A stretch of 64,000 bases of DNA from Adineta vaga. Lineage: Eukaryota > Animalia > Rotifera. Position numbers and translations under genes: made by a program. The notes under the pieces are model-generated. The model saw only the letters and a program-made list of their open reading frames with translations. It searched no databases and was not told the DNA's origin. The first letter of the stretch is position 1. Each line of letters opens with the position of its first letter. Location of the stretch: assembly GCA_021613535.1 (NCBI GenBank), contig CP075497.1:8060001-8124000 (forward strand), read 5' to 3'. This document shows, one piece after another, positions 1-64,000 of this stretch.

Positions 1-3000
1 GGCACAAACTAATACAAATTCAGGATTGTACTAAAAGTATTCAAAGAATTATTTTCTTAAAATATCAAAAATAAATTCTTGATTTACTTCATAAGCAACT
101 GGTAAAATAACATGATGAAAAGCATTTATATAATCTGCATCAACAGCTGGTGGATCCTATCGGAAAAAACATTTCTCAATGAACAGTTTTCTTTTTCAAT
201 AATATCTCAACTTACAAAATTCAACCATCCAATATTAATATTGAATCCCAATCCTTTGTCTTTACCGCTATCATTTGGATGACCTTCATTGGGTGGAAAA
301 GCATCAGCACAATGTAATGAAATATAAAGCACTCTGAAGAAAATACTAAAATCAAGTTGGCTCGATTAAAATAACAATCTTACCCTGGATCTTCATAAAA
401 AACATCCTAAAGATAAAATTAAATATTCATCATCAAAATCATCAATGATGAGATACTACAATTCTGTACGAAAAATAGCGCTCGTTCTGAACAGATGAGA
501 CAACTCATATGGTTGAAAGGACGAATTACGTTTTCCTACATCTCTGCTTTCGAAATTTGCTATAGTCTTAATGTGAATGAAATGCAAAACAAAATGTTTA
601 CCTTCACTCCATCACCCATATGATAATCAAAGTCAACAATTAAAATTCTGTAAAGAAAAGCGATGTTAAAAATAAAATTTAAACGAAATATTCGTACCGA
701 CGAAGATTATAATTTTTTTGTAAATATCTTGCACAAATTGCAACATTATTAAAATAACAAAAACCATAATCCATGCCTGAATGTGCATGATGGCCAGGTG
801 GACGAATAATAGCAAAACCATTTCGTCCCTAAATATACAAATTAACTTTAAAAACAAACAAAATCAATTGAAATATACTATACTTGATCATTCATTATTG
901 CATCCACCATATTTAAACAAGAACCAGCAGCAAGAAGAGCATTATCAAACACATCCTAATCAATTGAATAACAGGATATTTTCAAAAAGAATAAAAGATA
1001 AGAATATGTGTTAATTACATTTGTGTATTCAACAGAACGTAGTATTCCTTCTCGACTTTGTAATTGTTTTCTAGTTGCTGTTTTCGTCGTTTCCAGATCA
1101 TCATAAAAATCTTTACCATGAACAAGTATTACTTCTTCTCTAGTTGCCATACGACTAGGAATCATTGTACAACGTTTATCAAGACCACGACTTTTCAAAC
1201 CTTTCCATATGGCTACAATTCGACCAGGTCGTTCACAATGATTACTAAAAATAGCATTACAAAAGAAAATATTTCTCCAATTCAATACCTGTTAAAAAAT
1301 TTTTTTTTAATTACCTCACAGTAAATTTTCGCATTAATTCATCATAAACAAGAAGTGTTGCTCTAAAGATTACAAGAGAATATTCCATACAATTCGATTG
1401 GATTTCCAATTTACCCTCTTTCTAATGGTTTTACGTGTGGTGCTATTTCTAATGCACGTTTTATATTTTTCTCAATTTGTTTTGCCTGCTCTTCCGTTCG
1501 TTGTATGACAAGTGTTGGAGTTAAATCGTATTTTGGTGGCCGATTATCATTATTAGCTAATGGATTTAATGCTCTAAAACACATTGCGTTTATTAACGAA
1601 GTGAAATTGAAGAAAAACGCGATTAAACGAACTGTTTTCGTTTTGCTTCTTTGATCCAAACTTCACTTTCTTCCGTTAAATCAACTTTTAATGATTGCCA
1701 ATAATCTTTTAATACATGTTTACAACATGCCACCGTTTTCTTCACACTTTACAGGAAAAAAGAAAACAAATTTCAATTAAAGAAATAACTTGTATTGATA
1801 TTTCATACATCGGATCAGGATTTGTACATGCTTGCAATGGAGAACATGGATCACCAAGTAATGATCGTAATGTCCATGTTGCACTTTCGGCTAATGTATC
1901 AAGACAATAGCCACCCTAATACAAAGAAATCTTGAACATTTTAATCTTTAAATAAAAATCTTACTTCGAGAAGCACCATTACTCTCCCATTAGCTAAACC
2001 TTTCAAATAATGTGTTAAATGAGCGAATATATCCGGTGTAATTTTCATTTCTCCCTACAATTCATCGAATATATTTACTCTTGATCTTGATAATCAAAAT
2101 TATTATATTACCTCAGGACAACCTAATGCTACATCATAGCCAGCGGAAACGAGCACCAAATCAGGATCATACTAATCGAAAACAAAAACGCATATCCATT
2201 CACATATCTTTTTTCAATCAATATTATTTTTGTTACTTCATAAGCAATTGGAAGAATAATATTGAAAAAGATGTATAAATAATCAGCATTTTTCAATCCA
2301 GTCTAATTATTCATTTATTGTATCTCTTTTATATGAAATCAAAATATCTTTTACTTTATTTAATGGTATATTCACATTATATCCTCGTCCATCTCCATTT
2401 CCAATATGATCAAAATCTGATTCAGCCAATTGTGGCCAAAATTCTCCGTATTCATATCGATGAGTTGATATATATAAAACTCTAATAATCAAACTCTATC
2501 TTTCTTATTTAGAATCTTTTCTTTTTCTTACTTATTTGTATCATAAAAAGCATATTGTGTACCTTGACCATGATGTACATCCCAATCAAGAATTAATACT
2601 CTATGAAAAGAACGACTGTTCTATGTGCATTTTTGCAATGTATTCATACCTTTGTGAATTATATTTTTCAATAGCAGTTTTAGCAGTTATAACAATATTA
2701 TTAAATAAACAAAAGCCATTCATTTCATTCTTCATTGCATGATGACCAGGTGGACGAACAAGAGCAAAACCATTACGACACTTTAAATCAAATACAACGA
2801 ATGATTTACCAAGAGAAAGACATCGTATGTCAAATAATTAAGTTACCTGATTTGTCATTATACTTTCTAATAGATTAAGTGAACCACCAATAGCTAATTT
2901 AGCTGCTTCAAATGAATACTAAAGATTATCGAAATAAAAAACGTAATGTTTTCTCCGAAATGATCTACTTCATTCATATAAACATCTTCATATGTTTGAC

Positions 3001-3325
3001 AGAATTCTTTCAATTGTTCAATATTTTGAACTGGTGCTTTAGATAGTTTCTTTAATAAATCTTTATTATGGTACAATAAAATATCTTCATCAGTAGCTTT
3101 AGTTGACTAAATGAAAAATGAAGATATTGAGTAAAATTCTTCTTCGATTATCCTACAAACCTTCACAAAAAGACAACGATCAAATAAATTCAATTCACGA
3201 CAACGATCAAGAATGGATGATAAACGACGAGGATTTTCATGATGTTCTTTTGACCATGGACACTCATGTTTAAGCATGAGGTCATCATAAGTATATCCAG
3301 TAATTGCGGCAGATTGTGCAGCCAT
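1..3325 (-). CDS. HDAC6: Class IIb histone deacetylase with two catalytic domains (HDAC6-like); multi-exon, 3' end runs off the window
   Basis: Spliced translation gives CD1 ([39 protein letters not shown]) and CD2 ([49 protein letters not shown] at the window edge). Confidence 0.88.
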
Positions 3326-4268
3326 TCAATAAAAAATATTAATAATCTACAAAAAAGAAATATGTCATGTATGAAACTTTCTGTATTTGTTTTAATTACA
3401 GTGTATAAATAAGAACTTCATGATATTTGTGAAGCACTTTTTTTCAATCAAAATATTCGCTAGAAAACGACAAAATAATAGTAGATTTAGTTTAGAAAAA
3501 ATATGGAAGAAAGAAAGAATGTGAACGAAAAGGATTACATTGGCTATTTTCTTTTACCATGGCACACTTTCAGATCATAGATGGCGCTCGATGTTTATAC
3601 TAATTGAAGTATAAAGAATTGTGGAAACCCGTCTATTTTAGCATACAACACAAGGAATTCACTAACGTATTCCATTTCGATATCCCCTGCGATAGAGTTG
3701 ATGTTGATACAAGACTATCGTTTTCTATTTATTAAAATTTCGAGACACTATCTCATCTCTATATGTAATTTACATCGTAATGAAGATTAGTAGTACTATA
3801 AAGACGAAAATTAGCAATTATGATTCTAGTTATTTCGCCAAAATTGAATACAATATGAGAAATTCACAAATAATGTACAGAAAAAGTTACAATCCGAAAA
3901 CGAAAATCTTTCACATCTTTTGCATGTTAAAAAAGCAGACTTTACAAAATGTGAATGATATTTACATGTATAACAATTTTACAGAGTATATATGCCTATA
4001 TTGGGAAAATTCAGGACAATTCAATTTGTTTCGTATAGCGAACATAAAATGTTATCAGAATTAGAACGATAGATGGAGTATGAAAATGTTTCAATCCCTA
4101 TTAGTGTACTAACGAACCAAATATATTTCATTAAATTTTATCTTTTATCTTTTCGAAAAATGGGGCAAAAAATAAAGACTGGATTGATAGGTCTAAAAAT
4201 AGAATAGAAGAGATTGAATTTCTTTTGTTTGACTTTATCTCGTGAGATCAAAAATAAACTGTAGAAAT

Positions 4269-5834
4269 ATGACTGATTCAACGTCAAAATCTCGTGTCGA
4301 TGTGCTTATGATCGGTTCTGGAGAATATACAACAGGTTATGTTCATGGTTCAGCAAGCAAATCCGACAAGAGTAAAGGAGGTAAATACAAGAACTCAAAA
4401 TTAAACTACATCTTCAAATAATAACTCGCTTGAATTGTTTAGTTGTAGCATTGACATTGATTGATCTTCGTCGTCGTGGTAAAACTGATCGTTTAGGTAT
4501 TTGTGGAACGAATGGAAAAAAATTTCCCGAAATTCGAAAATATATGCAACAAGCAATTGGTGATGCTTATAAAGAAATGGATTTAACCATGGATTGGTGG
4601 TACGTATATATCTTTTCAGTTAATTTTCATGATCGTTTTCAAGAAGAGAAATTTTTGTTAATTATAGGCCTGGTGATGATACAGTTGATAGTCAAGCATA
4701 TATTCAAGCTCTTGATACATTTAAACCGGGTGATGCTTGTGTGATCTTTACACCTGATGATACACATTACGATATGGCTTTAGAAGCAATCCGACGTGGT
4801 ATACATGTTATGATTACAAAACCTGCAGTGAAAACATTAGCAGAACATCGAAAATTGTATGAAGAAGCAAAGAAGAATAATGTTCTTGTAACCATCGAAG
4901 GTTTATATATACAGTGCATTTTTCTTGTCTTTATATTCATTTTGTTTCAATTATTTAGTTCATAAACGTTTTGATCCAATGTATTCCGACGCTCGAGATC
5001 GTATTCGAGAAAGTCTTGGTGATTTTTCATATTTCTATTCATTTATGTCTCAACCTAAATTTCAATTAGATACATTTCGATCATGTAAATTGAAATTTCT
5101 TATATCAAACTTCAAAAATTGATGTTTTTATTCTAGGGGCAGGAATATCGTCTGATATATCCTACTATCTCAATAGTCATCATATTGATTTTCATATGTG
5201 GTCATTGTACAGTCGAGCTCGTCCAATGCGTGTTACTGCGATGGGTTCTACAGGTGTAGCTAAATCACAATTCAATATCGATACAGAAGACATTATAACT
5301 CTTACTGTCCAATGGATAAATTTATCATCGCAAACAATTGGTACAGCTGTTTATACATCGTCATGGATAAGTGCAAAATCGGATACACATACACAACAGA
5401 AATTTTTCTATGTTGGTCATCATGGAGAAGTAAATATTGATCAAGCACATCGTGGATATACACTTGCATCGGATACGAATGGATATTTGAGTATTAATCC
5501 ATTATATATGAAATTAGTTCCAACTGATGGTAAGTGAATTTATATTTGATCAATTAGTTTATTTTGATTTCTAAATGAAGGTTATTTTGCGGGACAACTT
5601 GGTTATGGTTATCGAAGTTTTGAAGCTTTTATTGATGCTGTTGCAGATTTAAATGCGAAGAAAATTGAAATGGATACATGTGATATGAAATTACCAACTA
5701 TTGGAACAACATTACAAGAAACAGCAATATTAGAAGCAGGTCGTATTAGTTTGGATAATCACTCTGTAATGGTAGAAATCATCTATGAGAATGACACATC
5801 ATTCATTCCAATTGAATTAAAACTTCTTAAATGA
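4269..5834 (+). CDS. Gfo/Idh/MocA-family NAD(P)-dependent oxidoreductase resembling fungal D-galacturonate reductase GaaA; 6 exons
   Basis: [97 protein letters not shown]; five GT-AG introns; stop TGA 5832-5834. Confidence 0.82.
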
Positions 5835-7467
5835 TTATTGACGCAATATTTATTAATTTTAGAATCTAGTGATTGATTAAATTATTTAACAATATATTTA
5901 TCTAAAGATTTTATTTATTGAATAAAAAGTTATCGGTATATATGAATAATAGAAAAATTTTCCGCTATTATCAATATAATAGTTTGGAAAAACGCTTATA
6001 ATAAATCTTGAGGATGTGGATGTGGGTGTGTGTGTCGGTGAAACAACGACATAAATGACGCCACGTGAAGGAACAGATTATACTACTTGAGATGCAAATG
6101 AACGTGATCGTATAGAGTTAATTTGTATATCTGATTAGAAAACAAAACATTTCTTGATATACTAGAATGTATTTGCACGTCTCTACTCGATCAGAAAACA
6201 TTCTGGGTATTTCGAACTAACAAAAAATATGTTTATAACTGCCTTTAGACCAATTTGTTTGACTTCAACTGTAATTTGCTGCTTGACTTCTTTTCCTTCA
6301 GTTTCATCAAATTTGTTGAACACGATATCCTCATTTAGATCCATCTTATGTAATGACGTCACCATACTTGAATTTTCTTTTACTGGCAGCTGTTGCAGCA
6401 AGTTTTTGATCAAGAAGAGTATTGATCGTAGTTGATTCCAACAGACCAATGTTATTTCGTTCTAATGACATAAGTGAAGTGAATCGACTTAATTCTAGTT
6501 GAAATTTCATCGCTTCTTTTTCATTTCTCCATTAAAAGTATAAAATGTTGAACGTCCTCTTGCTAAGTTCCAGCATATTTCTATCATTAAAAGTAATACT
6601 TAATATTCAATATGACTACTATGGAAAATTTGAGTTTCGTAGTACCCTTTCATTCTGAACTTTGATCAATACAGAACGTTCGAAAAGGGTGGCACGAAAC
6701 GTAGATTACTCTGCTCAAAACAGTTCCGACAGAAAATATATACATTTCATATGAAAGTATTATTAGAAAACTAAATATATTAGCTAAAGTAGTGTTATTT
6801 ATCGAGCAATACTTTTAATTAAAAATTTGTATGTACGAAGCGGTTATTTATACAAACTTCGAGGATTTTTCCAAATATCCGAAACAAAACCTGTGAATCT
6901 TTAATCTAAGAACACACTGAATATTTGAAATTCTTTCTACCTTTTGTCAACGGTTTTGATAAGACACATTGTGAATGAATTATCTTGATACAATCATTCG
7001 TCTTCAATAGTTCAAATGAAATAAGATAAGGAAGGTGAGTTTACTGTATTATAAACAAAAATATCTTTTTAGAAAAGAAAAAACGTGTTAAAATATATTT
7101 CATTTCTGTTACATCATCTCGTCTCGTAATTTATATCTTCAATTATAAATCGAATTACATTTTCAAAATCGTATGCGTAGGTCATCCTTGTAATACTTGC
7201 ACCTTCTCCGTACGATTCTTTATTACCGTCGAGTGTGTCACTACACAAAAGTAATCTAGCTAAACAAAATAAGATTGATTTATAATCTGCTTATTATAAT
7301 AAAGATTGAATCAAGTGAAAGTAGGTATTGAAGATCGAGAAGTTCGGTTTTACTTCAGTTCATTTAAATGAACTTTGAGTTTGACCTTGTCAATCCTTGA
7401 TATTAATCTTATATGCATTTTTATATCTTCATGCAATATTTTCGGCGCTACCTTTGTTGTAATAAAA

Positions 7468-8678
7468 TTAGTATCGTGGTTGATTCGTATCGTAATTAGT
7501 CACTGGAGTAATTCTACGATGTCTGATAATTCGAAATTGTTCCATAAATTCGTCACGAAATAATTTCGATGTTAAACAGTTCAGATAAAAATTAATCTAA
7601 AATATCAAGAGTACAAAATGTTATTTTATAATAAAATAATAAATTTACTGCATAATTTAAACTTAAAATCCAGTTTAAAATAGCAACTGTATCGATGATT
7701 GTAAGATTAAGTGACTGTATAGTTATGCGCGATGGTATAATAATTCGATAAAGTGATACTGGTAAAGTTGTTGCAAGAAAAATCATAATACGACAAATTA
7801 CAAGAATAAATATTTGTTTTTGTAAATTTCTTGTTTTCATATTTATACGTTGTGTTTGATTGAAAACTATCTGTCGACGACTATGTATATTCATAATCGT
7901 ATCGAAAAGTAGAATCAACATGAATATTACTGGAACTATACAATATATAAATGCCTACAATAAGAATCATACATAGATTTTGTCTTTAATATGCAACATT
8001 TTCATCATTTCAATTAACTTACTTGTACCATAGTCCACTGAGAGAAATACCATGTTATATATCCGATATTTGTAAATATATTTGGACCACATGATGCACT
8101 AGCTAAACCTGGAATTAAAATTCCGTATGAAGAAGTTAACATATGCGAGTGAAGGCCAATATCAATAATAAAAATAAAGCATACAACATATAGAGCATTT
8201 TTTGGTGTGCATAAAGTTATCGATTTGTATGGAAATCGTGTACGTATCCAACGATCTATTGAAATAAAGACAAGTAGCCAAGCTGAATTCAATTGAGTAA
8301 CATATGATGTAAACGATCGAAAACGACAAAGTTCATCGTATGCAACGTTCCTATAAAGTTGAATCTAGATGAAAAAAGAAATTGATATTAGTTTTAATTA
8401 TTTAAACGAAAAGAAAACCTTACTTTTAAACCATATTCAACAAAATCAATGATTAATATTAGTAAATAGATTGTATCTGATATCGCTAAGATAATAAAGA
8501 GACATCCAGTTGATATATTTCTTAATGTAACTCGTGAAAATGTTAATAAACTAGCGATATTACCAATAAAACCAAATGGAAATAGAATTAAATAACCCCA
8601 AAAATAAATTTCATTAACAATGGGTGAATTTTTAAATAAATTAAACAATATATCATTCAAATTAGTTATATTACTCAT
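7468..8678 (-). CDS. Rhodopsin-like (class A) peptide-type GPCR; 4 exons
   Basis: TM1 GFIGN, TM2 LAISD, TM3 SAWLLVFISIDRW, TM7 NYA|INFYLNCL followed by helix 8 SKLFRDEF; ORF-track pieces join via GT-AG introns. Confidence 0.88.
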
Positions 8679-9603
8679 TCTCTTTTCTACAATGTTCAAC
8701 AACTGATGAACTCGACAAAATCTGAACAACATATATATGTGATGTAGCTATATAAGTGCAATTAAAAAGCTAAATAAAACTTAATCTTAATCACTTTATA
8801 ATGGAGAAATTTTTCGATTAATAAAAGTTCATTAATGTGATTGATGACATCAATGAATTTTCTTTTAATACAAATAGTGTAAGTATAAAAAATAATTTGA
8901 CATATTAAGAACATAATTGAAGTAGTTCAAAAGTAAGAGATCCAATTGGATTTTATCCTACTTAACAACAAAGAGTGTCTCTTCGGAGATTTCACTTGGC
9001 TTTTACCCAAACATAAAGATCAATACCTGTAATACTACAGAAAAGTTGGTATTTCCCCATGATTCTCTTTTCACTATATAACATAGACGTTGTTTGCTTA
9101 TATTTTCATTCAAAACAAACTATACAAAAGAATGTGTAGAACAGAATTGATGATGTTTTTTTTTTATTTTGAAAAGTATCGTCATACTTTCATATTCAGC
9201 TGTTACTTCTTTTATTCAATATTTTTCCAACTATACACTTCAAGTGGATGAAGTCAGACGTAGAAAAAAAATCACGTTAGGCAAGAACAAAAAAAATTTA
9301 ACTTTCGCATAGATAAGGTAACTTCGAATAATCATGAAACTTTTTTTTGAATGTCGTTCGTAATATGATCGAAATTAGGTTCATATATTTTTTCGTAATA
9401 TCTTTAGCGCCATCGTCTGTAGTATACACGTGACTTATTGGGAAAAAACATTCTTTTCTTCCTTTCAAAACAAATACGATGGAAAAAACCATTATAAGCA
9501 TGTTTTTTTTCTGACAGTGTTGATGTATATATATATATACTTTTCTTTACTTTATTCCAATACTGTTTGTATTGATTAGATTAAAAGTTTCTTATCTATC
9601 TTA

Positions 9604-10133
9604 ATGAGTATCGCAGAAAAACTTATTCGACGTGATCTTGAGAAACTCAAAACTGATCTAGAAAATTCATCAATTATCTTTGTGGATTTAATCGATGATA
9701 ATCTTCTTCATCTTGAGGCAGCTATTCAAGGTCCAATGTCAACACCATATGAAAATGGAGTTTTTTTGATTGACATTAAACTCACTGAACAATTTCCAGT
9801 AAGTTGAAGAACATTTGAATCTTTTTCAATAAATACTTTATCATGCAATCATTACAGTTTTCTTCCCCTCAATCGATTATATTTAAACGAGCTACAATGC
9901 ATCCAAATGTGACTGAAAATGGTACATTTCTGTCGGATTTATTGACAAAAGCAAAATGGGTACCAACATGGAGTATAAAGGATATTTTGGAGCATGTTTG
10001 GGCACGTTTAGCATTTCCAGATATTGACTCCACTGAATGTGATTCAAAGCGAGCTGAACTGTACAGAACTGATCAAGAACATTTCAATGCCCAAGCACGT
10101 CAATATTCTATTGAATATGCACAAGCAATCTGA
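9604..10133 (+). CDS. Ubiquitin-conjugating (E2/UBC)-fold protein lacking the catalytic cysteine; 2 exons
   Basis: IQGPMSTPYENGVF, FP|FSSP, HPNVTENGTFLSDLL, W-x-P-x-W-SI, ARQYSIEYA; Leu (CTG 9930-9932) at the position of the E2 Cys. Confidence 0.85.
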
Positions 10134-11753
10134 TAAATAAAACTATCTACATAGACATTTTCCAGTATTTCGTGTTTTATACGATTAAATCGACTTCATT
10201 CTTCAGCTTTGTTTTCCATTTGAATAAAATGTTAAATGTTGACCCATACGAAGTTTTCGTAATAAAATGTCAAAGAAATTCTTTGCAATCAGTCTTCTAA
10301 AGTTTTCAAAAGATTCTATTTTCGTCCAATGAAATAACATTCGATAGAAGAGATATGCCCTTCTAATCTTTTTTTTAACTTGCGCAGTAATAGCAAGTAT
10401 GGTATTTGGGTGTATCTGTTATTTCAATTATGTGAACTGTCGAACATATTTTCATCTATCTCGCAAACAAAATCTGTTTTGCAAAAAAATAACTTATCGA
10501 AATTCTTTCCTTACATAGTCACGATGTTAATCGCATTTATTTCAAGACAAACCAGTGGAAATTCTCCACATTTTCTAGATTTTCATAATATCTGTGTTCA
10601 TCATGTATCTCTTTCGTGTTTCTGAAAGTAAAGAATTTCATTATGAAATTGAAGTCATGTCACATGTAACTATGGCAAAACATTCGATAAAGTTCATTCA
10701 TTGCTTTTTTTCTCGTTATTGAACATGCATTTCTTTGTTCATCAACATTCTGTCATATAGTGCCATCTTTTATTACAAAATCATATTGATATTCGATTAG
10801 AAAGGTAAAATTGTCGTTGTTTTTTTTCGTTCGTTCTTTCAACAGATAAATTCAATCTTATCCATATAAAAAAATCAAAATGCCAATCGTATATAATACA
10901 CAGATCTGTCTGCCTGACTCTCGATCGGTCGATAAATGTGTGAATGGATGACGATATTTTCGAAGAGAAGAAAAGAAAAGAAAAGAGAAAAGAAAAAAAG
11001 AATCAAATCACACATAATAACAGCGAATAAGAAAAATATACTAATCGATTGTTCGATTTGTTTTTATTTAGAAATTTATTAGTTACAGCATAAAAAGATT
11101 GTTTTAAAAACTAAACTTTGATTTTATTCTAAACAAAAATAATTATTCACGTATTCACACAATGCCGTGGAAAAAATACATTCCATATGGCAATTTTATG
11201 CATAGCCACACGTTCTTTTTAATGTGCGCGGCATGACTTTGAGAAAATAAATTCACTCTCTCTCTCGCTTCTGATCAGCTAAGATGACTATATGCTCTGT
11301 TTTTGTACGTATTTTCGCCTCCATATCTTTCTCTCTCTATTTTCATTTCTTGTTATCATCATCGTCCATAAGAATCAGCAGCAATTATTTATATCTACTT
11401 GTATTATTCTTTTCTATCGTTTACTAGTTACAAGTAAGCACTTTCTCTCAGTACTTCTGCAATACATATCGTTAGAACAAATACTTATTTTTGTACCATT
11501 ACTTTCGAATGACTAGACAGACGATGTAAAGAGAAGAGAAGAGACGATGAAGAAGACGAAGAAGTCGAAAGAAAAGAAAGTAGGTGTGCTTAGATTGATT
11601 GCTGAAGTCATTATAGAAATGAAAAAAATTGTTTGGGTACGTTGGCAACCACGCAACCCACTTACGTTTTGTACACGTCAATTGTTCTTTACGTCTTTAG
11701 GCGTTTTTATTACTCATACACTATCGAATACATTTCATTTACTTTTCTAGATA

Positions 11754-14347
11754 ATGCAACAATCATCAACAACAACAACAACGATGAAGTTCGTTATAAT
11801 AAAAACTTTTTTGTTGAATCTATTCAAGAGATTTTCTTTAGAACTATCCAAGTTAAAGAAGTACCATTACCGGAAAGAAGACGAAGAAAATTTACATTAT
11901 GTTCGTTACCTGTACGTCTTACTTTGGAAATTTTATTAGTTCTATTAGTATTCATACCAGCAATCATTTTTCTATTAAAATGGCCTGATGCGAAAAATTT
12001 CATCCGTGGAACAGTTCTTTCGGTAAGTTTAAATTTATAATTTAATAAAAAACAACGAAAAGAATAAATGAAATGAAATAGAAAACACGTTTGGCACCGT
12101 CATCTTATGGCTTTGAAGCTTGGTTGAATCCACCCATTACAAACATACGTGCTTATCGTTTATTCGATATTACAAATTATATGGATATCATGACTAAAAG
12201 TAATAATCCTACGGTTGAATTTCAAGAAACAAAACCAATGCATTATCGGTAAGATTTTTCTTGGCATATTAATAAAACTAATCGTTATTTTAATTCATAG
12301 AACTGTTGTAAAAAAGAATAATGTAGAATGGTTAGATGATAATAAGAATATTCATTATTCCGTTGAACGTTTATTTACACGTGAAGGAGAATTTAATGAA
12401 ACAATTGTAAATCAAGAAGGAGCTTTTCTTGATATTCTTCGTGTGGTAGGTGAATGAATGAAAAAGAATTCTTTTATCAAACAGAAATATCTTTTCTAGA
12501 TGTTCCGAACCAAATTCGGTCGTGTTGCTGATCCTGTTTTTTATATTCTTGGTGGAAATAATGCTTTTAATCATTCAAAAGCTATCGATAAATTAGAAGG
12601 TTATATTTCACCAATCTTTGCAGCTATTTCCTCAAGAATGCAAGGACCAAACCGTGATAAATATGGATTTATCTACCGAGTAAATAAACTTTGCAAATTC
12701 AAAAAACAAATTGAAATTTTTAATTTTAGTATAATGGAAGTAATGGATTTAATTTTACAATTGATACTGGTATTGATCAATCAACAAAGAAAGGTCAAGT
12801 GGTTGATTTTGCATCTGAATAGTAAGAAATGATAAAAGGATAACAATGTTTCAATCGAATGAGTTTGATTTTCTTTGTAGTACACCATTTCAAACAAGAG
12901 CAAGTGAATGGAAAACAGATTTTTTTGGTTTGTATCTTTTTTTGAAAAGATAAATTTCAAGATTTCCGTTTCTTTTTCTTTGAATAGATGGTTTAACTTT
13001 TCCACCACTTGGTGATCCGCCAACTCGAAAAGTAGTCAATGTATTTCAACCAGATTTTTGTCGGTAAGAAAATGAATGATGCAAAACGAGAATTAAAAAT
13101 TCAAGAATTTTTCTTATTCAGACCAGTACAACTTCGTTATAATCGAACTGTATCAATGTTTGGTTTTAATCGAGTACATGAATATGTACTTAAATTAGTT
13201 GATTATGAAACGTGCCCACAAATGGATGAAACTTGTTTAGAAGCTGATAAACTTGATATTACCAAATGTTTATCTTGTAAGTTAAACTTTATCTTTTCCT
13301 TTGAAAATATACGGTAGTCAAATCTCTCACTTATATAAGCGTTAAATTGTTCATTTTTATGATTTGTATGACAACTAACGATTGAGATAAAACAGATTTT
13401 TCGATTTACTTTGTAACTACACGATCACAAAAATGTCTTGTCATACGTCTGCGTTCTTTCAACTAGCTTATCACATGATAGTCATGGAGATCGTATCTTT
13501 GTAATGAAAATTTTATTTTTCTTCTAGCTGAAATTCCACCTGAAACTGTATTCTTAACTAAACCACACATGTATGGTCATAATTCCTCAGCAACAAATGT
13601 TGCCTTTACACCTGATTTTGATAAACATGAATCAACTATTTATTTTGAACCACTTTCTGGCACACCAATTCAAGCTCAATTACGTATTCAATTGAATGCT
13701 AATGCTTGGATCGATCGTATCAAAGTCGAGGACGATGGTACAACAACGTAAGATTTAAAAAAGAAAAACATAATCAAAATATATATGTTTTAGTCCAACA
13801 AAAACTCGTGCTGTTCGCCGTTTTATTCCAATGATGTGGGTTGATCAAGTAATGAGAAATTTTACAATCATTTTGAATTTCTCCTTGATTATTTTAGACA
13901 ATTACCTTAAATGATGCGACATTAAATCAATTAAAACTTGTTAGTGGTATTCTTCAAAAAGGTCACAATGCACATCAATCTTTGAAATTAGTTTATATTC
14001 TTGTGGCTTTATTTTCAACTCTTGCTATCATTGCTGTCGTTGAATTATTCTTATGGCATCGACAAGTAAGAATACATGAAAATAAAAATAAAACACACAG
14101 TTCAGTTTAAATAAGAGAATATGTATTCTATCATCATCTAGGATCGTAAATTAAAATTCGAAAAAGAACAATGTTTGTTTCATTCTATTGCTTCTTAATT
14201 GACATATTCTAGTTTTTGTTTGATTAAATTAATTGATTTCATTTCATTTTTTAGCGGAGAATGAGTCGAAGATCTTCGTACCTTTACAACGAACAGGAGA
14301 AAGCGTTGTTGAATCACACAATGACAACATCGCCAACGACAGCATAA
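11754..14347 (+). CDS. CD36/scavenger receptor class B family (LIMP-2/SCARB-like); multi-exon
   Basis: N-terminal TM, WLNPP..RAYRLFDITN, YGFIYRYNGS, DTG, FLTKPHMY, PDFDKHESTIYFEPLSGTPIQAQLRIQLN, FIPMMWVD, C-terminal TM and EQEKALL tail. Confidence 0.88.
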
Positions 14348-15966
14348 ATACCAAAGAACTTGTTTGAAAATCATCTTTGTGATATCTATTTGAACACTTA
14401 TTTATTTACACAAACATCGTTTTTTTTCTCTTCTATTATTATTCATTGTTATTCAACTCTTTCTTTTTTTCTTTTGTTTATCCTTGCATTTGAAGTCGAT
14501 TTGAGATTCTCTCAGGACAAATGAGAAGTAAAAACGAGTTCTTTCAGTGTTTTAGTTCCAGGTATATTCTCTCTCTCTCTTTCTTTCTTTCGGACTGATA
14601 AGATCTGTTTTTTTTCCTCTTTTTTTTCCATTCCATAAGGTTTATTTATGTTAACTTCTCATTGAGAGGATTGAGTGAGGGAATAGTCATTTTCAGTTAT
14701 GTATTTCATTTGCATTGGGTTGCTTTTTTTCCGTTTTTTTAAAATATATATATGAATCTCTATGAATTAAAATCTTTGATGAATTCCAATCGATCGATAT
14801 GAATGAAATTTAACTGAAAGATACATGATTCTAAAAATTGAGTAGCGTACCAAGAAATGTTAATAATATCAAAAAGTTCAATCAATGATAGATATTGATT
14901 CTCGCAAGAGGGCCGAAAACCTGGCAACTGAATATGTATTTAAAAATCGTTCAGTTTACAGGTGATGAGCCTATTTCTCGAAAATCACTTCATCGAAACT
15001 AATTGATTTGTATGATTTTAAATTGATATTAATGTCGACTAGTGGCTAATGTCGTGCAGATACGCAAATGCTTGCTTTATTTCGATTAAAACTAATCATC
15101 AGCAAACAAATGTGAACCTGTTCGACGAATAACCATGTTCATTCCAACTGATATTCTTCTACGAAAATAGATCCTTATATACTAGTTGTACTATCTTCCT
15201 GTCAAATCATTTTCCACCAATAGAATATTGAAAATGTTTATCTCTCTCATTTCGATTCGTTAAATATGCTAAGATAAATCAAGACAAGTTCATTATTTAT
15301 TCAAGAAAAGTGACTAATCGTTTTTAAAAAATGTTCATATTGCTTGACAATTTGTTTATTATTGAAAAATGATTCTTCGATGTTAACAAACCGTATCAAT
15401 CTTTGTTTCTCTTCCTCATTCTTGTACGTGACTGATAGAATGAAGTTGAGAAAATAAATTCGAGTGAATAAAGAAAGAGAAGAATCATGCTAATCAATGT
15501 CTGATGCATTGATGATGGAAGATACATCATTCATTTAATCTATTGAGAAATACAAACATGTATTGTTTTTTTTTGTACGAAAAATATTGAATAAAACCAT
15601 TGAAATGTAATTCAGTTGATTGTTCCGATAACTCACTACGTACATATTCAATGAATAGAATCATTTCTGCTATTACATGTCATGACAATGATTGATGATA
15701 TCAATTAGTTTGTTAAAGAAGTTTCTTTCATAACATAATATCAATTGATATGTGTCTGTAGGATATACTGTCACTAGTCTATTAGAGATGATGTATGAGA
15801 AGAAGAAATAAAGAAATGATTCGTATCAATTATCTTAAAGTGAATCAGTTGTTGATTTCTCTGTTCAACTAGTTCTTCTTAGATATTATTACATATTTTT
15901 ATTGAGAAGTGTGAAGAAAAATATTTATACAACACATTAGTAAAAGATGGTTTTTTTTGTGTACAA

Positions 15967-17349
15967 TCAATATGAAACCGATTCATTCAAGTTCATATCT
16001 GATTGAAAGAGATATTTTCGAAATTTAAGAATAACACGTACAGGTTCATTTGATGATTCATTCACGTCTTTCATAATTAAGTCTCGTGTTTCATTTGAAA
16101 GTCCATCTAAACAATAAGATTAATATATTCTAATATGAAACTTTGATTTTATTGTTCATTACATACTTGGTATGCAAATTTTAAATTTTCCAACTGGACA
16201 ACCTTTCGCAGTTTCGATATAACCTTGTTCTCCAGTACTTAATTGTACATTGAAATTATCAAATATTTCAATATTAGTATCTTGTTTAAATAAATCACGT
16301 GCAAGTAATGTATTTGCATCGAGAATACGATCAATAAAACCGAATTTTTCTACAAGTAATTCAACAATTGATTGTTGTTGTTCTTTATTTTTCGTATTTT
16401 TTTCTTCTGCTTTTTCAGCACGTATTTTTGCCATTGTGTATAATGATAGATAGCTATCTCGTTCTAATAAAGTTTTTTCTAATCGTTCTTGCATCTATTG
16501 AAAACGAATTCAATAAATTCTAGGATAATCGCATGAAAAGAATTTTTACTTCAAGTAATTCTTGATTTGTATCAAGATTTTTCATTTGTTCACGTAATTG
16601 ATCATTATTTTTCTTCAAAATTAAATATGTTGAACGAAATAATTCAATTGTTTCAGCATATTTCTCAAACGATTTATCATTGGTAAAGTAACGTTTCTAA
16701 AGCAATAAAAAAATAGTGCCTATGTAATATAAGATATATCGAAAGATTGTATTTTACATTCATTTCATCAAAAAATGCATCGCTAGTCATTTGTTGTCCA
16801 TCTTTGAAGAGAGTTGATGGTGCCAATGTATGAGGCACTTGTGCTATATATATATATATATATAAAACGGATAGTTTTCATTATCGATGCAAGAATTTAT
16901 TTGTACTTAATAATAATTGATTTTGCGAAAGAATCGATTGCATACGTTGTTTAAAATCATTGGTCATTTCATCAACTGTCGATGTTATTTGTTGTTCAAC
17001 ATTACGTAAACGTTCAATGTTCGCCATTTCACTCAAAGCATATGCCTAGAAGATACATCAACGAAGAGAAGAGAGTTGAATAGACGAAGTACCTCCATTC
17101 GATCGTTGGACAAACGTAATTTTTGATCCCATAGTTGAAGAATACTTGTATTTTTTTCATTAATTAAAACTTGTTTACGTTTAATAGATAAGGGTGTCGA
17201 AGGATCATTGTTTTCCTACGAAAGAAAAGTTGCTATGCTATAAAAATGATAATTGATATTAAACATACTTTAGCGCTAAGTGAACTAATAGTTGGATGTG
17301 GAGATGATGCTAATATTACATCCGATTTTGATTGATGGATAGGCTGCAT
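15967..17349 (-). CDS. Coiled-coil protein with a C-terminal eEFSec (eukaryotic SelB) domain-4-like module; about 7 exons
   Basis: Spliceable ORF from MQPIHQSK; heptad-like E/K/Q/L middle; C-terminus KFGFIDRILDANTLLARDLFKQDTNIEIF..VQLSTGEQGYI..GKFKICIP|NGLS..VILKFRKYLF. Confidence 0.75.
16845..16864. repeat. (TA)n microsatellite in an intron
   Basis: About 10 consecutive TA units. Confidence 0.9.
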
Positions 17350-18351
17350 TTTCACGTTTTATGACAATGATATAGTAGTGAAAAACTTACTATAGTTAAG
17401 TTTTATTAACAAAAGACAATGTGTCATTGTGTCTTTGTGAAATACAATTAAATATCATATGCATCTGTTATATTGTATTACTTTGAAATCTTAGTTTCGA
17501 TGAAAATTCAAAAGAAAAGTTTGAAAATATTGAGATAAATCTAAATGCATAAATGTGTTAATTTCAAATGATCTCTTTGCAATCATTTGAATCTATCAAA
17601 TACTATAGGATAGAAGTCATCATTTTTGGCTTTAAAAAAATAAAAATAAAATCATTCAAGTTTAAATTTCATTTGAACTTTAGTAATAGATTGATAAATA
17701 TTGATATATCATTGTATAGAATATGATGAACTTATTGAAGGAGAGCAGGTATAATCAATAACATTGAACAACGAATATTTGTGATCATTTTCTATGATCT
17801 GTGAGAGAATGCTTAAAACTTTTCTCTAACGTCTCTGAATAGATTGTGATAAAAACGATAGCATTTCAGATAATGAAGATAGTTTTGTAGGATATTTTTG
17901 TTGAATGATTAAATAGATAATGTCGCTTTATCAAAGAAGATTTTTCGCAGAGAAAAAGTAGTCGTTTGACTTGACTTGACTCGACTCTGTTCTTGAATTC
18001 ATTGACAGATGTCATTGATTTATTGATTAAGAATATAAATCTACTACTGACATCTATGTGATAATAAAATAAAAACGAAATGTATTTCTGTATCGAAAAG
18101 AAAAAGAAAAAAAATAATTTTATCATTGTTTTCAAATGAAATTTTTTTGAAATGCTTCAATAATTTATCATCAATACAGAAGATTTTATTTATTTCCTGT
18201 CCTATCACATTGATATTTACTATTATTTTTGCTTGCCTCTTCCTGTCCTATGTGTTCTGTTCTTTTGGAGATTCTCAAGTGATAATCGATGTCAAATATT
18301 TTCTTTATATATACTTTCTAGATTAAATCCATTAAAAGAACTAATAGAATA

Positions 18352-21300
18352 ATGATTAGTCCACTTCCTTCTTCATATAGAAATAATAGTTCTCGTCGAT
18401 TACGTTCTTCACGTTCACCACCTGGTGCTATTTCTCTTTCAAAACGATCGAAACCATCCAATTCACCTGATTTTTATGATGATCAACGTCATAAACAAGT
18501 TGATCCATATGATTATACATCGATTTGTGTCAAACAGATTAATCCAAAGATATCGGATTCAAGTGATTAATTGAACTAAAAGAAGTTGTACGATTTTACA
18601 TGTTTTTATTTGATATAGGAGTTCGAGAACTATGTGATAAGAAATTTTCGAAATATGGTCTACATTCAGTAAAGATTTTTCGTAAATCAAATGAACGTAT
18701 AGCATTTATTAATTTTACCAATGGTAAAGACGCACGAAGAGCTCGACAAGCTGAAACAGATCTTATATGGGATGGAATGGAAATTTTTCTAGAACCGTAA
18801 GTTTGCTCATATGTTAATTTCTGTTTGTTGGCATTTGTTCTATGTAAATATAGAGTTTTTTATCGGAAATCTATTCCAGCCAATCGACCAATTAGTCCTG
18901 GATTGCTTCATCAACGTTTTGTAGCTGATCACCGTTCTAGTCGTCGACCACCAGCACGACACTCTCCATCACCTCCAATAAATTATCAAAATCATTTCTA
19001 TCATCCATTACCATCACAATATCAACATCCTATGTCTCCACCACCATTTCCTCATTCTCGTTCTCGTGCTTCTCGATCATCACATCGAAATTATTCACCA
19101 TATATACCATTACCACCTGATCTAATGAACTATAATGAAAAGAAATCAAATCGTTTACAACGACGTCCATCTCCATCATCTGATCGTCGTCGTCATCATC
19201 AAAAACAAACCTCTCGACAACAACGAAGTCGAAGTCCGACAAATCGTCGATCACCATCTCATCGAGTTAATTTAGAACATGAACCTGTAATTCAACAAGA
19301 ACCATCACGCACTTTATTTATTGAAAATCTTGAACGAAATATCACTGAATCAGTTTTAGAACAAATCTTTAGTCGATATGGATTAATCGAAGATAGTAAG
19401 AAAAAGAAACCAATATTTTCTACACTAAAACTTCATTTTATCTAGTTCGTGTAAAAAATCCATCATCATCATCATCAAAACGTGCTTCAGCTATAATTAA
19501 ATTTGAAAATATGGAAACGGCTTATCGTGCTCGTCAAGCAATGGATGGTCAATCTATTGGAGAAACTATATGCAAGATTGGCTATGGTATGTATATAATC
19601 ATATTTCTTACTTTCTTTTTCCTCATTACTAATAGCTCTTAAACCTCGTTCGCTTGCATTGTATTCCAATATCTTTTATTAAGAATATGCTTGATTACTT
19701 ACTACCGCTTTCTCATTCCTATTTATCTCATATCTATTTTCACATGCACCCATCTTCTCATTTTAGAAATTTTGTAAAAAGAAAATTATATTGAGCCTGT
19801 TTAATATTAATTGGAGTATTATATCATGATAATATAGTTGCATCTGAGAGAATTGATACATATAACATAAATCCATGTAGACAAAAAAGAACAAATCTGA
19901 GTACATACACATCATCAAACGATTATAAATGACTGTGTCATTTACAAATTATTATTCATAGATATATACAGATACTTGACAAATGAAATTTCAGCATAAA
20001 TAATAAATACATATGTCAAGCGGAGTAGAGATGGTGTTTTGGTTATCATATTTTTATTATCTTATTTGATATGTTACTATATAATATGGTTTACTCATTT
20101 ACCTACATATAAATGTATATAAATCCAAGTTGGTTTTGTCGATATGAATCGATGTCACTATCATTCGTCCTTTTCGACAACTCTGTTTCTTTAATTCTTC
20201 CGTGCTTCTATCTATCTATATTTTGGACACGATATTCTTTCATTTTATAGAAAGATAATAATGATGGGTTGATTAATTGGTGAAAGACATTGCTCTATCC
20301 GTTCTACATCGAAATCTGGCTTATATCTTTCATTCGACGTCTATAAGATAATAGAAATATTCTTTTTTCTCTCTCGAACAATATCCAAAAAATATCGTTG
20401 GTCATTCATATTATCATTGTTGAGACAATTATCCTTTCTTTCTCTTGATCTATGTATAAAAATATCATGGTTTATATGAACATAACAGCGTTTGATGAAA
20501 TCTATGCCATTTGAATAATGTATATATTTTTCAGGCAGAACTGGACCAAGTAGACATTTATGGATTGGAAACATATCTAAAAATATGCGACGACGTGATC
20601 TTGAACATATATTTTCACGATATGGACCTATTGAAAAATTTCGATGTTCATTTGGTAGTTCATCGGCAATAATTACCTATGTCGATATTGAAGATGCAAT
20701 AAAAGCTCGAACAAAACTTAATGGTGCTTTACAAGTAACTGGTGGACAAGTTACTTCTAAACAATCTGATTCAATGACATTATCATCCGAAGGTACGAAA
20801 AAAAAAATATTGATAAAAATCAATCAAATCTATTACGATAATTTTTATTTTATTTTCTAGGATTTCATATTGATTATTATGATCGTTCGACAATTGTTCG
20901 TCGTTTTATCAATCGATTAGTTCAAAGTATTCCCAATCGACGTGAATCAAGATCATCATCAAAATCATCATCTCATAAAAGTTCATCTGAATCACGAGCA
21001 TCAACTCGTTCACGTTCTCCATCGAATCATCCAGATACAACAGAACAAAATAATGATACAAATGCAATTGAAAATGTTAAAACTGAAACACATTCACGTT
21101 CGCCAACACCACCGATTGCAAATACAATTAAACAACGACGATCAACAGATCGGAGTGAAACTCCTTCCTTAACAGGTTTATCTCCTGTTGCTGGACGAAC
21201 TTTTCATGGTCCATTAGGTTCTTATCTATCAACAAATGACACTACAAATATAAATAATGTCAATGCATTGATGGTTCTTTGTGAACAATTAAATTCTTCA

Positions 21301-22472
21301 GCAACACAAAATAATACAGCTTTATCAACTGTTTATCCTGTTCAATTTGTATTAAAATCTCATGCATATGATGCACGGATGCATTTTCTTGCTGGAAGTC
21401 CAACATTAGCTAGTCTTCTACTCGGTATTTATTTATTTCAATCATGATTATGAATAGAATATTTTTGATTTTATTTAGGTCAACCAGGTGATCTTGTTGC
21501 AGCAAAGACTGAATTACGAATCACACAACGACTTCGACTTGAACAACATAGATCAGATGATTTAGAAAAGAAACTTCGTGCCAATGTCATTGCTGCTCTA
21601 AGTACAGTGGGAAATGATTCAAATTCTAACTCAACTAATCATTTATCTAATGATTTAACAACCATAAGTAGTCGAAAACAACAGATACTTCCAAATCAAA
21701 CGAAATTTTCGATACTTATTGCTACACCAAAGATCCATAATCCTAATGAAATAACAAAACCAGATCAAGAAGATACAACAAATGGTCATATAAAAAATGA
21801 GAGTGCTTCACCTCCACCACCACCACCACCGTCCGATACAAATGATGAACATATAAAAATCAAAGAAGAAACCATCGATAAAACTGCTGCTGCTGATGAA
21901 GATGAAGCTATACTTTCTCGTTTAATCTCTTATTTAGTTGAGTAAGTTCAAACAAACAACTATCTTTTACATCTTTTCCAGTTTTTTTTAATAATTATTT
22001 AATAGTCAGTAGATTTCTAGAACATCTCTCTCTCTGGTAATTATGTATCTACTTCCGTGCATGTTTATCTCTAAGATATCTGCTTGTCGATGATTCAACT
22101 ATAATCATTCGAAATAGACTGATCGGAAGTCATTATGATAACTATTGAGAATTACAAAGTCACATTTGATATTATTATTTCCATTCTATTCTTTCTATTT
22201 GATTAATAAATTTCTTTTCATCCATTTCTAGAAAAGAAGCGGCTGGTGTCATTTCAATTCCGTTTTATCCAACATATCATCAGGATTACAATCATACATC
22301 TCGACAAGAAACAGCTGTATTACATATCTTTCCTCCATGTCAATTTAGTAAAAAAGTTTTAAAACTAATCTGTCCATCGATAACATTCATCGATGAATCA
22401 CATCCATCATTACATTCCAATGGCAAAGTTCTTGACGAACATTTAATGGTCGTTATTATCCACAGTGAATAA
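18352..22472 (+). CDS. RBM15: Spen-family RNA-binding protein with 3 RRMs and a SPOC domain (RBM15/Spenito-like)
   Basis: RRM1 (RIAFINF..DARRAR), RRM2 (SRTLFIENLE..FSRYGLIED..CKIGYG), RRM3 (PSRHLWIGN), SPOC (LRITQRLRL, LISYLVE|KEAAGVI, LHIFPPCQFS, HLMVVII). Confidence 0.8.
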
Positions 22473-22799
22473 TCGAATACACTTTCAGATGTTTAATAAA
22501 TCTCCTTTTCTTATCTCTTCATCGTACTTTTAACTGATATTTACGTAGATCAACTAATACTGTGATTATTACAACCAAATATTCTTTCATTTTAGTGATT
22601 TAACATTGTAGCGTGCATTTTTTTTGTACATTTTTCGTTAGGGTTTTTTTCTTTTTCTCGTACTTTTTTCATTTCGACCTACACAAACAAGTAATTTGTG
22701 TAATCAATCTCTCTCTTTTTGTTTTCTTATTTTTGCTTTTTCAATGAAACAATGTTGACGTTCTCAAATAAATCTTACTCTTGTTAATTTTCTTTTCAG

Positions 22800-25088
22800 A
22801 TGACCGATACCGATATATTAACCGATTTGGAAACATTCAATGATGCAATGGTACATTTCAAAGAAGCAGTGGATGGAAAAGGTAAAGATTTATTTTATCG
22901 AAAAATGAATCTAAATCTCATCTTTCAAATAGATCTAGAACGTATGCCTATAATTTTTAATCAATTATTAACTATTCTCAAACATATCATTGAAACTTAT
23001 CGATTAGTTGATTCGATCGATGTTTTGGAATATGCGACTAAACTAATACATCTTTTACAAGGTAAGAAATGAAGATATGAAACAAATCGTCAAAGTAAAT
23101 ATTCTATTACAGAAGTTCATTCATCTGAAAATACAAATTATGATTCTGAACCATTCTCACAAGCAATTGATCAATTAGCGTTATGTTTAAGTGCAAGGTA
23201 AGTTGATGACTTTGAATAAAAACACGAAATTATCTTCTCTCTTTGTAGAATTACAAATCGTTTTATTCTTCCATCATCAATCAATTCAGAAGCGAATGAT
23301 ACGAATGATAAAACGAATAATACGAATACATCAAATCGAGAAAGTGATGTTACATTTGATATTTTAATGAAACGTAATGATGGCGTTGATATTGCTCATG
23401 AACATGCAAAATATTTATCAAAATATATGTTTTCATTGGTACATTATGTTCAAGAACGATCCGTTGAAGAAACTAATCATGTTGATCGAACATCGAAAAT
23501 ACTTAATAATTGTTCATTATCATCATTTTTAACTACATATCGATATTTACCTGGAATAGAATTGATGATTAAACAATTAAAGAAAGATACTGAACATTAT
23601 TCAAGAATGCAATCAACATGGATGGTTTTACAAACACATGAATTTGTTGGAGTAAGAAATAACGAAAAACAATCATTCAATGAAATAAATCCTCATTTCT
23701 TCTTTCTCTTTTTTTTTAGAAACTCGATTCTTGGAGAACATATCATGATAGTGTGAGAAAAACAGTTAAAATTCAATGGGATAAATGTTTCAAAAGATAT
23801 GTAAGTCATTCCATTGACATTATTTTCTCAATTATAAAAATTCATTTTTCTAGCAACAAGCTATGCAAACTGTCGAAGAAGTTCGTACAAATTCCAAATC
23901 GATTATTCATCTTCCAACATCATCATCATCATCATCAACATCGTCAGATCCCCTTCATCATTCAGTTAATCTTTCGATTTCATTACCACATACTGCACTT
24001 CAACGCACAGCATCATCTCCACCAACAATTCATACAACTCCAACACCATTACCATTACCTTTAACAAACGAAACAAATTTACAATCAGCAAAGAATGATC
24101 TTGAATTAAAACAAAAAGAACTTCAATTAACTAAAACTGAAACATTAACAATACTTAATAAATTAATTCTCAATACAGAAAATGTTATTCTTGAATCATT
24201 AAATACATATTTTCGTTTAACTGATTTTCTAACAAATCCTGCATCAACATATATTCCACGTTCAACAAATGATTTAATATCAACTTATAAGACTTATATT
24301 CAATCACTTCCACCACCTTGTTCAAATCAAGATGAAAATTTATCAACAAAAGATAATTCAATTCGACGAATTCCTCTTATTATTCAACTCTGTTGTCATT
24401 GTATTGAACAACTTGAAGGACATAAAATCAAAGGTATCTATCGTTTATCAGGTGTAAAATCGAAAGTAGATTATCTCTGTCGACAATTTGTCCAAGGTGT
24501 TGAATTAAATGAAACAGATTTAATAAATAATTATTCAGCAATTGTACTTGCTAATGCTGTGAAAAAATATCTACGTGAATTACCTGTTCCATTATTATTA
24601 ATTGTTGATTTATCGGATTCATCAATTTTACTTCAAAATGAATTAATGAATATTGGAAAAGAAATTTATGTTTCAACAAGTCAAGTTTCATCACGTGTTA
24701 ATGATCGTTTAAGACAAATTCTTGAACAAAGAATATCTTATCATGCTAAACAAGCTTTAATTCATTTACTTAAACATTTACATTTAATATCATTGAGTGA
24801 ACAAGAAAATCAAATGTCTGCTACTAATTTAGGAATTGTTTTTGGACCGACACTCTTTAAATCACAACAACAGTAAGAATCACTTTCTCATTCAGTTTTA
24901 TATCTATTCTTTGTATTTTGATTTAGAACGGAAGATGATACAACACTTTCCACGTTACTTGAAGCACCTTATCAAGCAAAATTAATCGAATATTTAATCG
25001 TCAATGTCAATGTAAATTCTATGAAATTTCTCTCTATATTCTATTTTCTTTGTTTTTCTTTTAGGATCTTTTTATCTCAGACATATAG
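22800..25088 (+). CDS. Rho GTPase-activating protein of the ARHGAP45/ARHGAP29/GMIP type (degenerate F-BAR plus RhoGAP)
   Basis: GVDIAHEHAKYLSKYM..YVQER resembles the F-BAR start; GIYRLSG arginine finger, KKYLRELPVPL, ENQMSATNLGIVFGPTL. Confidence 0.85.
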
Positions 25089-26430
25089 TCATATTCTCTA
25101 GTCAATTGTATGTCGAAATCTCAAATCTATACAAAGAATATGTGTGTATTTGTGTGTTTTTGATGTCTTACATTCTATTTTAAACTCATTATCTATTTTA
25201 TACTTATAACGTAAAAATAAATATGTAATTATATTGTATTTCTTTGATATTCTACGTCTTCTTATTTTGTCATTAATAAAAAATAAATGAAATGATTGTA
25301 TTAGATTAATAAATGCATCTCATACGTATGATTTTACTTGTTATTCGTCATGATTCTATTCAGAAATAGAAATGAATCATGTAATTGTTTTGTTTATTTC
25401 AGTTCAGTGCAAATGTAATATGAACTTATGTTTTGAGAATATCAGGAAAACTATTGTGTTTACATCTTTATTCTTATTTAAATATAGTTATGAAGAAATC
25501 CGATAGATATTGTTAACATAAATGACGATTAATAGACTGTTTTGTAATTTGAAAATGATTAGGTTGAAAGAGTTTTCTACTTCGAACCATCTGTATAATA
25601 GATCTTCCAAATGAATTATTTATAATTGTTACTATGACGATGAAAATGTTATGAATAGGACTTTTTTCTAGGCATAGAATAATAAAATATGGAAAATGAT
25701 GAAATCAAGGTTGAGTTTTGTTTATGAATTTAGAGTACAATTCTTCGATTGACAAGCATATTTATATATTTTGTAAAGTCAATCCTTCGAGTAATGATCG
25801 ATAGAACATTAAGTACATCATTTTTTAAAAATTCATTCTTACTTATCTAGTGTCTAATCAACATTAACTGATCATATAAGAAACTTGATCGTTATTCATC
25901 AGTCTATTATTAATAAATGACTTTGATTTTCAAGGTAAGATTTTACTTTCTTCAAAAGTATACAACTATTTTTAGCCATGAATAAGAATTCTTTCTTTTA
26001 ATGATTTATAAAATTGATTCTTAATTCTTTTTCAAACTTTTTTTATTGACATTTATATAGTCATGAGGTTTTGTAACAGAAAAAAACGTACGAACTCACC
26101 GGACGATCGCGCGCATTATTCTGTATAAGAGTTATTGCTAATAACATAAAAAAATAAAGCATACAAACGAAAAGATCCTCTAAATCATAAAACATAGCAG
26201 CAGCAACAACAACAAGAAGAAGATTTTTCACAGCGTCTGTCTGTTGAAAATAAAAGACACATACACACACACACACAAGAAACTTTCAGCAGCCAGCACC
26301 GAGAGTCCAGACACATACACAAGAAAATACAATCAAAGCACATCAAGAAGAATACAGAAACAACGAATTAATAAAATGTTTAACGCGATCTCGAAAGTTC
26401 TTCTTACAGTAATCATAGAATTACTAATCA

Positions 26431-29400
26431 TTAATAACATCCTTTGATAAAGCTTTCTAATTCATCGGCAGATTCATCGATGAAAGTGTCATACTTGATT
26501 GATTCTGCTGACCAGTATTGGTTATCTGTTGTTGAAAATTGAGTGTAATCGAAGTTGAGTAATTCGTTCCCAAAGTTGTCATTGACGTCGAACGGTGCAA
26601 CAGCAATGGAGAGTGCACCATTGAGTGGAGAGAATTGTTGTTGATGGATGCAATCGTGTCCGTAGGTGCCATCACGAATGAGTTCTGCCATGTTGCTGAA
26701 TGTCGGGCTATTGGCCATGACTGTGTCTTCGCTCGTTTGCGATATTGATGATGATACTAAAATAAATTGAAAAAATAAAATATACCGTCAAAATATGTTT
26801 TCAAGAAGACACGAACACGGCGCACCCAAATTTACTTGTTCAGCTTTAACTGGTTTTGGATTTCTTCCACTTCGAGACTGGACATAATCCTGATATTCAC
26901 GCCGTAATGACGGACTAATATATAATAAAAGAAGAGTTTTTAGAAAACAGAATATTCCCTCTTGTGTTATTGAACATACTCAACTAGTTGTGCAAAAACT
27001 GCAATCTTAACTGATTTACGACGTTCACGAACTGGTCGAATTTGACATAAGAATGTCAAACGACCGTCACCATTATTCGAGTACATATCAAATAAATGAC
27101 AAACACTGACTGGTTGTTGTTCACGTTCAGGAGCATGTTGAACTAAAAATACAAAGTTAAATGTAAAGATAATGATGAAGAATGGAAAATAGTTTCTATT
27201 ACAATATTGTTGACAAATGGACTCGAATTCTGCGATATCAGCAGTTGCTAAATATCTTCCTAGCCATTTATCAGCCATATCTTTTTGTGAATAACCAAGA
27301 ATAGTTTGTACACTGAAAATATAACAATGAAGGAATTCTTTGATAGTTCGATTTTTTTCTCAAAAGTAAATATTTACTTCGGTGAGACTGTTTGAATTGT
27401 CATATCTTCATTTAAGTTTAATTGCATTATTGCATTTGAATTGTTATTACTGATATTAGTGATTGCTGTTGTTTGTGATGAACTCGAACGATTGACTGTT
27501 TCAGAAATTAATGCTTCACAACGAGCAACGAATAAGCGTTCATTTTGTGTTGAAGATGGTGCATCATGACATGAATAAAAATGACCAGCCATTGATATTG
27601 TCTACTCGAAAAGAAATCTGAATTTTGTCCCTTCGAAAACTCATGATTTGTATTTACCTTAATATCTTGATTAACTCGACTGGGTCGTTTACCTTTTGGT
27701 AAACGAAGAGTACATACGAGTCGATGCTCTTGTCGAGATGTATCAAGTGGAGAATTGAGAATTAAACGAAATTTATTGCCATCATTTTCATCAAGACACT
27801 CGAAGATGTTTAAACATTGAGTATATAATGAACGCTAAATAAATTAAGAAAGAATCTCATTCTTCTCTATTTTATTACCAAATAGAAGAATACTAACCAT
27901 CGTCTTATTTAAATGATGTTCAGCTTCATCGCTCATAGTAACAATACGACCATCAGTACGAAGAACAAGAATAAATTCATTACTGTTTAACTAATAAATG
28001 AAAATAGAGGAATAAGATTAAATTGTTTTTTTTTATTCTTAATTTCTTACATGTACTAGAACTTCTCGTGCAAGTTCCATTTCTCCTAAAAAAAATTCTC
28101 TTTTTGAAATCATCTTGATATTTCTGATTTTAGTCTTACGTAAATATTTGTTGCCCTGTAAATGTTTGCTTTTAATTAAACGTGAAAGAGCTAAGGCTAA
28201 AATTTCGTTTTTATTTTTTCGTCCACCAGTTCGAATTGTATCCTGTTGACCGCGTAGTGGATATTAGTGTAGCTCTTTCAAGTTCTTCGATGGTTTTATT
28301 AATTTTTTGACAATGCTTTTTTGGAGACTAAATAAATAAAATGAATAAATAATAAGATAAGACTTTCAAATTCTAACAGGAACTTTTTTATTTTCATTGT
28401 ACTGAAGTCAAGAATTTTTTTATATAATGATGACATAGTCAATATTTTCGATAAGATCATGTCTGGACTACTTGGTAAAGAAGAATTTTATTGTGTTGAT
28501 TTATTGTTGAATTATGACATTGCTCTTTATCATAAATCTAATAAACTCGTGTTTTTTTCTTGTGTACTTCTATTCTATAAACAGAACTTATTGTTCAAGA
28601 ATTGTTTTCCCAGCTGCGAAATGAAATTACTTCCGACTGTGTATTTTCTTTTAAGAAAATTATAATTATATATTTATGTTGGAAAGAAATTCACAGGAAT
28701 TTATTTTACGCTTGAAAGCCATCTGCATATTCTCATTATGAAACTTATTAATAGGAATATTCTCGAATAAAACATCTGTTGATGCTATCAAAATTATTAT
28801 TTATGGGAACATTAAATAATGAAAAGTAAAGAAGAACAACAGGCGAAAAAACATCTCTAAGTACATGCTATGCTATTTCTTTTGTGATTGTGTCATTCAA
28901 CAAATAATAATAATAAGTGTTTTTAAAATAAAAGAGAGCACTTTTCACGGTTAAAGAATAGAAAAATAACTATGAATTCAAATGGCTTCTTTGCAGGAGA
29001 TTTGTTTGTATTCTTTCACAAGTATAGCAACCATCAATTCACTTCCTACTTTAGTGACGTATTAACTGAAACAAATAAGTGACGTCTTTTTAGTCGCCGA
29101 AAAAAAAACTGGATAAAAAACAAGTTTATAAGTGTTGTCTGTGTTTGTTTTATGAATGATGCCTGAAGTTGGTCTTCTCTTTACATTAAAATCGGAGTTT
29201 ACACTATTAGTCATACATAAAAGTGATTAGTTCTTTTCGTGAAAAGCAAACGGACAACTACTAGATGCGAATATAACTATTCAATCCCAATATTTTCTCG
29301 ATAAAAATCTGCCACGAACATTTATTTCTGAGTTTTGCTTGGGTCAATTCCTATCGAAATCGTATCTACTATTTCTTAATATACAAATATTTGATGTTCG

Positions 29401-29565
29401 CTTTTAGTTAATCCTTTGGAATTTAGAATCGTTGAAAGAGAAAAAATATATTTGCTGTCTTACTTCAATTATCTCTGATTCTTCTTGTTGACTATAAATA
29501 TTTGCAACAAGATTCATCGATCCAGTCGATGAACTTGTAGTAAGTGGAGTATAGTGGTGATACAT
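26431..29565 (-). CDS. bHLH-PAS transcription factor-like gene (AhR/SIM/HIF-like architecture) with a +1 frameshift in the bHLH exon
   Basis: Exon 1 MYHHY..EIIE; bHLH-like SPKKHCQKINKTIEEL..KNEILALALSRLIKSKHL; PAS-A FILVLRTDGRIVTMSDEAEHHL; PAS-B LNEDMTIQTVSPN|VQTILGYSQKDM; acidic C-terminus. Confidence 0.7.
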
Positions 29566-29725
29566 CTTGTTAAGTTTTAGTTAAATTTTTTCGGGGATGC
29601 CGACCTGCGACGTTGGGTAAATGGAGAAGATGTTAGCTGAACCAGCAGCGTATAGAAACAACCTTTCTCGATTTCGCTCGATAAAGAATGCAATCTTTTA
29701 TAGAAACATCCCTTTCCTTTATACC

Positions 29726-29770
29726 CTCTCTCTCTCTTTCTCTCTCTCTTTTTTCTTTCTCTTTCTTTCC
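29726..29770. repeat. CT-rich pyrimidine tract upstream of the bHLH-PAS gene
   Basis: ctctctctctctttctctctctc... Confidence 0.75.
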
Positions 29771-30821
29771 TTGTGCGGAGCAAGTTGGTTTTTTCTTTAT
29801 TTTTTCTCTGTACTGTATACGTTTACGTTGTTTTCTTTCAGAGCTTTCACTTTTTATTTGCTTTGACTTCGTCGCATACATATTCTTTCATACAGAGTGC
29901 AAAGGTGGTAGAAGAAGAAAGAGTGAAAGTTATGTATATATCAGTTATGTCTATATTAGTTTTTCTCTCATATTTCTCAGGTTACCTTTGTAAATTTAAA
30001 AGCAGCTATAAAACATAAAACCGAAAGAAAGAAGACAAGACTCCTATTTATTTGATATAATTATGCTCACATCATCAACCTACTGTCTGCGTCTGACCTT
30101 GATAGGGAAGAAAACTTTTCTCCAAACATATAATTTGACGTTTAATTGCATAATATAAACGAAAAAGGATACGTCATTTGGGCATGTGAAAATGATATTT
30201 AATGAAATTGATTGAGAGATAAGAATATTACGTACAACTGTATAGGTTGAAAGTTTATAACATGAACTATCGATATTTGATCAGTATCAGTCAGGTTTAG
30301 GTTATTAAAATAATTTACAGACATGCTATTTAATCATAAAAGTACACTAAGAACAAAATCTATGCAACATCCTACGCATATAAGACATGCCGATTAATAG
30401 AGAGAGATTGTGTAACAAAGCACGTAATTGGAAATCTTTTCCATTTAAGTTATTCAAACATATCATTTTTTCAAGAATAAATAACAGATAAGAAATCGAC
30501 ATAGTATACACCTACATCTATGATCTTCATATATATGATTAACCACAGGAAAAGAAAATCATGTGGAAGTTGAAGGAGAAACAATTAAGAAAATGACAAA
30601 TATATTTGCTGACGTCAAATGAAAGAGAAATGTCATCGAATCGAAGAATGATACAAGGGTTCAATGGTCATCTTTTCACTGACATGTGAGAACTCTATAA
30701 GATGTCGCACATTGATTGAAATTTTGTTTAGATTGTTACATAGCAACCTACTGTTATTGCTAGAAAAAATAAGTTTAATATGTTTGATTTATAGAATAGA
30801 TTATTGAATTGAATCTGTTTG

Positions 30822-30858
30822 GGTTATTATTATTGTTGTTGTTGTTGTTGTTGTTGTT
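30822..30858. repeat. (ATT)n/(GTT)n trinucleotide microsatellite directly upstream of the FAM228-like ATG
   Basis: ttattattattgttgttgttgttgttgttgttgtt. Confidence 0.9.
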
Positions 30859-30867
30859 TTTATATAG

Positions 30868-32557
30868 ATGCCATCTTTATATCAACCACGACGAGGTGGT
30901 TTGATCGAAATTGTAGCAGAACAAGCGGCTTCGGATATCGCTGTTGACTTAGATAAAAAAGATGATTCAAACGAAGATGAACAACCGGAAGAGAAATTTA
31001 TAACTAATTACATACAACAGAATTCCAAAAGAATTCAAGTAGAATTAGTTTTCTATATTTAAGTAGTACTTAACATTTAAAAGAAAAACAAATTTTTTAG
31101 AGTGCATCGTCAAGTTTAACGACTACATCCTCGTCTGTATCTCGTCAAGGAGAACCCGATGAGCAACACGAATCAATACGTCCTTCATCACGCCGTGCTA
31201 GTGCACGTCGATTATTTGAAATAAATGAATGGGATGAACAACAACGAAGATTAAAACAAAAACTTCAACCAGTAAAAACACGAAATCTTTTCCTTTCATA
31301 AGTAATTCAATCTTATTTAGCGTGAATCAGATACAAACTCATCATACAGTGAAATTAAAGCAACAACGAAAGAATTACTGAAAGTAAATCATCAAAGATT
31401 CTAAAGAAAAGAAAAGAATACCTTCCAATTATTTATAGGATTATGATCAATTAATAAATAAATATGATTTTGAAGATGATCGTCGTCGAGAATTTATCTA
31501 TCGAAATTATTGTTGTCATGTTCGTGAACCATTTTTACTTGCGAAAGTTAAACAATGTGAACGTTTGGAGAAGACACGTGTCAATCGAAATCGATTCAAA
31601 ACACAACAATACAATCAATTTCTTGAATTTATTAATAAACATGTAAGAATAAACACATTTCATTTTTCTTCTCAATCATATGTACAATCTTATGTAGCTA
31701 AATGTTACATTTAGCATCTACACGTATATCAAGGATATACTCGATGAACGATAACTAACAGTTCCTAATTAACTAAGAATTCACTTTGTTTTACTACTAA
31801 ATATTTAAAAAGCACTACAGTATGGAAAAATCGTTAGTAGAATGAAGTTAAAACGTATAATAAATTTTTAAAACAGTAATCACTTATCAGAACTTTTCAA
31901 GAAAATTATGAAAGTACTCATTGAATTAATTCAAGAATGTTCTAGATAACTTTTCATTTATGATCTTCTTCTCTTTTAGCGATTTATTACTCGAGATGAT
32001 TATGACAAAAATCAATACGATGCTTTTGCTCGATATGAAGATAAGCCCGATGAAGTAAGAACATCAAGAAATGTCGTTTCTATCACACTGCATGTTTTAT
32101 ATTCAAGATTCACACGCGATTTCTTGCCGATCCTACCCTTCTTCCCTATCGTAAATGGATGAATGAACGTCGCACATTATCATCCTTAGGATCTCGAACT
32201 TCTGCACAGAAATCAGATGATCATCGTATCATATTTGACAAAGATTTTCGTTCTCATCATCGTGCTACAACTGCACCACCTCATTTTGATGGGCATGAAT
32301 CACAATCTACACATTCGTGGCAAACGCATGATCAATCCGTCATTAATTCACCAGTGAGACGTTTAGCAAGGTGATTCTTTTTTCTTATTCACAATTTCTA
32401 TCTTTTTCTATACGTCTTGATTTTGTTTAGTGCTAAATGTTATTATATTGTTCAACAATCAGAAGATTCAATTACTTGTGATCCCATTGATCCATCATTT
32501 TCATATTTACGACAACGTTCATCTTCTTCATCATCAATTCTTCCAGTATCAAATTAA
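30868..32557 (+). CDS. Uncharacterised protein, FAM228-like; multi-exon
   Basis: Spliced ORF containing DDRRREFIYRNYCCHVREP and QFLEFINKH|RFITRDDYDKNQYDAF, resembling the recalled FAM228 core; stop TAA 32555-32557. Confidence 0.55.
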
Positions 32558-32558
32558 T

Positions 32559-33813
32559 TTAACATTTCCTTTTTTTATCTTGTTCATAATTTTCTAAATT
32601 AAAACTATAAATTGCTAAGAAAGGTAATGGTAATGAAAAACAAATCATTCCCAATAAAACTGATGTTAATGTAATCCATGTTAAATATGGTGTCGAAGGT
32701 CGATGAATACCAAAACCGATAGTTAAGATCGTTTCATAGCAATAATAAAATGTTTCAAGAGGAGTTGATGAAATATGTTCACGATCAATTAAAGAAATTC
32801 CATAAGTTAAATGACCAAAAAATGTACAAAGACAAAGTAAAATGAGAAGAAGAAGAAGAAAAATTTTGAAATGAAATACAATTGTTTGAATATATTGACG
32901 AATATAAGTTGAATAACGACTTAATTTGAAAATTCGTATAAAACGAAAACAAACGATGAATTGAATGATTCTATCATTTGATATTATCGAAAATAAGGAA
33001 GATAGATAAATAATACAACTTAATATGGATAAAAGATCAATGAATGTGAAATAATTTGAAAAATATTGGATTTTATTTGATACATAAATAAAACGAAAGG
33101 AAATTTCAATAAGAAGAAGAATTAAATAGATTATTTCCAATATATAAGATAATTTATTGGATGTTGGATAAAAATTACCATTCGTTGTTGTTGTCGTTGT
33201 GATGTTATCTTTAAATAATGAAATCAATGTATATTCAAAACAAAGATTACCATATGAAATCATTGTTATAACAAAGAGAAATGTATTAAGTATTTTTGGT
33301 TTAGAAGAAAATGGAAGTCCAAATAATGTATGAATCCAAGAAGGTGATTTCCTGAAAGAAATGTATTAGTTAGTTTTAATAAATTATCTTAAAATTATTT
33401 AGCAGCGATCTTTGGTCTATTACTAACTCGGATGATTTTTCCCAATTAATTTCAAATACAAGCTGTTCCATTCTTTTGAATGTATCGATAATTATGTCAT
33501 CCATTTCAAAAAATATTAACATTGAATATAATTTCATAGTGCTGATATTGACTGGTCGTGATAGAAGACCAGTGGAAATGAAATAAACTAACACTTCAAA
33601 TACATTTGCTGGTTGATCAAATACATAAATATTTTTATTCACATCATAGAATTGTGCACGACGATCTTTACGTGCAAGTATAGATTTTGATGCTCGTTTT
33701 TGAATAAGTTCTTCACTTAATTCGTATAAAACACCACCTACAAAAAATCGAAGTAGTTCTGATCTTGGCAAAACATCCGATAAATTATCTGTTTCAATCA
33801 TAGAAGAGGGCAT
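32559..33813 (-). CDS. Divergent voltage-gated K+ channel subunit (T1/BTB plus 6TM); 2 exons
   Basis: T1 domain (FFVGGVLYE, YVFDQPANVFEVLVYFISTGLLSRP), S3 FIDLLSI, S4 FRFIRIFKLSRY, pore ETILTIGFG, S6 SLPLP. Confidence 0.82.
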
Positions 33814-34854
33814 TCATTCATTGAAAATGCGCCAAGTGGAGAATGAATTTTGTATTGTTTTGTCAAATCATTTTAAGGAGAAAGATTAATGGTAGAAACA
33901 ATAAAATCTATTTCAATACGATGTATGCATGTGATTATTAAACTTGATTTTTCCTTCTAGTTTTCATGTACTCTTTGATTGTGAACTACACAATATCAAT
34001 CGGAAATGATAGAATGCATGACAATCAAAGAAAATTGAAGTAGCTAACGAGAAAAAGAAATATGAACAAAGAAAAGCTTATTTCGTACAGCATCAAATGC
34101 ACGAGATAATGGAAGAATAAGAGAAAATCGGTAAAAATTTCAATGCGTTCGCACATATCACGTAGCAAAGAGTTGATGAAAGGTTATTTTAAAGAAAGTA
34201 TATGATCGAATAATACTCCAAGTGCTGCGTGAAATCTGTATATAAATCTGATAGAAAAGAAAACTCATCACTGCTTTTACAACATAAATTCGTTAATTCA
34301 TTGGTTCAAATTTGATATAAGAAGTAAGCCAATTGTCTTTGGCTAGTCAGTTTGGTTCGTTCGTCACTTCTATCGACCATGAAATCTCGGTATGTACTGA
34401 AAGCTCCCAAACTTTGTTTGAGTCGTTTTATACTGTAAAGTATAGTATTTTAATCGATGAGGTACCTCAAAAACTGGAGAAAAAACATGACCAAGAATGA
34501 ATGAATACTAATTTTTTTCCACATACTGTACAATATGAAAAGTCAGATTAAAAATGTATTGATTCTTTTACGATCTTTGATTTGATTTTAAACTTTTATT
34601 ACAAACATGCTTTGATTATTCTTCCACTGAAGAAAACAGAAATAGTATCTGTTACATATTTACCTCTTGTTGAATAAATGTTTTCTCTTTTCTTTCTCTC
34701 GTGTACATATGTTCTTGCTTGACCTTTTCATTATACATCGATGGAATCTTTGTGCGTCTGTCTTATAAAAAGTATTTTTTCTTAGTAAAAGGAATTTCTT
34801 CTCTTTAATTGGGTGATCGAGAGACCACGATCTTAACATATACTTCTATTAGTA

Positions 34855-36080
34855 ATGACACTAAATAGTAAAATTCACTTATTTTTCATACAATTAATAT
34901 TTTATAGTCGATGGACATTCTTCACATGTATTTTTATTATACTATTTCTTGTGGAATGCGTACATATTGTTTACCAACCTGTTCTTCATAAAATTCATTA
35001 TCCAACATTGATCGGAAGTTATTGTTTCGATCCTCCATCGTCTTCAGATTACAAGCAAAATCAATATATCAACGATTCATTTTATATTCAATTATGTTCA
35101 TTCACAAATATTTATGCATGTCAACATATTCAAAATCAAACTTTTCTCTTTCGTCTTAATTGGTATGCTGGTTTTACATCTGAACTGAACAATCTTGTTC
35201 GAGCATTTACCTATGCAATACATACTCGACGAAAATTTATGGTCGATGATCAAGTTTGGAACTATGGATCATTTGCAGCGATTTTCAACGTCTCACAAGC
35301 TCATTTTTCACCTTGGCTGCCATCGTCACCGTACTGTTCACAACGACAATTCATTCATCTTCTCAACTATCAAGAAAACAATACGAAGCAAACCCCTGCA
35401 CATCTAACAACAGCTCGTGGTCCTAATGGTGGTTATACTCATTTATCTCTTCAAATGCGATCGCTCGAGAGCGACAGTCAAATAATAGCTACCAGGCGAC
35501 TTGTTGTTGATTATTTGTGGAAAACATTAACGAATGAAACAAGACATTTCATTGATCAACATCTGAATGAAATAGAACTGGATACTATTATATATGGAAT
35601 GCATATTCGTCGAGGTGATAAAGTGACTGAAGTTAAATCTTCCTCGACAAGTGACTACATTGCTGGAGTTGAATCTTTTATGAAAAGAGAACCACAAACA
35701 AGTAAAATTTTAATTCTTGTACGTAAGAGTGTTGTATATATTGTAATTATATGTATAGATTCAAACATACGGGTTTATGTTGCAAGTGATGAAAGCAATG
35801 TAATAAATGAACTTCAAGAATTAAAACCAAATTGGAAATTTATACAAATATCTTCGAGTACAAAACAATCACGTGGTCATCAACAAGGTTCATTTAATCG
35901 TTTACCTGCATCCGTAAAACTGGAATCAGGTCGATTCTGTTGAGTGAATTAGAAATATTATCACGTGTAAAATATGTCGTGTGTACATTTTCTTCGAATG
36001 TTTGTCGATTTGTACAAGTATTACGAAAGCAAGATGTGAATACTGTGTTGTCATTAGACGACAAATGGTATCCACAATGA
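34855..36080 (+). CDS. GT23 alpha-1,6-fucosyltransferase-like type II membrane protein with a frameshift near the 3' end (assembly error or pseudogene)
   Basis: N-terminal TM, GMHIRRGDK, VYVASDE; the motif LSELEILSRVKYVVCTFSSNVCR lies in a different frame after 35938. Confidence 0.75.
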
Positions 36081-37054
36081 TATATTTTTTTAAGCATAGG
36101 TTTTTTCATGATTTATACGCAATAAAATCGTCACAATGTAGACTGCAGTTCAACATGAACATTTTAAGATATTACTCGTAAAATCTATAATTTCGATTGA
36201 TCTACCGTACGAATAAAGAGGTAGAAAAATATCTGATGGATTAAAAATGAACGGAGGTATAATACAACATTTAGTTAAACATAAATCATCTGAGAAGATA
36301 GCCATATGATTATTATCGAAGTACGAGATATTTCACGATATTTAATTGCAAAAATCACAGAAAACATTAGCAAACTAAGAATATCGTGAACAACCTAAAT
36401 ATCCATCTTGATCTATTGAGTGCTTAGTACACAGCTAATCAGTTAACAAGTTACAAAGTACATTTTGAAGATCGTACTTTTTGTTAGAGGTCTAAGAAGC
36501 AAGGAATAATTTAACACATGATCAAATTATAGAGGTCAACAAGTGCAATATACATACATTAATACCAACTATATTCATCCGTTATACTATGTTCTTAATA
36601 TATCGATACGCACATTCATTATCAACTAATTAAACATACAATGATTATTGGTCATATCGCGTCCCGACTTGTTGTACAATACTATGCTCTGAAAAATAAT
36701 TATCAATCAAAAACGACCAGTGATTATCCATCATGGTGTACTATTTTCGGTGCTACATTGAATTATATTATTACTGATGTCTTTCTGATTGTTGGTATTG
36801 AAAATATTCGTTCCAATCCATCATCATCTGTTTCTACGTTTCAATGTTGGTATAGCGTTTATTGTAACATATCTTCTATCAGGTTTATTTATTAGTCGAT
36901 GACTCGATAGGAAATGACAATAAATTGGCATGAAATTCTATTTATTCTAGCTGTAGATTTTGTTATTTCGATAATAAATAAAGAGATATGATTTTGAAAA
37001 AGCGCTTTATTATTTGATGATGACATAGTATGGTATGAAAAAAATACTTTTCAA

Positions 37055-38050
37055 GTTATTATCAATTAAATATAATCCATTTTCCTCTATTAAACAACTG
37101 GAAATTATTCAGAATGAAGAAAAAGTATGTTACTACTTCACATTATTCATATAAAAATTGATAATTTTATATAGATAAACATCGAGAAAGATAGTGTTAT
37201 ACCTGAATTTACTAAACATATTCAAACATTACCGAAAGTAATTCATCATTTATTGAATAAAGAAACCACTACTCACGATAAAATTCGATGTTGCCGTCGA
37301 AAAATAAAGATTATCAACCAAAATGCTCAAATATGTGATCAACCATTAGTATTACCAATTAAGTTAAGTCATCATCATCGTCATTCAGATTGTGATGATA
37401 CGTATATAAATATTACGAAAAACTATTCTTCTGATCAATTAACATCTCAAGAATCATCTATACTAGATCAAAAACAATACATATCAAATAAGAATTTAGG
37501 AATATTTCTGCATCCTATTCAAGAAAATCTAAACTTGATTAAATACGATATTCGTCCATTTTATTTAAATTATAACGAAAATTCCCATCATTCATCTTCT
37601 CCGATGAAAACAACTGAATCTGAAAGAACACATCAAAACAATGAACAAGTAAAAGAAGATTAAATAGAAATATATTATCGTTTGTTTTCATTAGCATGTT
37701 CGTGAATTAGTTAATACTGTTCGACGAGATATTAGTGCTTTAATTGATGAAGATCGAAATAGTCTAGCAGCTGAAAGCAGACAACCATCTTCGTTTAATA
37801 AATCTACTGATCAATACCTTCTGAAGACTACTTCAAAAAATCAGAACGTCAACCGATCAGCATTAAAAAAGAAAAGAAAACTTAGAGTAAAACGATCAGG
37901 CAAATCAAGAAGACGAAAAAAAACGCTGAAAAAGAAACGCAAGTAATAGGAAGAAGTTCAAATAAATTTGTTACATTATTCTATTCAATTAACTCGATAG
38001 AATTAAACATAGGAGCAGAAGACGCAAACGATCTAAATCAAGAAAAAGTA
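37055..38050 (+). CDS. Uncharacterised, possibly degenerate gene ending in a K/R/S-rich basic tail; 5' end unresolved
   Basis: Four exons join in frame with GT-AG introns and end KKKRKLRVKRSGKSRRRKK..HRSRRRKRSKSRKK*; candidate upstream exons (36641-37030) contain stops. Confidence 0.4.
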
Positions 38051-38356
38051 ATTTGTCAATAATCAAAATTTGTCATACATTGTTCTCTTGTCATTAGATA
38101 AAACAAAAGTAAAAGGAAATCAAAGTGAGTTCATGTTTACGATACAATTTATATTACTTGACAATTCAACCTAGGAAACGAGTGAGATCGAAAAGATCAG
38201 CGAAGAAAAGTAAATAGAAACATTTTTCATCTCTATTCTATATGATTGTATTGTAGAAAAACGAACGATAAAACGAGTAATAAAGATAGATCGATTATCA
38301 GATAAATGAATATCTAAATTTGTACAATTTAAATAAAAAAGAAGGAAAATCGACCA

Positions 38357-38931
38357 ATGACTAATACAGAGAAAGAACCTGAAATGGAACAATGCAACAA
38401 TTGTTGTTGTAATTTTCTTCATTGTTCGTATTCATTTGTATTTTCTTTTTGAAAATTGTTCTCCAATTTTCCAGATTCTTTGCGGCAAGTCATGCATGAT
38501 GCCGAACAAACAAAACAGGTATCGCGAATTGATGAATTAACTTGAATACATATACGTTTAATTAGTTTGCATTAAATATGGCACGAATGGGTATTAATCC
38601 ATCAACACTCAAAGATCCTGCTATTACTTCATGTCAAGGTATTGCTATTCCATTGTATAATTGTGAGAATATCGGTGATCAACGATTTCCATCGCAACCA
38701 ATATTTACAACGATTTCCGAAAATGAACGAAATGGACAAGTGAATGATTATCCAAGAAAAGATCAAATGGTAGTACAAAGTATTGATACTCAACATGGAA
38801 AAATTCAAATTAAACTTGATCCTCAATCATTTGGATTAGCACCATTTTTTTCTCAACAATACGAAACATTTATTAAAGGTCCGCCGAACTCAATATTGTT
38901 CACTAATTATATCAAAACATTTCATAAATAA
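38357..38931 (+). CDS. Small uncharacterised protein; 3 exons
   Basis: MTNTEKEPEMEQCNNCCCNFLH|YSLRQVMHDAEQTKQ|FALNMARMG... joins in frame with two GT-AG introns; AATAAA at the stop. Confidence 0.6.
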
Positions 38932-39105
38932 ATTATATTTGAGTAGTGACCTATTCATATTTCACTTCAACGGTGTTTTTCTAATTGATATAAAATAGAT
39001 TTCGTTCAAATAAAATGTAAAGCAAATGTTTATTTGAATAAATAAAGAATGTAACAATTTATGTTTGTGTATATATGTATAGAGAGATAGATATTTTTTT
39101 GAAAA

Positions 39106-41124
39106 CTAAAAATTCGTATTGGATGGTAACGATTTAATACGAGATACTTTCCCAAACCAAGACATTTTATAATCGAGTGTTTCACGAAGAAGACGTTCTT
39201 CATCGGCAGAAAAATTGAGCAATGTTGATACAGCACGAATTAGATGAATTGCCTATTAGAATAAGAACGAATTCAAACAGAAATACATATTTACTCAATT
39301 AGAAACTTACTTCCTCTTCAGTTGACGTCATAAATTTCAATAGAACATGTTTCAAATATTTAAAATTTGTCCCATTCGCTGGAGTTTGTCCATCGCTAAC
39401 AGAAGAACGATGTCCATTCTTTTGTGGTTTTATTGAAGTTGATTCTACTAATGTATGTGGCAAGATTGCTGGAGTTGCCGATGCTGCAGCTGTTGCCGTT
39501 GTGAATGAAACATTTTTACGTACTGCTGTCATCTGTCGTGCTGTTGATGCTCGTTTAGCTGCATCAACGTCACTTTGTGATGTTGCCGATGTATCGTAAT
39601 GTATCAATGGTAGATTAGTTGGTGATGATGGAGTATTGCTATTTGTTTTTGAAGACCCCATTTGATTGAGATCTTTAGGTATAGATGCATGAAATTCACG
39701 TTGAAGTGTTTTTCGAAGATCATTGTAACGTTGTTGTAAGTTTTTTATTGTCTAAAATACAATCTCATCATTGATACTAAACATATAGTCAATTCATACT
39801 CGATTTTTATCATCTATTTCTGCTTGTAATTTACTGATAGTATCAACATCTGGTTCAGCAAGTACTTGTACAAATGATGTATCTTCATCCTAGAAAGAAA
39901 AATGAGTCGATATTCATGGAAATCATATAGAAGAATAACAAACTGTTTGCATAGATTGTGTTTCATGATCAACTAATAAACGACGATCTTGTTCTTCGAT
40001 AATAGCATCTCGTTCAATCAGCATTTGTCTTAATTTAGTTAATTCGATTTTCTGTTGTTCATTTTCAGCCTTTTGTCTATCTAGTTGTCTTTGAAAATCA
40101 TCATTTGATTTTAAATCGGAGATATCAGTTGATTTGATAAGTAAATCATCTCTTTCTAAAACACAGAAGAAAACAAAGAGAAAGATAAATCAAACAATTG
40201 TTTAATTAGCAAACCAGCTTCAACATCATTTAGTTGTGTTCGTAAAGATTTCATCGTTGATTTCAGATTTTCATTGTCTGAACGAAGAGTTTCGATTTGC
40301 TTTTGTAAATGATGAGTCTACAAAGAATGAAATGTTGTTTTGTTCAATAAAAGAAATCAATTGATTTACTTTAGTTGTATTATCTGTTGTACTGTTCCGT
40401 CTGGAACTTTATGAGAAAAAGAACAAAGTTAATTATTGAATAGAAATATGAATTCAGTGAAATTTACTGTAAATCTGTAAGTTTATTTCTTAGTTCGATC
40501 ATTTCATTTTGTAGTTCATTTGTTTCTTGTGTTAATCTTTGTATGTCTTCATCTTTTAATTGAAGACTTTCTTCTTTTGAATCGATCTAAAATAGGGAAT
40601 ACATTTTCATCAATGAAATCCTGCAATAATTACCCAAGTTTTTATCAGTTCAAGATAATTATCGATCGATTTTGGTTCTAATAGATAAACCAAAAAAACA
40701 AACATAAATTTTATCATAGATAAAGACTATGTAAATATACCTTCGATATATGGAGAAAAAATTTCGGCTAAAGATGTTATTAATTCTGTTTTTCTTTCAG
40801 GCTGAAATAAGACAAGATAGGTATTGAAAAGTCTTACAGCGAGGATATACACATACTTCACGAGAAGTTGATGAAAGTCTGGAATTATTTGTTAAGGATT
40901 GATGTGTGATGGAATTCGATCGACCTTTCGATTAAAGTGAAAAGAATCTTGATAGAATTGAATAAAACAAGAATTTTGGATAACTTACGATGAGTTCGTG
41001 TTGACGAAACATTTTCCTCATCAAGATTATTATTACTTTCATTGACTTCTTCGGAATTATTGTCAAGTAAAATACTTGAATTATTACTTTCTTCACGGAC
41101 TTTTTTGATTAACGTTTTAAACAT
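39106..41124 (-). CDS. GOLGA1: GRIP-domain golgin (golgin-97-like)
   Basis: N-terminal [12 protein letters not shown], coiled-coil exons, GRIP domain [44 protein letters not shown]. Confidence 0.82.
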
Positions 41125-41854
41125 TATGTCGGATTTGTTGTCGAGAAATATTTATTCATACTGAATACAAGACAAAAAAGAAAAGGGAGAGAGAAGAAGA
41201 AGTTGTGATTTGTTGTAGACAGACTAAAAAATAAATAAGAAAACAATGAGACGAACTTACTTATTTTTATAGTTAATAAAAGAACTCAAACATTCATTGG
41301 TGTTATTCATCATTCAGTAAAAACAAATATCCAATCCTCTCGTGATTTCACAAAAATACAGAGGGCAGTAAATGACAATGGAATGAAAATAAGTTTATAA
41401 AAGTTATTGTTAGCATTTATGAAACTCATGATGAAAACTGACATATTTTTTTCATTTCGATTAAAATTTATCTTGTAGGCTTATTTCAAAATATAAAAGA
41501 AAGTAAATGAAAAAAAATATTATTTCATCTTATAGTTGTTCTAGTTGTTTTTGTTGCTAACACTGCCATCGATAGCAACAAAAAAATAAGAAATTTGTGC
41601 ACGTGTTTCCTTGCGAAATTAATCGACAAGAGCGAAGAAACAATACCAATAACAACGTTGCTGATTTCTCTGCCTACTTATTGCACTTGATGCATCATTT
41701 AACGACAGTTTTAATGTATGTTTTGCTTTTTCATCCTTTAAAATTTCATTTCTTTTTCTCTTTCGTCTTTAAACCAAAACCAAAAAAAAATCGAAATTGT
41801 TTATTGTGCTGAATAAGAAACGCACATAACAATTTCAATTTCAATAGAATTAAA

Positions 41855-43197
41855 ATGGCGTATAAGTCAGACACATCAAGAGCAAGAACTATCTTCAATA
41901 AGCACGGATTGCCTGTACGATGGCCTCGTCTTTGGATAGTTCTGATTGGTCTAGTTCTCGTTTTCTTAACTTTTGCCATAGCCGGTATGGAAACTGGACA
42001 TACGATTTATGATGTCTTTCGATCAACTGCATTTGGAGGTTATATCGTTTTTTTTCCATTACTCATCTGCGCTATTTTCGTTTTGATAACTGGTAAGTTT
42101 AGATATCGATTACACTATTCGAAGAATTGATGTTGCCACTGCCAGTGATTGGCAGAGCAATCTTAAGAAAACAATGTTTATTTATAACACAGCGAAAGAA
42201 GAATGTCGAACTTGATTTTTTTTCTCTGATTCGAATAAGACATTTGTTTATAAAAATTCAAAAGATTTCGATTGCACATGAAAACGTGTCTAAACATAAA
42301 CAAACGGAGTTTGAGTCGTATCCTTGTAGAACGTTTGAAACGATTTTTTCAACGAAATTTTTCTATTTAGCATGCCTTCCAAAGTTAGTACTTCTTCGTG
42401 TTGCAGTAGTATTATGTTGTATTATGATTATATTATGTATTGCCGTGATTACTTATGACGTTTTTGTTATTGTCGACCCAACTCGATGTTTCTTTTTAAA
42501 TTGTAATTATGCTACAATTACTAGCGGAAGTACAACGTTTACTGGATGGCCAGTTACGATTACATGGCCAGATACTTTTACATACAATATGAATATGAAA
42601 CGTTTATTTCAAGCTCTTCAATTACTTTGTGCTCTTTTATATATTTTATTTGCTGTGTTATATATTGTAATGTATCTCACTCACCGACATGTGAAATTAG
42701 AACAACATGCACCTTATAACGTTCCTCGTAGTGTTCATCCATCATATGATACGAATAGAGCATCAGCAAGACGTACAAATCATGTTGCATCATCACCACG
42801 ACCAGCAACAAGAACGCTTTCAAGAACGTCTAATCATCCTTCTCAATCCTATACACACTTGAATCCAAATCATAAGATTACTGTTTATACAATTGAAGGT
42901 CAACCAGATTTATCGGCACGTCGATATCAACCACGATCCTACTCACCACCTCCACAAAGAACAACGGTATCAGCAAAACCTAAAGGAAAAACATTTGTAC
43001 GACCACGAGCTAGTTCAGTTGATGATGGACGATTATGTGCACGTTGTAATCGCGAACCACGAATTCCTTTATCAACACATTATGAACGAGAAAATTATTT
43101 TTCACATTTATGTCTTAATTGTAACAATGACCTTTCTAATGGTCATCGAAAAGCACCACATCCTATACCAAGAAATAATCGTCATTGGGTACCATAA
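41855..43197 (+). CDS. Four-TM membrane protein with a cytoplasmic tail ending in CxxC..CxxC; 2 exons
   Basis: Four hydrophobic spans across ORFs 41855 and 42127 joined by an intron (~42092-42370); tail LCARCNREP...SHLCLNCN. Confidence 0.7.
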
Positions 43198-43511
43198 ATA
43201 TCTTTCATTTATACACGACTTTTATACCCATTTTTGCTTTTGCTTCTTTTTTATAAATAAATAATTTACATAAATGACACTTTTGTTTCGAAATATTCGA
43301 GAATAAAATCGGTCAAAAGTTGAATTAAAGTTACGTTAATTGTCAACAATGCGTATAGTGTCCATGCCAGTTTACAAACCATAGAAACAGAATAAACATG
43401 ATTTTCATTCGTTAAATCATATTTTACTGTATTAAAAAAATACTCATTTTGTTTATTCAAGAAAGTGATAGGACATTTTAGAAAACTCCTTTCAAATAAA
43501 ATGCATAGTTA

Positions 43512-44432
43512 CTAAATTTGTTTTATTTTTTTGATAAAAAATGGAAGGATAGCCGGAATATGCCGTTGATAGTTAATATAAGCATTACCAAAGATTCCAA
43601 TCAATTTTCGTTCTTCAACAGGAATTCCAATCAATAGATAAAGACATGTATAGATAAGTAAAGCCAAACGATCCAGTGACATCGTCGGTGTAATTGCCCA
43701 AGCTAAGATTGTGAAGAGATACAATGGATGTCGACAAAGACGAAACAGACCACTGGTTACTAATGTTTGATTACCAGTTGTTCGTTCTTCGATTTTTATA
43801 GATGATGAATATGGACATCGATTATTTTCAGACATATCGAAGAGTTGTTTGATGCCACAAAAATTTATTATATTAAATTTCATCAGTACATACAATCCTT
43901 ATGAAAAGCAATCGAATTAGTAGAAAATATTTCAAAGATTATCTAGTATACCTGGTGAAATGATAATACTAAATAGAATTAATAATACACGTTGTTGTTC
44001 ATACATATTCATTGTTGATGGTAACCAATTCCAAAGTTGTATATGTGTATGTTGCCAAAATCCGATTAAAATAAACGTAGTTATACTGACTAGTATACAA
44101 AAAATAGTTCGAAGTGTTTGTTTAGGAAAAAGATATCGACTAAGGATAACTTGAATGAATTCTTGTGCGAATAATGTATGAACAAATCCAAATATTGCAA
44201 AGAGACAAGCATTGAATAGAAGTTTAGCAGTAACTGACGATGAAAATTGATTGATATAAACATACGGAACATCAAATAGAACGTTGCAAATAGGTAGATA
44301 CGTTGAAATGAAATTTGTTATCAATAAAGGCATTTGAAGATCACATGCAACCCATACAAACAGAGTCGTAGAAAGTGGTGCACCGAAAAATAGATTTACT
44401 AAAAGCCAAATAACACGTGAAATTGAATTCAT
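43512..44432 (-). CDS. ICMT/PEMT-superfamily membrane methyltransferase, MddA/nurim-like; 2 exons
   Basis: LFAIFGFVHTLFA, FWQ...LW, FCGIKQ, LVTSGLFRLCRHPLY, WAITPTMSLDRL, EERKLIGIFGNAYINYQRHIPAILP. Confidence 0.8.
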
Positions 44433-44552
44433 CTGAAATTATCTTTATCTATATCATTTGTTTATCCTTCAAACAGATTTCACGATACAATGATTGAAAT
44501 TAATAGAAGTTTTATACATTCAACTATATTTAGACAAGAAAAACAAATATAA

Positions 44553-45537
44553 TCAATGAGATTTTGTTGAAGTTGAATGTTCTAATGTTCGTTCAACATA
44601 TTTATAGACAGTATTGATTCGTGTAATGACATTCACAAGAATATCATTTGTCATTGTCGAACTAAATACCTACAAATAAAAATCAATTATTTCAATCAAT
44701 TCACTTTATCTTTTGTATTATTATTTTACTCTCATCCAATTAATGTGTTCATCTTCATTTGTAACACCTGGAATTTCTAAATTGTATGTTTTAATCAAAA
44801 GATAAATAATTGTAATTGCAATATGTTGTGGTGAAAAGTCTTTGATTAATGTAAAATCATAATATGTATCTTGTAGAATCGACATAGCAATATCAATAAG
44901 ATTGATATTATTTTTAATTGGTGTCGTTGGTGTAATCATCATCCATTTACTTAATGTATCCAAATAATGAAGTAAATATTTATTTGGATGATTAAATTGA
45001 AAATGAAAACCAAGAATACGAATAAGAAATAATTCACAATCAACTAAAGTATTTCGTAAACGATGATATTCATTTGATATACGTAGATATGGTCGATTAG
45101 GATGAAGTGTACTAAAGAAAGATTTTCTTTTCGTTATATTCAATTGATGAAAATAATGTTCATCTTACCGATAAGTGACATTGATTAAATCTCGAATTTT
45201 TACAGGTTCTTCTTCATATTTACTAGCTAATGATAAAGCTGTTACTGCTAATGTCTATAAGAATCAATTATATATGAATATTTTACTAATTATATAACTC
45301 ACATATTGATCAAATTCACTTTTTTCTAAATGACAAGAACATTTATGATAAATAACAGCAGCTGATGCAGTTGTAACAATACTCAAACGAAGTTTAGCCG
45401 CTAGAATTAAACAAATGAAAATCGTTTTTGTTGAGTTTTAAATTGAAAGTTTTTCTTTATTTACCACATTCAAACATATAACTAATAATTACATAGCGTT
45501 TCTTCTCATCATCAGTTATGCTTGTTAATGATGTCAT
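44553..45537 (-). CDS. CCNQ: Cyclin Q (FAM58A)-like
   Basis: YMFEC|AAKLRL..ASAAVIYHK, LASKYEEEPVKIRDLINV, LRNTLVDCELFLIRILGF..HPNKYLLHYL. Confidence 0.82.
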
Positions 45538-45741
45538 TTCCAATCTAAAACTCAATAACTCACACAAACGAGATTAGACTAATTGATCATTGAGTTGATT
45601 TAATTGTACTAGACTTTTGTTTCTTCAATGAAATTCTTTTTTTATATATATATAAAATTACAAAGATATATATATATATATGTATGAATCATGTTGAAAT
45701 ATTATAACACAGTAAACACGAAGAAAAAATAGAACACGAGA

Positions 45742-48409
45742 TTAAATTGATGTCCGTTTTATTGATGCAAATCGTCTATCACGATTATCATCATCATCTT
45801 CTTCGTCAACTTTAGGGACAATGTGTGTTGATGCTGTTGTTGTTGTTGCTTCTTCTTCTGTTTCTTGGTCCGTATTTGTTGTTTCATCTGTACTTGGAGG
45901 ATTTTCTAATGGTTCATCATCCATCGTTGTATCTTCGTCTTCTTCATCTCCATTTGTTGTTGATGTTGCTGGTGGAAGGTTTGCATTTGCTGCTATCGTT
46001 GGTGTACTTGTTGTCGTTGATGAAGTAACATATTCACGTCGAATTTTTTCACAAGTTGTAACAAGAAATTGTGCCATACTTGGAACTGTTTGTGTATTTT
46101 GAACGAAAAAGTAGGGTGATTGTCGAGCTAATAAACGTAATGCACGCCAAACAAGTGAAGGATCTTGTTGTAAAGATTTTTCTCGTTCTTTATCAAGTTC
46201 TTGTGGTGTTAATTGTTTATTATCTTCAGAATCATCGTTGGATGGTTTAGAAGCAACATCTTGAAGTTGGGTAATAATAGGTTCGAAAAAATCACGAACT
46301 GTTGGAATGTATTGTTGAGAAGGATTACGTAATTCTTCAAAATTCATTGCGCGACGTTTGGACGCTTGTTGAATCGATTGTCTAAAGTGAAAGTAATGAA
46401 TGAGATTGATGAAAAAATTCTATTATCCTACCGAATATTATCAGATAATCGATATGGTGCAGATGTTTGTGATGAACTTTGTCTATTCAGATCAAGTTTA
46501 GGTTTCGAAAAATCTGGACAACTATTATTTTTCCATAGATTCCACATTTCTTCTCGTTTAAGTATATGCTAAAAATGTCAATTGAAAAATGAATTTATCA
46601 ATTGAATTAGATTTATTTTTACCTGAATAGAAACAGTGAATACATTTGCACCTGTTCCAGTTTGTTTTAATAACTAGAATAAAGATATGATTAATATAAG
46701 AATGATTTTTTCCAGAAAATTTTACTTCATGAATTTGATTTGTTGTTTTCTTAATCCATTGAGATTGTTCTTCATTCAGAGTTTGATGTGGTTGTTTGAA
46801 TTTAACAGGTAGAATAAGATATTGAAAAACGATAAGAAATTGTACGAGAATATTTTGTCGAAACGTAACATCGTTTAATTGTAATTCCAATAGCTATCAA
46901 TTCAACAAAACCAATTAACATTATCATATCTTTGATGAGATTATTACTCACTTTTTCGCTTGTTAAATATTTGGCAAAGAATGAATCATCAGTCGATGAA
47001 ACAGTTTTTACATTATCTAATTGATTATTCGTAAAAACATCCAGAACTTGATTTGTATTCTGAAATCAATTTTCTTATGAAAACAAAAGAGATTTTATTT
47101 CGAAGGAAACTTACATGTACAAAAGTATTCCATGATGTTCGTTCCCATAGTTGAAATGGTTTTGAGAAATATTCTTGTAAAGTCCAAAAATTTGTATAAA
47201 ATTCCGCGGAATTTTTCTGATGTCTACAATAATCGATGGATGAAAATGAAAGAAACAAATTGATCTATATATACTTACAAATCATGAATTTCTCCGTCTT
47301 CATCTACTTCCATTTTCTTTTCTTTCTACAAAAAATGAAATAAAACAATAACGATGAATGATAGATATTTTTCTCTAACGAACTTCAACTTCTTCAACTG
47401 GTGAAATTGCTGGTTTAGTTTTTGTAAGTTTTGTCACATTTTCTGTATTGAAATGACCAATTTGATTCAAACCTGAATGAAGAAAGTGAAGATTATGAAA
47501 GAGAAGAAGTCAAATATTTATACCAGATTTTTCATTAAGAGGAAAAAGTTGAGCAAGAAATGTTAATATCCGTCCAGAAAAGACAGTTTTTTGTGTTTTT
47601 GATAGACGTTTTAACAGATCTAAATATATTCTATGTGATTTTCTCTATAAATATTAACGAGATGAATTACCATTGCACATTCTTAAAAGTATATTTTTCA
47701 CTGATGGAAAAAAAGTTGTCTAAAAATAAGAGAGAAAACTAGACGTTTATCAAGGGAAGAGAAAAACATACTGATCGCCAGATCGAAGCTTTTTCTTCCA
47801 TAACAACAAAGATTCGTTCACTGACATCAATTGTTGTATAAGCAAATAAATCATTAAAGAGATAAACAGGCATTGTTGCCGCAGCAAACTCTAATAATAA
47901 AGCAGCACAATGATTAATTAAAATTCAATTGATAAAAATGACATTTTCATTTACCACTATGCACAGCTTCGATAGCAAATCCAATTAGATTACGAACACG
48001 AGTTAAAAATTGATCAGTCACAAATGTTGATGTTTCCATATCATCTAGATTTGTACCATGCGTTACTTCTAATTGTTCTTCCTAATGAAAAAAATATTTG
48101 ACGACAAAGAGACAAAGAATGATAGAAACATACCATTAAACCAAAAAGAACTGATCGAAATGCATGTTCTACAGCTGTACGATATTCCGGTGACTTATTT
48201 CTATTCATATAAAGTTCTGTCTGATTTATTCAAATATAAATTGACTTACTTATCAATAACTTCTCGTATTGTTTGTGTATTCCATTGAGATTTCTTCAAA
48301 TCAGCCTAGATGAAATCGGAATAGAATTGTTTTACTTTAACTACTAATTTTCTCTTACTTCAACATGTTGTCGAATAAATTCAAATGTCGATGAATTTTT
48401 TTCAATCAT
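45742..48409 (-). CDS. THOC1: THO complex subunit 1 (Hpr1-like)
   Basis: [31 protein letters not shown]|[25 protein letters not shown]|[40 protein letters not shown]. Confidence 0.92.
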
Positions 48410-48760
48410 CTGAAAAATGTAAAGGGAAAAATGCATTCATGTATGATTAAATATTTCTGTATATATTCGTCTTTAATTTTTACACATTAATCATCAATAA
48501 AATGGAATAATTTAAGAAAAGAAAACAAACAAAAGAAAAACACGCACACACGAGAATTGACTATAATCATTCGGATTTTGTCTATGTGTCAGGAATCATT
48601 AAATATGCTTGTTCTATCTGACACATACATAATATTGCTCTGTTTAAATCACTGTATTGGAAAAGTACTGGTCCACAGCGGAGAAAAGAAAAGGTAATCA
48701 GAAAGAGTTAAATGGAATGAATAATAAAGGGCGAAATAAAGTTATAACTAAAAAAAGACA

Positions 48761-51700
48761 TCATTTCAGGAAAGTTTTGATTTCTTCCAATAAATTCGAT
48801 AAGAAATGCATTTCTGTTGACTTGCCATCGATTGTAACACCATTTGATGATTTCAAAAGAAGAGCAATTGGATGACCTAGAATACTTTCTGAATATAATG
48901 ATGCAGCAGAAGAAATTTGATCAACAACTAAAAAAGAAGGATCATTAATTTTTCAAAAAAAGAAAAATAAATTCAATGAACAAACTAGTGAATCGATAAG
49001 ATTGACAAAGAATTTTGATTGTAGACAAAAAGTCTTGACTAGATGATGGAATACTAATATGTGATTGATTTGTTAAAGTACCTGAACTCATCAAATCACC
49101 AAATGCATTTCTACAATGACATTTTTCAAATAAAAAAAACTTTCTCAACAAACAACAAAATTTCTTACGAATCGATTTTTTTTATTCTTAAATATTGTGA
49201 ACAAGGTAAATCAAGTTTAAATTCTATTGTTTCTTTTGGACTTTCACTTGATGATTTCTAATTAAGAAAGAAAAAAAAAGAAAATATTCTTCTAGTTTCG
49301 ATTTCAACTTACATTAAGTGCATAAGTCAATGTTGTTTTTAATTTCTGTGGAAATGATATGGCAGTTATTCCAAAATTAATATGAATATAGTATTCTGAA
49401 TGAGGAAAAAGACTGACAGATGGAAATGAAACATGATTTGGACTTGTTGGATTTAATAATTTTGAACTCATACTGTCAATAACATGAATATCAATATGAT
49501 CAATAATTGATGTTGTAAGATTTTTTAATAAAAATGTAACATCTAATTGAGCAGTAGATGATGATGGAATGATAGAAGAATCCTATTGATGAAAAAGAAA
49601 AGTTAAATTCTATTGCTTTTTTTATTGAAGCTGAAAGGTTTAGACTTACAATTGTTAAATGATCAGATTGTGCGATTGGTTTGTAAATAACTTGTTCTTT
49701 TGAATTGGAAGAATTTACAGGATGAATGTCATCATTGCCCATTATGTCGAAAAGATGTGAATCTGTAGGTTTGTTCTCCGTAGTTTTAATTGATTGTTTT
49801 TCTTTAGTTTTCTTCTTTTTCGGTTTTTCTTCAGTTGAAACAGTAGCAGGTGGTGCCGATGGTGACGGAGTTGGTGATACAACTCGCTCTCGTTCGTCAT
49901 CACCAGGTGATAATTCTTTATAATCATTTCGTTCACGATTTTGTTTCGATTTCGATGATGTTGATTTCTTTTCTTTTTCAACTGTTTTCTTCTTCGTTGT
50001 TTTCTTCTTGGATTCTTTTGTTGTTGAGGATGGTTGTTCAACAACCCGTGATACTGGTTCTGGAACTGGAGCTGGAGCTGGCGGTGGAGTCGGAATGACA
50101 TGTGCAGGTTCACTTAAATCGATATTCAATGCTTGATGTGGATCATTCTTTTTACTTTTTCTACCACGTTGTTTGTCTTGATCGTTATCTTCGTTGCCAC
50201 TTTCGGTCGCACCTTCGGGTAATTCTCCACCACGTGTAATTTTAATTGCCGGATAGAGATCGTCATCAACATCATCAGCACCTGCTGTATCGGTGTTTTT
50301 TGATGATTTTTTTCCTTTTTTCGATGTTCCACTATCGGCTTTAGATTTTTTCTTTAAACGTCGGTTTGCTTCATCAATTTTCGATTGTTGATATATTCGA
50401 TCCGATGATAATATTTGTAAATCTCGAGGAATCGTTCCATTAGCTTCCGCTGGTTGAGAACGTTCATTACTATCTAATGTAATCGATGATGCTTCATTCT
50501 AGAATATGAAATAAGATAAAAAACTTATTCATCTATCCTATTACAAACATACTTTATTTATTGGTTTTGTTCCTTTTATATAGTATGGATTCAAATTTTC
50601 ACTTTGTTTTCTTGTTTCTCTTTGTTTTACTAAGTCTTCTTTTGATACTTCAAGATACGCTTTCGATGGATTATAACCAGAGTTATCATTCGTATATGAA
50701 TCAAGATTACTAGCATGATAAGCATTCTCTTGGTTGCTACCAGGAAGTAAACTTTGATTCTTATATTCATACACATTCGTTGGAACAGTTTCTTCTTCAC
50801 TCTCAGATGGTGGATCATTTATCCAAGCATCCAAATCCAAACTGAAATATATACGTATATGAGTATATCAAACGAATAGATTTCTAAATGTAAATTGATT
50901 TACCCTGCAGGTACAGCCACTTTACGTTGAGCTTTGCCAGCGACTGGATTGAGTATACCATCGAAAAGAACAGTTAATTCATTTGAATTGAATTCCGATT
51001 TTTCAATTAATTTTAACACAACTTTGAGAATATTTAAAACTATACTTGCCTAAATTGGTCAAAAAAGAAATTTTAATTTTCAATTGAAGAAAAGAACAAA
51101 ATATCATACTCGTTCTTGTGCTTCAACATCTCCACTTGATACAAACACGGACATTTTATTGATTGCCATTGAAACAAGATCTTTCGTGATTGTTTCATTA
51201 TTATCCGATGTTATAATTAGATGTGTGATAATTTTCAAAATATTTTGATAATAAACAGATTGAATATGTCCAGGAAAAGATATTATTCTTGTATTAAGCA
51301 TTGATTGCAACGTTTTTTGTGGATCGTTCAAATTACTAAAACACAATAATACATATCATTACATTTTAAGAAAATAATCAACTTTACCAGCTAAATTCCC
51401 CACAAATCCATGCAGCTGCATATAAAACTTCAGCAACATTTGAAGAATTTGAACCAAGAATAAAAACATGTGCATTTTCAAGTAGAATAGCCTAGAAGAT
51501 ATTGATGAATATCGTTAAAAAAAAACAAATTGTTTACCATTTGATTGCAAACAAATTGACGAATAGATTCAACTCGAACAGCTACATCAAGTAATTGTAA
51601 CGATATCATACTACCATGTTTTGTTCCTTCAAGCCGAGTAAGTTCAACCAAAATACTTACATACCTACGAATTGAAATCTTCAACTATGAAGAAAAAGAA

Positions 51701-53593
51701 AGATAAAAAAACAACGCAAACTAACCATTCAAAATTCATTATATGTTGATAATCATTTTGACTACAAATTTCGATTATTTTTGATAATAATTCATCACGA
51801 TAATGTGATCCTTCAGCTTTATGCATATGAGCTACTAATTTTCGTACAATATCCATCAAATTTTTTCTTGATACCTAAGAAACATTCATGAAAAAATAAT
51901 CGAATCTTTCAACAAATACAATTTTTTTACCATGCCAGAAAGTAAATCAAGTGCTCGTAAACGAATGGATTCATCTTTATCATCGAGACATTGAAGAATC
52001 AAGTCATTATGTTGTTGAACACTTTTAGGATGTGTTTGTAAGATTCTTGACATTGCAAGTAAACCAAGATATTTTACTAGATGAAAAATAAACCAAGTTT
52101 ATTAAGGATTCTTCTCCAATCTTCCTTTTTCTCTCTTACAATTTTGATCGGAATCTTCAATAAGAATACGAAGTTTTTGTACACATAATTGAATGGAAGC
52201 ATTATGATTAGGTAAACCCGACGAAATCGAAACCAAAACTAGATTAAAACAAATATAAATTGAGAAGAAAAATGATTATTCCGATGTTTTGTTTTCTGTA
52301 CCAGCAATGACAGTATTAATACATTCATAGAGTAAAGACATAGCTGATGTACTATGAATGAGATTGGTTAATGGTTCAATTAATTTCTTGCCTAACCGTG
52401 GTTCCAATGGTGTTAATGCACCGAACTAAAATATTTGACAAATAAGAAAAGAAAATTGAATTAATAATTTGTAAAGAAACTAAAAATTTCTTCTACCAAT
52501 TTAATAATTTTAATTAAAACCCAATTATTTGATGATGTTGTCATTAATCGAAAGAAAATCGGTGCTAATGGAAGATAATTTTTTGGATTACGTCTTGCTA
52601 ATTCGCAGATAACATTGACAGCTGCTGCTTGAACACCTGTTAAAAAGCAAATGAGAAAACAGTTGAAGACGAAATTTTCTTTTTTCAATAATCAAACCTG
52701 GATCCGGATCTTCCAATTTTTCACGTAAACGTGGAAATGCAGGTTTAAGTGCATCAGGGTTATTTAAAAATACTTTATATAAAAGTAAAACTGCTCTTTT
52801 ACGAACATATGGTTTTGTTGATGTCATCTAAATGTAATCAAATTTATGTTTTTTTTTTCAATCTAAAACCTAAAGAGAATGTATCTGTTCTTCATACCTG
52901 AATCATAATATCATTCGCTAAATCTCTTGCTAGATCAGCATTGATAAAACATGACAAACCACTCATTGCTAATCCAGCTTCATACATTGATGAACTATTC
53001 AAATCCTAAAAGAAATCATTCCATTTAAATAGAAATAGTAAAATCAAGAAAATAGATCATTCTACTTTTCGAATCATATTTGTTGTTAACATTAACACAT
53101 CTGTTCCTTCATGAAAACATTGCGATGCAGCCAAATATCCAATTCTCTACATAAATCAAAATTCAAACATATATTCCAAAAACTGTTCATACATACTTTA
53201 AATGTAAATTTATTTGAACTCATTACTTCAATAATATTAAATGCACTCCATGAGATATCATAGCCCAACATTTGAAGCTAGAAGAAAATTAAAAATATGA
53301 ATTCTTTTCTTCATTCAAATTCTTACATATGTTAATTTATTAACAGCATTTGCTTTAGCTGACATATTATCTTGTTTAAGTTCTTGTTTGATTTCATCAA
53401 TAGCTTCATTGATATATTTCGACTGGAAAAATTCAATGAGAAAAAACTTATTTGAAAAAGATAAATATGAATATCATACTTCATTATCTTTATGATTTCG
53501 AATTCCTCGAACAAGATCATGTAAACTTTTATCAAACATGGGTCCAAAACTATCTTTCGCTTTTTTCACTACTTGATCCATTGTTGTCGACAT
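48761..53593 (-). CDS. AP3D1: AP-3 complex subunit delta
   Basis: MFDKSLHDLVRGIRNHKDNE, KPYVRKRAVLL, ELARRNPKNYLPLAP, LNPVAGKAQRKVAVPAG|LDLDAWINDPP, ear domain ending LLEEIKTFLK*. Confidence 0.96.
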
Positions 53594-53714
53594 GACGTTT
53601 ACACTAAATAAACGAGAATAATAATTTCATATATATATATATATATCTGTATGATAGACATCGTTCAGCCGCCATTTTTCTCTATCATCAACCTTCCTCA
53701 TTTGTCTATTATAG
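53594..53714. promoter_or_regulatory. Very short head-to-head spacer between AP3D1 and SLC35B1 with a YY1-like CCGCCATTTT site and a (TA)n tract
   Basis: 121 nt between divergent start codons; CCGCCATTTT at 53669-53678. Confidence 0.55.
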
Positions 53715-55145
53715 ATGTCCTACGATTTCATATCGTGAGCGTATTTTTCTTCTCTATGTGATCGTTTGTCAAAAGCAAAACAAAAAATAATATACACAAC
53801 GGCTACGAAAGTTGATCTTTTTCCATCAAGTGTGGTTTTTAAAACCATACATGATAGTGTTCATCAACGAAAATCTTCTCGAATCGATCTGAATATCAAA
53901 CTTAATCAATTGAAATTATTTTTTAATAAATCATCTATCAAATTAGTCGTTTCTTTTTTGGGTATATTCATTTCATATTTAATTTTTGGAATTATTCAAG
54001 AATCAATGTAAGCGAAAAATTGAATTACATTATTGAAATAAAATATCTCATTCTAGTGTTAAAGGAATCTATGGAAAAAATGATAAATTTACATTTATTT
54101 TATCACTGGTCTTTTCTCTATGTATCTTTAATGCTATTGTATCAAAAATAAGTATGTAACAGATTGATTCTCGATCATAAGAATAGTTTTATTGTTGGGT
54201 AGTTTTAATCGTTCGAAAATCTCATCGAGATACAACACCTTCGGTTATGTATGCATTTGTATCGTTTACATATCTATTTGCAATGCTTTCGAGTAATTAT
54301 GCATTAGAATTTGTGAGTTATCCAATGCAGGTGGGAATTTATTCAAATGATTGAGAATGAAATTTTGTTTTTGAAACAATTGTTTTAGGTTTTGGGAAAA
54401 TCGGCTAAACCTGTACCGGTGATGCTTTTAGGTGTATTATTAGCAAGAAAACGATATCCATTGAGGAAATATTTATATGTTTTATTGATTGTTTTTGGCG
54501 TGATTTTGTTTATGTATAAAGAGCCGAAAGAAACAGCGAAAGCACTGGATGAAGGTGAAATTTTCGGAATTGGAGAGTTTCTTTTGGTAGGTTTTTCTCT
54601 TTGAAAAAATCGTTGAAAGTTTATGATTAAAAAACACACGTTTTTTGTTAACTTAGTTTGTCTCACTTATCTTCGATGGTTTAACAGGTGGTATACAAGA
54701 TCGTATTCGTGAGAAACATAAAGTTCAAGCATATCATATGATGTTTTCCATGAATCTCTGGTCATGTTTATGGTCATTTATAGGCGTTCTTGCTACTGGT
54801 GAATTTTATGGTTTTATTGATTTTCTTCAAACTTATCCAAATACTATTTCAAACATTCTATTACTTGGCTTAACTGGTGCAATAGGACAGGTAAATCATA
54901 CTGAAGCAAAAATAACTTCTCTGGTTGAATTGTACATCTTTCTTCTCTAGAACTTTATCTTTCTTACGATCGAATGGTTTGGTCCATTAACATGTTCAAT
55001 AGTTACAACTACACGGAAATTTTTTACAATTCTCTGTTCAGTATTTATCTTTGGTAACCTTCTAACAGTTCGTCAAACATGTGCAACGATACTTGTATTT
55101 CTCGGGCTGTTTCTCGAAGAAATACATGGCAAGAAAAAACACTGA
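53715..55145 (+). CDS. SLC35B1: Solute carrier 35B1 (UDP-galactose transporter-related ER carrier); start exon inferred
   Basis: [20 protein letters not shown]|[42 protein letters not shown]-terminal KKKH ER-retrieval signal. Confidence 0.9.
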
Positions 55146-55403
55146 TATCAATGTTTATTATCATTCCAATTCTGGTTTTTTTAGTGAATCAACGTTTTCT
55201 GTTATGCTTTTCTTTTCAATTTTTGTTATCAGAATAGAGCCAAATAAAAAAAAAAGAACATTTACGTCATAACAAGGTCATTGTACTGAAAACAACATTA
55301 CATCCATCCTTGACAAGAACGCAAGAGAAAAAAGGAGTAGCATAGAAGGCAAAAAAGAAACAGCAGTTGATTTTGCTTCGAAAAAAAGAGTCGTAGATCA
55401 TCG

Positions 55404-57047
<1,644 letters not shown>

Positions 57048-57496
57048 ATAACGCATTCGTTTTTCTTCAATTCATTTACTAATATATTCAAAGTATATCT
57101 TTTAGTCTTTATCATAATTTTTTCTTTTCCAATATAATACGACATATTCGGTCGATAATAGACACATTTAACTTATCAACCACGTGTATGATTCATATAC
57201 ATATATCGTGGTGAATCTATTCACAAAAACTTGTTCAACTACAAAGAAAAAAAGGTAAGTTTTAGAAGAAGAATATATAAAAATGTAGAATAGCAAAAAA
57301 AGAAAACTTCATATTTCTTGAAAAAAAAATATTCTAAAAATAAACATGTTCAATAGAACGACTGTTTGAAAGCAAAACAAAAACACTTGCACAGAAAAAC
57401 TTAGTGCTAAGAAAAAAAAACCTAATAGAAAAAAGAAAGGAGTGGCATAGCGCGCACATATTCAAAGGAGAAAAATTCAAATCACTTGTACAACAA

Positions 57497-61710
<4,214 letters not shown>

Positions 61711-63649
61711 ATTAATAATAAGACTTCAATCCGTAAGGGTGAATCAACTGTAACAAGAAATAATTAAATATCTTTGTTTTTATTTAATGAAAGAAAGTCA
61801 TTATTCATACAATAGATTTTGGTTGTTAGATTCAATTTGAAGATATCTGCTTTATCTCTTACTGTAAATTGATATTTTTCTCTTAATGTTCGATTATTTT
61901 CAGACTAGTCGATGCTTTTTCGGACGATCTGACCACGTGGATGTTATAGATATTTGGATCCATGTTGCGTTCTCTCCAGGCATGGACAAAAGGATGTACT
62001 GCAATGAACGGTCAGCTTTAAGAAGAGAAAAAGATATCCGGTCATTTTCGATGCTTATATATATATATGTATATGAACGAGCTAAATTCAAATCGAGGGT
62101 TCCAAGATATAAAGAATGAGAAGGAAGTGAATATCGACATACAAATGAAACTTGTGTTCATGTTTTTGACTGAATAGCATGGAGCTGTTTCCATTATTTG
62201 CATTAGTCTTATATAGATTCCTGAAGGGATAAATGAGACTTTAGCAGAGCATATTTTCTTTCAATGGATTATTACGCTTGGAAAAGACCTTCTGAGAACA
62301 TGTGTTTGACAATAATTTTGCCAAAAAAAAACAACATTGAATCATGTTCATATTCAACAAATGTATCAAGTCACGCATTCATGTAAAACAGTTGATGAAA
62401 CTTTGATAAATGTCTTTCTAATTGTGACATTTCCATATTATCTGGATATGAAAATCATCAATATAAATGATCTGATAAGATCTATTAGCTATCTGTCATA
62501 TTATATTAATAATTACACTAATGAAAACTTTTTGACATATAAATTACTTTTATTAAAAAGTTTTATAAACTTGAAACACGAAGAAATGTCTTCAATTCTT
62601 CCGCATCACTATAAAATCATATATAACAAAAATAACGCAAGCCTTTTAATGCCAACATCTTGTCAAATGAGGAATGAAAGTTTACATGCAATAACTAATC
62701 AAATTGGATGCAAATTTTTTCTTCTTCTTATAGTACACAACAAGAGTAGATTGGTATCATTTTTTTGCAGGTTATAAAAGTAAGTACATATTTGTATTAA
62801 TGAATGAAAAAAACTTTCCTTTCTGCTGTGTAGAAAACGTCTCTTGCACTCGAAGCATTTTGTTTTTGTTTAATATACCTGCTTAAACTTGTTTTTAACA
62901 TAACCAATAGAGAGAAATAAAGAACATTTGCACAAAAAAGGTATACCTACCTACTTTAAGCGGATCGATTTCGTCATGATAAACATTCACCTTTCTAATA
63001 TCGATACAAATAATCAAAATGATATTCAGTCATTTTACTTTCACAATAGTTTAGCTAGCAATGCATATTTCGATGGCTATATTCACTAATAATAAAACTA
63101 TAGAATACCACTTTCTCATCAAATTTTCTCATGTAAAAATCTTTTGCATATGATTAACTAAAAACTGTTTTTTTCTCTCTCTATATCCTGTTGGGTACAT
63201 GTTTTGATTAATATGACCCCTTTTTTTTCTCTTTTCTTTATATTAGCAACGCCAATATAGAGTTATTTTCGTCGCAGATGTGTTTTTTTCTTCTCCTTTT
63301 TTTCTGACTAAAGGATAGAAGTTTTTTCTTCGCAACAACAATTCTTGCTCTGTTTCTGACGTCTCGTCTTCTAAACGTTAGACAGAACGACAAATGTGTG
63401 TTGGTATAGTGTTCTAACTGGAAGAAATAGAATATTAGGGTTTTTTCTCCTCTCTTTTTTGCCGAGCTCGAAACGTTCGAACGAAGACAAAAACATAAGC
63501 GTGTTTCTTACATTGAGAGAAGAATTACGCATGTTCTTTCTTCTGTTTATTTTTAGTATTTTGTTTTACTATTACGATTGCTGTTGTTGTTGTTGTTGTT
63601 TTAGATCGCGGTGGATTGTTATTGAAAACTTTGTCAACATAGAAAAGCT

Positions 63650-64000
63650 ATGTCAAAATCATCAACAAAAGTTCCTTTGACGGATAAAGATCGTCGTAAA
63701 CAAATATCAATTCGTGGTTTACCAGTCTTAGAAAATGTAGCATCAGTTAAAAAAACATTCAATCGTCATTTACATTTTACAATTGTCAAAGATCGTAATG
63801 TTGCTACCAATCGTGATTATTATTTATCAACAGCTTATACTGTACGTGATCATCTTGTTGGTCGATGGATTCGTACACAACAACATTATTATGAAACTGA
63901 TCCCAAACGAGTTTATTACTTATCATTAGAATATTATATGGGACGATCATTATCAAATATGATGATCAATCTTGGAATTGAATCAGAATTAGATGAAGCT
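63650..64000 (+). CDS. PYG: Glycogen phosphorylase, 5' part (runs off the window)
   Basis: [56 protein letters not shown]. Confidence 0.97.

Follow-up and report, generated by a model that had tools for sequence, protein, structure and literature searches.

The fourth domain of the eukaryotic selenocysteine elongation factor eEFSec is the part of the protein that sets selenocysteine decoding apart. [quoted passage not shown] Mutagenesis of mouse eEFSec has located two of the elements involved: replacement of KKRSR (residues 536-540) by five alanines abolishes activity, SBP2 binding and Sec-tRNA binding, and replacement of LFKKE (residues 480-484) abolishes activity (PMC5089774). In the human protein the C-terminal segment is packed under domain 3 (PMC5059743). 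A barrel of similar fold is also present at the C-terminus of Bms1 and Tsr1 (PF04950), ribosome-biogenesis factors related to the translational GTPases. In the literature searched, no fusion of eEFSec domain 4, no paralogue and no detached domain 4 has been described, and no paper deals with eEFSec in bdelloids.

The gene considered here belongs to the bdelloid rotifer Adineta vaga, whose genome assembly comprises 100.8 Mb in six contigs; the window, that is, the whole stretch of DNA that was analysed, has a length of 64,000 nucleotides and corresponds to C6:8060001-8124000. The product shares with eEFSec domain 4 the RIFT-barrel fold, the core motifs and an intron position, with 45-59% identity. 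Unlike eEFSec, it has neither the GTPase domain nor domains 2 or 3, and its copy of domain 4 follows a novel stretch, predicted to be helical, of about 230 residues.

Gene structure and transcription

The coding sequence runs from 17349 to 15967 on the minus strand, in seven exons with GT-AG borders that give an open frame of 1044 nt for 347 amino acids; the peptide from which the original prediction started is encoded on this strand at the site where it had been placed. An in-frame TAA is found four codons 5' of the ATG at 17349. The features are as follows.

15879..17473, minus strand: transcribed span, defined by the longest transcript contig (1263 nt) together with shorter contigs from three other runs
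17269..17349, minus strand: exon 1, residues 1-27; N-terminus, predicted to be disordered, with an SP site and the K of a KEN tripeptide
17093..17215, minus strand: exon 2, residues 28-68; the remaining EN of KEN, a TP site, the basic patch KRK and the beginning of a long predicted helix
16907..17045, minus strand: exon 3, residues 69-115; predicted helix with a heptad-like pattern
16758..16843, minus strand: exon 4, residues 115-143; an invariant, non-helical segment, then the motif AFFDEMN
16550..16696, minus strand: exon 5, residues 144-192; predicted helix with a heptad-like pattern
16167..16494, minus strand: exon 6 as a whole, 328 nt
16369..16494, minus strand: exon 6, 5' part, residues 193-234; final predicted helix, running into the copied domain
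16167..16368, minus strand: exon 6, 3' part, residues 235-301; the linker strand with the greater part of the domain-4 RIFT barrel, where the matches to PF21131, human eEFSec and the Foldseek structures lie
15967..16106, minus strand: exon 7 as a whole; loop, last strand, tail and stop
16003..16106, minus strand: exon 7, 5' part, residues 302-336; a short acidic loop where canonical domains have the K/R-rich one, and the final strand of the barrel
15967..16002, minus strand: C-terminal tail and stop codon; an acidic tail of 11 residues replacing the canonical basic tail of KKMIQ type

The gene is expressed and spliced. Transcript contigs of 1153-1263 nt, obtained from four runs in three studies, match five of the six junctions exactly, among them the exon 1/2 junction (17269/17215), and extend the coding sequence by about 124 nt of 5' and 88 nt of 3' untranslated sequence. 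The exon 3/4 junction falls within a masked TA repeat, where the letter count fits (eight letters of the record correspond to 16836-16843). Intron 3 consists mostly of a (TA)n microsatellite (16844-16873), and it is the masking that concealed this junction. Nine variants were observed among the transcript contigs within the species, seven synonymous and two conservative.

The original prediction had asked whether transcripts would join these exons to others coding for a GTPase. The contigs spanning 15879-17473 contain no further exon, GTPase exons included, and the next upstream transcript begins at 18395 on the opposite strand; therefore, the gene has no hidden GTPase part.

Identity of the C-terminal domain

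Searches were run with the exons one by one, and the full-length protein was represented by a database orthologue, P0001 (341 amino acids, about 90% identical); exons were joined only to translate and align them, to count charges and to compute dN/dS. Exon 6 alone matches PF21131 with an E-value of 9.4e-17 (61.7 bits, for a cut-off of 27) and residues 489-554 of human eEFSec (5izk) with an E-value of 1e-10. A six-frame search of the genome with PF21131 recovers positions 10-117 of the 119 of the profile across the intron (E 5e-18, 71.3 bits); P0001 reaches 71.9 bits with the same profile, and positions 10-117 are likewise covered in a divergent relative, P0003.

Structure comparison leads to the same assignment. 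The AlphaFold2 model of P0001 contains a barrel at residues 237-329, with pLDDT of about 83-88, and its top Foldseek matches in the PDB are eEFSec structures, 7zjw_E and 5izk/5izl/5izm, with E-values from 2e-7 to 2e-5 over 95-104 columns. Bms1 and Tsr1 come second (E about 1e-3, 17-21% identity), and a shape search of the ESM Atlas returned clusters of canonical eEFSec and of Bms1/Tsr1, and no others. At the sequence level, the match of exon 6 to the Bms1/Tsr1 family PF04950 (RIBIOP_C) stays under the cut-off (E 0.046, 13.6 bits vs 25.8); thus, the barrel fold is similar to that of Bms1/Tsr1, but the sequence is clearly closer to eEFSec and the architecture is unrelated. The C-terminal region is a complete eEFSec domain 4, far beyond chance, and the reading of the last two exons that had been proposed from the eEFSec motifs is borne out by profile, sequence and structure alike.

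The domain is also detached from its GTPase, as had been claimed. P-loop, DxxGH and NKxD motifs are absent from the 347-residue product and from the transcript, and the upstream exons match no Pfam family. EF-Tu-like domains 2 and 3 are not found in P0001, where PF21131 is the sole Pfam match; the domain-3 signature, which is present in 45 of the 51 matches that have at least 50 residues upstream of the domain, is missing from the fusion protein.

Canonical eEFSec and origin of the copy

A separate full-length eEFSec, which the original prediction had proposed to look for, is present on the same contig 3.2 Mb away, at C6:4905500-4907700. It carries the P-loop (GHVDSGKT), DCPGH and NKID motifs together with domains 2 and 3, and has a domain 4 of its own. 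A gene for tRNA-Sec with anticodon TCA is found at C2:2054217-2054302 (66.7 bits).

The fusion gene derives from the 3' end of an eEFSec gene, duplicated onto a novel N-terminus that is predicted to be helical. Fusion and canonical genes alike have a phase-1 intron inside the homologous Asn codon, just after the GKFK strand; since this position is common to both, the domain was copied at the DNA level and not as a retrocopy. The nearest matches of exon 6 outside the family are fragments of bdelloid canonical eEFSec, with 53-59% identity, and the motifs NF and KYLFQ are common to the copy and to bdelloid canonical eEFSec. When 33 domain-4 sequences are placed in a tree, those of the fusion family group together (100/100) on a long stem, of 0.91 changes per column; for this clade the tree allows more than one position among the eukaryotic eEFSec domains, and bdelloid eEFSec as its sister is not rejected (AU p = 0.28). 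Homology to eEFSec is detectable from about residue 235. In the 5' part of exon 6 (residues 193-234) similarity to eEFSec is not detectable, and comparison of this half with the domain-3 end of the canonical exon revealed no convincing similarity, the two exons measuring 328 and 373 nt, respectively.

Charge and motif changes in the copied domain

The domains of the fusion family were aligned with 25 canonical domains. The positions on which the fold depends are kept, namely G-x-[IV]-[DE]-R, LF, TN-x-x-x-F, LS-x-GE-x-G-x-IE, GKFK and the last strand. Conversely, the electrostatic character of the domain is inverted: net charge ranges from -1 to -5 in the fusion family (pI 4.8-6.1), and is -4 in the gene described here, whereas all 25 canonical domains are basic, from +5 to +13 (pI 9.3-10.3). 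The shift is greatest in the linker strand (-1 vs +3.6 in canonical domains) and in the loop (-3.5 vs +0.7); for the barrel core alone the ranges overlap, from -2 to 0 in the family and from -4 to +6 in canonical domains.

These differences correspond to discrete changes. In the linker strand, VELLVEK stands in place of K-x-Y-K-x-K, with replacement of the lysines; LFKKE has become LFKQD in this gene and LFKPD or LFKAD in the orthologues; and the K/R-rich loop of 20-40 residues has been deleted, leaving a short acidic one. The most conserved loop of the canonical domain, FGQSGKFK, is changed to KGCPxGKFK, which is longer by one inserted residue and contains an invariant Cys. Finally, an acidic tail stands in place of the basic one, and domain 3, the packing site of the human C-terminal segment, is absent from the fusion protein. 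The copy has lost the elements that are tied to RNA and SBP2 binding in the canonical factor.

N-terminal region

The first 230 residues or so are predicted to be helical and match no family. A Pfam scan of the N-terminal 235 residues gave no match below an E-value of 0.3; an ESM Atlas feature search with the N-terminus returned unrelated bacterial hypothetical proteins with a best score of 0.88, which is noise level; and a profile built from the N-terminal alignment recovered, from a set of 5.8 billion proteins, solely bdelloid copies or fragments of the fusion gene. When the genome itself was searched with P0001, neither a second N-terminal copy nor an ohnologue was found.

In the P0001 model, residues 1-35 are disordered (pLDDT <50) and are followed by helices at 38-109, 135-146, 150-182 and 186-227, all with low pLDDT. 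A crude heptad score exceeds that of 99% of shuffled sequences at residues 71-117 and 139-192 only, which is a modest signal. A homodimer prediction with two copies of P0001 scored 0.03; it gives no verdict and weighs neither way on self-association. Thus, the upstream exons code for a region that is modelled as helical and is partly heptad-like; the original description of it as coiled-coil-like is reasonable, but at this low pLDDT and modest heptad signal a coiled coil as such is only putative.

Some short motifs are well conserved in this region. Residues 48-72 show no variation across the alignment of orthologues. The KEN tripeptide at residues 27-29 (17269-17271 and 17210-17215, minus strand) is interrupted by intron 1 and is followed by the TP site and the KRK patch; it is kept in the Adineta and Rotaria orthologues, whereas the fragments that diverge most (P0116, P0118) have QEN. 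In the predicted disordered N-terminus, KEN, the SP/TP sites and the KRK patch are hints of regulated turnover or nuclear import, to be taken only as a lead. The motif AFFDEMN (residues 137-143; 16758-16778, minus strand) is invariant in all orthologues and is preceded by acidic and Ser/Thr residues. It resembles the FFAT motif, EFFDAxE; position 5 is Glu instead of Ala and the motif is modelled inside a helix, so that an FFAT-like role is a weak lead only.

Distribution and selective constraint

The proteins nearest to the product of the fusion gene are those of Adineta steineri and A. ricciae. Full-length orthologues of 323-361 amino acids, with 79-93% identity, were found, as the original prediction had proposed to seek, in these two species and in four species of Rotaria (R. 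sordida, R. magnacalcarata, R. socialis and Rotaria sp. Silwood1), and more divergent fragments occur in metagenomes and metatranscriptomes; at least eight bdelloid species or lineages have an intact copy of the gene. The orthologues are deposited in public databases under the automatic name 'Selenocysteine-specific elongation factor C-terminal RIFT domain-containing protein'; they agree with the protein described here in length, exon structure and neighbours, and there is no difference in kind. One of them, P0104 (A. steineri, 361 amino acids), contains a 20-residue tandem duplication of the invariant TQVPHTLAPSTLFKDGQQMT segment, which may be an artefact of annotation or represent an allele.

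The seven-exon structure is identical in A. ricciae and Rotaria socialis. In A. steineri (L022:3642-4116) intron 5, which is kept in those two species and in this genome, has been lost, and exons 5 and 6 form a single exon of 475 nt. The order RhoGAP/RRM gene, fusion gene, CD36 gene is conserved as well. In all six pairwise comparisons dN/dS lies between 0.04 and 0.15, equally low in the N-terminal part and in domain 4, and dS reaches saturation; purifying selection is strong over the whole length of the gene. The gene is intact, as the original prediction had it; significant profile and structure matches, expression and constraint were found where their absence had been named as evidence against the prediction.

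A phmmer search of 1.84 billion representative proteins gave 103 matches, and all those with enough sequence upstream of the domain are members of the fusion family, canonical eEFSec proteins with the domain-3 signature, or obvious cases of intron read-through. Within the reach of the protein searches made, the fusion architecture was not found outside bdelloids, and in all other matches of this analysis domain 4 is located only at the end of eEFSec. Thus, the statement that no protein with this architecture had been described holds for the literature searched, where no paper was found, the automatically named bdelloid proteins being its only representatives; the architecture is new and confined to one lineage, while the domain family was already known.

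Possible function

The original prediction had offered several functional readings, which the data separate to different extents. The fusion protein could be one half of a split eEFSec, assembling in trans with a GTPase half encoded elsewhere; nothing except the detached domain itself speaks for this, and the reading is refuted by the canonical eEFSec on the same chromosome (C6, at about 4.9055-4.9077 Mb), which is complete and includes a domain 4. The C-terminal tail, which in human eEFSec lies under domain 3 (PMC5059743), is moreover replaced, and we regard such a division of labour as practically out of the question. Scarcely more credible is a gene devoid of function, be it a chimeric remnant that evolves neutrally or an artefact of annotation: lineage restriction and an orphan N-terminus would suit it, but the gene is expressed and spliced, has stayed intact with conserved neighbours and exon structure in its bdelloid lineages, and displays low dN/dS, with dS reaching saturation. 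A decoy that binds and sequesters tRNA-Sec or SECIS RNA directly, the leading idea of the original prediction, or an RNA-binding module in general, would be consistent with the contacts made by eEFSec domain 4 and its linker (PMC12861234, PMC12254956) and with the retention of the fold. This possibility is disfavoured by a net charge opposite to that of every canonical domain compared, by the replacement of the linker lysines (VELLVEK), by the altered LFKKE and the deletion of the K/R loop; the Pfam scan found no further RNA-binding domain, and direct binding of these RNAs appears improbable.

A modulator of selenocysteine insertion deserves more weight, although we still consider it unlikely. 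According to this explanation domain 4, perhaps displayed in multiple copies on the stalk, would compete with eEFSec for a protein surface of the ribosome or of SBP2, for instance tuning UGA recoding under stress. The domain stems specifically from eEFSec domain 4 and retains the core positions that are most conserved in the family, it is under strong constraint, and the genome uses selenocysteine, since tRNA-Sec and eEFSec are present. However, the basic loop for SBP2 and Sec-tRNA binding is missing and LFKKE is changed (PMC5089774), the domain is acidic, and the long stem branch suggests that the function has shifted and was not retained. In addition, when penta-alanine mutants of domains I-III of mouse eEFSec were stably expressed in rat McArdle cells, the cells kept their selenoprotein profile, which the authors took as absence of a dominant-negative effect; domain IV mutants were not included, so that the bearing of this result is indirect (PMC5089774). 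The more specific form of this idea, a stand-alone, multimerised and charge-inverted copy of domain 4 that vies with eEFSec for a protein docking site on the ribosome or on the SBP2 complex and acts in trans on selenocysteine decoding, is somewhat less likely again; if true, it would be the first case of a dedicated protein that antagonises or tunes UGA recoding and is made from a domain of the factor itself.

The positive charge for holding RNA has been lost, and the protein is therefore probably put to a use other than the regulation of selenocysteine insertion. The reading that we prefer, to which we would give an even chance, is that of an exon-shuffled and repurposed domain, most likely a protein-binding head carried by a helical stalk that may be oligomeric. 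The 3' end of an eEFSec gene, comprising domain 4 and its internal intron, was copied as DNA and became attached to a new N-terminal region of predicted helices. The barrel has kept the residues that build the fold and shed the electropositive elements with which eEFSec holds tRNA-Sec, SECIS and SBP2. On the preferred reading it would now serve as a protein-binding head; the helical stalk below it would probably self-associate, and the disordered N-terminus could regulate the protein. We infer the protein-binding role of the barrel by exclusion. As far as sequence can tell, it has most likely lost RNA binding and takes no part in UGA recoding, even if, given the overlapping charges of the barrel cores, the domain may preserve some residual contact with RNA or the ribosome. 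The identity of 45-59% to canonical domain 4 that persists after long divergence could also reflect a retained shared partner.

The gene offers a clean case of exon shuffling in which a lineage-specific gene is made from a core translation factor, and a natural experiment in which the features of domain 4 needed for its fold, which are kept, are separated from those for RNA and SBP2 binding, which are lost. If the protein, against the odds, still touches the selenocysteine machinery, it would represent a new kind of regulator; if it does not, it is an instructive example of a domain put to new use in a single lineage.

Neighbouring genes

Upstream and divergently oriented, at about 18395-25000 on the plus strand, lies an RRM/SPOC gene, with a RhoGAP gene either behind it or fused to it; one junction here (18562/18619) is present in transcript contigs. 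At the orthologous loci, RRM/SPOC and RhoGAP form one long gene in some public annotations and separate genes in others. The downstream neighbour, at about 11600-13750 on the plus strand, looks like a gene of the CD36/scavenger-receptor family, as indicated by the PF01130 label of the syntenic gene at orthologous loci.
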